A stretch of DNA of 63,597 nucleotides, filler included, from Pelomyxa schiedti (taxonomy: Eukaryota; Protista; Evosea), in NCBI GenBank assembly GCA_020536535.1. It is 14 parts of 14 records of this genome, joined end to end, with 100 filler letters (N's around TTAATTAATTAA, not from the genome) between each part and the next. Parts side by side here need not be neighbours in the genome. Positions count along the whole stretch, not along the records: positions 36,722 to 53,592 come from JAHLWZ010001138.1; 13 more parts are not named here. One strand, written 5' to 3'. Under the pieces are notes generated by a model. That model made no database searches, was not told the origin of the DNA, and worked only from the letters and a program-made list of their open reading frames with translations. Positions 1 to 63,597 of this stretch are shown here, piece by piece. The translations under genes and the position numbers were made by a program. Numbering within the stretch: position 1 is the stretch's first letter; every line of letters starts with the position of its first letter.

Positions 1-877
1 GACGGCTCAAAACAGCGAGGCAGAGATTCAACAGTGCTCAAGGAACATCTCAGAGTTGACAAAGAAGATGTTGGGAGTCAAACCAGTTGATGGAATCGTC
101 TTGGAACCGTCACCACCTGAAACAGGCACTGAAAACTTGTTGAAACCAACTCCGGAATACATTCTCTCAGGTGGTTCCAAGACCACCACACGAGTGGAAC
201 CTTTCCATTTTCTGGCAACACTCGCAGACACACTCACTGAACTTCAAGGGTGCAGATTTGGGGAGTGTGCCAAGCTTGCAGACCAACACACCACTCTGTC
301 AAAGGAGCTCTCTGAACAGGTAACTCTTGGTCACAACCTCCGCAAGCAAATTGAGGAGATGCAAGTGTCATGTTCGGAGCTGATGAGGGAACACAAAACC
401 AAGTGGATGCTGATGCGAGGGCTGGAGGGTGATGAGCAGTTCATTTCGTTGCCTTGTGTGTGGTCTCAGCTCTCTCAGTTGCTGCCTCAGGCTCAACAGG
501 CCGTTTTTGACCTCGTTGTTTCCAAGGCCGCTTCTTCCAGCAGCGAACCACAGAGACAACAAACACGAGTAACAGCAGAAGCCACAACACTTCCAGGGTG
601 CACTGCAGCAACAACAGCCTCTAGTGTGAACGAGGGAACGGTGGTTATCATGTGCCTTGTGTGTGATGAGAGGGAACCCAACGTTTGCTTCCAGCCCTGT
701 GGTCATGTTGTTGTGTGCTCTGAGGTTTGTTGTTGCTCTTAGTAGTACCCACTCTATTTCTCTCCTGCCCCACCCAGGGTTTATATCCCAACTGACACAT
801 TCATACAGTGTTCAACAGTTGTGAAGAGGTGCACAAAGTGCCGCACACCCATTCACCACAAGCAATCCCTTTCCTGA
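1..877 (+). CDS. C-terminal part of a coiled-coil + C3HC4 RING-finger protein (putative E3 ligase), copy A, 5'-partial
   Basis: CLVCDEREPNVCFQPCGHVVVCSE, GT-AG intron (~725-808), then CSTVVKRCTKCRTPIHHKQSLS*; IAP/MIB-type RING spacing. Confidence 0.8.
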
Positions 878-929
878 TTCTGGATCAATTACTATTAATT
901 CATTTATTCCATCAGACTGGAGGTGCACC

Positions 930-1444
930 TCAGTGGCTATTGTTGTGTATTTTGGTAGTTGTTGGTGTTGCAGGTTGTGGGTTTTGCCGGTTGTTCCTGC
1001 CTCGTTTTGATTTCGGTTCTTGCGGTTCATGATTATGTTCGGCTTCATTTTGCTGAGCCTGTTGTTCCACTTGTTGATCTTCACCTGCTGAAACTGGTTC
1101 GTCTGTATTTTTTGGTGTTTTTGTTGTATCTTGTTCTGGTGTTTGTGGCTTTGTTTGTTCGGGTGCGACTTCTATTGGTTTGGTGTTGGTTGTTGTATCT
1201 TGCACTGAATTTGTTTGTTCAGGTCCTGCCGGTTCTGTTGGTTTGGCTTGTTGCTCAGTATTGGATGTTGTTGGTTTCTGTGTTGTTATGGTGTCTTTTT
1301 GTAGTTGTGTGATGTGTTTGAGGCCGGCTTTTCGTTTCCGGCTTTTTTTGGTTGTTTGTGAGGGTGCCGGCGTAGACGCGAAAATGGATTTGTCAGTGAT
1401 TCCGAATTGAACCGGCACTTGCGCCACAGGGTCAACTGTTTTTC
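930..1444 (-). CDS. 3' end of HAS1/DDX18-like pseudo-helicase, copy A (cut by gap)
   Basis: Near-identical to 2604-3117 (KTVDPVAQVPVQFGITDK...HNNSH*). Confidence 0.65.
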
Positions 1445-1544
1445 NNNNNNNNNNNNNNNNNNNNNNNNNNNNNNNNNNNNNNNNNNNNNNNNNNNNNNNN
1501 NNNNNNNNNNNNNNNNNNNNNNNNNNNNNNNNNNNNNNNNNNNN

Positions 1545-2551
1545 TGAAGGACACACTGGGAAAGCAACTTGACGAAACTTGCAACACGTGCAAGAAGGTT
1601 CTTGGGCAGACACTGACGGCTCAAAACAGCGAGGCAGAGATTCAACAGTGCTCAAGGAACATCTCTGAGTTGACAAAGAAGATGTTGGGAATCAAACCAG
1701 TTGATGGAATGCTCTTGGAACCGTCACCACCACTTGAAGGTAATGTGTGACCCTTCTCCTTCAATACGAACCACTGGCCTAATTTTCTGAAACAGGCACT
1801 GAAAACTTGTTGAAACCAACTCCAGAATTCATTCTCTCTGGTGGTTCCAAGACCACCACACGAGTGGAACCTTTCCATTTTCTGGCACCACTCACCGACA
1901 CACTCACTCAACTTCAAGGGTGCAGATTTGGGGAGTGTGCCAAGCTTGCAGACCAACACACCACTCTGTCAAAGGAGCTCTCTGAGCAGGTCACACTTGG
2001 TCACAACCTCCGCAAGCAAATCGAGGAGATGCAAGGGTCATGCTCGGAGCTGATGAGGGAATACAAATCCAAGTGGGTGCTGATGCGAGGGCTGGAGGGT
2101 GACCAGCAGTTCATTTCGTTGCCTTGTGTGTGGTCTCAGCTCTCTCAGTTGCTCCCTCAGGCTCAACAGACCGTTTTTGACCTCGTTGTTTCCAAGGCCA
2201 CTTCTTCTTCCATCAGCGAACCACAGAGACAACAAACACGAGTAACAGCAGAAGCCACAACACTTCCAGGGTGCACTGCAGCAACAACAGCCTCTAGTGT
2301 GAACGAGGGAACGGTGGTTAGCATGTGCCTTGTGTGTGATGAGAGGGAACCCAACGTTTGCTTCCAGCCCTGTGGTCACGTTGTTGTGTGCTCTGAGGTT
2401 TGTTGTTGCTCTTAGTAGTACCCACTCTATTTCTCTCCTACCCCACCCATGCGTTTATCTCCCAACTGACGCATTCATACAGTGTTCAACAGTTGTGAAG
2501 AGGTGCACAAAGTGCCGCACACCCATTCACCACAAGCAATCCCTTTCGTGA
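1545..2551 (+). CDS. Coiled-coil + RING-finger protein, copy B, 5'-partial
   Basis: Near-identical to copy A; retains a 56-nt GT-AG intron at 1740-1795; stop at 2549-2551. Confidence 0.8.
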
Positions 2552-2603
2552 TTCTGAATCAATTACTATTAATTCATTTATTCCATCAGACTGGAGGTGC
2601 ACA

Positions 2604-4972
2604 TCAGTGGCTATTGTTGTGTATTTTGGTAGTTGTTGGTGTTGCAGGTCGTGGGTTTTGCCGGTTGTTCCTGCCTCGTTTTGATTTCGGTTCTTGCGGT
2701 TCATGATTCTGTTCGGCTTCATTTTGCTGAGCCTGTTGTTCCACTTGTTGATCTTCACCTGCTGAAATTGGTTCGTCTGTATTTTTTGGTGTTTTTGTTG
2801 TATCTTGTTCTGGTGTTTGTGGCTTTGTTTGTTCGGGTGCGGCTTCTATTGGTTTGGTGTTGGTTGTTGTATCTTGCACGGAATTTGTTTGTTCAGGTCC
2901 TGCCGGTTCTGTTGGTTTGGCTTGTTGCTCAGTATTGGATGCTGTTGGTTTCTGTGTTGTTACGGTGTCTTTTTGTAGTTGTGTGTTGTGTTTGGGTCCG
3001 GCTTTTCGTTTCCGGCTTTTTTTGGTTGTTTGTGAGGGTGCCGGCGTAGACGCGAAAATGGATTTGTCAGTGATTCCGAATTGAACCGGCACTTGCGCCA
3101 CAGGGTCAACTGTTTTTCTGTTGGTTTCAAGGAGCCACCACTTCCATGCTTTCAGTGCCCGGGTTGCCTGTGTGTGTTGTTAGTGTGAGGGTTTTTTTTT
3201 GTGCAATTACCTGTGCTTTCAGGAGTTTATCCACTGCCACTTTTGCTGTCAGTTCTTCAGAGATGGATTTCGCAATTGGAGGGCAAGGTGTCTCTCTCAT
3301 CAATGGCCAGTTTGTGTGTTTTTCAGCCTCCAAAGGGTGCAACAGCAGAAGATTGCCCACCGTTCCAACATAGTATGACATGTACAACCGGTTTGGGATG
3401 TCATACATCACAACCCAGTCCACTGAAGGTTTGGCTTGTGTGTTGTCATAGTTGGAGAGAATAACTCCGGAAGTGGCCTTGAAAAAGGATGGAGTGTGAG
3501 GTGATGGGGAAATGAGAAAAGAACAGAACAACACACCTGTTTGAATGAAGATAAGAGGGAGTTTCTCATAGCAACATCCTGAAACGGGATAAAAGGGAAA
3601 ATTGTCAGGGTCTTTGCAAACATTGTTAAAACTGATTGTATATATTCACCCTTGTTGGAGAGAGAAGAGAATAGAGAGTCTCGTGAGACAAATTGACGCA
3701 ACAAACTGCAGAAAGTTACCTCTTCTTTTCTTGCCACCAACACAAGCACTTTGCGGGTGGTTGCAAGAGAACACAGGAACGAAATAAGCGAGTCAAGCTT
3801 GGACTGTGTGCAAACCATGAACTGCTGTTCCACCGATTCGGGAGAGACTCTGTCTCCCTGCTCACCATCTGCTCCCACGAACGTGGGCTTTCTCAAGAGG
3901 CCGTCAAGGAGGTCACACGGCTTCTTGAGTCTGAGGCGGCTGAAGACCATCGTCTGTTTTTCTGCTGGGAGAGTCGAAATGAACTTTCTCAGTTGTGGTG
4001 CGCATCTCATTGTGAGCAACATGTCCGCATCGTCAAGAACAAGGCACCTGGTTTTTATTGTTGTTGTTGTTGTTGTTGTTGTTATTGTTCAGTGGGAGAG
4101 AAGGGATTTCGATTGAGATTGCTCACTGGAAGTGGCTCAAGTCCAACTTTGCTTGGCAGAGGCCTCGCCCAGTCACAGCAACAACCAAGTTGGCAGTTTT
4201 TGTTGTCGGAATAGACAAGTCCAGACTTGCAACAGTCAAACCAGTAAACTTGGTCAGTCGTTTGGCAACATCAACAACTTGATTCGCATATTCTCTTGAG
4301 ACACTGATGACCACCACCCCCACTCCAGATATCTGAATGTGAATATAAGTAAGTAAATAATGATCGGTGGTGATGTGTTCAAGTAAATTTGTTGTTCGTG
4401 CGTGCTGTCAAACACAGATGTTTGTTGGTTTGCTTGTGCGTTTGGCACACCTTCGGGAATCCATGCTTCAGGAGCCGCTCCACGGCTGGAATGAGAAAAG
4501 CAAGGGTCTTGCCGCTTCCACTTTTGGATTTCCCAACAACATCCTTTCCGGCCAAGCACGGTGAGAGTGTCTTTGATTGAATCGGTGTCATTTTTTCGAG
4601 TTTGAGCTCCGCGAGTGCTTTCAGTGTCCCTTCTGAAATCACTCCGCTCAGCTCACTGAATGTTGTGCATATTTTCGCTTTCACCTGTGAGAGAAATGGA
4701 GGAGTAAAAAAAGGACATATAAATATTTGAATGCGTCGTGCCTCGACAACATATTTTCTATTTTAGTTATCTATATTTATTTTATCCCTCTCCCAATAAA
4801 CAAAGCAACAACAATAAAACTCGAGGGGGGCTGTTCTCACCTTTTTTGGCACCGACTTGGGTGGGGGGGCTTCGACGACGTCACCGTCGTTTGTTGTTGC
4901 CGTAGTATCTGTGACGATAACACCCCAACTGCTGCTGTTGCGGTCTCTTCTTGGTTCCTCCCTTGACAGCAT
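2604..4972 (-). CDS. Degenerate DEAD-box RNA helicase related to HAS1/DDX18 (multi-exon, probable pseudo-helicase)
   Basis: Q motif (FSELS...MTPIQ), motif I SKSGSGKTLAFLIP, motif II LVLDDAD, VDWVVMYDIP, HAS1-like C-terminal extension (ATRALKAW...VPVQFGI), low-complexity tail; exons joined by GT-AG introns. Confidence 0.75.
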
Positions 4973-5135
4973 CGCAATTACCCTGCCGCCGTGCAACTGT
5001 GCCTGAAAGCGACGATTCTGCGAAAGTCTGGATCTCCCAGAGGTCAGTCGCTTGATGAACCTGACCAAACTGACCCTCGAATCAACCAACTCGGGAACGA
5101 CATGGGGCGGTGTGGAAATGGGGGTCGACAGCAGG

Positions 5136-5278
5136 CCCTCGTAGGTCGCCCCGTCGGCGCGGCGGTGCTGGCCCCAGCCGTACCACTGGCCGCGGCGCCA
5201 CTCGCCGTCGTAGGCGTAGCCGTTGGGCCACGTGCACGTGCCGCTGCCGTCGCGGCTGTTGTTGACGAGGCGCCCCAT
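5136..5278 (-). pseudogene. Inverted N-terminal fragment of a MORN-repeat gene
   Basis: MGRLVNNSRDGSGTCTWPNGYAYDGEWRRGQWYGWGQHRRADGATYEG; resembles the N-terminus of the MORN gene at 22947. Confidence 0.6.
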
Positions 5279-5819
5279 GGTGATGGAGACGGTGTATGAG
5301 GGCGAGTGGGACAGGGACAAGTGGAATGGGAGCGGAACGTGGGTGTCGCCCGACGGCTCGGGTGACGTCTACCATGGCATGTGGGACCATGGAAAGAAGA
5401 GTGGGACGGGGAGCATGATGTTTGGCGGGGAGGGAGGGAGCTACGTCGGGGAGTGGAAGGACGACGTGTTCCACGGTCGGGGCGTGAGGCTGTGGGCAAA
5501 CGGCGACAGGTACGAGGGCCAGTGGGTGTGTGGCAAGGAGAACGGCGAAGGAACAAGGACGTGGGATGGGTCATCATTCACGGGGTTGTGGGAGATGGGT
5601 GTGCCAAAGAAGGGAGCGAGAAGGTGGCCAAACGGTGACATGTTTGAAGGCACCTTCACGCGCGGAGGTGGTTGTGGTGGTTTGGAGCTGCGAGGGGAGG
5701 GTGTTGCGACACTGCCCTCTTCTGAGGGGTGCAACATGGTGCAGTTGAGAGGCATCCTCAACAGCAACAACATGTTCCAACATACACTCAAGTTCTTCTT
5801 CTCAACAGCAATTATCTAA
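5277..5819 (+). CDS. MORN-repeat protein (possibly a rearranged pseudogene)
   Basis: Repeated YEGEWxxxKxxGxGxxxWxxGD units. Confidence 0.8.
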   Translation: MVMETVYEGEWDRDKWNGSGTWVSPDGSGDVYHGMWDHGKKSGTGSMMFGGEGGSYVGEWKDDVFHGRGVRLWANGDRYEGQWVCGKENGEGTRTWDGSSFTGLWEMGVPKKGARRWPNGDMFEGTFTRGGGCGGLELRGEGVATLPSSEGCNMVQLRGILNSNNMFQHTLKFFFSTAII

Positions 5820-6910
5820 TACTGGGAATGAGAGGCATGTGGAACAGGTCTGCTCGTTGAACCAGAAAATTGGTAACCACAACAAGCAAATTGAGGTTGT
5901 AAAACTTGATTTTTTTCCCCGTGATCGCCTTTTTCGGGAAGCCATCACTTTCACTCTAGACGGAGGAAGATGAAGGCGCACGTGACGTATTCATTCAACC
6001 CAACAAATAAAACTCACTGAACTTAATAATTTTGCAAGCAACTATTTCCGCAATCATTTTGGCTCACAGTCAACAAACAGGGGACATGTGAGGGTTTGGA
6101 ATTCTGATGGCCAAGATGATCAATGGCGACATTGTTTTATTCCCCCTTTGACAAGGTCCAATTACAAGCGAACTTCATGAACGAACAGAAGCGGTTGCTC
6201 ACACCTCTGGAAGTTGATGGTTGGTTGATTGAATCTAACCACCACTCATAAAACAAACAGAGATGGACAGACTGTGCCGGGAATCAAGTGAATCCGCGAT
6301 TGCAAGTTGCCTCAGCCGCAGGTAGGTGACGCAAGCCACGCACTCCCCAGATTCCTTATTATGTTTCCGGCAACATCAAAAGCAGCTGCAGAACTCATTG
6401 TTTCATTGTTCAGTAATGCCTCTGTGTGTGTTTGTGTCACCTACTATCTCTTTCACTTACGTAAGACCACAGAGAGGAACCGTTTCCCGTTGAAACTGCT
6501 GTTGTGTTCCTGTTCCGTGATCGTGCCACACACATCAACAACAACAGATGTGCAGGTTACTGACGATCAAGCCAACACTCTGGCTCAAAACCCTCATCCC
6601 CTTCATTCTCTCCTCATCGTCGTCCTGGATCCTTGATGGTGTGCCAATGTTGTGGGCAAAAAGAAACTACTAACACAAATGCAACACACTATGGTTTATT
6701 TTGGGTTTTGCTTACAAGACTCTATTAAGAGTTGGAGGGTAATTTAATTTCACAAGCATGAGGTTTCTTCTTCAGCTCGTTTTGCACATTTGTGGTGAAC
6801 TGGGTACTTGNNNNNNNNNNNNNNNNNNNNNNNNNNNNNNNNNNNNNNNNNNNNNNNNNNNNNNNNNNNNNNNNNNNNNNNNNNNNNNNNNNNNNNNNNN
6901 NNNNNNNNNN

Positions 6911-9695
6911 TGGATTTCCCAACAACATCCTTTCCGGCCAAGCACGGTGAGAGTGTCTTTGATTGAATCGGTGTCATTTTTTCGAGTTTGAGCTCCGCGA
7001 GTGCTTTCAGTGTCCCTTCTGAAATCACTCCACTCAGCTCACTGAATGTTGTGCATATTTTCGCTTTCACCTGTGAGAGAAATGGAGGAGTAAAAAAAGG
7101 ACATATAAATATTTGAATGCGTAGTGCCTCGACAACATATTTTCTCTTTTAGTTATCTATATTTATTTTATCCCTTTCCCAACAATAAAACTCGAGGGGG
7201 GCTGTTCTCACCTTTTTTGGCACCGACTTGGGTGGGGGGGCTTCGACGACGTCATCGTCGTTTGTTGTTGACGTAGTATCTGCGACGATAACACCCCAAC
7301 TGCTGCTGTTACGGTCTCTTCTTGGTTCCTTCCTTGACAGCATTCGCAATTACCCAGCCGCCGTGCAACTGTGCCTGAAAGCGACGATTCTGCGAAAGCC
7401 TGGATCTTGACATCGGCCCTCGTAGGTCGCCGTCGGCGCGGCGGAATGGGAGCGGAACGTGGGTGTCGCCCGACGGCTGGGGTGACATCTACCATGGCAT
7501 GTGGGAGCATGGAAAGAAGAGTGGGACGGGGAGCATGATGTCTGGCCAAACAAGGCACTGAAAACTGAGCACACAAAGGAAATGAATGCAGCCAAAAAAC
7601 AGTGGCAGGTGTGTAGTTCAAACCCCCGTCATTCCAACTATGTTTGTAATTCTTCTCAACACAGCAAATTTCTAAAAGGAAAGAGAGCCAACATGCAGAA
7701 CAGGTCTGCTTGTTGAACCAGAAAATTGGGAGCCACAACAAACAAATTGAGGTTGTGACAGCTGGTTTTTTTCCTTTTTCTTACCAGAAACTCAAAAAAG
7801 CACTGAAAGCACACAAAGGAAATGAATGGGCTGTTGTTCCAACATGCACTCAAGTTCTTCTTCGCAACAGCAATTATCTAATACTGAGAATGAGAGGCAA
7901 CATGTGAACAGGTCTGCTCGTTGAACCAGAAAATTGGGAACCACAACAAGCAAATTGAGGTTGTAAAACTTGGTTTTTTTCCCCATGATCGCCTTTTTCG
8001 GGAAGCCATCACTTTCACTCTAGACGGAGGAAGATGAAGGCGCACGTGACGTATTCATTCAACCCAACAAATAAACTCACTGAACTTAATCATTTTGCAA
8101 GCAACAAGGTAGACACCGGTGACAAATGGACGAGGAGTGCAGTTGCTTTCTTGTGTGGCACACACAAACGAGTGGGAACACACAGCTGGATAAGTAAACT
8201 GCAAGTCCCACACGAAATTATCAGGGACATACTCGAACTAACAGGTCAGCCTCGAAAAAAAAAATGTGGAAGTGCTCACCCCAACACCACAAACAAACCA
8301 CACATTTCTAAGTTCCAAGATGGGAAGTGGAAGTAACAGATACGGGGCAGCTCTTCACCACACTGAACTACGTGAACAACACTGTTGCGCCACGTAGCAT
8401 GTACCCATCCGAAGAGAGCTTCAGAAAGTCAGGCCGTTCAGGATGGAATGGGTGGAGCCCCAAAGTCAGGACCAAAGGCGCAGTAATAGCTCGATTGGAG
8501 CACAGCAGTCACCGAGGGGGAGCTGTTCTCCTTGTCAAGTGCTCTGAGAATGACCTCTACTTTGTCATTGATGAGCGAGGTGTCAAGAGAACCCACCTAA
8601 AAGACACTACAGTATGGCCAGCACCAAAGAAGTATTCTTGGGCTGAATACTGATCCCCTGAGGAATACACACCATCTGGCCGAGAAGTACATTCTGTCTG
8701 ACTGCCGGAAATTCCGCACCTAATTAAAGTATGTGAGCGAAGAAAGAAAAAAAGAGGCCACGTACCACAAGTACCTTTTTTGACACACATTCTCTCCTGT
8801 GCCCACCATTGTACCCAGAACTCCTGTTTGCATGGCTCCACAGATGTTCACACCGCATTACTCAATTCAAGGTTGCTGTCTCTTCTAATTTCCGCAATCA
8901 TTTTGGCTCACAGTCAACAAACAGGGAACATGTGGGGGTTTGGAATTCTGATGGCCAAGATGATCAATGGCGACATTGTTTTATTCCCCCTTTGATAAGG
9001 TCCCGCTCCAATTACAAGCGAACTTCATGAACGAACAGAAGCGGTTGCTCTCACCTCTGGAAGTTGATGGTTGGTTGATTGAATCTGACCACCGCTCATA
9101 AAAACAACAACAAACAACAAAACAAACAGAGATGGACAGACTGTGCCGGGAATCAAGTGAATCAGCCACAGGTAGGTGTTGCAAGTTGCCTCAGCCGCAG
9201 GTAGGTGACACAAGCCACGCACTCCCCAGATTCCTTATTATGTTTCCGGCAACATCAAAAGCAGCTGCGGAACTCATTGTTTCATTGTTCACTCTCAATC
9301 CCTCGGTGTGTTTGTGTCACCTACTATCTCTTTCACTTACGTAAGACCACAGAGAGGAACCGGGTTCCGTTTCCCGTTGAAACTGCTGTTGTGTTCCTGT
9401 TCCGTGATCGTGCCACACACATCAACAACAACAGATGTGCAGGTTACTGACGATCAAGCCAACACTATGGCTCAAAACCCTCATCCCCTTCATTCTCTCC
9501 TCATTGTCGTCCTGGATCCTTGGTGATGCCAATGTTGTGGGCAAAAAGAAACTACTAACACAAATGCAACACGTTATGGTTTATTTTGGGTTTTGCTTAC
9601 AAGACTCTATTAAGAGTTGGAGGGTAATTTAATTTCACAAGCATGAGGTTTCTTCTTCAGCTCGTTTTGCACATTTGTGGTGAACTGGGTACTTG
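6911..9695. repeat. Diverged duplicate (haplotig or segmental duplication) of 4523-6810
   Basis: Collinear high identity: helicase 5' exons, deleted MORN remnant, then 7843-9695 matches 5775-6810 with an extra ~780 bp; follows a 100-N gap. Confidence 0.85.
8034..8653 (+). CDS. Hypothetical two-exon protein with AFLCGTHxRVGxxSxxxxLxxxxEIIRxI motif and a small beta-rich C-terminal domain
   Basis: ORFs 8034-8336 and 8327-8653 join in frame across a GT-AG intron at ~8245-8311. Confidence 0.6.
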
Positions 9696-9795
9696 NNNNN
9701 NNNNNNNNNNNNNNNNNNNNNNNNNNNNNNNNNNNNNNNTTAATTAATTAANNNNNNNNNNNNNNNNNNNNNNNNNNNNNNNNNNNNNNNNNNNN
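9696..9795. other. Artificial scaffold spacer N-TTAATTAATTAA-N (also near 17310, 19980, 23220, 25743, 35421, 36666, 53637, 54743, 55883, 58977, 60314, 62381)
   Basis: Identical 12-mer with stops in all six frames centred in N runs. Confidence 0.98.
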
Positions 9796-9798
9796 TAG

Positions 9799-11095
9799 GT
9801 TTATCGTGGCTGCTGGCAAGGTACTACAGCAGTAGCAATAAAGCAAGTAAATAAAGCGTGTAACATAAACCAACTGAGGCAGGAGGCAGCCATTTTGAAC
9901 TCTCTGAACCACCCAAACATACTCCAGGTATTTGGAGCTTTTTTCTCATTCCCTCTCACAAACATCTTAGTTTTATGGTATAGCCGCTGTTGATGGACAG
10001 TTTGCGTTGATAACAGGTAACCTCCTTTGAAACCGGACATCTAACTAATGAATTCAGAGCTGGCCGATGGTTGCGTTTTATCTCTGATACGAACTGAAGA
10101 ATTGCCACTTAGTATGATTCTGGAATTCATCCGGTATCCTTCTTGATTGTACATGTGTTCGTTCACGAAGACAATCGAAGAGACGTATCTGAGGGCATGA
10201 CCTATCTTGTGGAACACAATGTAATTCATCGAGACTTAGCAGCCCGTAATTTACTGTATATAACAAGTGGCAGTGGCTACAATGTGAAGGTAAGTTCTCG
10301 CGCACACTCCTTCAAAAATAATTAATACTAGATTGCTGACTTTGGTTTGAGTGTTATGCACACAAACACCTCAACCAGTATTCCTTCACAAAATGAAGTT
10401 TCGGTGAGGTGGAGTTCCCTTGAAACACTAACTCAGGGTGTGTCCACAACAAAATCTGATGTGTGGAGCTTTGGCGTTGTATGTGCCTACTTTTCGCGCT
10501 GTCTTTACCTTATTTCCTTTTCTTCAAAGCTCGTCTGGGAACTCCTCACATCCGGAAAGCAGCCCTACTCCAATCTAAGCACGAACTCCGATGTCTACCA
10601 GTACATCCTTTCTGGCAATCGTCTACAACAACCAGATGGTTGTCCGAGTTCCCTATGGAAACTTTTAGAACGGGTTATTACCCCCTCCCATTTCCGGTGC
10701 TGGGACTTACACCCCTTTCCATTCCATATATATTCCAATACCAACACAAGTGCTGGAATTCTGATGCCAGCTTCCGCCCGGAATTCGAAGTATTCTCTGT
10801 CCTTGTATCAGAGCTTCTACTTCTACCCCCCGCTGATGAGGACAATTACACCACACCCAAAACAGCAACACCGCACCCTCAATCATCACCCTCAACATCC
10901 ACTTCCTCCTCATCACTGTCACTGTCATCCGGGTCAACATCATCAACCACAGAGCCAGTTGTACCACAGGCATTGGGTGCATCACCAGCAAGCATAAAAA
11001 AGGCCTCTATTGTGGATAATGGAATTGATTCGAAGCCGGAACCTCCAAAGACAAAAACAAAAAGACTTAACCAACAACAACCTCATGAGGGCTGA
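9799..11095 (+). CDS. Tyrosine kinase / TK-like protein kinase, 5'-partial
   Basis: VYRGCWQGTTAVAIK, HPNILQ, IHRDLAARN, IADFGLS, VRWSSLE, KSDVWSFGV across several short introns. Confidence 0.9.
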
Positions 11096-11193
11096 GGTTT
11101 TCTATTCTTGTTATATTTGGGTTTTCTTTGTTGTTGGGTTGGTGTTTGCCTTTTTGGCATAGTATCATCCCTGCCCAGGGATATTTTATGTAC

Positions 11194-13082
11194 TTAAGGA
11201 GTTCTTTGTTCTCTAGTCGTTGTCGAATCCCATAAGGGAAGAGCAACCGTCGCGGGCTTTGATAATTTGTTCTTCCGCTCTGTGGTGAGCTTGTAGCGGT
11301 CCAATTAACTGCATTGAGTAAACTGGGGTGTTCTTTAGAGAGTTCTAAATGCATACTTCTTCAAAAGGAACTTTTTGCATGGCACTGTGTGCCTTTTGCT
11401 CATTCGCTTTGTTCTTTTTAAATATGTTATTTTTCTTATTGCTTGGTAGTGCGTCCATACCACAGTGCCCATGAGAACAATGTTTTCGCCGCGGACAAGG
11501 TATAATCCAACCTTTTTTTCCCCATATTTTCCACCAACATAAATTCGTTCATAGGCACTCTCGAGAACGATATTTCCTGTTTTTGCATTGGTATTGTTGG
11601 TGTGCGGTGGGGGGAAAATACCGTACTGGTCAAAAGACCTTAGTATCCCAAAGACATTCTTTGTGTTGTCTTTGGCATCTCTTATCATCACCATCACTTT
11701 TTCTGCAGGTATTTAGTGGTTGACTCACATGATGCACATACGATCAAGGTCCTCAACGAGGCTGGCACTGGCACTCCAAGATGTGTCTAGGAAGGCTCCC
11801 TGTTGTTCATAATACTGTTGATTCATCATATTGCGGTAGTACTCGGCCATCATTTGTTGCTCATACATTTGTTGCTGTTGGCGCTGGTGATGCTGGTGGG
11901 ATCGGTTCTGCTGTCGCTGGAGTGGTGTTTCTGGCGTGCTTTGCTGCGCGGGTGAAGAGGTTTGCTGCTGTGGAGATTTAGAAATAGGACTTTGAGGGCT
12001 TGCTTGAGGTATTTGATTCTGTTGTGGTGAAAGTGGTGGTCGAGTTTGTATTTGTGTGGGTGTTAGTTGTTGGGGCAAAAGAGATTGTGGTGGTTGTGAT
12101 GTCTGTGTTTCAGAACTTTGTGAAAGTTGTGGTTCTGTTCTTTGCGGTACTTCAGCGGCTGGAGATACATTTTCTGGTGGCTTATTTACTTTCGTTTGAT
12201 GTTGTACATGTATTGTTATTTGTTTATGTTGTTTGGTTGTTTGGTTCACCACCTGCGTTGTGATCTGAGTAGACGGACTTTGGTTTGAGGGGGATGAAGG
12301 TGGTGTGGTAGAAGCTGAAGATACTTGTTGCGGACTAGTTTTGTTTTGTTGGTACTGCTTTAGGATATGCATTACCTGAGGCTGGGGGGTAGAGGGTGTG
12401 CTTGAAGTCCCTTGTTGCGTTGGTTGAGCAGTGGTTGGTGTTTGAGTCTGTTTGATAACTATTTGGGGTTGGTTTTGAAGTTGGCGGGTGGATTGGTTAT
12501 GTTGCACATAATGTTGTGGGGGTGCCCCATACTGACTATTAGAGGATATTACCCGGACCGAGCCAGTGGCCTGGGTTGGGTGATATAATAGAATTGGCCG
12601 AGTGGAGTTGGCGGGAGTCTGCTGAGGTGTTTGGGATGCAGAACCTTTGATGTGGGAAACAGGAACTGAAGAGCAAGAGTCAGGTAATCGATCCTGAAAA
12701 GGGAAACCTTACCGGTTGTGAGAGAACCCGTAGTCGAAATTACGTTCATAGGAACTGGAGCAGGACTCACAGCAGCCGAATAAAGGCGAGGAGGAGAAAC
12801 GGCAGTAGGAGGCATCTGCGGCGACGGCGAGTGGAAGTGGTACTGCCTGATAACCTGTTGCTGCGCCGGTGGCACCAGAGGCAAAGGCGCAGGCGAGTGA
12901 GAGTGAGCACCGCCGCCAACACCAAGCAGTATCGGGGCCGGGGAGTGCGGCCCCGTGGTTGTATTAGCGGCTGTCGTAGCAGCCATTGCCATTACCATAG
13001 GCATCGATGCCGTTTGCGGCTGTTGTTGCTTCTGAACCACCACATTGAGGCCGTGCTGGTGCCTCGTCGTCGTAGTCGTGGT
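11194..13082 (-). CDS. LSM1: LSm1 with a very long Q/P/S/T-rich N-terminal extension (start lies in gap; intact start seen in the duplicate at 16959)
   Basis: ASLVEDLD-KVMVMIRD...FGILRSFDQYGNIVLESAYERIYVGGKYG...GLYLVRGENIVLMG is the LSm1 signature; open frame from 12666 into the Sm domain. Confidence 0.85.
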
Positions 13083-13309
13083 NNNNNNNNNNNNNNNNNN
13101 NNNNNNNNNNNNNNNNNNNNNNNNNNNNNNNNNNNNNNNNNNNNNNNNNNNNNNNNNNNNNNNNNNNNNNNNNNNNNNNNNNATAAAGGAACACACAAAC
13201 AATAAAACAAAGCGGACGTGGCGTGGGGATGGGGGACGACGAGCGCGGCCGATGGGGTGCGACAACGACCGGCGGGGGAACGTACGCAGATCCCGTGGTG
13301 GACGATAAA

Positions 13310-14921
13310 ATGGGCGGCAACAGTGCGTTGGCCAACCGCGAGGCCCCGCAAGGGGAAGAGGAGCGGGCTCTGGCTGCGGCCGTGGCCCGGCAGAACGCGC
13401 TCGCGTCCGGCGGCGGAGCGATGACGGTCGCCGTCGGACCCACAGAAGCTTCGCCAAACGACGGCGACAACAAGCCGCAGGATACAGCGGCCCCACGAGA
13501 CGGCGGAGAGAAGCAGGCCAGGCTAGCGCCCGGAGACTACGAGCCAGGGGTGGGGGCCAGCAAAGTGGCGTACGCCGCCGTCCCCCAGGGTTCCACCGTC
13601 GGCGCTGCCGCCAGCGCGGGCAACAAGACGGGGAGCTGGACAGGGTTGTTGGTTGCTGTGGTGTATGGTATGTGCGCCTACACGCTTTGTTTTAACCAGC
13701 TGGTAACTTTTTTTTTTTCTTCTTTGTGCAGGTACTATCTCCATTGCTATTACATTTTTCAATAAAGCCGTCTTATCACATTACGATTTCAAGTGGAGCA
13801 ACACTCTGACGCTGGGTCAAATGTCCTTGGCCATTGCTTTTCTGTTCACGATGAGGGCATTTAAACTTATTAATTTCCCGAACCCAACTGTGCCTACAGC
13901 TAAAACAGTATGTCATTATCCCACTACATTTTGACCGAATGGCCAAACAGGTGATGTAACAAATAACAAACTTTTTCCAGATGTCCCCCTTGGCTTTATT
14001 CTTTGGTGGGATGGTCGTTACTGGATTGGCAGCACTTAGATTTGTGAATATCCCAATCTACAAGTACAACAAAAATATCCTTGAATTTTCTAATTTCTTA
14101 ACACATAGCACTTTGCGGAGACTCACAACTCTTATGGTAATTGTTGGAGAATTTGTGTATGTGCACTTTCTGCAGGCAAAACAAACTAATTTCCCGCAAG
14201 CATCCTGCACAAAGTTGTCCCCATTGACGAGATTGCCAGTGTTATCATTATGGTTGGAGGTGCCTTTGTAGCTGGCTATGGAGATCTCACTTTCACTTTT
14301 TTTGGCTATTCTCTTACCTTCCTGAACTGCCTTGTAACTGCTGGGTATTCCAAGACATCTTTGCTACATTTATTAAGCCAACTTTCCGACAGTTATCTGC
14401 TGTGCATAGCTCGTATTAAAGAAAAAACGAAGAAGAATGAGTTCGAAATGATGCTGTATAACAATATTCTCTCTCTTCCACTTATCTTGGTGCTGGTCCT
14501 TATGTTTGAACTGAAAGAAGTACTGAATTATCCATACCTGTTTGACCTCGGCTTTATTGTATTTCCTGAGCAACCAAGCTTTCATAGTTAACCAATCACT
14601 AGTTCTGTTTCACAATGTCCGCTGTACAGGCATTCTTCTTGAATTACTTCATATTCCTGTGCTCCACAATGAACTCTCCTCTTACAACAAGTGTAACAGG
14701 TTTACTTCCATCCTCTTGTAGATTTTTCCTCAACCGCTCCAGGACAAATCAAAGCCATAGCCGGCTCCTTCCTAGGACTTGTGATTCTCGACGCGGATGT
14801 TGTTGTCACATTCCTTTTAGTAGCCGGCCTCATTGTAAGCAGTGGAGGTTCCATATACTATGGCTGGATTAAATACCAACAACAGCAAGCAAGGCAACGA
14901 CAACCAAAATCACTAGTCTGA
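13310..14921 (+). CDS. Nucleotide-sugar transporter (SLC35D / TPT-like DMT family)
   Basis: ITFFNKAVLSHYDF, ALRFVNIPIY-STLRRLTT, MMLYNNILSLP, FLCSTMNSPLTTSVTGQIK; ~10 hydrophobic segments; start could instead be the ATG at 13229. Confidence 0.88.
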
Positions 14922-15017
14922 AAACCCCAGGCTTCAAAAAAGAACTGTTTACTATTAACACACTATTTCTTTTCAATTCCTACACAAAAAACAAACTTGT
15001 GTTTGCACACAAGTAAC

Positions 15018-16533
15018 TCACTCCCTTGCAGTGACACTAGCAGAGTCACCACCTTGTCTGGAAGAATCATTGTTGTGGGGTACAAGCGGGACTCTGAGAG
15101 TGTCCAATGATGATTGTGATTGCGATGGGGATAGGGGTGTGGATTGACCACTGGATTCCTCGTCCTCATCTGTGAGTGCTACTTGAAACTTGAACATGGC
15201 ATTGAGGCTGTCTGTTTTGGAATTCTTCCGGGTGATTTCAAATAGGCCTTCCCGGATTCTGGGTCTATGAGTGCAAGATTAGACCAGCAGAATAGAGGAA
15301 TTTATTCAAGAGGAAACTAGAATATAATCTTGTTGGAAGAAACGGAGAGAACTACATGTGGATCACTGTGTACACGGTAATAAGAAGCAGAGGCGTGACC
15401 ATTACAACATAACCATACGCAATCTTGGAGCTCAAAAACCAACTCAACTGTACAATCATACAGGCACAGACTATAAGCGGGAATGCAATTAAGCTCCGCA
15501 ACATCCGCAATTGCATTTGTAACAGTTGCTCTGCTTCCTTGGATTGGTACATCTTCCGCACTCTCTCTGATTTTATTGTAAATAGCTTGATAATGACCCC
15601 GACAAGAAGAGGTAGCCCAAATACTAAAGCAATAGCAGAAGCCAAACCGTCATAGGGTACAAACTGATTGCACCTATTGGAGTTACTCCTAATACAACAT
15701 CTCGGAAGTAGTGAATACCAAAAAGCGGGGCCTGCAACGAAGTACTTATAAACAGCAATTCCTCCGGCAATCGGGATAGGAATAATAGTACCCCAAAAGA
15801 AAACGTATTTTTCTGAGTATATCTTATTCGTATCAAGCTGCCAACTGAATACAAGTCCTAAAAACAGTACCCCAGAGAGTGAAATAAACCAGCACCTGAG
15901 TGCGCTCAAAATGAATTAAAGAGAGACAGAAGGAAACCTGACACTTATCAATGACCACAGCAGGGAACATTCTGTGCATTGTTGGTGATACAATTTCTTC
16001 TTTTTGTTGAAAGCTATTGCACACCAAAAGTCCAACATAGCGCATTGCTCATAGAAGAATTATTGAGGTACTCCCATTCTGTGGCCCCAAGCCATCCAAC
16101 CAGAAATAGCACAGATACAAGGCTGGATACAGTCATATACAGAGGTCCTCTATCAACAAATTTTTTATGTCTGACTGCAGCAACAACAAAAATCAACAGC
16201 ACAACTTTGAGCCAGTAAGCAAATCAAATAAAAGCAAAGAACCCTCCCTCCAATAGGTACTATAAGAAGGCACAAGAACTTCTCAATAAAACAAAAACCA
16301 AGCAGGGGAGTTGTGACAAAAAAATGAGACGCACTTGTTATTAGATTCACAGAACCCACCGCGATGTACGCAATGACGCGTGTCTGATCAAATGCATTCG
16401 ACGACGATGAGAATGACGGCGAGGGGGGGAATTGCAATGACGACGAGGAAGGCGGTGGTGCTGCTGAACCACCTCCCATAATACTGTTGTGCCCATCACC
16501 CATTCCTTGGTCACTTGTCTCTTGTCTTCCCAC
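15018..16533 (-). CDS. Multi-pass membrane protein, 7TM/GPCR-like
   Basis: About seven hydrophobic helices over spliced exons, basic loop before the last two helices, Ser-rich cytosolic tail. Confidence 0.55.
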
Positions 16534-16736
16534 ACGGACTGAGGAGTGCTATGATCTGTGAATCAGCAGCCAGCGAGTATTTTGGGTGGTAGAGTTGATC
16601 GATTTGAGTTGATGGTGGTACGGCCGACCACCCGTTNNNNNNNNNNNNNNNNNNNNNNNNNNNNNNNNNNNNNNNNNNNNNNNNNNNNNNNNNNNNNNNN
16701 NNNNNNNNNNNNNNNNNNNNNNNNNNNNNNNNNNNN

Positions 16737-17265
16737 TATTAGCGGCTGTCGTAGCAGCCATTGCCATTACCATAGGCATCGATGCCGTTTGCGGCTGTTG
16801 TTGCTTCTGAACCACCACATTGAGGCCGTGCTGGTGCCTCGTCGTCGTAGTCGTGGTGGTGGTGGTTGATGCGAGTTGTTGTTGTTGCTGCGGCGGTGAT
16901 GTCGGTGTGTTGTTGTTGTTGTTGGCGTGTGTCGAAGACACGGCCCCTGGTCCCTGCATCGTCGTCCGCCTGTTTTGTTTTTTTTCTGACTCTTCTAGGA
17001 AAGTAATTTTGGTGGGAACAAGACAACTTGGCAGGGGTTACACTCACACGAGAAGTACTGAAGTGGATATTACACGGGCTCCCCATTGGAAGTTCTTTCG
17101 GGAAGCAGAAGAATAGTGTCTCTCGGCATCTGCTGGTTCCGTCGATAAAGGAACACACAAACAATAAAACAAAGCGGACGTGGCGTGGGGATGGGGGACG
17201 ACGAGCGCGGCCGATGGGGTGCGACAACGACCGGCGGGGGAACGTACGCAGATCCCGTGGTGGAC
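16737..17265. repeat. Duplicate of the LSM1/transporter divergent promoter region; fills the 13083-13182 gap
   Basis: 16737-16859 matches 12962-13082 and 17144-17265 matches 13183-13303. Confidence 0.85.
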
Positions 17266-17923
17266 NNNNNNNNNNNNNNNNNNNNNNNNNNNNNNNNNNN
17301 NNNNNNNNNTTAATTAATTAANNNNNNNNNNNNNNNNNNNNNNNNNNNNNNNNNNNNNNNNNNNNATGTTAACGGCGGCGTGGGTGCGTTGCCAGTGGTA
17401 GCCGACGGTTGTTGATGTTGTTGTTGATGGCGTTGGCTGCGATCATGTATGTACCGACCGAGAAGTAGTTGTTGTTGTGCCCTGTGTGGTTATTTGGGAA
17501 TTGTGGGTTGGGTGCATTGAAAGTAGAACGGAGGAAGAAAAACGCTCACGGAGCGCACTAACTGGCTTAAGGACGAGAACATAAGATAAGAAGACCGCAA
17601 ATTTGTGTTTGAACGCAATCAATACTCTTCCTGAACCTTTTTCGTGATCTGGCTGAATAAAATAATCAACAGACCGGAACGCTGTTCCCCCTTTAACGTT
17701 ATCATCGCTCAGGACCGGTCTGGTGTTTTTTATTCTGCCAGTTCAGTTCGGTTTTTGGGCACTGAGTGGTCGGCAAAACCGTGCCAGTTTTGCAGCCCTC
17801 GTCTGTGCAACCTAGATTCGATTTTGCAGACAAGGAATCAAGCACCAGTTAGAAAGTCAACGACGACTAGGCAACGACGACAACAAGAGCAACAAACAAC
17901 AACAAGGCCGACAACAACACAAA

Positions 17924-19225
17924 ATGATGGCAACAACAGCAAAATCACAGGTGATGGCCATCCTTTGCGCACCAATCACCGAATTAAGAAGAAGAACAAG
18001 CAGCAGCAACAACAAAATTGGTGACGACAGAGAAGGAGAACTGGAGCCTCAGGAATCACAACTTTCAGTGCGTGGCGTCAAGAGCATCTCCTCTGGCGGC
18101 CAGGTCGCTCCCATCATCCACCATCGTGGTGAGGACACTTCCAGTTCCGTGCCGCCGCCACCACTGCCACCGTCGACCATGGTGAAGTGGATACAATCGA
18201 CTGCGATGTTCAGGGCGTGGGCTGAGGACTGGGTCCTCAGGCCGTCTGAAGACGCTCTGTTCAGAATCCCAATCAAGGATCACTACCTGTTTGTGAGCGT
18301 GTCGCCGACCCTGGGGCTCGTCAGGCACTCTTGGTTCCACGTCCCAGGCGAGGTGCGCGGCTCTGTCGGGAACGACAGCAGCAGGGCGATGATACTGCGC
18401 AAGCTGCGCTTCAACAGTGCTTCTCATATGCGCGAATATGCTATAGAAGAGCTGGGTGGTGATGGGGAGGCGCCGAAGAGGGTTTGGTCGCTCGAGACCT
18501 CGTGCTGTTCATTGTTTTGCAACAGGAAGTGGATTGTGGGGATCCAAGACGAGAATTTTCACGTGTGGCAGGTTTCTGGTGTTGGAGGTGATCATGCATC
18601 ATCATCATCGTCATCGTCATCGGGGGTGGCCTACTGTAACTTTGGAGGGATTGAGGCTATGTGCGCGATTTTTTCACCATTCAGTGATGACGTTTTGATG
18701 TTGTTTGATAGTGAGGCTGGAGCTGCAGGAGGCTGTGTGACATTTTGTGACTTGCAAGCCAGTGTAAACGAAGGGAAATTTGTGGCGAAAAGAAAGGTAC
18801 TCTGTGGAGAGAGCCATCCGTATGGCTTCATCCAGCGACCTGATGGTTCTGTGTGCACATTGCATCGCGAGCCATGTATCATTGTGGATAATTCCACTGG
18901 CAAGTCCATGGCGCAGTTTCCAAAGTATGCAACTGTAGTTCCGATTGGGACCAGCCACATCTTCGTGACGAAGGAAGATGCTCCCAACTTTGAGGTGTAC
19001 CACAATGGAAGCATTACTTCAGCCCCTACACTCAGTGTACCTTGCACTTGGGCAGCTACTTCCCGGGGGGTTAAGTCACAGCTGATTGTCTCAACAACTC
19101 ACAGTTCAGAGACTGGCATCACAGAAATCAAGCTGGCAGTGCATGATTGTGCAACAGGGTTCCATGTTGGTGACTTCTCTGTGCCCTTTGATCCCTCCCA
19201 CTTTCCATTGTGGAACATCTATTAA
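17924..19225 (+). CDS. Intronless lineage-specific family protein (beta-rich, possibly propeller-like)
   Basis: 433-aa ORF; shares A(K/R)SQxxAxxCAPI, WxQxxAxFRxWAxDWVL, VSPTL, NxKWI, FSPxSDDV, PDGxVCTL, LxVPCTWA with 55939-57192. Confidence 0.8.
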   Translation: MMATTAKSQVMAILCAPITELRRRTSSSNNKIGDDREGELEPQESQLSVRGVKSISSGGQVAPIIHHRGEDTSSSVPPPPLPPSTMVKWIQSTAMFRAWAEDWVLRPSEDALFRIPIKDHYLFVSVSPTLGLVRHSWFHVPGEVRGSVGNDSSRAMILRKLRFNSASHMREYAIEELGGDGEAPKRVWSLETSCCSLFCNRKWIVGIQDENFHVWQVSGVGGDHASSSSSSSSGVAYCNFGGIEAMCAIFSPFSDDVLMLFDSEAGAAGGCVTFCDLQASVNEGKFVAKRKVLCGESHPYGFIQRPDGSVCTLHREPCIIVDNSTGKSMAQFPKYATVVPIGTSHIFVTKEDAPNFEVYHNGSITSAPTLSVPCTWAATSRGVKSQLIVSTTHSSETGITEIKLAVHDCATGFHVGDFSVPFDPSHFPLWNIY

Positions 19226-19299
19226 CAGTTTTTAGTTCAGATTAATCTGTGGAACTTCGTTGTTATTGAATTTCAAAATAACGGCTTACCTCGTAGGAG

Positions 19300-19935
19300 A
19301 TGAGCGCGAATCCGAGAGCGATCAACATCGCAATTGTGGGACCGCCGGGAGTTGGGAAGACCTCTCTTGTTAATATGTCTGTACATTTGTGGTTTTTGTT
19401 TTTTTTTCCCCCCAAAACAAACAATGTTTTTAGTACCTATTGGGGCTCCATTAAAAATTGGAGGGACTACCAGATGTCTGATAGCACATTGTCGCCTGAT
19501 GTGTGTGTCGTTTCCAAAACCGCTATCTTTGATTATTATTAATTCTTGCATGTAGTACTTGAGGTTTTATAATGTGGATGGCTGCGTGTACGCGACTGGC
19601 TTGTGGGATGCGTATGAATTCCCAAGTCATTTATCTCTATTAAATACGAATTTTTTGCATTCAAATCAAGGTGCGATGAGGAATATACTTTTTCGGCACT
19701 TATGTAGCCGTAATTTCAGAGGGCCCACCCCTTGTTGCCTTACATGAAGATACAGGTACAGAGGTGGAGATGTTGTATTGTTGTGCTTTTCTATTGTTGA
19801 CAGAGATTCTTTTGCAAAACTTGGAACATTCTATTCCACATTCAAAGAAAAAAGCCCCAATGTATGCCTTTCCTGAATAAAACTCTCACCTATTTCTAAT
19901 GCATAGAAATGGAGGTGCCTGTTCTCCTTGTTGGG
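19300..19935 (+). CDS. Divergent Rho/Rac-like small GTPase, 3'-partial
   Basis: IAIVGPPGVGKTSL, GLWDA, VLLCFSIVDRDSF, VPVLLVG. Confidence 0.75.
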
Positions 19936-20035
19936 NNNNNNNNNNNNNNNNNNNNNNNNNNNNNNNNNNNNNNNNNNNNTTAATTAATTAANNNNNNNNN
20001 NNNNNNNNNNNNNNNNNNNNNNNNNNNNNNNNNNN

Positions 20036-20872
20036 GAACCTCTTTGCCATCTCCAGGTGACCCCCACAGCACAGTCCCGTCAGCACCGCCACCCACTCCC
20101 TCTCCCTCCTCATCCTCCTTCTCTCTTGATCATCATCATCACCACCATCATCACCATCATCATCACCATCATCACCATCATCACCATCATCACCATCATC
20201 ACCATCATCACCATCATCACCATCATCATCATCATCACCATCATCGTCACCATCATCATCTCTCTTATTATTATCCACATCGTCGCTCGCCACCTCACCA
20301 CCAGTTGTTATGTTGCTTTGGATGCCTAGCTCCGCCGAGATCGACGGCGTCGGCGGTGGTGGCGCCCCCACCTCTCTCTCAGCAATCATTCTTGCCGCCA
20401 CGCAACGCAGCTCCCGGCGGCTCTTCGCGTTGTCGGCGAGTATCCACGCCACGCACTTGGGGCTCAGCGCCGCCGCGGCGTACTCGATCTGGAGGTAGTG
20501 CCCAGGCGACGACGCCGCCGACCTGGGGGGCGGCGCCGCGGCGCGGCAGGCCAGGGCGACGAGGGGGAACATGGCCTCGGCGGTGGCCAGCAGGCACGAC
20601 ACCGTGGCGAGCTGCCTGGCCCCGGGGCGCCGCAGCGGGCGCGCCCACTTGTGGCGCCGGGAGAGGGCGGGCTGCAGCACCCACGGCACGATCACGTGCT
20701 CCCACACGACTCGCGACATCCCCAAGATCCGTTGTTTCTCTGTCTCGGCGGAGGGGTTGTTGTTGTTGTTGTGATGTGTTGGTGGTGGTTGTGGTGACTT
20801 ATCGTTGGCGATGTGGGTACCACCAGCGAGGGTTGTGGTGGTAACGGCGTTTGGTTGGTTGTCGTACATCAC
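20036..20872 (-). CDS. Lineage-specific family protein (ankyrin-like C-terminus in paralog), 3'-partial
   Basis: Paralogous to 21086-22835 (TEKQRxLxxSRxVWExVxVPWV, TAEAMFPLVALA, GxCxGGHLxxAxRF). Confidence 0.75.
20128..20260. repeat. Coding (CATCATCAC)n / (GATGATGGT)n microsatellite
   Basis: Encodes DDGDDGDDG on the minus strand. Confidence 0.95.
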
Positions 20873-21085
20873 CTTGGATCTCGTTCTTGAAACAAAGATT
20901 GAAGTTTTTTGGCAAAAGAGCTGGAGATAAGGGTTGTTTTGAGTGGTGAGGTGACTCGGTTGAGAAATTGGGTGTTGAATAAAGTATTGTTGGGCTTGTG
21001 AAGGAAAAGCTAAGTCGCGACTACCACCACCAACACATCACAACAACAACCCGCGTCGCGAAGCGTGTAATGTTTGTTTTCCCTG

Positions 21086-22835
21086 ATGATGATGAACAAG
21101 CAAAGCCGAAGTGTAGTGCCGATCCCCAGAGCCCGCGACAACCCATCACCACAACCGTCAAGTCACCACCACCACTCAAATTCAGAAACAACAACAGAGA
21201 AACAACGGATGTTGGTGCTGTCCCGAATCGTGTGGGAGCAAGTGGTGGTGCCCTGGGTGTTGTGTCCCGCCGAGATCAACGACTTGCTCCCGCCGCCCGC
21301 CATGGTCTCGTGCGTGTTCGCCACGGCCGAGGCGATGTTCCCCCTGGTGGCCCTGGCCTCCCGCGCCGTGCTGCTGTTGCAGAGCAAGTGCCACTGCAGC
21401 TCGCGGCACTACCACGCCGTCGAGGCGGCGGCGGAGGCGCTGAGCCCAAGGTGCCTCGGGTGGCTCATCAGAAGCAAATCGAGCAGGAGGATGGGGGAAG
21501 GAGGCTACTGCTGCTGGTGGGAGAGCGAAGTGAAACGTGCTGGCGGAAGCGGTGTGCGGCAGCAGCTGCCGTCGGCACCATCACCAGGAGATGGAGATGG
21601 TGATGAGACGCACGCGGAGAGGGAGAGGGAGCTGGAGAGGAGGAGGAGGAAGGCCAAGGAGCAGGTGGCGGTGCTAGAGGGAATGTGCCTCGGTGGGCAC
21701 CTGAAGCTGGCACAGAGGTTCGTGGAGAATCGGTGCGAGTGCTGGCGTGAGGAGAATGGAGAGACCAGTGGCTGTTCCGCCGCACCTCCAAAGGTGTGGG
21801 TGCTGTGGCCAGGCATTGGTGGTGGAGATAAATCAATCACAGGAAGCAGTTTGGGCAAAGTGGTGTGTATTGAATCTCTTTCTCTCTCTTCTCTCTTAAG
21901 ATATGAGCAACTGTTGTTCAATTAAAGACTTCTCATAATGTGGTTTTTTGTAGGTTGGGGACACCGCCATACATGATGAGCTGAGATTTTTCAGCATTTT
22001 GGATTCGTCAAGGATGGGGGAAAATGGGAGTGGCCCTCTGTGTTACGAATTCTGGGGCGACATGGGTGTGTTCCACATCATGAAGGAAGTGAGTGTAATT
22101 GGGCATTTGGATGTGTTGAAGTGGCTTGTGCTGAACGTGAAGGAGATCAACCAATGGCACAATACAGTCCTTCAGGATTGCCTCACTGAGGCCTTCCTCA
22201 ACGGTCACCTTCACATCCTCAAGTGGCTGGTGGGCACCTTTGACTTGGACGAATTGGTCGACCAAATGGGACTGGCGTGCTCGTTCAAACCAACGAAAGG
22301 GAGAGTTTCTGATGTGAAGCTCTTCGTGGAGACCTTCCCACACTGGAACTTCAGTCGTTCCCAAGACTTGGCTGAAGCAGCAACATCGTGCCAAGGGTGT
22401 TCAGCAGAGGCGATCATTGAAGTGTGTCAGTGGCTCAAGGATCGTTTCTCGCTGAGTGCTTCTGCATTTCTTCCCTCCGTCACGAGAAACTGTGCCCTGG
22501 CAAAAAATGCCAAAGTCACGCAGTGGGCACTCTCTGATGTAACTGATAGGGGCACACTGGAAGAACTTTGGCGTCGCACGTGCGTGGAAATTGGGGATGT
22601 TGAACTTGGGAAGTGGGTTGTTGAGGAGAAGGGTGTTGCACCAACAACTGACAACTTCATGGTTGCATGTTCAGGAAACCATGACAACGTGGAATTCCTC
22701 AAGTGGCTGTTACAGAACGTGGGTGGGGATCTGTGCCAAGATGACCTTGTTGGAGCCCTGCACAGAGCTTTGGTGGCCTCTCTCAAACAAGGTGGTGGCT
22801 TGACCACCTTTGATCTTGTGGAACACAAGGAATAG
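21086..22835 (+). CDS. Lineage-specific protein with degenerate ankyrin-like repeats (one intron ~21861-21953)
   Basis: GHLDVLKWLV, AFLNGHLHILKWLV, GDVELGKWVVE, NVEFLKWLL repeats. Confidence 0.75.
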
Positions 22836-22946
22836 TTAGCACGAAAAAAAGAATTGGAATTCAAACGCTTGTCTCTCCTAACGTTGTTCCTTTTTTTGGT
22901 GTTGAATTCACGTTCGCCGAAAACAATCAAAAAACTCATTGTAGGG

Positions 22947-23175
22947 ATGTCGTCATCAGTGTCAAACGTTGTAAATTGCGTGTTGCAGGGTTCCCAGGGC
23001 ATGTATTCAGGCAGGGTCGTCAACAACCTGCTTGACGGCAAGGGCACCCTCACAAAGCCAGACGGTGAAAAGCACGACGGAGAGTGGAGGGCCGGGGACA
23101 GGCACGGCCGAGGGGCCCACTCGTGGTCCTCCGGCAACACCTACGACGGCGAGTGGCACAACGGCCACATGGACG
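22947..23175 (+). CDS. MORN-repeat protein, 3'-partial
   Basis: HDGEWRAGDRHGRGAHSWSSGNTYDGEWHNG. Confidence 0.8.
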
Positions 23176-23384
23176 NNNNNNNNNNNNNNNNNNNNNNNNN
23201 NNNNNNNNNNNNNNNNNNNTTAATTAATTAANNNNNNNNNNNNNNNNNNNNNNNNNNNNNNNNNNNNNNNNNNNNTTACACAATATCAACCACAGAGTTG
23301 CAATTTGACTGTAATTTTGTGCTTTTTGGGTGTAATTTCCTGGGTTCTGTAAACCTGATTCATTGGCAAAAGCCTGACTAGGTT

Positions 23385-23866
23385 GGCAGGAGCTTAGATG
23401 GAAGAATCGACCTGCTCCTAGAGGACAGCCCTCCTCCTCACATACTTGACATCTCAATTGTGTGCCCCAACATCTCCCCAGCCAACAAAATCCCCAAACC
23501 CCTAGACAATGCCGCTAAGCAGGAACAGCGGAAGAGATCCAAGTGGTTGCCACGATGTAAAGATAAGTACTTGTTCACTCCCATTTGTTGGGAGTCGACA
23601 GGAGCACCCACAGAGTTAACCTGCTCCCTTGTCAATGACTTAACCTCAGTGCTGGATGATACAGTTTTAGTTTGTACCCCCCAACTGGGCCTGTAGAACC
23701 CAAAAGGCCTTCTGGTGGGACAAGCTCTACACCAGCATTGTCAACAACACTGCTGCACACCTCTGCAGAGTCACCACCAACACTGCACCCTAGGGGATGA
23801 TGGATTCAGGCATCATCCTTTAGATTATTGTAACTCACCAGTGAACCAATTAAAAAAAAAAAAAAA
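23385..23866 (+). mobile_element. 5'-truncated, frameshifted non-LTR retrotransposon (RLE endonuclease end, CRE/R2-like group) with poly(A) tail
   Basis: GRIDLLL...ILDISIVCP...AAKQEQRKRSKW...FTPICWESTGA, then in another frame PPNWACRTQKAFWWDKLYTSIVNNTA*; A-tract at 23852-23866. Confidence 0.75.
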
Positions 23867-24146
23867 TAATGAAACATGTTCAAGGTGATGATACAAACAG
23901 TGCTGCAAGCTCCACTCGCTCCACAGTACGACGCACCAGCAATTTGGATCCACAGACCCAATGGTGTATCAATCATAATTAGAACATCGATCTATGGACC
24001 TCCTTGTTGCTTGTCCTTAATTTTTGTTGCAACACAAAAATTAAGGAGGTGTTGTGATGTTTGGTTTCTTCAAGACAAGTGAGTGAAGGGTAATAATTCC
24101 TTCTTGGGTATTATTCCCTCATGGCTCGGCTGATTCATCACTGCTT

Positions 24147-25560
24147 TCAGTTCATCCAGTGAATCGAGGGGCTTGTTAAGCACAACAGCTGAGTGCCAGT
24201 TACAGCATCCACAAGGTCCAAGCACTCATCATCACCGGAACTGAACACAATGGAACTGAACACAATGAACCCGTTCTCAAAGTGGAAGTTGGGAGAGAGG
24301 GAAAACACGCAGAGGGTGATCAAAGTCATCAGTGGAGAAGACACTCAGAGTGTGGTTCCTGCGGTTGCAACACGCAAAGTGAGTGTTATCCACCTTGGCC
24401 AGATTATCTGGCAGGTGGTCTTCTGATGTGTGGAGAAGAACTGGATGATGAGGTGGCTGCTGTGTGATTCTGCGAACACACAGGCAAACTGTGCGCAAGG
24501 CGCACTCGCAAGACTCAAGACTGGAGACTCGGAGGCTGAGTCATCACTTACCAAGTTCGGAAATCAAGTTCACAGAAAGATCATCGAGATACCCAAGACC
24601 TTTCCCTTGACTTTGGAATCCTTTATAAACGCACACCAAGTCACCTCATTTCTATATACAAATATACAAAAACACAAATACAAAATCCCACACAAATAAC
24701 CTACACCCAAATGTATCCATCCATTCCAAGATGAATAAAATACTTTGTGCCTCTTTGTTCTCCTTTGGTGCAGTTTCCTTCCCACCCACTGAAGGAAACA
24801 CTGCTGCTGGAGTGACCTGAGGTTCCACGCACAGTCACCTGTTGTGTTGCATCCCCATGTCGCCGCAATGACCTTGTGCTTCTTCGAGTGGAACACCTCC
24901 TCCACTGTGAAGGAGAGTCCCAAAAATTCCTGAGTCACAGCCAGGTTGTGAGACTCAAACGACGTCTTAAGGTCCACGCACACCATGTCAGTCTTGCCTT
25001 CCACAGCTGGAGAGGGTGCCACCAGTGCAGCCTCGTCGTCGTTTATCATGGCACACACACGCACGTCACATAGCCTCTCAAACCAACCACACAGAAGTCC
25101 TCCTTTCCACCACCTCCACAACGGACCCTCTCCAGCCCACCACGCATTCACAGGATCACAATGCCACCCAGAAGAGGATGCCAGAGAACCGCCCACTTGG
25201 TGCCCCTGCACACCCGCGTCTCTGGGCAATAGCCCAGCTGCGAGCTCATCGGAATCTCCACCACGTTCCTCGCAACAGCCCCACCAGCCAGCAGATTCGC
25301 GATCGCAAGCGCGCTGCGGCTGCCGGAACTAGCCCAGCTGGTCTCGCAATCATTCACCCGGTGCCACCATGCCCAAACCACACTATCGCGTTGAAGTACG
25401 CCCTCGACTCGCAGTCGTAGCCTGACCCGCACCACGTTGTTTTCGTTTTTGTGGTCGTGGTGAGTTGCACAACGGCAAGCAGGGGGGCGTGCAACACTGG
25501 GCACAGGGAAACAGGTTCGAGGGTCTGTGGAGAGATGAGCGCCGGAAAAGGGGTTCATCT
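24147..25560 (-). pseudogene. Frameshifted member of the intronless lineage-specific family
   Basis: Family-like segments (AWWAG, MVCVDLKTSFESHNLAV, CNRRNHTLSVF) split over several frames. Confidence 0.45.
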
Positions 25561-27304
25561 GTGAAACTTTGTTATGATTAGATTGCTTATGGGCTGCCAC
25601 TTGGGTGGGAGAGTCTGATTCACTGTCACTTGCTTCTTGCCCACAAGACAAGTCAGAAGCATGCTTAGGGGCACTGGGGAAGCTATCTTGGTCTGACTNN
25701 NNNNNNNNNNNNNNNNNNNNNNNNNNNNNNNNNNNNNNNNNNTTAATTAATTAANNNNNNNNNNNNNNNNNNNNNNNNNNNNNNNNNNNNNNNNNNNNTG
25801 GGTAGTAGTAGCAACTTGGATAGATACCTCCGCAGGCAAGGGGAGTGGTGGCGGCGGAGGTGCCAATGGCGGATACCTCACTACAGTATCTAAAGAATGC
25901 GTGTACAAACCCGGTTCAAGACAGAAAATCTTTTTCCCATCCCACAGTGTGACACGAGGGGGGGATCAGCCCCTCCTCGTGTGTGATGAACCAGTAGTTA
26001 TATATCTTTTTTGCCCTAACCCTATAAATTGGTTATACGTGTGAATACGTGACTAAAAAAAGAGAAAAGGCCAAAAAGCAGCACGTCACATCGACATACA
26101 TGCACCCGTGAATGGCAAAGTGAGATTCAACGTCGGACTCAGTGGCACGACGTGGAACAATGAACACACCAGGCCTGGCGTTTGGCTCCATGGGCGAAGA
26201 GAAAGAAAGGTGTCGGTTCATCACCATTTGATGATGTCCCTTTAAAATAACGGCACAAAAGGCACCAGGTTCGGATACAATTGCCGTACAATTAGAGCCC
26301 CGCATCGGCGGCAGCTTTGGGTTTCGAACGAAAAGTAAAAAGAAAAACACCCGGTGCCGTGTCACGTAAGATCTGTAAGAACGAAACAAATTAGCCAATC
26401 ACAAGTCCCAACCGACACCACACAAGAAGAAGACCGAAGGCGCTCGCAGCGAGCGCGAGGAGGGAGGGGGCCAAAGGGGGGGGGCATGTTTATGTTTACG
26501 CACACGGTGGGATACAGGGCGGCCCACACGTCCTCAGGCTCGGCGTCGGGGGGCAGCCCGAACCCACACAGAGTAAACAGAGGCAGGACCACGGGGCGAG
26601 GCTCGCACTGGTCGCGTGCACGCGGGGCAGGCCTTGGGCGGGGAGCGCGGGGGCGGGGCTGGGGCTGAGGACGGGGAGCCGGGACCGCGGTGCCGCCGCG
26701 GCATCTGCTCGTCGTTGTTTTGTTCTCGCTGTCGATGCGCATTCTCGTGTGATTGCGTGGGGTGCTTGGTGCTTGTCGTCGTCGTGTAGTTTTTCTAAAT
26801 TAAACCCCTTTGTTATTTTGTTTTCAAGATTAGGTTCTGAAAGACCCCTGAGGAAACAAGGGCAGACCCCTGACCCCTTCCAGAGAAAACACACACTAAG
26901 TGGCGCAATTGACTTGGTGCAGTCTTTCCGAAATCTGGAGATCAGAATTTTCGGCTGTGACTTAACAAAAAAAAAACAAAAAAGAAAACCAGCACGTAGG
27001 TGCCGCACACCGGCCGCCATATACACGGTGTAATAGCCACACCACTACGAAAACACAGTCGACACAACACGTACTTCCTCCTCCCTGTCTGTTTTTTTTC
27101 CATCCTCAAAATAATCGCACGAAAAACTAAAAAAACCACTCGAAGTAATACATATCACGCATTAAGAGTGCAACTACATAGACCTCATTCAGTCTCAGTG
27201 CAACCCAGCAACCCAACTTCAAAATGGGATGATGCATATACATATGGGAGTTATTGGGTAGTGGTGGTGCAAGTAATGTGAATCCCACCCCACTTTGCAC
27301 AACA

Positions 27305-27660
27305 CCACCCCCGCTGATGTCTTTTTTGGGTGCAACCAAGAACCACCCCATTTTGGGTGCAACCAAGAACCACCCCCGCTGATGATGACTCTGACTCTAC
27401 TCTCTCAGACTGGCTGACACATGCATGTGACTACTAAGGTACATACACACTATTGTAAATAACCAACTAAATTCTTCTCGAAGGTGTGTGTTATAATATC
27501 TCTCAATGGCATGATGCATCAACCACCAACAAGGTATCTCTCAATTCCCTGTGTGTCTCTTAGTACTCTCTAGCTTTCTTCTGGCGCAATTACTCTGGGT
27601 TCTTTTTGGGTGCAACCAAGAACCACCCCATTTTGGGTGCAACCATGAACCACCCCCCAT
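27305..27660. repeat. Two pairs of a ~28-bp direct repeat TTTTGGGTGCAACCAAGAACCACCCC
   Basis: Copies at ~27324, ~27351, ~27604, ~27631. Confidence 0.85.
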
Positions 27661-27725
27661 TGTTTTTTGTTTTTTCGGTTCAGCAAAAACCATTCACAAC
27701 AACACTGCGAGCACCGACCCACGAC

Positions 27726-30700
27726 ATGCGTGACGAGCACGGCCGCGGTGGTGGCGCCAGTTACAGGGTACCCGTAGCTGCCCCCGACTCAGCACGAGGA
27801 GCCGCGGGGGGAAGGGCACGAGGCCGAGGACGAGGGCGGGCACGGGCCGTGGCAGCGGAGAGGCAGGCGCCGGATGTGCTGCAGCTCCCCGCAACGGCGA
27901 TGAGAATTGTGGGCGTTCGTGCGGCTGATACTGAGGACCCAATGGGCCTCCTCGAGTACTTTGACTGGTGAGTGTGTTTGTGTTTGTGTTTGTGTTTGTG
28001 TTTGTGTTTGTGTTTGTGTTTGTGTTTGTGTTTGTGTTTGTGTTTGTGTTTGTGGCTGTGGTTGTGGTTGTGTTGTGTTGTGTCGTTTTTCTTCTGAACC
28101 GCAGTGGATTAATCCAAAATAAAACCCACTAGTGCTACTGAACTATGGGCGGTGCAAGAGCGCTTCTACATTATCTGTGACACTCTGGAAAATGCTTCAA
28201 TCTTGGAGAAGAACAAAGACCTGTGGTGGGGTAACCACAACATTTCCGTGGTTAAGCCCCAGGCCGAATGGGTGGAGTATAAGGGACGTGCACCTGAAGT
28301 TTCACCAGTATTGTCTGCACCTTTCTGCAGAAGGATATTTGGTGTGCACAAGACTATCAAAAATACTCAGATTGCCAAGCAATACAGAGGAAACGGGATA
28401 CAACTTAATAGGTGTTTCTTTTTATATAACATACATCTACCTTTCACTTACCTTCTCCACAGTGACACTGATATTCACAAAGTTAATGGGCACCGGTACA
28501 TCTGTTTTGCCAGTGAGAATCAGGCAACCGCAGCATCGTCGATAACGTGGAATGACGGCGGCCCAGTATTTGCGGTTGTTCCAGAAGTGGAGTTTAAGTT
28601 GTGCGCGCCCAAGATATACTACAAGGAACAGGAAGCCAAGGCTCCTCACAAAAAAAAACCTCGTGTTGTGCAAAGTGAACATCTCATAGAGAAGGTAAGG
28701 ATTTGATTCAGTTCTCAAACACCGTCGTACTCAAAAACACCACTTCCTCATCACACACTCTCTAATACAATCCACAGAAATTGGACCACCAGGATGATCA
28801 GCAACTTGAGGACGCCCTTGCAAAGGCAAGAGTGGAAAAACAGCGGCTGTTGGACACGGCACACCTCACAGTGAACAGACTTAAGGAGGTACTGCTAGTG
28901 CCCGATCTCAAATTACAATCTCACACCCAAAAATCATTTCTCCCATATCCACAATTATTTGACAACAACAACCACCCACTGAATATTATAAAATATTCTC
29001 AATATCACTTCAATGTCAATCAATTCCATCATCATCATCATCATCATCTTCTATGTCATCCCCATAATCTATCAGTAATCTCTCCCGAAATTTGACCTTT
29101 ACAAAACACACAGTCGACCCCACCCTAATAATAATAGTAATAATTAATTAATTAACAACACCACATCAATCATTCCCAAATAAACTCTCACACTCAAATC
29201 TCACATATCTAGGAGTACAAGAATACCGCGGAGTCTGCAGTAAAGTGGGCGCAGGAGGCACGACGTTCCATTGTTGTTGAGGGAGGAGCAGGAGCAGGGG
29301 GAGCAACAGTAGCAGCACCACCAACACTCAGCCTGGCTGCAGCACATCGCGAAGCACAGGAGTTTCAAGCCAGAAAAGCAAAGATTACAAGTGATTTGAG
29401 GGAGAAGATTAACGCAGTCAATGCTTGCAGGGACAGACTCGCGGTATTGCCAATCAATCCATATCTATTCTCCCCCTAATCTCTCAATCCCTGTTGTTGT
29501 TGTCTGACAACATTACAGGAGGCACTTGGTGGATCTGATGCTGCTCCGAGTGGCAATAATGATGACAGCACTGCTGCTATCGCTGCTGAGGACCAGCAGC
29601 TGACTGACGCCCTCGCAAAGGCCACCATTGAGAGGCAACAGGCTGTTGATTCCGCACATCTCGCGGTGGCGAGACTGCAGGAGGTTTGTTTGTGATTTCC
29701 CTATTTGACACACCCACCACCTTTCTATTCCGCACTGACACTACGCAGAACATAAACTTAATAGAAGCCGAGGGCAATGACTGGCTACAGCGGCAGCTGA
29801 GAGCTCTGGAAAAAAAGCCGTTCACCAGCTTGAAAGTCCTTTCACTAGCAAAGCAATGTTTAGACTCGGCAGAGTCTATCGCAAGACGCCAAGATGAGAG
29901 TTTGACAAAGAGGCGAAAGGCTCTTCAGGTTGGTGTGGTTCTCTGTTACCCTGCATTTATGAAGATAATCTAAATGTACATGAGACTGTTTGAGCTGTTT
30001 TTGGACTTAACACTTGCACACAGGAGCTTCGAGGCGTGAACAACACTTACAGTACCACCCAAGATAATCCTCCTTCTGGCAAAGACCTTCACCCTCATCA
30101 AGCAAAGGAAAGCGCTTTTGTAGGAGCAACCGAAGATGGTTCAACAGTGCGGGCAATTAAACCCACTCTGTTGAAATTGAGGGAACGCATAAGTGCCCGG
30201 GAAGCAGAGCTCCTTCAACAGAAACAGGTTATTCTTTTTTGGAGTCAAATAAACTTATAACCAATCCCACTTAGGTTATACAAAGCAGTGTAGACAAGTT
30301 CCAGAGACATATGTGTGATATGAATTCTGTTGTGCGAGCCACCGGCACTGCACTCAGTGGCCTATCTTTAGACATTGAGTCGTTTTCCGCTGCTGTTTCA
30401 TTCCAGACTGCTGTGAACACGATTAACTCCGAACTTAAGAGAAAGCAACACGATATGGATATGCTTATCTCGATGTATGGCCAGTTGGGGGTTACCGTGC
30501 CAAAAGCGCACTCTACAGCCTACAATGCTCTTTGCGACCGCTGGCAACAGCTCTGCCGGAACACAGCAGAGTTGGTGGCCTATGCTAATCTAAAAGTTAC
30601 ATCCTGCACACCGGTAAGCAACTCACAGTATCATTCCCGTCTCCTCCTCACTCTTTTACAGCCGGAAGCGGGAACCAGTTCTGGCTCATCTAGTCTTTTA

Positions 30701-31525
30701 CCAACAGCACCCACCGCCGTCCATCATCAGCATCAACAAACCACACCGGGCACAACAACTGCCCATTCCGCACCACAACCACAACCGCAACCGCAACCGC
30801 AACCACAGTCACCAACCCCGCAACTCCACCCCTCTCCTACAACAACCTCAACCTCTACCGCAACAAGCATGATCACCGGGGCATCACCGGTAACTGGACG
30901 GCTGTTGGTGGCAGTGCATTGCGGTGCCTGGGTCCACAAGTGGCCGTGGCCCGGTGCCGGCTCTGCGGGGGGGGGGGGGAGGGCCGGGCAGGGGCACGTT
31001 GGTTGTTGGGGATGGGTGGAGCAGGGCAGGGCAGGGCGAGGGCGAGGGGGAATGTGGGGCTGGGCCGGTAAGTCTGCCCAGTGCGATGGATGTGGTCGAC
31101 TACTACAACAGTGCACAGTGCTGCCTGCCGGCGGAAACAGTAATATTGCTGCACCCCTCGTACCATATCGTCGCTGCTACAAACCCGCGGTAGTCCTCTC
31201 TGTCTTACACTGTGGCCTAACTGCTGCCGTTCTAGGGAAGATTCCAGTAGACGGGATTTCTGTTGGAGCCCCAACAACCTCCCTCGATCCAAGGGCTATC
31301 ATTGTAACAACAACATCATCAGCTAGCACTAACCCAACAGCTTCTGGCTTGCTGTTTTTGGGCACAACCACCACACAACACCCCAATACATTCATTACTT
31401 CGCAGAGGGGGGACTGCAAGGCCGGTGCAATTTGGGACCCATCAGAGAGCATCCATGCAAAAGAAAAGGGCAAGCAAGCTTGGGGCGATTTTCTTCATCA
31501 ATTTCCGCATTTCCTCAATCAATAG
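27726..31525 (+). CDS. Hypothetical multi-exon coiled-coil protein with low-complexity C-terminus (gene model uncertain)
   Basis: Successive + strand exons with GT-AG boundaries; internal repeat DQQLxDALAKAxxExQRLLDxAHLxVxRLxE at ~28795 and ~29590. Confidence 0.45.
27973..28054. repeat. (TGTGTT)n intronic microsatellite
   Basis: About 13 perfect hexamer units after a GTGAGT donor. Confidence 0.95.
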
Positions 31526-31768
31526 CGATAGTACTGCTGCAGTGGTGTACATACTACTATGGTGTCAAAATAAGACTAAAGCGGGTGTGGTTTCCCTCCC
31601 TCCGTCCAACAACTCACATTTGACACAGTACCAGTACCAACATAACAACCACGTCTACAATCACATCAGCATCTTCAACCACTGCACAACAACAGAAATG
31701 GAGTACACAACACAAACAAACAATAGAAATTCTTCTTTATGCCATGTTCATTTCTTTTTTTTTTCCAG

Positions 31769-32960
31769 TCAGTCAAACAGTAGTGTTGGAGATGGTGATG
31801 GTGGAGGAATTGTGTTGTTGAGCCTGATGGCCATTTCCACAACGGGAGCCAGTGACTGCGAACAGCTGGCCTTGCTCAGGAACTCATGTGTGAGCATTTT
31901 GGCTGAGGATGGCCTGGTCCCAGCGGGCTTGAGGCACTCACTGATGAATGACGCGAGTTGAGGTGACACCTGCTCTGGGTTCTTGAGTGGTGGAATGCCC
32001 TTCATTGGGATGAGAAACAGTGCCCTCATTGGGTGGCCCTCCTGATATGGCACCTCACCTTCCACCATTTCCATGCACAGAATCCCGGTGCTCCACACGT
32101 CAGTGGTTGCAGTGTATAATTCGTCCCTTAGGTGGATATTTAGCCAGTGGGCAGCTGGTGGAAAATGAAAGATTACAGGGAATAACCCTGATCAATTCCG
32201 GGCTCGTGTAGTATCTTCACAGAAATTAGATAATGTGAGTGTGTGGTTTTCACTCACGGAATTCCGAAGAGTCCATTCTCTGTGGAGTAACCAGAAGGTT
32301 GAATAAGGCTTGTATATTCTTCAGTAAAGTACTGTTGGTGTGAAACAACACTTGAGAGTGAAGTTTACCAAAATCGACAAGCTTGACGGCACCATCCAGG
32401 GACAGCAGAACATTACTGCTCGTGATAGCTCTTGTTTCACACGTTATGAAATATAAAAGTTGAAAACTGTAAACGGAAATACCTGTGAATGTAATTCAAA
32501 CCGTGAATATGCGTAAGGGCCTTCATGACACAAAGGAGTATCTTGTGAAGAGGAGTGTGTTGCTGTTGTGAAATGGCCTGCATACATACGAAATTTGGTG
32601 TTCTGTTAGCTTCAATTCGGGAAAATGAGAAACCACATCGGTGAGGCATCCTCCCGACATGAACTTGGAAAAGATAATTATCAATTATTCGGACTGATTA
32701 GAAACAATAACCTCGGTGACAATCCACAAACAGTCTTCTGCCAGGTAGCTCTCAATGAACTCCACAATATTTGGGTGCCTGTGTGCAATCATTGCCGCCA
32801 TTTTTGACTGAACATCTTCTGCTCTGGGGCATATTTCCCAGATAGCCACAACTCGCCTTGACTCTTTGTGAATACACTGAAACACTGGAAGTTCGTTAGG
32901 AACCATCTCCACTTCATCATACACCTGCGCATGCCATTGGCTGTTGGAATGAGACAACTC
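31769..32960 (-). CDS. STE20/PAK-like pseudokinase (5' extent uncertain)
   Basis: HPNIVEFIESYL, VKLVDFG, DVWSTGILCMEMVEGEVPY, PMRALFLI are PAK-like; VAIK reads VAIW and HRD reads HRA. Confidence 0.8.
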
Positions 32961-33329
32961 ACAAAAATGGAATTACAATGTGGGGGCACCCAATTGTTGA
33001 TGACATCAAATTCGGCGTTACGAAGGCAGCGCGACGCCGACATTCAATGATCGACTGCTGGATATGTGAGATCACGCACTCGCCAGTGTCGTCCTGTAGA
33101 GCTGCTCGGTGGATGCCACTGAGCCCATGCCTGCAACGACACGACAGCGAAACAGCCCTCCAGCCAGCCATGAGTTTTTCGACCTTTACCGTAAGGTTAT
33201 CACCTGAGGCCGTGACACTCAAGAAAAAATAACGACCTTACAGCTTGGTCTCTGATTCTTTCTCGTAAGCAACTATGGTGAAATCAGGATTGAAGTGAGT
33301 TGGATCAAAGTCCCATACTGTCAGTCTGT

Positions 33330-34538
33330 GGGACGGCCAATGCTTTTCGGAGTTTACTCTTCTGAATTAACTTAGTTTCGGGAGTTTGACTCCGCAATAA
33401 GTTGGGGTAAAAAAACAGAGTTTGAATTCGAACTAGTGCTTTTGGGTGGTTGTGCTTCTGGGTGGTTTCTGTGCCAGGAACGTGTGTGATGCTGTTTCGG
33501 GGTGGTGTTTTGTGAATTGGGAGTGTCTTTGTGTGGGTTGAGTGGGTTCAGTGTGAATTAAGCACCTTGTGGAACCTCTTTTTGATTTTTTAGGAGCAGG
33601 ACCTGCTGGGATTTCCTCAATCTGCAAGGGCTCAGGCACTGTCACAGTGCTCACTGACAGAATTACTGTACTGTTTAAGGAAGAGGCCTGAACTGTGGCA
33701 AGTTGTAAGGGCAGCTGGACCTGGGAGGCATGTGGGACTTGAAGTGGCTGTGTGACAGCTGATGTCATTTGGGGATGAGGCTCAATAAAGGGAGTTTCAG
33801 GTGTCAAGTGATCCTGATGTTGTGAAGCTGCTTTTTGGGCTGTGTTACAAGGAGAGGATGATGGTGGTACAATTGGAGGTTCATCTGGAAGCCTCATCAA
33901 ACAAGTGAGAATTATCCAGCTGTAGTCAGGAAGCCTATTGGAAATGGGATTTGTTCGAAAAGGTAACTGTGGCTCAACTACTATAAGTGGTTCCACTTGC
34001 TCTTGAGTGCCTCTTGCTGAACTTCCAGTGGGAGGTCCATTTGGCATCCTCTTCAGGGGTCACCCGAAACTCACAAGTTTTTGAAGTGTGTCATGCAACT
34101 CCTTAGGTAACCAGACAGGACACTGGTTTGGGTGGTCTTTCTTGTTTGGGGAGGAAGTGCTTTGGCTCATTGTGTGCCCACGGTAAAAAAAAAACCTCAC
34201 CACAATCTTAGAAAACCACACCACAACTTGCACCCACCACCTTCGAGAGCAATAGGTTGCAGTTACTCCCGATCGTGCTCTCCCAAGCTTTTTCCGCTGT
34301 TTTATGCAAAAAACAACTTGCGTCGGGAGTAAACTCCCGATCGTTTTTGGAGTTTACTCCGAAAAAACCTGTTTTTTGCCGATTTCTTGGCTCTAAGCCA
34401 CGCTTCTGACATCGCCTGCTCACCATGTCTTCCCAACGCTATTTGTATATTTATGACCTTGTTTTGGTTGAGAGACAGCCCTGCGTTGCAAAGAAAGCAA
34501 TTTTTTTATATTTTCGAGTAAACTCCATTGGCCGTCCC
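33330..34538. mobile_element. Non-autonomous TIR DNA element (~1.2 kb)
   Basis: Perfect inverted repeats TGGGACGGCCAATG (33329-33342) and CATTGGCCGTCCCA (34526-34539); six GGAGT(AA/TT)ACTCC-like subterminal palindromes. Confidence 0.75.
33433..34170 (-). CDS. Cargo ORF inside the TIR element, P/Q/S-rich, function unknown
   Basis: 204-aa ORF 33433-34047 plus a possible upstream exon MSQSTSSPNKKDHPNQCPVWLPKELHDTLQKL. Confidence 0.4.
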
Positions 34539-35052
34539 AGACAGTAACTTCTGTGCCTACTCTCGTGACTGTCAGTGTGTCGCACCCTGGCTCACTGTGA
34601 GTCGGAAGGTGACCGCGGCCCCTTTTTCTACTGCTGCCCCCCCGTTCAGCAGTGATCATTGCTAGCGGAGGGAACAGGCACAGACCCGGCCGCGGGCGAC
34701 GTGGAATCACGACCACCACCATCATGGCTGGGGAGTCGGAAGCCGCCGTGGACCCTGTTCGCTGCTGTTGATCAGCTCAATCGCCAATCGCCGAAAGAGA
34801 CCGAGAACTGTCAGCAGCACAAACACTACTCTGTTGTGGTTGCTGCGCCAGTGAGTACGATGACTGAGAATCAGAAGTGTACACACGAGGTCACCACAAG
34901 AGGTGGATGCACCAATTGCAAAGAGACTGAGCACAACAACAGTGTGACTACTACAACTACAACGGCGCCGCGACGTGAGGTTGTGCCTTCCAGTATGATA
35001 TGGTGCATCCCAACTGATGATCTTCAACTCCACCCAAAAACCTTGGTTTTTG

Positions 35053-35376
35053 GGTGGATACCCTGCCCACCTTGTGGTATGTGGAAGAAGAAGATATTGC
35101 AACGAGATGAGGGGTCACAGACACTGAAGAGACCCCAAGCAGCACAAGAAGCAGCAACACCCACAGAGCCCTTGCCAACCGCGGGACATGCATGGGAAAC
35201 AAGGGAATGTGTGAGTGCCACGCCCCTTGCACTGGATGGAGGCTACCAACACAGCGGTGGATACCCTGCCCACCTTGTGGTATGTGGAAGAAGAAGATAT
35301 TGCAACGAGATGAGGGGTCACAGACACTGAAGAGACCCCAAGCAGCACAAGAAGCAGCAACACCCACAGAGCCCTT
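35053..35376. repeat. 203-bp tandem repeat running into the scaffold end
   Basis: GGTGGATACCCTGCCCACC...CAGAGCCCTT recurs at 35053 and 35256. Confidence 0.9.
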
Positions 35377-36088
35377 NNNNNNNNNNNNNNNNNNNNNNNN
35401 NNNNNNNNNNNNNNNNNNNNTTAATTAATTAANNNNNNNNNNNNNNNNNNNNNNNNNNNNNNNNNNNNNNNNNNNNCACAGAACACATCTTTTTCTTTTT
35501 TTTTTCTTTCGCTCCATTTTTCTGCAGGCACTAGTGTGTGTGAGAGTGAGTGACTGCCTGTGCCTTGCAACATGATTATGAAACCCACCCAAAAATGGCT
35601 CACTTTGTTCCCACATTTTTGGGTGGTTACCTTTTTCTTCCACTTCTTTGGTTTTTGTTCCTATGTTTGTTCGTGTTCTTAATAGAACCACAGCACACCT
35701 CAACAGAGTCACCACCAACACAAAATCCATCATCCCTACTGCTAAAAAATAGGCTGGTGTGCTAGTAGCACACTCGCGCACGGTTCGTAACCCACCTAAC
35801 ACGGTTTGTTTTTTTTTTTTGGTGTGTGTTTGCATCTTTAATTTTATGTAAAATATTTTATTCTTATTGCTTGGAGAAAGCCGGAGAAACGCGTAGCGAG
35901 GATTTTGACCACGTTAGAGTTTGTGGCTTTGGCTGAAATCCACTCTGTGGATAGTAAGCCACTCTTACCCTTTTCTTCCCAAAGAATGCATAAGGCATAT
36001 AGTAAAACAAAGTACACAACTCCGGCCGGGACTAGGAAAAGGGCTCTGTATAATTTGTTAGGAGGATGGATGATTCAAAGCGGTGCTG

Positions 36089-36621
36089 CTAAATTAAAAA
36101 GTACCCGAAATACTGATTGCCGGACCAAATGGGCTTTCCAACTCCTACCATGTATTCGTCTTGATTACCGGCAATTACACATCCTGCTATTCGGATTGGT
36201 ATCACAATAAGGGCAACGTGGTAGACGTACTGTTCGATTATATAAGCAGAAACAAAAATGAGAAGGAAGACCAAAACCAGAGACATAGTGAATTTAGAAG
36301 TTCTTCTACTGAGGTTCATAAAATGCCACTTCAGAGCACTTTCTGTTACTCCACTGGTATCCTCCATATCCTCGCTCGTAATTGGGTCAAATATACTTGC
36401 AAGTGCGGCGGTCACTGTGATATAGGCGCCTGCCAATGTCATTGACCATGCAGCAGTGAATGGAGTGACACTATAGCCAAACAGAAGGAGGGCAATGTCA
36501 GGAACTTCACGCCCCTCTGTTACAACTTGTACCATTCCCGCATTTCCACCAGCAACACATTCAACGCCAATGCACAGAACAACAACACCAAATAAGGCCA
36601 CAGCAGCGCGACGACTCTCAG
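36089..36621 (-). CDS. Multi-pass membrane protein, 5'-partial
   Basis: 170-aa open frame with at least four hydrophobic segments. Confidence 0.6.
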
Positions 36622-36790
36622 NNNNNNNNNNNNNNNNNNNNNNNNNNNNNNNNNNNNNNNNNNNNTTAATTAATTAANNNNNNNNNNNNNNNNNNNNNNN
36701 NNNNNNNNNNNNNNNNNNNNNCCCCCCCCCCCCCCCCCCCCCCCCCGCGCGCGGGCCGTTGTGAACTAGCAATGTTGACTGCTCTCGTAG

Positions 36791-37271
36791 AGCCCCCCGT
36801 CATGACGGGAAAAGGACTTGACAGATAGACAACGCAGAAACGTACAACGTTTCAAAACTGAACTTCAATATTTGTAAGTTCGTTTTTTTTTTTTTCTTTC
36901 TTTTGTGTTGGTTAGTAAATACACTCACGTTTGGGATTCAGCAAACCAACAGTCATCGAAGTGAGCGGACTGACAATTGGGGCAGTGTTCTACGACGACG
37001 AAGGAATTGAGCTCAAGACCATCCAAATGGACACTTTCGATGTCGGCGATATGATCTACACTTACACGAGTAACGGATTCGTATATTGTCCTCCTGGGGT
37101 ACTTCTGTTTTGTTCTCTGCTTTTTTTTTTTGTTGTTGAATCATTTCACTAACATCCTGGCAGGTGGATTGCCCTGATGTTCCAGACAAATTCCTCGAGG
37201 AGGAGCCCGAAGAAGAACCCATCGATGTTGCTCCACCCGTCCCCGCCGACGAGAAAAAGGAGGAGCTGTGA
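36791..37271 (+). CDS. Candidate ER selenoprotein, SelM/Sep15-like thioredoxin fold (Sec TGA 36803-36805); first exon missing at the scaffold edge
   Basis: Exons 36791-36873, 36942-37098, 37164-37271 give SPPS(U)REKDLTDRQRRNVQRFKTELQYFKPTVIEVSGLTIGAVFYDDEGIELKTIQMDTFDVGDMIYTYTSNGFVYCPPGVDCP...KKEEL*; TGA aligns with the paralog Cys. Confidence 0.8.
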
Positions 37272-37372
37272 CACAACATGTAGTTGTGTCCTGAGGCTGA
37301 GACCTGTGTGCAGTGCCGCGATTCAGTGAGGTTTGCCAAAGTATATGAAGATGAGTGGGTGGGAGTTTTGGC

Positions 37373-37473
37373 CACAGCAATTGAGTGCAATGTGACGAGC
37401 TGCTGACATCAACACATTTCTGTGGTGACAACAGTACTCTGATGTAAAAGCGGTGCAAAGAACCTTGCTGGTG
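37373..37473 (+). promoter_or_regulatory. Putative type-II SECIS element
   Basis: G-TGAC (37392-37396) and TGAT (37440-37443) core, imperfect helix II, AA at 37411-37412, CACA-tttc-TGTG apical mini-stem, CACAGCAA/TTGCTGGTG lower stem. Confidence 0.7.
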
Positions 37474-37662
37474 CCTCTATGCGTTGCAGGCAACATAAGA
37501 ACATACACCGCGTGCACCCAATTACCAAACACCAATATTCCTTCATTCACTCTCCCATAGTCACTGAAAGTTACCTCACAATCACGCCACTGTACCCACA
37601 GGATAAGGAAAAAAGGAAAAAAGGAAAAAAGGAAAAAAGGAAAAAAACCCAATAGACAAAAC

Positions 37663-40532
37663 TTATGCTAGTTTGAATCTCTTTGGAAGTAACCTTCTCA
37701 ACAGAAATACGGAAACTATAAGACCAGCAAGGGCAAGGCAACCCAGTATGAGAAATACCCACTCTCTGACAGGATCGTCCACTAGGAATATTTGCATGTA
37801 CAGTCCACCCCAGCTATTGTAGTTGAATTAGGAGGTTTTAGGGGGTTATAATTATTATGCGGAATGAAATTAACTACTGCCGGGGAAAAAGAGTTGACTT
37901 ACTCTGCTTCTGCCCATGTTGGCTCTGATAAGTTAACAATTTTCCATTCTGAGGAGCCGGTGTCATACTCAAAAGCGGGGCTAATAGCATCATGATAGAA
38001 TACTGATGCTTGCATGCAACGGGGTCCAGTTGGGTCCCCCGCACATGTCCATCCCTGTGCGGTTGTGTGGGAATGTATTGTGGGATTGGGGGTAGAGTGG
38101 AGATAGCGACTTACATAGGGACACTGGCTCTGTTCAGTACAGTTTTGTCCGATCAGGGAAGCAGTTTGCCAGTAGAGAAGGTTGAATATGAAAGTTACTG
38201 GCAAGCTGATAAAGTAAGATGTGGCTGAGTAACCAAAAACGCCAACATAGTAGGATGGTGTTGCACTCCCGGATAGTGTTCCTGTCAAAGTTCTTAGTAT
38301 TATTCGAGTGTGCCGGAATAGCAATTACCGAGAAGGGATTGAATGAGCGGGCATTTCCAATCTACAGTGAGACATTGCCACAGTTGTGCAACCTAGTTTG
38401 CTGTTAAAATCTGCTCCTATATTGTTCTGGTACCAGTTCGCAATCAGCATTGATAGAATCAAGAAGAGCAGCAGGTGGCTCTGCCCCATTTGTGTTGTTC
38501 CAGGCTATTGTAAACAGTGCTCGTGATACACTCGTTGCTATGCTGCACAGTAGGCTGGAGTAAGCCGTCGTTGTATTTGTGGTGTTCGAGGTTGTGTTTG
38601 TTGTATAATTGGTGACTACAGAGATATCAGTGAGGTTGTAGAAATCACTCCTATCAAATTGGGAGTGATAGTAAGTAGTGGCGAAAGCGGAAGAGTGATC
38701 GGCCAGTATCACAGTGGGGAGTGCCGGGTTTTGTTGAAGGAAAGGAGTGGCAGGAGTTGGGGGAACTTGATTTCCAGTAGGTGAGTTGAGACCTACAGCT
38801 GTGAAAGTGTAGTTGTCCTAATGGGATCGGGTGAACCCCATAAAGGAGTTGTAGCACACGTACATTACTTTGGGAGGATAGTATGTTAATTATTCGATTA
38901 GTGTCATCTTGATTGTCTGTCTGATACAACCATATATTTGGTTTGTCTGATTATGTTAAATAATGCCGCACTCACATGGAGCGACACCTTGTGTTAGAGA
39001 CTGGCCTATCTGTCCAATATCTATAACCATTTTGATGTTGTCTAACTTAATTTTTGTGAACTCAGTGGATACAGCGAAGGGATCATTGCATTGGCCATAT
39101 ATTTCATTGTCATACTGTTGGCACTGCAATGCTTAAATTAAAAATGTGTGTCAAGAGGAAAAACCTCGAAGTTTTGCAAATCGTGAACAAGTTTCCTGGA
39201 CCCAAGGTATCCATAGGTCTCGCCATTAAAGATTGCGAAGACAATATCATATGGAAGATTCGACAGCTCAGCCTAAATGCATTACTCGGAGGTATGCATA
39301 ACGCAATGCACCTTGACTTGTTTCAATGCTAGCTCGGCGGACACAAGTGCTATAACGCCTGCGATATTACCCATCCCAGGGGCATGATTGTGGAACATAG
39401 ATGTACTATCAATGGTCGAAGTCTTGTGAAACTTTAGGTTGGTAGAAGTCGAAGATGGCATACAACTAGGATGATTGGTTTCGGTGCTTTCGAGGAGAGG
39501 GGTTCAAGTGTACTCCATATACTTTTTCCTCCGAGGGGAAGGCAAAGTCCTGTGCGATTTCAAGGGGAGAGACAAGTTACTGGACCGTACCTCTCCTCAG
39601 GCATGTGATAGTGTCATCAGCCCCGTACATGAAAGTGGAGATCCCTGCGCCCCACTTTGGGTATTTGTCATTATCCCTGTTATATTTCGCCACCTGGAAG
39701 GCTCAATAGGGGAAAAAAAGAGCTGCCATACACTACGTATAGACTCAGCACTAGAAGAGCTCAGAAACCACATTGGAAAATTGAAGCTCTGGAAAATTAA
39801 GCTGTCTCCCTGGAGCCAATGAGATAAGACAAATCTGGAAAGGGATACCAACGGATTCCACTCATATGAAGACCAAGTGTTCCATTTTGAATTAGGAACT
39901 GTTTCGTCGGAACTGCTGCCTTTAAAGAAACAAAGGTAAACGGAATAAACTTGATACTTTAAGTACCAGCAGGTGGAGGTGGGCCCTCGAGTACAATAAT
40001 ACCCGTAAGGTCACCTCTTTTTAGTGTATCTATTGTATCCCTACGGTAAGGAAATGAGAAAAAAAAAGAAGAACCGAAAAGAAAAAAGTGGCCAATACCG
40101 AAAAAACAAAGTAGAGTCTAGAACCACAATTCCATTCCCTCCATTTGCGAATCTATCCACATCTTCCTGCGATTCAACCAAAAATAGTTCCCCCGAGACC
40201 TGCCTCCTCCCCTCTGGTTTTTTTTTAAAAATTATATTTTTGTTCCGTCTTAAATCCCCTGCACCCAGACATGCAAAAAAAGAAAACCGAAACAACCCAT
40301 AATGAAAACAAAGGGGAGCAGGCTCACCGGTGGTGCAACCGTATTGCCCATCTTTGTCCATGATTAGCACGCAGGGGTCGCCATTCCACCCCGTGTATAT
40401 CAGGTCATGCACGTCCTCAGTCGTGGTGTCCTTGGTCCCAATGGCCCCCTCAACCACTGCTCCCATAATAGCCAGCATCACACCCACAACACCAACGGCA
40501 GTGCACACCGCCCGGTACGGCCACAGCACCAT
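37663..40532 (-). CDS. NCSTN: Nicastrin (gamma-secretase subunit), many introns
   Basis: Signal peptide; LIY...PCVLIMDKDGQYGC; WNPL-GDSLIFQSFNFPMWFL; QLPPTP; YYHSQFD; YHDAISPAFE; PTWAEA-xW...IFLV then a single TM helix and short basic tail. Confidence 0.9.
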
Positions 40533-40823
40533 CCCTCAAATTTGTGTGGCTCGTTACAATCAACTGGCCAAAACTGCGAAAGGTTGAACGAGATGCTGGG
40601 AGCTCGGCTCTATAAAGAGTCATAGAGTGGAGACTGAAGGATCTCCATTGGTCATCAGTTTTCCAGTGCTGGGAAAAGTTCCACGGTTCTCTGTGCCGGA
40701 AACCGATAAAAAGCCACGTCGACGCATCATGCACAACAACCACTTCCCCAATTCCATGGGAAAATTCCCTTTTTTACCTTGCGAGACACACGAACAATCA
40801 AAAGGCACAATCAGTGCAACGCA

Positions 40824-41488
40824 ATGGCAAATGTACTACGGGTTGTTGTCTGTGCTGTAGTGGTGATGGGGCTCTTGTGTTCAGAGGCGCAGGCGGATTT
40901 GGTGGACAAAATAGCCTACGGTGTTTTTAAGGTGCGCCAAGTAGTCTTTCTTTTGGGGCCACGCGAGGTTTTTGGTTTAACTTGGATTTTTTTGTATGCA
41001 GACTCCACCGCCATGCCGTATACATGACTTGAGTCCAAGACTGCTGAAAGCAGTGCAACGATTCGGCAGTGAGATTAAGTACTTGTATGAATGCCCCTTT
41101 TCCCTTTCTTCTCCACGTGATACTTATTGACTGACACATTCAAGCAAACCGACAATCATCGAGGTGAGCGGACTGACAGTTGCAGCAATGTTCTATGACG
41201 ACGAAGGAATTGAGCTCAAGACCATTCAAATGGACACATTTGATGTAGGTGACATGATCTACACTTACACTAGCCACGGATTCGTTTATTGTCCTCCTGG
41301 AGTGGTGTGCCCCCAGCCCATTTCATTACTGTTACTCGTGCATTGTAAGCCAACCTTCTGTTTTCCAAAAAAAAAAACAGGTGGACTGCCCTGAACCAAT
41401 CCACGTCAGTCCCCGTTGGAATGATCTACCAGAAGAAGCCAATGAACCGGCGGCGGAAGAGGCAACTGATGACAAGCACGAGCTATAA
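40824..41488 (+). CDS. Cys-containing paralog of the SelM/Sep15-like ER protein
   Basis: Four exons: signal peptide MANVLRVVVCAVVVMGLLCSEAQA, GVFKTPPPCRIHDL..., core near-identical to 36942-37098, C-terminal KHEL. Confidence 0.85.
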
Positions 41489-41661
41489 CACCCAAGATTT
41501 CGAAAAGAAACAGTTCCCTAAGCGAAGCTTCACTTAATCCACATCGAGAGCACTGTGAGAATTTATTTATTTTCAACTTTTCCTTGGTGGGGCTTTCGGG
41601 GTACAGAATTAAATTAATCTCAACGCGTACGCGTACCGGTTGGATAACGCACCACAGCGCG

Positions 41662-44600
41662 ATGTCATCTACAGCAGCAGCAGCCAACACACGACGCCAA
41701 AACAAAAACGCAGCGGATGGGAGTAGCTCGTCGGCTGGAAGAGGCGCGGGTGGCCACGCAGCGGGGGGGGTGGGCATGGAGATGGAGATGGAGATGTGGA
41801 CGTGGGGGTCCAACGGCAGCGGGGAGCTGGCCCGCTCCCTGTGCTTCACTGCATCATCATCATCATCGGGCGACACGGACACGGACAGCGCAGGAGCAGG
41901 GAGCGGGCCCCGGTCGTCGTCGTCGGCGGCGGCGGCGGAACAACTGGGGGGGTCAAGGACTGATGATGGTGGCTCCAAGGGCGATACTACACTGGTTCGT
42001 GGAAAATGTGTCTGTGTGCCTGTGTGCCTGTGTGCGTGTGCGTGTGCGTGTGCTTGTGTGTGTTGATAATTACTATTATTATTATTGACATACAGTATTG
42101 GATGTGCTGAAACATAACACACCCCCACATTAACATCCTCATCATCATCTGAATTGAACGCGTGCACTACCCCCACAAGAACATTTATATGTGTCCCGTT
42201 TGTGATGGGCACTTAGGGGACAAGGATTGCAAAGCCGGGTTACGTTAGCCTTGGGAATGGCGTGTTTGCGCAGTCAGTGTGCTGCGGGCAAGGTCACACT
42301 GTGGCTCTGGATACTGTGGGCCGAGTGTGGGCATGGGGTGCAAATGAATTTGGTCAGCTTGGGCTCGGCACAAGGGTTCTTTACCTTCGCCATGCATTTT
42401 TGTACAATAACTTTTGCTTAAAAGATTGCTCAGAGTGAACCTCAGCCTGTTGACTCTTTAGAGCAGACCGTGAAGATGATTGGGTGTGGGTTTCGTCACA
42501 CGGTAGCACTGACCCATACGGCTCAAGTATACACATGGGGTGAGGGTGCATATGGGAAACTTGGCTTGGGAACTTTTCCTACTTGCATGGTAAATATATT
42601 TTTTCCTCCTTTGACTTTCATTTCTCAATGTAACTACAACTACAGCCTTCTCCAATGTGCGTTGAAACACTGCCAAGAGTGAAGGAAATCTTTGTTGGTG
42701 CCCACCAGAACGCCTGTGTTGATGAAGATAATGGTGTCTACACATGGGGGTGGAATGGAAATGGTCAACTTGCTCACGGGTACCTTCCATTTATCCATTT
42801 TTGTCATTTGTCAATCTTTCAAGGTTCATGACAGATCCTCTCTCTGGCTTACCTACCCCCACTCGGATAGGAGACATTAACAAGCGGGTTGTGGACCACA
42901 TTGACAGAAGCATGGAAGGTATTCGTTTTCAGATCCGATCTATTAAATCAATTGCACTTACGAGTAATGAAGGAACTAAGATGGGAGAGCAATGGGATAG
43001 ATTTATCGCCATCTTCAAAGATGTAGTGGATGGCGAGACTGATAAACTAGCCAAAGAACTTCTAAGAGTCCATTTTCAACGGAGTGAAAACTATACTAAG
43101 AAAGAAGAACAAGTGAAGGTGTGCAATGCAGATTTCGATAGTTCTTTTTCTAACCTCATTAGATGATCAAAGATGTAGTTAGACTGGGAGCTCATGATGA
43201 ATTGTCCTCACGTCTCCTAGAACTCCTTGTTAAGACATTCCACGTTCACAAATACTATCAGAAAGTTCAGCACGAAAAAAGTGCTTCTGATGTACTGTTT
43301 ATTGCTCGTTTTGCTGTTCTTGATTGAATCAAAAGCTCATCTTCAGCCAAATTGCAATTGGAGAGAGACACATGGCAGCCATCACCCCAGAGGGAGAGCT
43401 GTATTCCTGGGGGTAATAACCATGATATCTACTTGGACTTAAAACCTCCTAGATGCAATCTGAGTGGGCAATTGGGAAGAGCAACAGAACACGCAGACTC
43501 GCCACTGCCTGCGCAAGTCGATTTACATGGCGTGACTTTTGTCAGTATATCTTGATTTGTCCCCTTCCCTCATTTAAATTGTAGGTATCATGTGGACTCG
43601 CTCACACAGCCGCTGTGCAAGGAGGTAGCGTTTTTTCTTGGGGACATAACGAGGCAAAAAGATTGGGCTATGAATCACCGGTAACCAATTTATTTTCTCT
43701 CTGTTTAGTAACTTGTGCAGGCCACACAACAAAAGACACCAAAAGCAGTTATTATACCTCTGCCTGCATCACAAAGCATCACGTCCGTTTCCTGTGGCGA
43801 ATTTCACACAATGGCTGTTACAAATACAGGAAGAGTTTGGGCCTGGTGACATCTTTTGGAAAGACTTCCAATTGGCTTAATTCTTTGTCTTCAGGGGCTA
43901 TAACAACTATGGACAACTTGGGAACCCCATCACTCCCGATGAAGTAATAAAACCTGTTGGTCACCCCCCAACAATGGTTGCCACTTTAGAGGATGTCCAA
44001 GGCATAATATGCGGAAATACTCATAACGTCGCTCTTCTGAGAAGCGCAAACCTCATATTTCAGTTATGCAGAGATAATAACCTCCAGGTACCAATTTTCC
44101 TTATGGTAACATCGAACTTATCAATATAGATGGTTCAAACAGTTTCGCAGGCTGTTGGGGCAGGGAGGAGGGACTCGACAGGGAAATCTCCCCTTCACCA
44201 CGCTGTGATATATGGTAATCTGGAAATTGCACAGTACCTGGTATGCCACGAAAATCTAGATGCTGCGGATAACCAAGGTGCAACTGCTTTGCATTGCAGT
44301 ATCGAGTCTCGTACTATGCCTTGCACCAAGTAGTTTCGCCTCTAGAAATGGTCTGAAATAATCTCACCTTTTACAAGACTTCTTGTCCAATCAGGATGTG
44401 CACTCAATATAGCAACAACTGTTCATAGTGACACGCCGTTGCATCTTGCAGCAAAGGCCCACTACTTCGATGTTGTACAGTTTTTAGTTATGGCAGGCGC
44501 GGCACCCAATCTTTCCGACTCTGAAGGGAAAACACCTCTGCAGTACTTGACCAGTGCTGAGTGTGCAAGTGTAAACTCTTTGATCGAAAGGTGGTTCTGT

Positions 44601-46048
44601 GCCCTTCTTTTCCTTTCTTAAAGTGTTCATAGTGCTGATATTGTTATCATATGTGCTCCTGCTGAGCAAACGTTCAGCAGCAATTTAGCAACAGTTGGTT
44701 AAGTAGCTTGTCATCTCTACTTACTTTTTAAAGGCTCTTCGAAACTACCGTTTCAAGGTGTGGGCTGACGACACTCCTCCTGGCTCAGATTCAGATCCTT
44801 CTTCAATTTCTTCTTCTGCAGTGGCACGAAGAATTACACGTGCCCGAGTGGTAATTTGGGTTGTATCCAATACTTCAGTTCTTTCTGAAAGATGCCGGCG
44901 GCACCTCCAAACTGCCACACAATTGTCCAAGCTCTTATTTCCCATCTGGTTTCACTATATAACCCATCTCCCACCTGATGTGGAACACCTGATTTTCAGG
45001 ACGCAGCTTGTCAACTTTAGTGGATCTGTATGTCCCTACTTGTATTACGCAAAAAAATTACCCAATGGCCTTTAGATTACCTTTAAAGAGGCACTAGCCA
45101 AACTTGTTGAAGGAATCCAAAATGCATTGGAAGGCCGAACAACAGTGAAAGTCGATACGGATGCCGAACCTACTCTTTCTCCTGAGGAGTTACAGCTAGA
45201 AACTTCCAAAATGGAAACTCTGATGTCAGGTTACTTACTGAGTGCCACTTCACACTCTCTCGGCTCAACACAAATCAGAAATTTCCTCCAAACCGTACAT
45301 TTTTATGTGCTACCATTGGTCAGACAAAACCAAAGTGCAATCACTCATGGATAGGCTTTCACAATACCATTTCTTATGCTACCCTGGTTCCAACAAAGTA
45401 CATGACGTAGCGGTGCGGAAAATCCACCCCCAACATCGTTATCCTAACTCTCTCATCTTTTCCCTGAACAGAGAATCAGTAGTGTAATTATTGGAAGCAG
45501 CATATTTGTGCTATGCCTTTCCCGCCGCTCCGTCAACAATCCCGACATCAGAAATCAACTCGCGCTGGCCGAAAACAAGAACATCATCATGGTACCTCCC
45601 TCTCCCAACATATCCCACTCCACTGAAACCAAACCAAATTCCGCATTCCGCATTTTCCGCATTCCACCTTATGCATTCCACCATTCCCGACCAGAACAAT
45701 TCCCATTCCACCCTCACCTGCATGTAGTTCCCGGTTCATTTTCAGAAGAAAATACCGGTTGATCCGGGCATGCAATACACCCTAGCGCGAGCACCCAGTT
45801 TCGTGTACAACAGGCAGTCGCCCGACTCACTGGGCACCCTCGTCGCACAGCTATCTGACGCCATCACACTCAGCACCAGGGTCCAGACATCCGAGGCCAG
45901 CGTGGTCACTCTCGGCGATGACATCACTGCAACGACAAACAAGGTGGCCGAGGCGAAACAAACACTGGCCAGGCTCAGGTCAATCCTCGCGGAGATGGAG
46001 AGAACCAAGAAGAAGAACGCAAAGGCACATGGCGTGGTGAATGACTGA
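41662..46048 (+). CDS. RCC1 repeats + ankyrin repeats + two TIR-like domains + coiled coil (TirA-like architecture)
   Basis: WTWGSNGSGELA, CGFRHTVAL, VYTWGEGAYGKLG; GKSPLHHAV, DTPLHLAA, GKTPL; TIR1 ~44632-45030 and TIR2 ~45295-45860 (YIFMCYHWSD...IFVLCLSRRSV). Confidence 0.8.
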
Positions 46049-46239
46049 CAAGAAGGAAGGGAACCCCAACCAGAAATGTTGAAAGAGAGCAACATAAGTG
46101 TAGCAAGAGAAGAAATTTTCCGGAAATGTTTGTTGGGAGCGTGGGAAGAGGAAGAGTGAGTGTTGTGTATGTGGTGAAGAGAAAGAAAAAGAGATAGGAG
46201 TGCACGAGCCAAAATGTTTCACAATTGACAACCTATCTT

Positions 46240-47162
46240 TTATAAGTAGTGTGGGTTCCTGGTCTTGGGGATGAGGAGCATTGTCCTTTGGAAACAGCGG
46301 ACCTTCTTGCCACCAATTGTGAGAACAATTTTGCCCCTGTTGGAAACATTAGTATATGGATTGCGGAGTTCAGAAGAGTGGTTTCCGTACTTGGAAGCAT
46401 AGCCGTAGCGGCCAGAAGTGAAAGCGGTGGGTCGGCAAGTCCAACCAGAGCCGCAAACTGAGAGTGACACGGGCCTTGATTTGGCAACCCATCTCTTGAT
46501 CTCAACAGCCAACTATTTGGTGTTTAAGTAACTGGATTTAGCATATTATCCGCTTGAGTATACAGGTTAAATCGATATGAACTTCGGAAAAGAAAGCAAA
46601 AAAAGGAGGGTGTGGGTCTCACCTTTCTCAATTTGGGAGCGGGGGCCTTGGCCTTGGTGGCCTTCTTCACAACTTTCTTCTCTCCCTTGACAGTCTTCTT
46701 CACCACCTTCTTGGGTGCGGGCTTCTTCTCACCAGCCTTTTTGGGTGCTGGTTTCTTCTCGCCTGCCTTCTTTGGTGCAGCCTTCTTCTCACCGACTTTC
46801 TTGGCCGGTGCCTTCTTCTCAGCTGGCTTCTTCTCACCGGCCTTCTTTGGGGCAGCCGCCTTCTTCTCACCCGCCTTCTTTGGCGCCGCAGCCTTCTTCT
46901 CGGCTGGCTTCTTCTCACCCTCCTTCTTGGGAGCCACTTTCTTCTCACCCTCCTTCTTTGGCGCCGCTGCAGCCTTTTGCTTTTTCTCAGCAGCTGGCTT
47001 CTTCTCAGCGGCTGGTTTTTTTTCTGCTGCTGGCTTCCTCTCGGCAGCTGGTTTCTTCGCAGCGGCGGGTTTTTTTTCAGCAGCGGGGGCTGCGGCTGCG
47101 GGCTTTTTCTCGGCCGCTGGTTTTTCAGCAGCTGGCTTGGTTGTTGTTGGTTTAGCCGACAT
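46240..47162 (-). CDS. Histone-H1-like Ala/Lys/Pro-rich protein with a ~90-aa non-H1 C-terminal domain
   Basis: Exon 47162-46623 (PAAEKK, APKKAGEKK repeats), intron 46622-46513, exon 46512-46240 in frame. Confidence 0.8.
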
Positions 47163-47401
47163 GGTGGATCTGTCTAGTCACAAAAAAACGCGTGCTGGTG
47201 TCGCACTTCCGGTACCGCGTCGCGCAGCGATGAACGAGAAAAAAAAGATCTTTCCTTTCTGTTGTTGCTTCTCGATTTTTGTCGTCTCTACGTAATTTCT
47301 GTCAATTGCATCACTCCCACTTCTTTCCCGTTTCTATTCTATCGTTCAATTCCCCTTCCGTGAAACCGAACCAGTACTGGTATTGCAATTTCGCGCCTTT
47401 G

Positions 47402-48645
47402 ATGGTGCGGTGCGCAACACCTCCCTCCCTGCCCCCCTTCTATACCCTAATCCTCTTCCCCACTATATGTTCCCAAAATTCTCACCCTCGATTCCAGGGT
47501 AAAGTTACACGCAGCAGAACAAAGTACCACGCCCCGGCCGCCAGGCTCCCCCAAGACCACGACGGCTACGACTCCTCGGGCAACGACGACAACGACGATG
47601 ATCCGGCGCGGGCCCAGGCGGACTACATCTCAGTGGTGGGGGGGCGGCTGGCGGGCCCCAGGCACCCGGCTCCTGTCGCGGAGCCAGGGCGGCTGCCGCC
47701 CCCGCCCGCGCCCCCGGGGTCGCTGTACGGCGGGGACGGCGGGCCCCTCGACGCGGACGCGTTCGCCAAGCGGCACGGCGGGGGCGAGGCCGGCCTCATG
47801 GCCTTCATCAACGAGAGGGAGCAGCTGCTCAAGAGGCAGCAGAAGCTCACAAAGAGAATGTCCGCTGCCGCCGCAAAGTCAAAGCCAAGCAGGGCACGCG
47901 GCGTGACGTCATCATCATCGTCATCGCAACTGCAGGAGGGTGGTGGCGATGATGAATCGAGGAGCGGAGGGAGGCATTCTAATAAGCAGGCTAGGAAGGC
48001 TGCTCGTAACGAACGCAGGCTCAACTTTTTGGCAAGTGAGTATTCCTATGCCTAGTGTTAAGTGACTGCGAGAATTCTAAGCTTTTATCTGTCTTGGACC
48101 TGAAATACTGGATTACCACTAAAAGCCATTTGAACAGAGTTGGAGGCATCAAAGGGCGTGCAGCAAGAAGAGGAAAGTGCAGAGGAAGATGAAGAAAGCG
48201 AAGATGTTAGTGATGATGATGAACAAAACACAGTCACAACAACCACACAAACCCCTGCTGTTGCACGGCCGGGGAAGGCAAAGAAACCCACCTCACAGCG
48301 AGGAGCAAAAGCGAACACAAAATCAAGCAAACTCAAACTCAAACCCAAGTCCAAGTTCAGCTCAAAGAAGCAGAACACAATAGCGTATGCAACAGTTGCT
48401 TTTTTTCAAATACCGAATTTTAAATTAATGCAAATTGATAATTGATTTAAATATTGATAATTTAAATGTAGAAAGAGGGAAGTAAAAGCAGTCAAGAGTG
48501 TTATGGCCTCTGCAAGCTTTCAATCTGACCCGATTCAGACAGCTCAGGTTTCGTTAACCTTAAAAACTATTTGACTGCCTAACCTCCCAACTAGGAACAT
48601 ATTATGCAATTTTTATCTGAGCAAGGAGCCGGAAGAAGGCATTGA
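47402..48645 (+). CDS. SLX9: SLX9/FAM207A-like ribosome biogenesis factor
   Basis: ATG-only first coding exon then GKVTRSRTKYH; C-terminal REVKAVKSVMASASFQSDPIQTAQEHI fits the SLX9 terminal motif. Confidence 0.7.
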
Positions 48646-48673
48646 GAAACTGTGGTTTTTTTGTGAACTAAAG

Positions 48674-49723
48674 TCAAGTATTTTGTTCCGGGACTTGTTC
48701 TGGCACCTTTTCTGGTGCTTTTTCTCGTTCTTGTTCTTGTTGTTGGTGATTTTTCAGTGCTTCAAGGAAGTCTTCTAGAGCACCAATGATTGAAGGTACC
48801 CAGAGGTTTTCAGTCAGAGAGTGCTTTTTGCAAAAATCAACAGACATCTTTTCAAGGTCATCTTCCTTTTGGAAGGGTTAGAGGGAATTTTGGATTTTAA
48901 AGAAAAAGGTTACAGGAGTAGGACGCAAGTAGGCAATCAGATTTTCAGTCTCAATCTCTATGGCTACCCCTAGAAGTTGTTAGATATTCCCAAGTGGAAG
49001 TGGGGAGGTACCCTTGTCAAAGTCGTAGTCTTCATCTTCCTCATTCTCTCCGTCTGCCGTTTCGGAATGTTGTGTTGGTAGTGAGTTGGAAGCCAATGGT
49101 TGTTCTGGTTGCTTGCCGGTTGGGACAGAGTCAGGGAGCTGTGTTGTGCTTGAAGCGGGTTGCGCTTGAGTGGATGTAGTATCCGGTGTCTGAGTTTGTG
49201 GTGTTGTAGCATCCACAGAACATTCTGTAGTTGGACTCTTTGCTGAAGTAGTAAGTTGTGAAGAAGCAGCAGCAGTAGTCGAAGTGCCATCCGCATCCAC
49301 ATTCAATCCCGAAGCTTTATTCTCAGCAGCCGCGGATTCCGCACTGGAACCCAGAACCGGAACCGTCGGCACTTGCGCAGTCGTCTCCAACGGCGTGGGT
49401 TCGGCAGTGTGGTCAGGTTCCCTCTTGGGAGTGAGGCCCGGCACGTGCCGCACGGGGGCCCTGCCCCTCCCTCCCCCCCTCGCCCTCGTGGCCCCTCCCC
49501 TCACGCCATCCCCCCCGCGTCCTCTGGCCGCCTCTCCCACTCCCACTCCCCCTCCTCCTCTGCGGTCTCTTGCTGGGCCGCCCCCGTACGATCCGCCGGG
49601 GAGATACACACTCTGGCCCGGGGGTATGACCCCGGGCGTGTAGATCGACGTGGCGCGCCCGCGCGACGACGGCGGGTATCGACCCCTGGGGTTGTACCCC
49701 GACGGCTGCGGGGGCATCATCAA
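48674..49723 (-). CDS. Hypothetical protein with RGG/Pro-rich N-terminus and small C-terminal domain
   Basis: 247-aa ORF plus two downstream exons ending VPEQNT*. Confidence 0.6.
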
Positions 49724-49847
49724 GCTTGATTTTTCTTCTCAAAAACTGAGAATGGGGGATGAGTACGACATAGTGGTGTACGAAGACTACCCAGGTGTGC
49801 AATTTCTAGCCAACTCGTACCGGCGCTCAGTATTATAATAATGCCCA

Positions 49848-52786
49848 CTACCCACAAACCAAGGTGCTCCGCCACCAGCCACAACAACAACAACCAACAC
49901 GGAATACAGAAATACCGAAAACGAGAAACGGAATCCCTCCAAGTTCATCTTCGTGAGCCATCTTTTTAATTTTTAGGAACAGTTAAAATTGTGTCACTGG
50001 GAGTTAAATACACGTGTTAGTTCCGCTATGACTTCTTCCATTCGTTCTCGGTCATTGGAGTCAATCACCCATATGCAAGCTGTTGTATTTTGGTAGTCTG
50101 TGCGCTGAGATTAGTGGGAATCCGGCACTAGAACTACTTACAATGCCTCCACAGGGGTCTAATTTTATCCTCTGCATTTTTTTTTTAATTACAGGTACTT
50201 TTAATTTTTTTTAACATGCCTCCCCCGCAATCCTGGATAGGAATGTAAGTGGTTGACACATAACTAAAATATGGAAAGAAACCCAAGAAATAATCTTTAT
50301 GTTCTTGGAATACTGTGATGTCTCAATATCTACAGTTCATATGAAATTTCATGGAAAGAAAAGTAAGTGCGAACTGAATCCAATTGTAGGTATCGTGGTC
50401 TCTGGTATAATCTTCAGTTTGTAAAGAATCGTAGTTTTCCCTGAAGTCATTAAGGAGAACAGATAATCATAAAACTGTGGTGCCTGCTGCATCTAGTCCA
50501 TGCATAAGTATCCGCATCTCAGGATACGAGGAAATCATCTTAGATGTTGATGAACCCCAACCTATCTTGGCAAGAAAAGATCCAAAGAAGCCTGTATTCT
50601 CAGGCTGGGGGACTGTCTTTACCTTTTTTACAAGTTCCATTGCTTTACTGTGTACACTTAGAAATCGTCAACACAAAAAGAATTGACTTCGATCCAAAGG
50701 CATTCTTCCGAAGTCTCTTGGTTTCCCGGAGAGCAGTGAAAAAGTGCTGTTTCCAATTCTCAGATTTGCTTAATACACTGTGGTGAGGAGGTTTCTTTCC
50801 AACAAATAAGACACACACCATATCTGAATGGAGCCTATAGATTTTTGAATCCGGGGGTCCCATTTTTCTTTGAGATATAAGTCCTGCCATATCCTATTGT
50901 CCGATGCTACAAAGAACATAGCACGGCATGTTTGCGAGACTGAGCAAAGTGCTTCATAATCAAGCAATCCAATGATCATACTTAAGGAAATAATCCAATG
51001 AGTGGTGGAATTTTAAAGTGACTGGGAGGTCTATTTTACGCACAGTAAGACATCAATGGGACATGTACTAAAATTTCCTTTTTTAGGTCAGAGGAGAGTA
51101 AAAAAAAAAAGAATAAAATCTACCAAGGGATATGAGAGAGGATATCCCTCCACTTAAAACCGGATTGGTACAAGGAATATCCTCCTCAACAACACATGCA
51201 CTAGAAAGCCAGCCACATGCAATGGCCAATATATTTTTATTTGCCAGTAATGGTACAGCCGTAGGAGTGTTGCGGTCGACTTGATCTCCAACACCTTAAG
51301 GCAAGTAAGGTCAACGGAGGAATCATGAAAAGAAATGTTACCAAGCTGTCCTTGATCATTTGAACCCCAGGCAAAAAGAATCCTGGTCTCACTCAGAGCA
51401 AGTGAATGTGCACTACCGTATGCACCACCTGCAGCAATTTGGCTGATGCGCTCAGATTTTAGAGATAAAACAGGTTTTGGAAGATTGCTATTGATATTAT
51501 CCCCGGTTCCAAGTTGTCCCTTCCTTGGAGGAAAGTGAAGAACACCCTTAGGAGGTAAAATCCACACTTATTTTCGCCAAAGGCAAACAACGATCCTGTG
51601 TCTGTTGCAACGAGGGAGTGTTTATCACCACACGCAACTCTGGTTACTCTCATTCCGTTGAAGTAAGATACTACTTTTGGAGAGGAGTGAGAACACTATG
51701 GAAGAGTCAGTTGGGGAAAGATGGTTGTGATAACCTCATCACCGTGTCCTAGTGAGGCCATCAAAATCATTGTCAAAATACAACAGTTGTAAGTTTTGTT
51801 TTATACCGAGTTGGCCTTGGATTCCAGAACCCCAGCTGTATAGCTGCCCGTTATCCGCAACTGCTAGTGAGTGCTTCCCTCCTGCCGCCACGAACGAAAT
51901 GTGAATTTCAGGTTCGAAGTTGCAGGGGACAAATTCGAATCTTTGTCCCATTAATTGTAAAGCCAAAAGTCAGAAAATACAGTTAACCTTTCTTTGGAAT
52001 CACCAACACCAAGCTGGCCCATCTCATTTTGCCCAATGGCGCGCAGTGCACCAGTGTTCGAAACAACTAAAGTGTGGAGTGCACCAGCAGCTATTTGTAC
52101 TGGTATTTGATCTGCGGAAAAGTAAGTTCTTGAAAGTTGCGGAAATATAGAAACCAATGTAAAATTGAGCAGGTTGCAACAATGCAACGCGGGCAATACG
52201 AGAGGGATTACTAAATGTTGGAGAGTCAAGGTCCCATCTACATGCACACTGATCACTTGAAGACATTGCCCAGGTACTTAGAGCCCCACACGAAACACTT
52301 GGTGTTGGGTGAGGATTACAAAATTTTTTTTTGTTTGTTTGTTAGATTACGGAAAGAAGGAAACAAAAGGGGGCACACTGGGTACCTTGTAGTTTTAGCA
52401 GAACCGAAAACCAGCCACTCAGGGGCACCCGTGGCATACAATCCCCCCCACGTGAATACCTGCCCATCGATCACTGCCGCCATGTGCCTATCATATCATG
52501 ATTTGTTAATTACAGCGGCACTTTCCCCCGCACCCATAACAGAAAAACCACAGGGGGGGGGGGGGGGGGGGGGTGGCCACGCGCATACCCGCCGCCGCAG
52601 GATATCCCCGTGATCCTGCGTGTTGCCCCAGAGATGCCATCCACGACCACCGGCTCGCTCCGCCCCGCCCCCCGTGGATGACGACGAGCCCAGCTGCCCG
52701 TGGCTCCCGCACCCCCACGTGTACACGTTGCTCGTGCATGCCCTACTAGTAGAACTACTCGCACGCGCAGGTCCTTGCTGGCTCAT
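49848..52786 (-). CDS. RCC1 repeats + F-box + ARF-like GTPase fusion (ARF apparently truncated; 3' end uncertain)
   Basis: VYTWGCGSHGQLG and further RCC1 units; IIGLLDYEALCSVSQTCR...[59 protein letters not shown]. Confidence 0.8.
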
Positions 52787-52922
52787 GGAAAACCCGCTCT
52801 CATTTTCCCACCCCAATCGCATTCCCCTGGACGCAATGGCGGAATAAAAAAAAACTAGGCGATAACGGAAATGGCTGCGTTCGTCGTCGAGCAATTTTCT
52901 CCGAATCAAAAACTTGGAAACC

Positions 52923-53300
52923 ATGTTTTCGTGGTTCAAGTCACTCAGGGGGCCACGTGTGGGACCCGATGAGTGGTTCGTTGCCGCGCTTGCTGGCGAC
53001 ACCGACGCACTGCGGCGTATGCTGGCCGGCGACCCCGACCTGCTAAACTCTGTAACCGACGAACGACAACGAGTGGTGTGAATGCGTGACAACTCTTTTT
53101 TTTTGTTCACACGATAGTAATCGTTTTGCGCGGGCACACACACACGCAGACAGCGTTGCATGCAGCCACGTGGACAGGGAAACCACAGTGCGTTGAGTTC
53201 CTGTTGTCACAGAATGTCGATGTCAATTCTCAGGTTTAAGGGCCCTTACTTTGAGGCGCTCACTCACAAACTTGTATCTCTCACTTCACAGACTGTGTGT
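52923..53300 (+). CDS. Ankyrin-repeat protein, 3'-partial
   Basis: WFVAALAGDTDALRRML...TALHAATWTGKPQCVEFLLSQNVDVNSQ; divergent from the RCC1 gene, ~135 bp apart. Confidence 0.75.
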
Positions 53301-53365
53301 AATACTATCCTGATCATGCTTTCACTTCCTTTCCTCTAAAAACTAATCCAGGGGGAGCCTGTACG

Positions 53366-53591
53366 TTTTTATTGCGTTTATTCATCAATTTCTGACTTGC
53401 TTCAATTTCTCTCTCTTTGCTTCTCTCTGTGCAATGTTTAGGATGTGTGTAACTTCTCCCAACCCTTTTTCATTGCGTTTATTCATCAATTTCTGACTTG
53501 CCTCAATTTCTCTCTCTTTGCTTCTCTCTGTGGAATGTTTAGGATGTGTGTAACTGCTCCCAACCCTTTTTCATTGCGTTTATTCATCAAT
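53366..53591. repeat. 101-bp tandem repeat (>2 units) running into the scaffold end
   Basis: ATTGCGTTTATTCATCAATT at 53371, 53472, 53573. Confidence 0.9.
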
Positions 53592-53692
53592 TNNNNNNNN
53601 NNNNNNNNNNNNNNNNNNNNNNNNNNNNNNNNNNNNTTAATTAATTAANNNNNNNNNNNNNNNNNNNNNNNNNNNNNNNNNNNNNNNNNNNN

Positions 53693-54698
53693 GTTGCTGA
53701 AGGGGATGTGTCACTGCAATCCCAGATATCCAACACCTCTGCGCTCTTGTGGTGAATGCTGAACAGTGATCCACTCACTTGTGTCAGAACTCCTGCTCCA
53801 ATTTCAGAGTAAAGCTGGGTTGTGTCCCCATTTGCCTGGACTGCATACACCAAGCTCGGGATGGTTAATTGAGTCCGTGAAGCGACCTCAAAAACGAACA
53901 CGGTGTCACCAGGTCTGTTTCGCATCACAAGAATATCACCCATGCAGAAGTCATTCAGCCACTCTGGTGTCACTGCACCACACCGAGTCGTGCTCACTAC
54001 TTGCGGGCTCCTTGTGGCATAAGTTTTGGCAACATCAAACACCACTATTGAAATGCCAGGCTCAGCTCCAGCATCTCCCATCATCACCGAATGTGATGCC
54101 GTAGCTTTGCAGAACTCAAACAACCTTCCAAAGAACCGATACTCAGGGAGCTGTACCACAACCGCCTCTGCCGTACCCGCCTCTCCCCTCCTCGCTGCCG
54201 TCGCCATCAACACCAACACCCCCGAGGCTCCTCACAATCACCGAGTATCCAGGGCAGTCGCGCGTCCTCTGCATCATCCACTCCCGGTTCGCAACGTACG
54301 CCTCCATGTGGTGCTTGTTGGGGATCAGGCACCTCTCCCGCCCGATCCACCCAAGGCCCTGCGGCCCCGTCCGCCGAGCCACCACCGCGACCCTCCCGCC
54401 CGGCGTGCTCCGCCACATGCAGCACAGCGTCTGGTCCAGCCACTGGCAGTGCTTGATGGTGTTGCCCTGCGTTTCTCGCTCCCTGACGCGCACTGGGCCG
54501 ACGAGCCCCAGCAGCAGCGGGGACAGGGTCAGCCTCACGAAGACGGTGCGGCACGGACCGAGGAACGTGGACGCGGAAGACGGGTCGGCTTTCTCGGCTA
54601 GGATGTCCAGGACCACGGGGCGCAGGCAGGCGAGGACGCACGAGTCCCACAATTGCTTGAGCCTTTCATTCTCGCGGAGGAGGTGCATGTGGGTCTCG
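53693..54698 (-). pseudogene. Member of the intronless lineage-specific family, partial, with a frameshift near 54210
   Basis: QLWDSCV, LSPLLLGLV, ANREW, VFDVAKTYAT, LFSI...LDIWDCSDTS across two frames. Confidence 0.55.
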
Positions 54699-55399
54699 NN
54701 NNNNNNNNNNNNNNNNNNNNNNNNNNNNNNNNNNNNNNNNNNTTAATTAATTAANNNNNNNNNNNNNNNNNNNNNNNNNNNNNNNNNNNNNNNNNNNNTA
54801 TGCAGGTATGGGAGAAGGCAGCAGAGATGAAAGCCTAATACACCCCAGCCTCTCCTCACCTCTTATTCTTTGCCTTCCCAGCTCCAATTCTTTACCTTCC
54901 GGCTCCAATTCTTTGCCTTCTGGTTCTTATTCTTCCCCTTCCTTCTGCCCCTTCAGGCTCCTATTCTTACCCTTTCGGCTCTTTTGGCTCCTTTATCACC
55001 TCTCCTGGCTTGCACTTACCCCCTCTCAGTTCCCTCCTGCCCCATAATGGTGCCCCCATAGCTCTCCTGGATCCCTCCCATCTTCTGGCACTCTCAGTAC
55101 CTCTTCCCACTCATATAGACAGTCAGGGAGCACTACAAGGCCCACAAGAGTCTCCCCATTCCACACAATACCATGAAAACCAAAACTTGTGATGGGAAAA
55201 AAAACTTTTTTTTTTTTACCAAGTTGTTTTATTGAAGCCACTCTAACCCAATCAGTAATTCCAAGTGCAACTGTGTGATTCGACTTGAAAATCCCAGAAC
55301 TTCTCAATTAAATTCAGGTCTGGGGACTGGGGGATTCTCCCGTGTTTTGCCACGCGGGAGAATTGGGGATCTTGACCCACCTCGTCCTGTCCTCTTCTG

Positions 55400-55838
55400 C
55401 ATTGGGAAAAAGAAGGGGGTGCTTGCTGATATTGGCCCAGTTCATGCTGGTGATGCCGTTCACGTACAGAGTGGAAAGATTTGACAGTATGGTCAAACGC
55501 TCGGGCTTGTTTCACTCAATGGAGTGCACAATGACAGTTGGATTCTTTGGTGTCAATTGTGCAGTGGATGAAAGGTACACAGAGAGGACTGGGTGGTTGG
55601 CTAACTCCACAAAAACATTGAGTTTCTGTTCAAGAGCGCATAAAACCGAAGGGTAAAATAGAACGCTGCACCTTACATTCTTCCACCAGTAATCTGCCCC
55701 TGGGGGTTCAGTCATACATTTGCCGTACACCGTGGAGATCATCGGGATTTTCGGATGTGGTGCAGGAGAGAGTCCTTCCAACTCGTGAGGCAACTGCTCT
55801 TTGATTGGTTCTGTTTGGTAACTGTGGAATGCATTTTG
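55400..55838 (-). pseudogene. Type I PKS/FAS acyltransferase C-terminal fragment with internal stop
   Basis: PKIPMISTVYG...ADYWWKNVRCSVLF...VFVELANHPVLS...HSIE*NKPERLTILSNLSTLYVNG...NW. Confidence 0.75.
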
Positions 55839-55938
55839 NNNNNNNNNNNNNNNNNNNNNNNNNNNNNNNNNNNNNNNNNNNNTTAATTAATTAANNNNNN
55901 NNNNNNNNNNNNNNNNNNNNNNNNNNNNNNNNNNNNNN

Positions 55939-57192
55939 GCTGCGATGTGATGTCGACGCAATCAGGTGGTGGCCTGATGGTGACCCAATGATCTGCGTGC
56001 AGGCCCAAGTGCAGGGCACACACAGCGATGGATTTGTGAGCTTCTGGTTGATGTGGTTACCAGTGTGGTACACTTGCAGCTTGTGGAGGTCTTCCCTGTC
56101 AACAATGAGGATGTGACTTGCCCCAATGGGAATTACAATGGAGTCAATTGGGAGCAGGTAGGTCATGCAAGTGGTGGGGTCAACAAGGGTTCTCCGCCCT
56201 GGTGATCCCTGCAATGTGCACACGGTACCATCAGGCATCCACAGCAAACCCTTGGGGTTGCCCTCGATGCTCTCTATCTTACCTGTTACCGCGAGAGACT
56301 GGGTGTTGAAGCTGGCACACAGGTCAACGAGAGTGACAAACCGAGCACTGAATACCATCACTACATCATCACTGAGTGGGGAGAACTGAAGCAGGCCTCT
56401 ATCTATCCCAGGGAGCTTCCTGACTGGCTCAGTTGGCAATCCTCCAACCACTCTCATCAAGGAAAGGGTGGATTCACCTTCAAACCCAGCAATCCATTTC
56501 GTGTTTCCCACGCTTACTGATCGAAGGGAGGCAATGGCAATGGACGGATCACTCGCATTCACAACGCTGCACTGAATGCCTTCCCACCGGGTGTCACAAC
56601 CACACAGCAGCTTTCCCTCACCCAAACACCCAAACAGTTGCATGTTCCGGTCACATGTCAACAAGTAGCTTTCAACCACGGCAAGGGTTGGAGACACAGC
56701 CACGTACAGGCTGTACCTCATCCTCCTGATTGGGTTCTCACTCCTGTCCTTGGGATCACGTCCAAGTGCCAGTGGCAGGTCGAAAACCACTTCTCTGGCA
56801 GGAGTCAGCACCCAGTCGTTGGCCCACATCCTGAACAAAGCAGTTTGTGTCCATTGGGACAGTGTAGTTGTTGTTTCTGTTTCTTCTGATGAGTTTGGTT
56901 TTGTTGAGCCTGTGGTTGTTGTTGTTGTGGCTGATGCTGTTGCTTTTGGTTGTTGTTGTTGTTGTTGTCGTGCCGGTTGGGGATTGGAACGGTGTTTTCT
57001 GCCACGGCGGCGACGTCGTAGTTGTGGTTGTGGTTGTGGTTGTGGTTGTGGTTGTGGTTGTGGGTGGGTTTGTGGCGGGAGCTGTTTGGGTCGGAGGGCT
57101 ATTATGGGCGCGCAGCAGAGTGCAAGGAGTTGGGACCTGGCGGTGGTCGTGGAAGGCAACACCTTGCTTGATGCAATTGCGGTCCTCATCAA
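55939..57192 (-). CDS. Intronless lineage-specific family protein, paralog of 17924-19225, 3'-partial
   Basis: Long open frame with shared motifs; exact start codon unclear. Confidence 0.75.
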
Positions 57193-57484
57193 GTATTGTT
57201 ATTGTTGTGTTGGTGGATGAGCAGATTTGTTGCTGGAGAATTTGTGTGACCTGAGTGTGGCCATATGGCGAGCTTGACTGTCAATGAAGGTCATCAACGC
57301 TAAGTCACGTTGATTGTTCATTCATCCTCGGGTTCCAATCATAGAAACTCCGGAAACATCGGAATGGAAGATCAGATCCGTGGTTCTCTGAAAGACGGTC
57401 TCTCCGAAAAGGGAAGGTACGCCCAAAGCCACACATCAGCCTCCAACAAAATACCACACCAAACAAATACAACCATCAACACAC

Positions 57485-58932
57485 ATGTTCCCAAAGCCGC
57501 GCGCAAAGCAACGTGTGAGCAAGGGCCTTTGTTTGCGAGGAGGCCAAGAAAATTCACAAGAAAATTCGCAAGAAATCCGTTCGCGCTCGACATCGGCTCC
57601 CGCTCCCGTACGGCGCAACCGGAGGATCGCTCTGTGCTCAGGATTCAACGAGGACACCGACGTCTCGAAGTGGCTGCTCGACAAACTCGCGGGGTGGTCC
57701 GCGGCGTCGCCGGGGATTGTGGGACCGTGGATCCGCGGTGTGTGCGATGGGCTGTCGCACACGGCGAACAAACCCATAACGATGAAGCGGCTGTGCGACG
57801 CGGTGGGTGCCGAAGCCGACGCGTTCTTCAGGCCCAACGGCGACGGCTCCCTCTCGAGGAAATACGACCCTCACTCGTGGTATGTTCCAACAACACAATA
57901 ACGCACGCAACCCAGCACTTTAAATTGTGGGAGAGATTTTCTTAAGGTGTATTTTGGTTGCATTTTGTATCTTTTTTATTATTATATAACCACTTTAAAG
58001 GGTTCATTACCGAGAGAGCCGGCCACCAAACAAGCTTCTTGGGAGACCTTTATTTTGCATCCCACTGCAAACGATATATTCGTGTGCTTGTTTCCTTGTT
58101 TCCGCTCTTGAACGAGGCTCCACTGATACTGATGAGGACGATCCTGATGGGAACAAGAGATTCCTTGCTTTCTCGAGGTCATTTGATGTCTGTGTGGGTT
58201 ATTCTGCCGGGCAAATGGCGTCATCTGCCATCCTCAAATCAGGTTCCGCAGAATCCCTTTTGTTACGCCGGGAACCCTGACGTTTTCTCTAAATGCAGAT
58301 TCAGTAGCCAAATTTCAAGCCATGTGCTTAGACTGCGCCAGAAGAGGACTTCGTTTGACCCTTGCAATCCTTGAGGCACACAACAAACAGTGGGGGAAAG
58401 AAGTGATGTCCAAGAGTTGGATGTGCATGTTCAAGGTTCCAGTTGCCACGCTTGAGAAGCACATTGAAGCTGTGAATTCCGAGTTCCCCTCAACACCACT
58501 TTTTGTGACCATCAGGTTGACACCCACCCAGTCAGTTGTCTCTGGTTTGTACCACTTTGCCCTATATTCTTCTCTGATTCATTGGTTTCCAGGTCACCCG
58601 ACTCCTCTGGCAAAACTTCAGAGTCTTTTTCCTCCACATCAAGTCAAAGTTCTGCCAGTTACAGAGGGCTTCCATGCACCGTTTTATCAAACCGAAGCTT
58701 TGAAAAATTTCCTTGCTGGCGTCCCAGACACAAAGTATTCTCTCTGGAATCCTGTTCCAAACAGTGCCGCATTTATCAGCACGAGTTTAAATGCAGACAC
58801 ATCCCAGGTTATTTACACCTTCCCTCCCTCTTTATCTTGGTTGGCACTTAACATATATTATGTGAAGTGGGACACACATCCTTATTGCGATCAAGTTCAT
58901 GTGGACTCAATGGGACACCTGATCAATTGGCC
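57485..58932 (+). CDS. Acyltransferase (SAT/MAT-like) domain protein, probable N-terminus of a FAS/PKS-type enzyme, 3'-partial
   Basis: VCVGYSAGQ (GxSxG nucleophile elbow), SVVSGHP, LPVTEGFHAPF, INW. Confidence 0.65.
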
Positions 58933-59032
58933 NNNNNNNNNNNNNNNNNNNNNNNNNNNNNNNNNNNNNNNNNNNNTTAATTAATTAANNNNNNNNNNNN
59001 NNNNNNNNNNNNNNNNNNNNNNNNNNNNNNNN

Positions 59033-60269
59033 CATTGGAGCCACACCCAAACATCAACCGATACTTCTGTCACTTCACAGACCGCATCCCACAAGAGTAT
59101 TACAACCACCTCCCACCAGCCGCCAAGGAGCTGGCCTTCGACCCAGTTCAGAACAGGATGCATGCGTGCGTGTGGGTTGTCCTTGAGCATCACTCTGAGA
59201 CATTGGAACAGTTCCTGACCCACTTCAACACCACCACTTCTCCAAACAAACTCTCCCCCCAAACAACTACACCGTGGCCCATTGTTCACAAGTATTCAAG
59301 GGATATCTGTGCTGCTCTTGTGCATCTTTTCGTGAACCAAACCATTCACTTTGACATCAAACTGGACAACATCGTTGTCTCTTCGGTGTGTTGTTGTTCC
59401 CCCATCTCATTTTGCCCTTCCCCACAAACTCAAACACACCCACTCAAACAACAACAGAACAAAGAACAAGTGATTCTGATTGACCTTGGCTGTGCAACAA
59501 AATTTCCAAGAGCCAACTCCAAAAGAAGGCCATTTGAGAGCAAAACACAGTCTGTAATTTCAGCAACAGGGAACCAAAATCACAGAGCACCTGAGATCAT
59601 CAATGGAATTGCACAATACAGGCAGAACCCTGATCACTCTTCAACACTGTGCTGTGACAAGGTATTTTTGATTAAAACTTCGTCTCTCACATGAACAAAA
59701 CGCAGCAACCATCATTTGAACTTGGATGCATCCTGTTTGAGCTTGCCATGTGTGGGAAACACCCACTTCCAGGATACCCTGGTGGTTATGGCCCAAGCGG
59801 AAAGGTCACTTTCTCATTTGAGAGTGAGGAGCTGTTCCCCATGAAACCACCACAATTCCCAAAGGAGTTCTGTGACCTTGTTCGTTCGTTGCTGCAGTGT
59901 GACCCTGAGAACAGAATGTCTCTCTTGGACGCATTCAATGTTCTGTTGAACATTGAGTCACCAAGCCCTTCTGAACTCCTCTCGTTTTACTCTTGTGTTG
60001 TTCCCCTTACAGATGATGCAGGTTGCAATACCTTTTAATTCCCACCATACTTTTTCCACTGACATGCAAACTCCCATTTGCAGGAACACTGACAAGCAAA
60101 GCAACATGTCAGATTCTTTGTGGTTCCTCCACAGAAGACTGTGTTGACACCCTCCACAAAGCACTTGATGTTGATCCCCTCTTTTCACCTGCTTTGCTGC
60201 TTCTGCATTATCTCTCTTTTTGCAACCAGCCTCAGAAGACTGACAGTGGTCATCAACAGGCAGCAGTTG
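59033..60269 (+). CDS. PINK1-like protein kinase, partial
   Basis: PHPNINRYFCHFTD + insert, IHFDIKLDN, IDLGCA, GNQNHRAPE, KQPSFELGCILFE. Confidence 0.7.
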
Positions 60270-60369
60270 NNNNNNNNNNNNNNNNNNNNNNNNNNNNNNN
60301 NNNNNNNNNNNNNTTAATTAATTAANNNNNNNNNNNNNNNNNNNNNNNNNNNNNNNNNNNNNNNNNNNN

Positions 60370-61008
60370 AGAAAAGGTGTGGGCGACACGCACCATTGCT
60401 CCCATGAGCAATGGCCCTGACAAGCCTGAAGTTGGCAGCCACGACGACGCTGCCCGTCGCCGCCATGAGCTCCTGCACCACCATCTCCATCCATTTTTTT
60501 TGATTGGTTTTTGGTGTGTGGGGCACTTTTTCCTGGTCTGGGTGCTCTCTGGCAGAGAATCGAATAGGGGCCGCACCCCGACTGCTCCTCTACTGTACCT
60601 CTGGAGTGGGTTGTCGGGCAGAACGAACTGGAAGAGAAATTTGAAAACGTAGCCAACGTGGGCTTCTAGCCACCACAACAGCACGCACTTCAACCACCTC
60701 AACCACGGGGAAACTTGGGACCACCCCCATCTCCACGGTTTCCACCGCGTCGTCCTCGTCGTCTTCGTCGTCGTGGGCGGCGGGCACGGCCGGGCCTGCT
60801 GCGGCCCCGCCGTCGGTGGTGGGGCACGAGGGGTTCGTGTCGGCGGTCAAGCAGCGGGACGGGTTCTTCGCTGGGCTCGGGGCGGGGACGCCGGGCAGGG
60901 TGCAGGAGCTCATGGCGGCGACGGGCAGCGTCGTCGTGGCTGCCAACTTCAGGCTTGTCAGGGCCATTGCTCATGGGAGCAATGGTGCGTGTCGCCCACA
61001 CCTTTTCT
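60370..61008. repeat. Perfect 110-bp inverted repeat (60370-60479 / 60899-61008)
   Basis: Exact reverse complement covering the end of the first kinase exon and the intron start. Confidence 0.9.
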
Positions 61009-62336
61009 TTTTCTTCTTGTTTTGTTTTGGTTTCCTTTTTGGTGTTTGTTTGTGGGGTTGCCTTGGCTACACTTGGTAATCTCCAAACAAGGAATTGTGT
61101 ATGAGGTCAAATGCATTGGGAAGGGACACCCTGATTTCTTCAGTAATCACTCTTATGCACTCAAGGCAATATTCAACTTCGGCGTGGCTACAAAGTCCGT
61201 TCCCCGTGCTTTTAAGGTAAGATTACTTTGCTATTTGTTATCGAGAGTCTGACCACTTTTCATACAAGAATGAGTACAATGTTTCCTCCACGATTGATCC
61301 ACACCCAAACATCAACCGGTATTACTGTAACTTCACAGATCGGCCCCCACCGGAGTACTATGACTTACTTCCCCATGATCTCAAATATCTTGTATTTGAT
61401 CAAGAGAGGCAAAGGGTGCGCTCATGTGAATGGATTGTACTTGAACATCATGCCGAGACTCTACGTCATTTCTTAGACAGCCTCATCAAAACCTGTCCCG
61501 GTCTCTCAGCAACACCATGGTGCATTGTTCACAAGTACTCCAGGGATATATGTGCTGCTCTTGTTCATCTCTACAAGAATCAAACTATTCACTTTGACAT
61601 GAAGCTTGACAACATCGTTGTCTCCTCTGTGTGTTTTTCAGCTGAAAACAACTTAACATGACTAACCCCACTTGACAAAGAGCAAAGAGCAAGCAATCGT
61701 GATTGACTTTGGTTGTGCCACGAAATTTCCCAAGGGTTCATTTGAGAAGGAAACGGTAGCTCTTCCCACGATACTTGGGAATAAGCGCCATACAGCTCCT
61801 GAGATCCACAACGGAATTTCTCTACACAGCAAAGTTCCAGTTCATGGCGCAATGCTGAACTGTGAAAAGGTTTGCTGCCACTCATTTCTATAATATATAA
61901 ACAGCACGAAAGCAACCATCATTTGAACTTGGGTGTATTTTGTTTGAACTCGCGATGTTGGGGCAGCACCCACTGCCGGAGTATCCAATTCCTTATTCTT
62001 CCGCTGGTCAGATTACATTTTCTGACAGTAACCTGTTTCCAATGACACCGGAAGCATTACCAAGAGAGTTCCGGGACCTCGTTCATGCCTTACTTCAGTG
62101 TGACCCAGAAAAAAGGATACCCCTTTTAGACGCCTCAGAGGTATTGGCATCCATAAATGATCCAAGTCCTGCAGAACTTCTATCATTTTACATAGAACCG
62201 TGGATGGAACCCAGGACAAAAGATGCAGGCTTGAACGCCAATCATGATATTAACCACTCATATAAAATCAGGATGGTTGACAATGAAGGCGATTTGTGAA
62301 ATCCTGAGTGGTCATGCAATGGAAGACTGCGTTACC
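60645..62336 (+). CDS. PINK1-like protein kinase, paralog of 59033-60269, partial
   Basis: IAHGSNGIVY, YALKAIFNF, NEY, PHPNI, IHFDMKLDN, IDFGCA, GNKRHTAPE. Confidence 0.75.
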
Positions 62337-63244
62337 NNNNNNNNNNNNNNNNNNNNNNNNNNNNNNNNNNNNNNNNNNNNTTAATTAATTAANNNNNNNN
62401 NNNNNNNNNNNNNNNNNNNNNNNNNNNNNNNNNNNNGGAAATTGCTCATAGATTCTATCATTTTCAAATCGGACCTACAGATTATGAACAGACACAATTC
62501 TCTCTTCTTACCTTGAGAGGCTCTAGGCAAGCATACAGAGTACTTTCTGAGGTGCAGCTATCAAAAGTGGTGGTGAAACACAGCAACGCTCCTTCCTTCA
62601 CATAAAGTGGCACCCATGAGAGTGCGTGCAAGGCGCGGGTGATGTCACTGTAAGATCTGCGACGTGTCCTACGGCAAATACAAAAAAAATAACAGCGCAA
62701 CTGGGGTAGCGCAGGTGGTCGGGGCAGCGACGACTAACAGCGGATCTGCGACAAGTAGTGCTGGTGGTGGTTCTTTGTTATGCGTGCACTGGAAGTTACA
62801 AGTTCGTGAGAGAGCAGCCCCAGAGAAAATTAGTCTGGGGGAGAGAGAAGCTGCTATTACGAAAATCGAGGGTTGCAGGAACAAACTGGGCGGAGCTGAC
62901 AGCTGACATTGCACAAGCGACGGCGGAGCAGGGAGCCACCAGTTGCGGCGGGGAATGATTTACACGGACGTCACAAGGGGGCATACCCGCCGCCTGCACC
63001 GTCCGAACCGACCACCCGAGGGGGTGGTGGGACCCATCAGGTCGCAGTCAGTTATACACTGTGTATAACCGACACAACAGCGGGGGGCGTATTTTGCCAT
63101 ATTCACCTCGGACGTCCGGAAACCCGACACCCCGTCTGTGGTGTGCTCCACCAAACACAGATCTTCGTTGATTTTCGGTTTTTTTTTATGTTTGTCTTTT
63201 TTTTTTTTTGGTTTTGTTTGGAATCCCAGGCAGGATCCTTCAGA

Positions 63245-63597
63245 ATGCAAGCCATTGTTGTGTTGCCAGAGGGGAAGTCATCCATTAGCGACCAGAAGGT
63301 TTAGCTCAGGAATAACTTCCTGCAATTCTAGTATGTGTATGGCTTCCTAAAGAACGCGCAGGTTGTGCAAGTTCCAGCACCGCCACCTGTGAGACCTGCA
63401 GAGGCATTGGTGAGAATTAGGGCTGCTGGATTGAATCCTGTTGATTGGAAGATTGTTGAAGGTCAACTCAAGAAGCTGATTCATCATGAGTATCCACTGA
63501 TCATTGGCTGGGACGCTTCTGGTATTTGCAGCTTTCCTTATATTGCTCGTACTTGCAATATGACTTTTTCTTGATTTTACTTTTTCGTAGGAGTTAT
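63245..63597 (+). CDS. MDR-superfamily NADPH:quinone oxidoreductase / enoyl-reductase-like protein, 3'-partial
   Basis: MQAIVV...EALVRIRAAGLNPVDWKIVEG...PLIIGWDASG. Confidence 0.85.

Follow-up and report, generated by a model that had tools for sequence, protein, structure and literature searches.

A very probable ER selenoprotein of the Sep15/SelM group in Pelomyxa schiedti, with an in-frame TGA opposite the cysteine of a nearby paralog

Introduction

A TGA triplet within the reading frame of an apparently intact gene might be a lesion, an error of the record, or a codon for selenocysteine (Sec). This question is raised by a locus of Pelomyxa schiedti—an archamoeba, as had been assumed from the start—on JAHLWZ010001138.1 (assembly GCA_020536535.1), where two related genes, here called gene A and paralog B, bear TGA and a Cys codon, respectively, at the same place. 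All positions are those of the window, i.e., the whole stretch of DNA (63,597 nucleotides, filler included), in which this record occupies 36722-53592. The original prediction, made from the sequence, read gene A as a hidden ER selenoprotein. In our assessment, gene A very probably is an ER selenoprotein, namely a divergent variant within the Sep15/SelM group that carries a single Sec.

Gene structure of the two paralogs

The elements of both genes, and the gene that lies between them, are the following:

36722-36746: poly-C contig end; the TGA of gene A lies 81 nt from this end
36747-36790, + strand: gene A intron 1, 3' remnant, with acceptor AG at 36789-36790 (from sequence and from loose contig ends in runs X3 and X5)
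36791-36873, + strand: gene A exon 2, 83 nt, with the putative redox loop S-P-P-S-U
36803-36805, + strand: gene A in-frame TGA, codon 5 of exon 2, the presumed Sec codon
36942-37098, + strand: gene A exon 3, 157 nt, predicted C-terminal half of a SelM-like thioredoxin fold; spliced in X5
37164-37271, + strand: gene A exon 4, coding part, with the second Cys of C-P-P-G-V-D-C, acidic tail, KEEL and stop TGA
37272-37592, + strand: gene A 3' UTR, its extent set by contigs, which mark neither end nor strand
37392-37443, + strand: candidate type II SECIS of gene A
37663-40532, - strand: nicastrin gene (gamma-secretase subunit), the first called gene on the contig
40824-40931, + strand: paralog B (Pelo_16507, KAH3732657.1) exon 1, with a signal-peptide-like N-terminus
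41002-41084, + strand: paralog B exon 2, 83 nt, with TGC (Cys41) at 41014-41016
41145-41304, + strand: paralog B exon 3, 160 nt; joint seen in X4 and X5 and in the annotated protein
41381-41488, + strand: paralog B exon 4, 108 nt, ending KHEL-TAA

The TGA at 36803-36805 aligns with the TGC at 41014-41016, as predicted: after its TAG acceptor, exon 2 of gene A reads S-P-P-S-TGA-R-E-K-D-L, and exon 2 of paralog B reads T-P-P-P-C-R-I-H-D-L. This exon has the same phase in both genes, exon 4 comprises 108 nt in both, and all introns of the two genes are GT-AG. The match of exon structure that had been claimed hence stands for the length and phase of exon 2 and the length of exon 4, but not for exon 3, whose 160 nt in paralog B versus 157 nt in gene A result from the B donor at 41305, adding one Val. 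Homology was expected on both sides of the TGA and is present there, with nine of nine residues identical in the tail of exon 1 and 47 of 52 in exon 3. Gene A carries no further stop or frameshift and ends in KEEL, in agreement with the prediction; paralog B ends in KHEL, and its product (P0001) comprises 152 aa. Exon 1 of gene A lies off the contig, its last nine codons being known from the loose ends of RNA-type contigs.

The public annotation of the contig holds no called gene at 36791-37271, which leaves gene A without annotation in this record—it was indeed missed by gene predictors, as had been suspected, yet it is transcribed and spliced.

As to the surroundings, the nicastrin gene between the paralogs is expressed and intron-rich and lies tail to tail with gene A. 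Further along, there are two RCC1-repeat genes (41662-46048, + strand, and from 49994 onwards, - strand), of which one has ankyrin repeats, while a single called product of the other combines F-box-like and Arf domains. The called gene at 46240-47162 (- strand, 252 residues) has no Pfam match and a Lys/Ala/Pro-rich repeat N-terminus of K-K-P-A-A-E units; from its sequence, the product resembles a ribosomal protein extended by a histone-H1-like part. No tRNA genes were found in the JAHLWZ010001138.1 piece.

Expression and splicing

Expression was assessed on assembled contigs, not reads, including those of a DNA-type run (X1), a single-cell RNA run (X3) and a spliced run from a different study than X3 (X5). 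Contigs of X3 and X5 cover 36789-36873 and extend upstream as loose ends, which in frame read D-K-I-A-Y-G-V-F-K—the same nine residues that close exon 1 of paralog B. Seven of these nine codons differ silently between the genes while every residue is identical; therefore, gene A has its own exon 1. Splicing in both runs uses the acceptor at 36790, upstream of the TGA, and the presence of the TGA-bearing exon in spliced RNA-type contigs bears out the transcription that the prediction presupposed. Skipping of the TGA via an in-frame AG at 36814 was considered and rejected, as no contig uses that acceptor.

At the other end of the gene, a spliced X3 contig reaches 37592 and thereby spans the SECIS candidate, and an X4 contig reaches 37600. 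One X3 contig bears an extra A at 37253, which would frameshift the last codons and remove KEEL. This insertion is probably an amplification slip, since it lies in an A-run and is absent from X1, X4, and X5.

The TGA itself might stem from faulty base calling or assembly close to the contig end, with gene A being an ordinary Cys (or Trp) paralog. Its closeness to the poly-C end would fit such an error, as would the zero depth of the DNA-type run X1 at 36750-36913, TGA included; moreover, differences near contig ends may go unlisted, and the TGA lies ~15 nt inside the aligned contig piece. However, the site is covered by two RNA-type contigs, each from a study of its own, and no alternative letter is listed in either of them—a TGC at 36803-36805 had been named as a refutation of the prediction. 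An error would also leave the SECIS candidate and the match to a selenoprotein family unexplained, and we consider it very unlikely.

Selective constraint

Neutral divergence after the TGA had likewise been named as a refutation; purifying selection was found instead. In exon 3, the two genes differ by 13 silent and five conservative changes (dN 0.043, dS 0.54; silent versus replacement, Fisher p=6e-7). Beyond the TGA, exon 2 shows more divergence (dN 0.52, dS about 1.4-1.5, p=0.07), and the coding sequence after the TGA with exons pooled is under purifying selection with p=4e-6. This excludes an old pseudogene, though not a very recent one.

Such a recent pseudogene would derive from a Cys protein by a TGC-to-TGA nonsense change, would still be transcribed, and would be followed by a hairpin that is a chance product or a relic. 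The Cys codon is one step from TGA, pairwise dN/dS is blind to a very recent loss of function, exon 2 is far more diverged than exon 3, and the additional A in one X3 contig would shift the tail. The last point is weakened by the position of this A in an A-run and its absence from X1, X4, and X5. Furthermore, all three SNPs of X3 in gene A are silent, and the sole lesion in 115 codons would have hit exactly the Sec column of the family described below. Together with the SECIS-like hairpin, which is found behind gene A but not behind paralog B, these observations make a pseudogene improbable, and a functional gene with a recoded TGA remains the preferred reading.

Within exon 3 (36942-37098 versus 41145-41304), the two copies share an identical run of ~30 nt, and this exon is altogether much closer between the paralogs than exon 2. 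Two of the X3 SNPs, at 37038 and 37050, carry the letters of paralog B. Gene conversion between the exon 3 copies of A and B is possible on this sequence pattern.

A candidate SECIS element

The original prediction invoked a TGA/Cys pair plus a SECIS as the signature of Sec; the pair stood, whereas no SECIS had been located. A candidate is now placed at 37392-37443 by a custom pattern scan of both strands, which asks for a RUGAN core, AA 10-14 nt further on, NGAN, at least 8 pairs, and an energy cut-off. In 2 x 16.9 kb, the strict scan yields this hairpin as its sole match, in sense orientation, 121 nt past the stop of gene A and 454 nt past the UGA in the mRNA; it is also the best match in the piece under relaxed rules. 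Downstream of paralog B, no SECIS-like hairpin is found even under these relaxed rules. When the UTR is shuffled with its dinucleotides preserved, the scanner finds a match in 15 of 1000 cases, a rate that speaks against the chance hairpin which a pseudogene might entail.

The hairpin consists of a G-UGAC core, helix II, AA at 37411-37412, a mini-helix, and an UGAU core, and thus has the type II form. Its core UGAC/UGAU agrees with the published SECIS consensus UGAN/KGAW (PMC3753652). Less regular are the spacing from AA to core of 14 nt with one base bulged, versus 11-12 nt in the controls, the interruption of helix II by a 3x3 internal loop, and a weak helix I (about 37380-37459, five of seven in the strict test, -3.5 kcal/mol). 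The folding energy of the hairpin is no better than that of shuffles, with z-scores that are not significant.

As controls for the scanner, 38 metagenomic loci with a SelM-type CxGU motif were used: matches were found behind 12 of them, whereas 60.8 kb of antisense sequence gave no match. An Rfam scan of the locus did not detect a SECIS, which says little, as Rfam detects only two of 20 control SelM loci. A covariance model built from one control SECIS missed the candidate as well as the remaining controls, and MAFFT failed to align the control SECIS elements; hence, these attempts gave no usable SECIS model. The hairpin is probably a working SECIS.

Relationship to the SelM family

Gene A was queried exon by exon, and the full-length tests used the annotated paralog B (P0001). 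The likeness to Sep15/SelM that had been proposed holds in so far as the protein is collinear with SelM and the TGA falls on the Sec column; the similarity is weak, though, Pfam is negative, and the CxxU motif is not intact. In hhalign comparisons with SelM alignments built here, P0001 gives E=7e-4 and exon 3 of gene A gives E=5e-4. The profile score of P0001 is low (3.8 bits) and is equalled by five of 5000 shuffles; in a second shuffle test of the SelM alignment, one of 200 shuffles scores as well. Both hhalign and MAFFT align paralog B with SelM over its full length, with Cys41 falling on the Sec column, and it is via paralog B that the TGA of gene A takes this position. For exon 2 alone, the SelM profile gives no match.

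Neither P0001 nor the exons match Pfam, remaining below the PF08806 gathering threshold, while control SelM ORFs reach 51-73 bits; the PDB sequence search gave no match either. In the ESM Atlas, all ten top named matches belong to the Sep15_SelM family or clan (best 0.87), which is a lead only, and exon 3 of gene A alone retrieves no named family. The single-sequence AlphaFold model is poor (pLDDT 51), and fold searches with it found no match. Folding with the SelM alignment raises pLDDT to 80, with 2A2P as best match (Z 9.1, rmsd 3.1, 97 aligned)—a circular result, given the alignment that went in. P0002-P0004 were rejected as homologues, being repeat-driven false matches.

In both paralogs, Pro takes the first-Cys position of CxxU. 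P0001 and exon 2 of gene A also bear neither a CxU motif nor an N-terminal Cys-rich domain. The protein would act in the manner of a SelM-type ER redoxin, but owing to the outcome for CxxU and Pfam, it is not filed as SelM proper. Its putative ER signals comprise the KEEL of gene A and the KHEL of paralog B, along with a hydrophobic N-terminus discerned by eye in B only. Searches of 1.8 billion representatives, the 5.8 billion set and JGI metagenomes found no orthologue, and thus none with conserved UGA or SECIS.

Just after the fold, both genes keep an intron-split Cys pair, C-P-P-G-V-(V)-D-C (A, 37087-37172; B, 41290-41389), which none of the retrieved SelM controls contains. Separately, several database SelM proteins among P0005-P0113 have a W in place of Sec (CxGW), apparently a UGA rendered as Trp by gene callers.

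Proposed mechanism

From what is known of the family, the following course is the most likely one. The spliced mRNA of gene A retains the UGA as the fifth codon of exon 2, and the 3' UTR SECIS, 454 nt downstream, would recruit the Sec machinery, so that this UGA is read as selenocysteine. KEEL would hold the protein in the ER. The Sec would sit at the SelM-like site, between strand 1 and helix 1, and would most likely be the nucleophile in thiol-disulfide exchange, attacking substrate disulfides during folding quality control. With the partner Cys of CxxU replaced by Pro, this implies a single-Sec enzyme or another resolving thiol. Paralog B would then be a tandem duplicate in which Sec changed to Cys and the SECIS was lost.

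A further-reaching idea is that these proteins form a distinct subfamily of single-Sec ER oxidoreductases, whose resolving Cys moved from CxxU to the C-P-P-G-V-(V)-D-C pair, and that the SECIS might act on the terminal UGA too, recoding it in part. The stop TGA of gene A is followed by three codons and then TAG (37269-37283), and readthrough would, speculatively, give KEEL-U-H-N-M and mask ER retention. The minimum UGA-SECIS distance is quoted as 51-111 nt (PMC3753652); the terminal UGA lies 121 nt before the hairpin, just beyond this range. Taken jointly, we regard both parts of this idea as doubtful.

Probable Sec decoding in the lineage

To our knowledge, the parasitic relative Entamoeba is regarded as lacking the selenium pathway. 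The genome list of PMC4561486 contains four Entamoeba species, and the name is absent from the SPS alignment of that study, which contains Acanthamoeba, and from those of its supplementary files examined beyond the genome list—indirect evidence of absence, as far as these parts of the source go. For Pelomyxa, Mastigamoeba, or Archamoebae, a literature search of incomplete coverage found no published selenoprotein. Within that literature, gene A would be the first one reported for Archamoebae.

Pelo_12686 is listed as selenophosphate synthetase of P. schiedti (PMC10579272 Dataset 2), and the presence of SPS2 tracks selenoproteins across 505 eukaryotic genomes (PMC4561486). On the contig, three of six annotated genes end in TGA; hence, UGA is not generally reassigned, and we reject general reassignment on this ground. 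More narrowly, the UGA of gene A might be read as another amino acid, by SPS1-type readthrough or reassignment, or gene A might be a decaying ex-selenoprotein in a lineage that is losing Sec. The off-canon features of the SECIS and the lost first Cys of CxxU would suit these possibilities, as would the fact that, of the Sec machinery, only selenophosphate synthetase is documented. Yet UGA is a normal stop here, a synthetase is listed for the genome, and the SECIS core fits the consensus. We attach very little probability to these possibilities and retain Sec as the meaning of the UGA.

If this is true, UGA is decoded as selenocysteine in an anaerobic archamoeba, and the absence reported for Entamoeba would go back to a later loss rather than being a trait of the whole group. 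As the public annotation lacks gene A, it probably lacks the selenoproteome of P. schiedti as well. The tandem Sec/Cys pair, in which only one copy is followed by a SECIS, would provide a natural comparison of the benefit of Sec without its usual partner Cys. The surprise is limited, since the recoding mechanism is established knowledge and other amoebae, like anaerobes, are documented to use Sec: five selenoproteins with type II SECIS occur in Dictyostelium (PMC2375036), selenoproteins are also present in Acanthamoeba (PMC4561486, PMC8038987), and the Sec pathway is found in anaerobic Spironucleus and Preaxostyla (PMC6397501, PMC10703272).

Comparison with known systems

The closest known system is SELENOM (PF08806 Sep15_SelM; PDB 2A2P, mouse SelM), with which the paralogs share the putative Sec or Cys after strand 1, a GF motif after the last helix, and a tail with a putative ER-retention tetrapeptide; paralog B is moreover collinear with it over the whole length and has a short N-terminus that looks signal-like by eye. 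Unlike SELENOM, they bear PxxU instead of CxxU (S-P-P-S-U in A, T-P-P-P-C in B), a five-residue insertion after the motif, and the Cys pair after the fold. The first Cys is kept in 53 of 53 SelM controls with that context, a set biased by its retrieval through the CxGU pattern. Identity to SELENOM amounts to about 12-27%, which is below Pfam detection.

Sep15 carries CxU and an N-terminal Cys-rich UGGT-binding domain and is not known to have a KDEL-like signal. Like Sep15/SELENOF (PDB 2A4H), gene A would belong to the same fold family and have an ER role, and Sep15/SELENOF is the known amoebozoan representative of the family, being present in Dictyostelium (PMC2375036). In contrast to Sep15, paralog B has no Cys-rich domain, and A and B both end in xxEL.

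Fep15/SELENOE of fish is an ER protein of the Sep15/SelM family with Sec but no known motif Cys, and it ends in RDEL. SELENOE has been mapped to jawed vertebrates (PMC13134290). Hence, the likeness of gene A to SELENOE—compared by description only—would be a convergent one.

Follow-up and report, generated by a model that had tools for sequence, protein, structure and literature searches.

Introduction

Pelomyxa schiedti is an anaerobic, free-living archamoeba (genome paper PMC8887013), and the use of selenocysteine (Sec) has a patchy distribution in protists and Amoebozoa (PMC4561486). A search of the literature found no paper on Pelomyxa selenoproteins. The question raised by the locus described here is whether a hairpin encoded on the plus strand at 37373–37473 serves as the SECIS element of a selenoprotein mRNA, as a first-pass annotation of the sequence had proposed. 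Positions refer to the window, the whole stretch of 63,597 nucleotides (filler included) drawn from assembly GCA_020536535.1, in which 36722–53592 is the 16,871-base piece JAHLWZ010001138.1. On this piece NCBI lists nicastrin (minus strand), a 152-aa hypothetical protein, RCC1-repeat proteins and a few others; no NCBI gene is called within its first 941 bases, where the hairpin and the gene to which it would belong are found.

Other features of the piece were recorded in passing. A run of 25 C's opens it (36722–36746) and a G run lies within it (52553–52576), both probably sequencing or assembly artefacts, and a tandem repeat with a 101-nt unit, 96% identical, extends from 53366 to 53592, reaching the contig end. 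An annotated reading frame at 46524–47162 on the minus strand is rich in Lys, Ala and Pro, contains periodic repeats of 15–30 nt and resembles a linker histone tail, with no Pfam family assigned. A tRNA scan of the piece returned no tRNA, and none of the sequence was marked as resembling human DNA.

An unannotated, expressed gene upstream of the hairpin

There is strong evidence for a spliced and expressed plus-strand gene, missing from the NCBI annotation, which ends at the TGA at 37268–37270. Its exon model was built with a tandem paralog as guide, and was set against RNA contigs from four single-cell runs of one 2023 study, unstranded and mapped to 36750–40750. Exon a (36791–36873) encodes SPPS-U-REKDLTDRQRRNVQRFKTELQY, with two further bases belonging to a split codon. 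Its acceptor at 36789–36790 is shown by the loose end of an RNA contig; the 27 extra letters with which that contig enters at 36789, together with AG, read ..DKIAYGVFK, the peptide with which the paralog's exon 1 ends. Intron a/b (36874–36941) is taken from the paralog model, and exon b (36942–37098), recognised by its identity to exon b of the paralog, comprises 52 whole codons. Intron b/c (37099–37163) is a GT..AG intron of 65 nt seen as a joint in an RNA contig, and exon c (37164–37270) ends ..KKEEL before the TGA stop. The exon preceding exon a falls off JAHLWZ010001138.1, being missing because of the C run at the contig start; by analogy with the paralog it presumably carries a signal peptide. 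The KEEL terminus of the product is likely to be an ER-retention signal.

The 3'UTR runs from 37271 to at least ~37600 (~330 nt) and is covered by RNA contigs of three runs, spanning 37163–37592, 37229–37600 and 37276–37550. The gene converges on nicastrin, annotated on the minus strand with its stop codon TAA at 37663–37665, and a (GGAAAAAA)n microsatellite at 37605–37652 separates the two 3' ends. All of the RNA contigs from the Sec gene terminate just short of this tract, which could reflect either a poly(A) site or internal oligo-dT priming. Since the contigs span the 3'UTR, the hairpin is transcribed, a statement to be read with the contigs being unstranded and the convergent nicastrin stop lying ~60 nt beyond. 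Polyadenylation upstream of 37390, which had been named beforehand as the finding that would speak against the hairpin, is not what these unstranded contigs indicate, as they reach 37592–37600. The nicastrin gene itself (37663–40532, minus strand) has at least 14 introns in the RNA contigs, many of just 39–47 nt.

The RNA contig of one run, X1, departs from the genome within 36994–37253. It has the paralog's bases at 37038 and 37050 and a C>T change at 37208, all three substitutions being at third codon positions, and an extra A after 37253 that would shift the last codons and abolish KEEL; over 37254–37592 (339 nt, all of the UTR part of that contig) it is identical to the genome. Gene conversion along a tract of an allele could explain these differences, as could a chimaeric assembly.

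The in-frame UGA and the tandem Cys paralog

The candidate Sec codon is the TGA at 36803–36805, which aligns with a TGC (Cys) codon at 41014–41016 of the paralog. Similarity is retained on both sides of this position (SPPS-U-RE.. in the Sec gene, TPPP-C-RI.. in the paralog), and no other break of the frame is found. The paralog mentioned in the first-pass annotation is real and lies on the same piece: it occupies 40824–41488 on the plus strand in four exons (40824–40931, 41002–41084, 41145–41301 and 41381–41488), encodes a signal peptide and ends ..DDKHEL-TAA. It corresponds to NCBI KAH3732657.1, hypothetical protein Pelo_16507, save for a 3-nt difference in the choice of a donor. In the NCBI model the donor at 41296–41310 lies 3 nt further downstream (..PPGVVDCP..), and the junction that RNA supports in the Sec copy reads ..PPG/VDCP.. 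(the slash marks the junction); the NCBI splice model of the paralog may be off by one codon.

The two copies are related by a direct repeat of 88% identity (36940–37100 versus 41143–41303), within which exon b and exon b of the paralog (41145–41301) are 88% identical in nucleotides and 90% in protein. Past the TGA, exon b differs from its counterpart by 14 synonymous and five non-synonymous changes (pS 0.42, dN/dS 0.069); for the summed exons dN/dS is 0.185. By this pattern of substitution, the sequence downstream of the TGA is under strong purifying selection. A copy terminating at the TGA would not retain such a ratio, so the UGA is very probably read through and decoded as Sec, the gene being very probably a selenoprotein gene. 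The suggestion that a selenoprotein gene lies upstream of the hairpin has thus become a very good candidate, on the strength of the UGA/Cys alignment, the low dN/dS past the UGA, splicing and expression.

Two other readings of the frame were set aside. A TGA at 36819 had been considered as an in-frame codon and was dropped, the paralog alignment having fixed both the frame and the exon a/b junction. An alternative genetic code, in which UGA would specify Cys or Trp, was rejected: ordinary stops on JAHLWZ010001138.1 include the TGA right after KEEL, the TAA after KHEL and the nicastrin stop, and reassignment is unlikely because TGA serves as a normal stop after KEEL.

Sequence and fold of the hairpin

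If the gene is a selenoprotein gene, a SECIS is expected in its ~330-nt 3'UTR. Every motif segment that the first reading had listed is present there, letter for letter. The whole candidate element, with its proposed helix 1, spans 37373–37473. The 5' side of the core is the G-UGA-C of GTGAC at 37392–37396, in which UGAC (37393–37396) fits UGAN, and the 3' side is the UGAU of TGAT at 37440–37443, which fits KGAW; UGAN/KGAW is the published consensus of the SECIS core (PMC3753652), so that this part of the proposal is borne out. Both UGAC and UGAU adjoin helix 2 directly and could form tandem G.A/A.G pairs. The core begins 122 nt past the TGA at 37268–37270, close to the ~120 nt first estimated, which places it in the 3'UTR of a transcript carrying an in-frame UGA.

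In the minimum free energy (MFE) fold, helix 2 is formed by GAGCTGCTGACATC at 37397–37410 and GTGACAACAGTACTC at 37425–37439, and is followed by AA (37411–37412), a mini-stem of CACA (37413–37416) with TGTG (37421–37424) and an apical loop TTTC (37417–37420). From the core upwards the order is GAG/CUC, a bulged C, UGCUG/CAGUA, a 3x3 internal loop, UC/GA, AA, CACA/UGUG and the loop UUUC. Helix 2 therefore contains ten pairs over strands of 14 and 15 nt, interrupted by one bulged C and one 3x3 internal loop, which agrees with its earlier description as an imperfect upper helix. The same upper-hairpin helices are found in the local MFE fold and in that of the whole UTR, and in the whole-UTR ensemble the pair probabilities of helix 2 are 0.91–0.97. 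Those of the mini-stem are 0.73–0.96, 0.73 being that of its top pair, and the type II form with an apical mini-stem is upheld. The spacing from core to AA is 14 nt, as had been counted, and lies beyond the classical 10–13 window.

Two elements of the proposed structure are less well supported. The AA is present, but in the free MFE its first A pairs with U37426, and unpairing of both As costs 0.6 kcal/mol; with the AA forced unpaired the hairpin has an energy of -11.7 kcal/mol. The lower pairing of CAGCAA (37375–37380) with TTGCTG (37465–37470), proposed as helix 1, appears when the 101-nt segment is folded alone, where the pairings CAGCAAUU and UGCA are formed, but both have a probability of ~0 in the whole-UTR ensemble. 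Folded alone with RNAfold, 37373–37473 gives -24.1 kcal/mol and z +0.47 against shuffles, and the local fold is thus not unusually stable. The whole 3'UTR (37271–37604), at -108.9 kcal/mol and z -2.7, is more structured than its shuffles, with a long-range pairing of the G/U-rich 37303–37370 with the C/A-rich 37540–37600 that is itself rich in G.U pairs. A MITE-like inverted repeat around the hairpin was also considered and has no support at the DNA level.

Frequency of comparable hairpins

The frequency with which such a hairpin arises by chance was gauged with a SECIS-like filter, the limits of which were chosen after the candidate was known. The filter called for a UGAN/KGAW core in which UGA and GA stand on either side of a forced first pair; the 5' strand had to measure 9–14 nt and pair downstream only, the AA to be unpaired and the 3' strand to be compact, with at least seven pairs. 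The hairpin at 37392–37443 is the sole match in the 3'UTR, and ranks first of 13–15 matches on both strands of the 16.9-kb contig (33.7 kb), at -11.7 kcal/mol versus -7.5 kcal/mol for the next. An equally good match was obtained in 113 of 3000 dinucleotide shuffles of the 3'UTR (3.8%). Under much looser limits the rank falls to 9th of 48 or 27th of 125, and with the classical spacing of 10–13 nt the filter does not recover the hairpin. Taken together, the hairpin exceeds chance modestly.

Scanning the 412 nt past the stop of the Cys paralog with the filter yielded no SECIS-like structure, in line with the earlier remark that no equivalent follows that copy. Within 37271–37660, when any apical dinucleotide or an RGA core was allowed, no other compact UGA..GA structure was found, the alternative UGA..GA or RGA..GA structures being branched and spanning 88–112 nt.

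Covariance models and searches for relatives

The first-pass annotation had warned that default searches could miss the hairpin, and the Rfam covariance models do miss it: at E<=10 the SECIS models, whose sensitivity for protist SECIS may be limited, gave no match, whether run on 16.9 kb, 390 nt or 116 nt.

Sequence searches for relatives of the protein took the exons of the Sec gene singly. Word searches with exon b and P0001 found no relative besides the paralog, and an exhaustive HMMER search of 1.84 billion representative proteins with an exon b profile likewise recovered the paralog alone. A metagenome scan produced 491 pattern matches, none of which was confirmed. Searches of Pfam (with P0001 and the exons) and of PDB sequences at E<=10 gave no match, and none to Sep15/SelM. 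Single-sequence AlphaFold models are of too low confidence (pLDDT 44.6 and 56.9) to judge a thioredoxin-like fold with Sec between its first strand and first helix, and Foldseek returned no matches for them. In a language-model feature search the paralog lay nearest to the Sep15/SelM clusters, the top look-alikes all belonging to PF08806 (0.86, 191/256 features). Kinship of the protein with Sep15/SelM (PF08806), as suggested by this model-based search, is a lead only.

The use of the hairpin as a lineage-specific model for finding further selenoproteins, as had been advocated, is premature: no orthologs were found in which conservation or covariation could be assessed.

Interpretation of the hairpin

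We consider it probable, on the gene context and the shape, that the hairpin at 37392–37443 with its flanks is a working SECIS of a P. schiedti selenoprotein mRNA. This reading is favoured because the gene needs a SECIS, because the hairpin is the sole SECIS-shaped structure in the UTR and because chance would supply a look-alike just a few percent of the time. The evidence from the hairpin itself is moderate; what speaks against the assignment is that helix 2 is irregular and that the covariance models fail to recognise the hairpin. Under this interpretation the gene would encode a small protein with one Sec in the context ..KSPPSU.., whose tandem duplicate has Cys at that position. The tandem G.A/A.G pairs of UGAC/UGAU would form a kink-turn to which a SECIS-binding protein would bind, the AA bulge below the CACA/UGUG mini-stem would complete the type II SECIS, and the resulting complex would bring Sec-tRNA to the UGA, which lies 454 nt earlier in the mRNA.

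The alternative that fares best accepts the selenoprotein gene and supposes that the working SECIS is some other structure of unconventional form, within the UTR or past it, the hairpin being a chance look-alike. In its favour are the blindness of the covariance models to the hairpin, the irregular helix 2, the chance match expected in about 4–8% of comparable sequence, and the z of -2.7 for the whole UTR, with 37303–37370 pairing with 37540–37600. Yet 37271–37660 offers no other compact UGA..GA structure, only the branched alternatives of 88–112 nt, and Rfam detects no other SECIS in the UTR, so that we regard this explanation as unlikely.

Less probable still is that the TGA is a plain stop, whether as a nonsense allele, through an error of assembly or because the gene is a young pseudogene, with no SECIS present and the motif arising by chance. 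A single change converts TGC to TGA, the assembly was made from amplified single cells, the gene is unannotated and truncated by the contig edge, and one RNA contig has the extra A after 37253 that would shift the last codons. Against this, the 14 synonymous and five non-synonymous differences past the TGA would not be kept by a copy ending there, the frame is open to the KEEL end of a gene that is spliced and expressed in the runs of the 2023 study, and no RNA-contig difference is reported at the TGA, though the extent of the contig there is not listed; moreover, the best SECIS-like structure of the contig sits in exactly this UTR.

Equally improbable is a role unrelated to Sec, with the hairpin forming part of a larger structured 3'UTR or of a sense–antisense overlap with the nicastrin transcript: the whole-UTR z of -2.7, the nicastrin stop at 37663–37665 with an A-rich repeat between the genes, and the unstranded contigs are compatible with it, but it leaves the UGA/Cys pair and the need for a SECIS unexplained, and the long-range pairing is G.U-rich rather than an inverted repeat at the DNA level.

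Under the SECIS interpretation, the Sec/Cys tandem pair would add an anaerobic archamoeba to the lineages that use Sec, and the hairpin would be a second amoebozoan SECIS type besides that of Dictyostelium. The gene also shows how genome annotation loses selenoprotein genes, none having been called in the first 941 bases of the contig. The impact on the field would be modest unless further Pelomyxa SECIS elements confirm a lineage-specific form. A bolder proposal, which we hold to be possible though doubtful, is that the gene founds a selenoprotein family known to date from Pelomyxa alone, distinct from Sep15/SelM, with a SECIS variant whose longer, interrupted helix 2 is missed by the models. 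It would imply that Sec decoding still works in an anaerobic archamoeba and that more selenoproteins are hidden there by SECIS forms peculiar to the lineage.

Comparison with known systems

A number of parallels can be drawn with SECIS elements described elsewhere. In Dictyostelium, the amoebozoan that has been studied, every element is of type II; UGUA precedes the core, a U-U mismatch follows it, and the bulge holds AAA (PMC2375036). Like the type II elements of Dictyostelium discoideum, the Pelomyxa structure is a 3'UTR hairpin whose UGA..GA core could give tandem G.A pairs; a pyrimidine mismatch follows directly after the core (C.U in Pelomyxa, U.U in Dictyostelium), adenines proposed to be unpaired lie in a bulge below the mini-stem, and the host is again amoebozoan. 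Unlike those elements, the Pelomyxa hairpin has AAUG rather than UGUA before the core and AA rather than AAA, and it is set apart by its 14-nt spacing, by the bulge and 3x3 loop of helix 2 and by having been missed by the Rfam models.

The G directly before the UGA core had led to the element being called a non-canonical GUGA form, which overstates the case: this position is outside the consensus core, and GUGA is no new feature because the elements of Ostreococcus have, as a rule, a G just ahead of the core (PMC2375036). As the likeness is of one nucleotide and Ostreococcus is an unrelated lineage, it is uninformative on descent. The type II form, the pyrimidine mismatch after the G.A pairs and the G before the core are thus all precedented (PMC2375036).

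The protein, for its part, recalls Sep15/SelM (PF08806, including the single-Sec Fep15) in being small, in having a signal peptide (seen in the paralog), in the placement of its Sec or Cys shortly past the first of the predicted strands and in the existence of both Sec and Cys forms; its KDEL-like end is shared with SelM. In contrast to that family, it has no partner cysteine in a CxxU or CxU arrangement, and neither Pfam nor the PDB sequences gave a match to it at E<=10.
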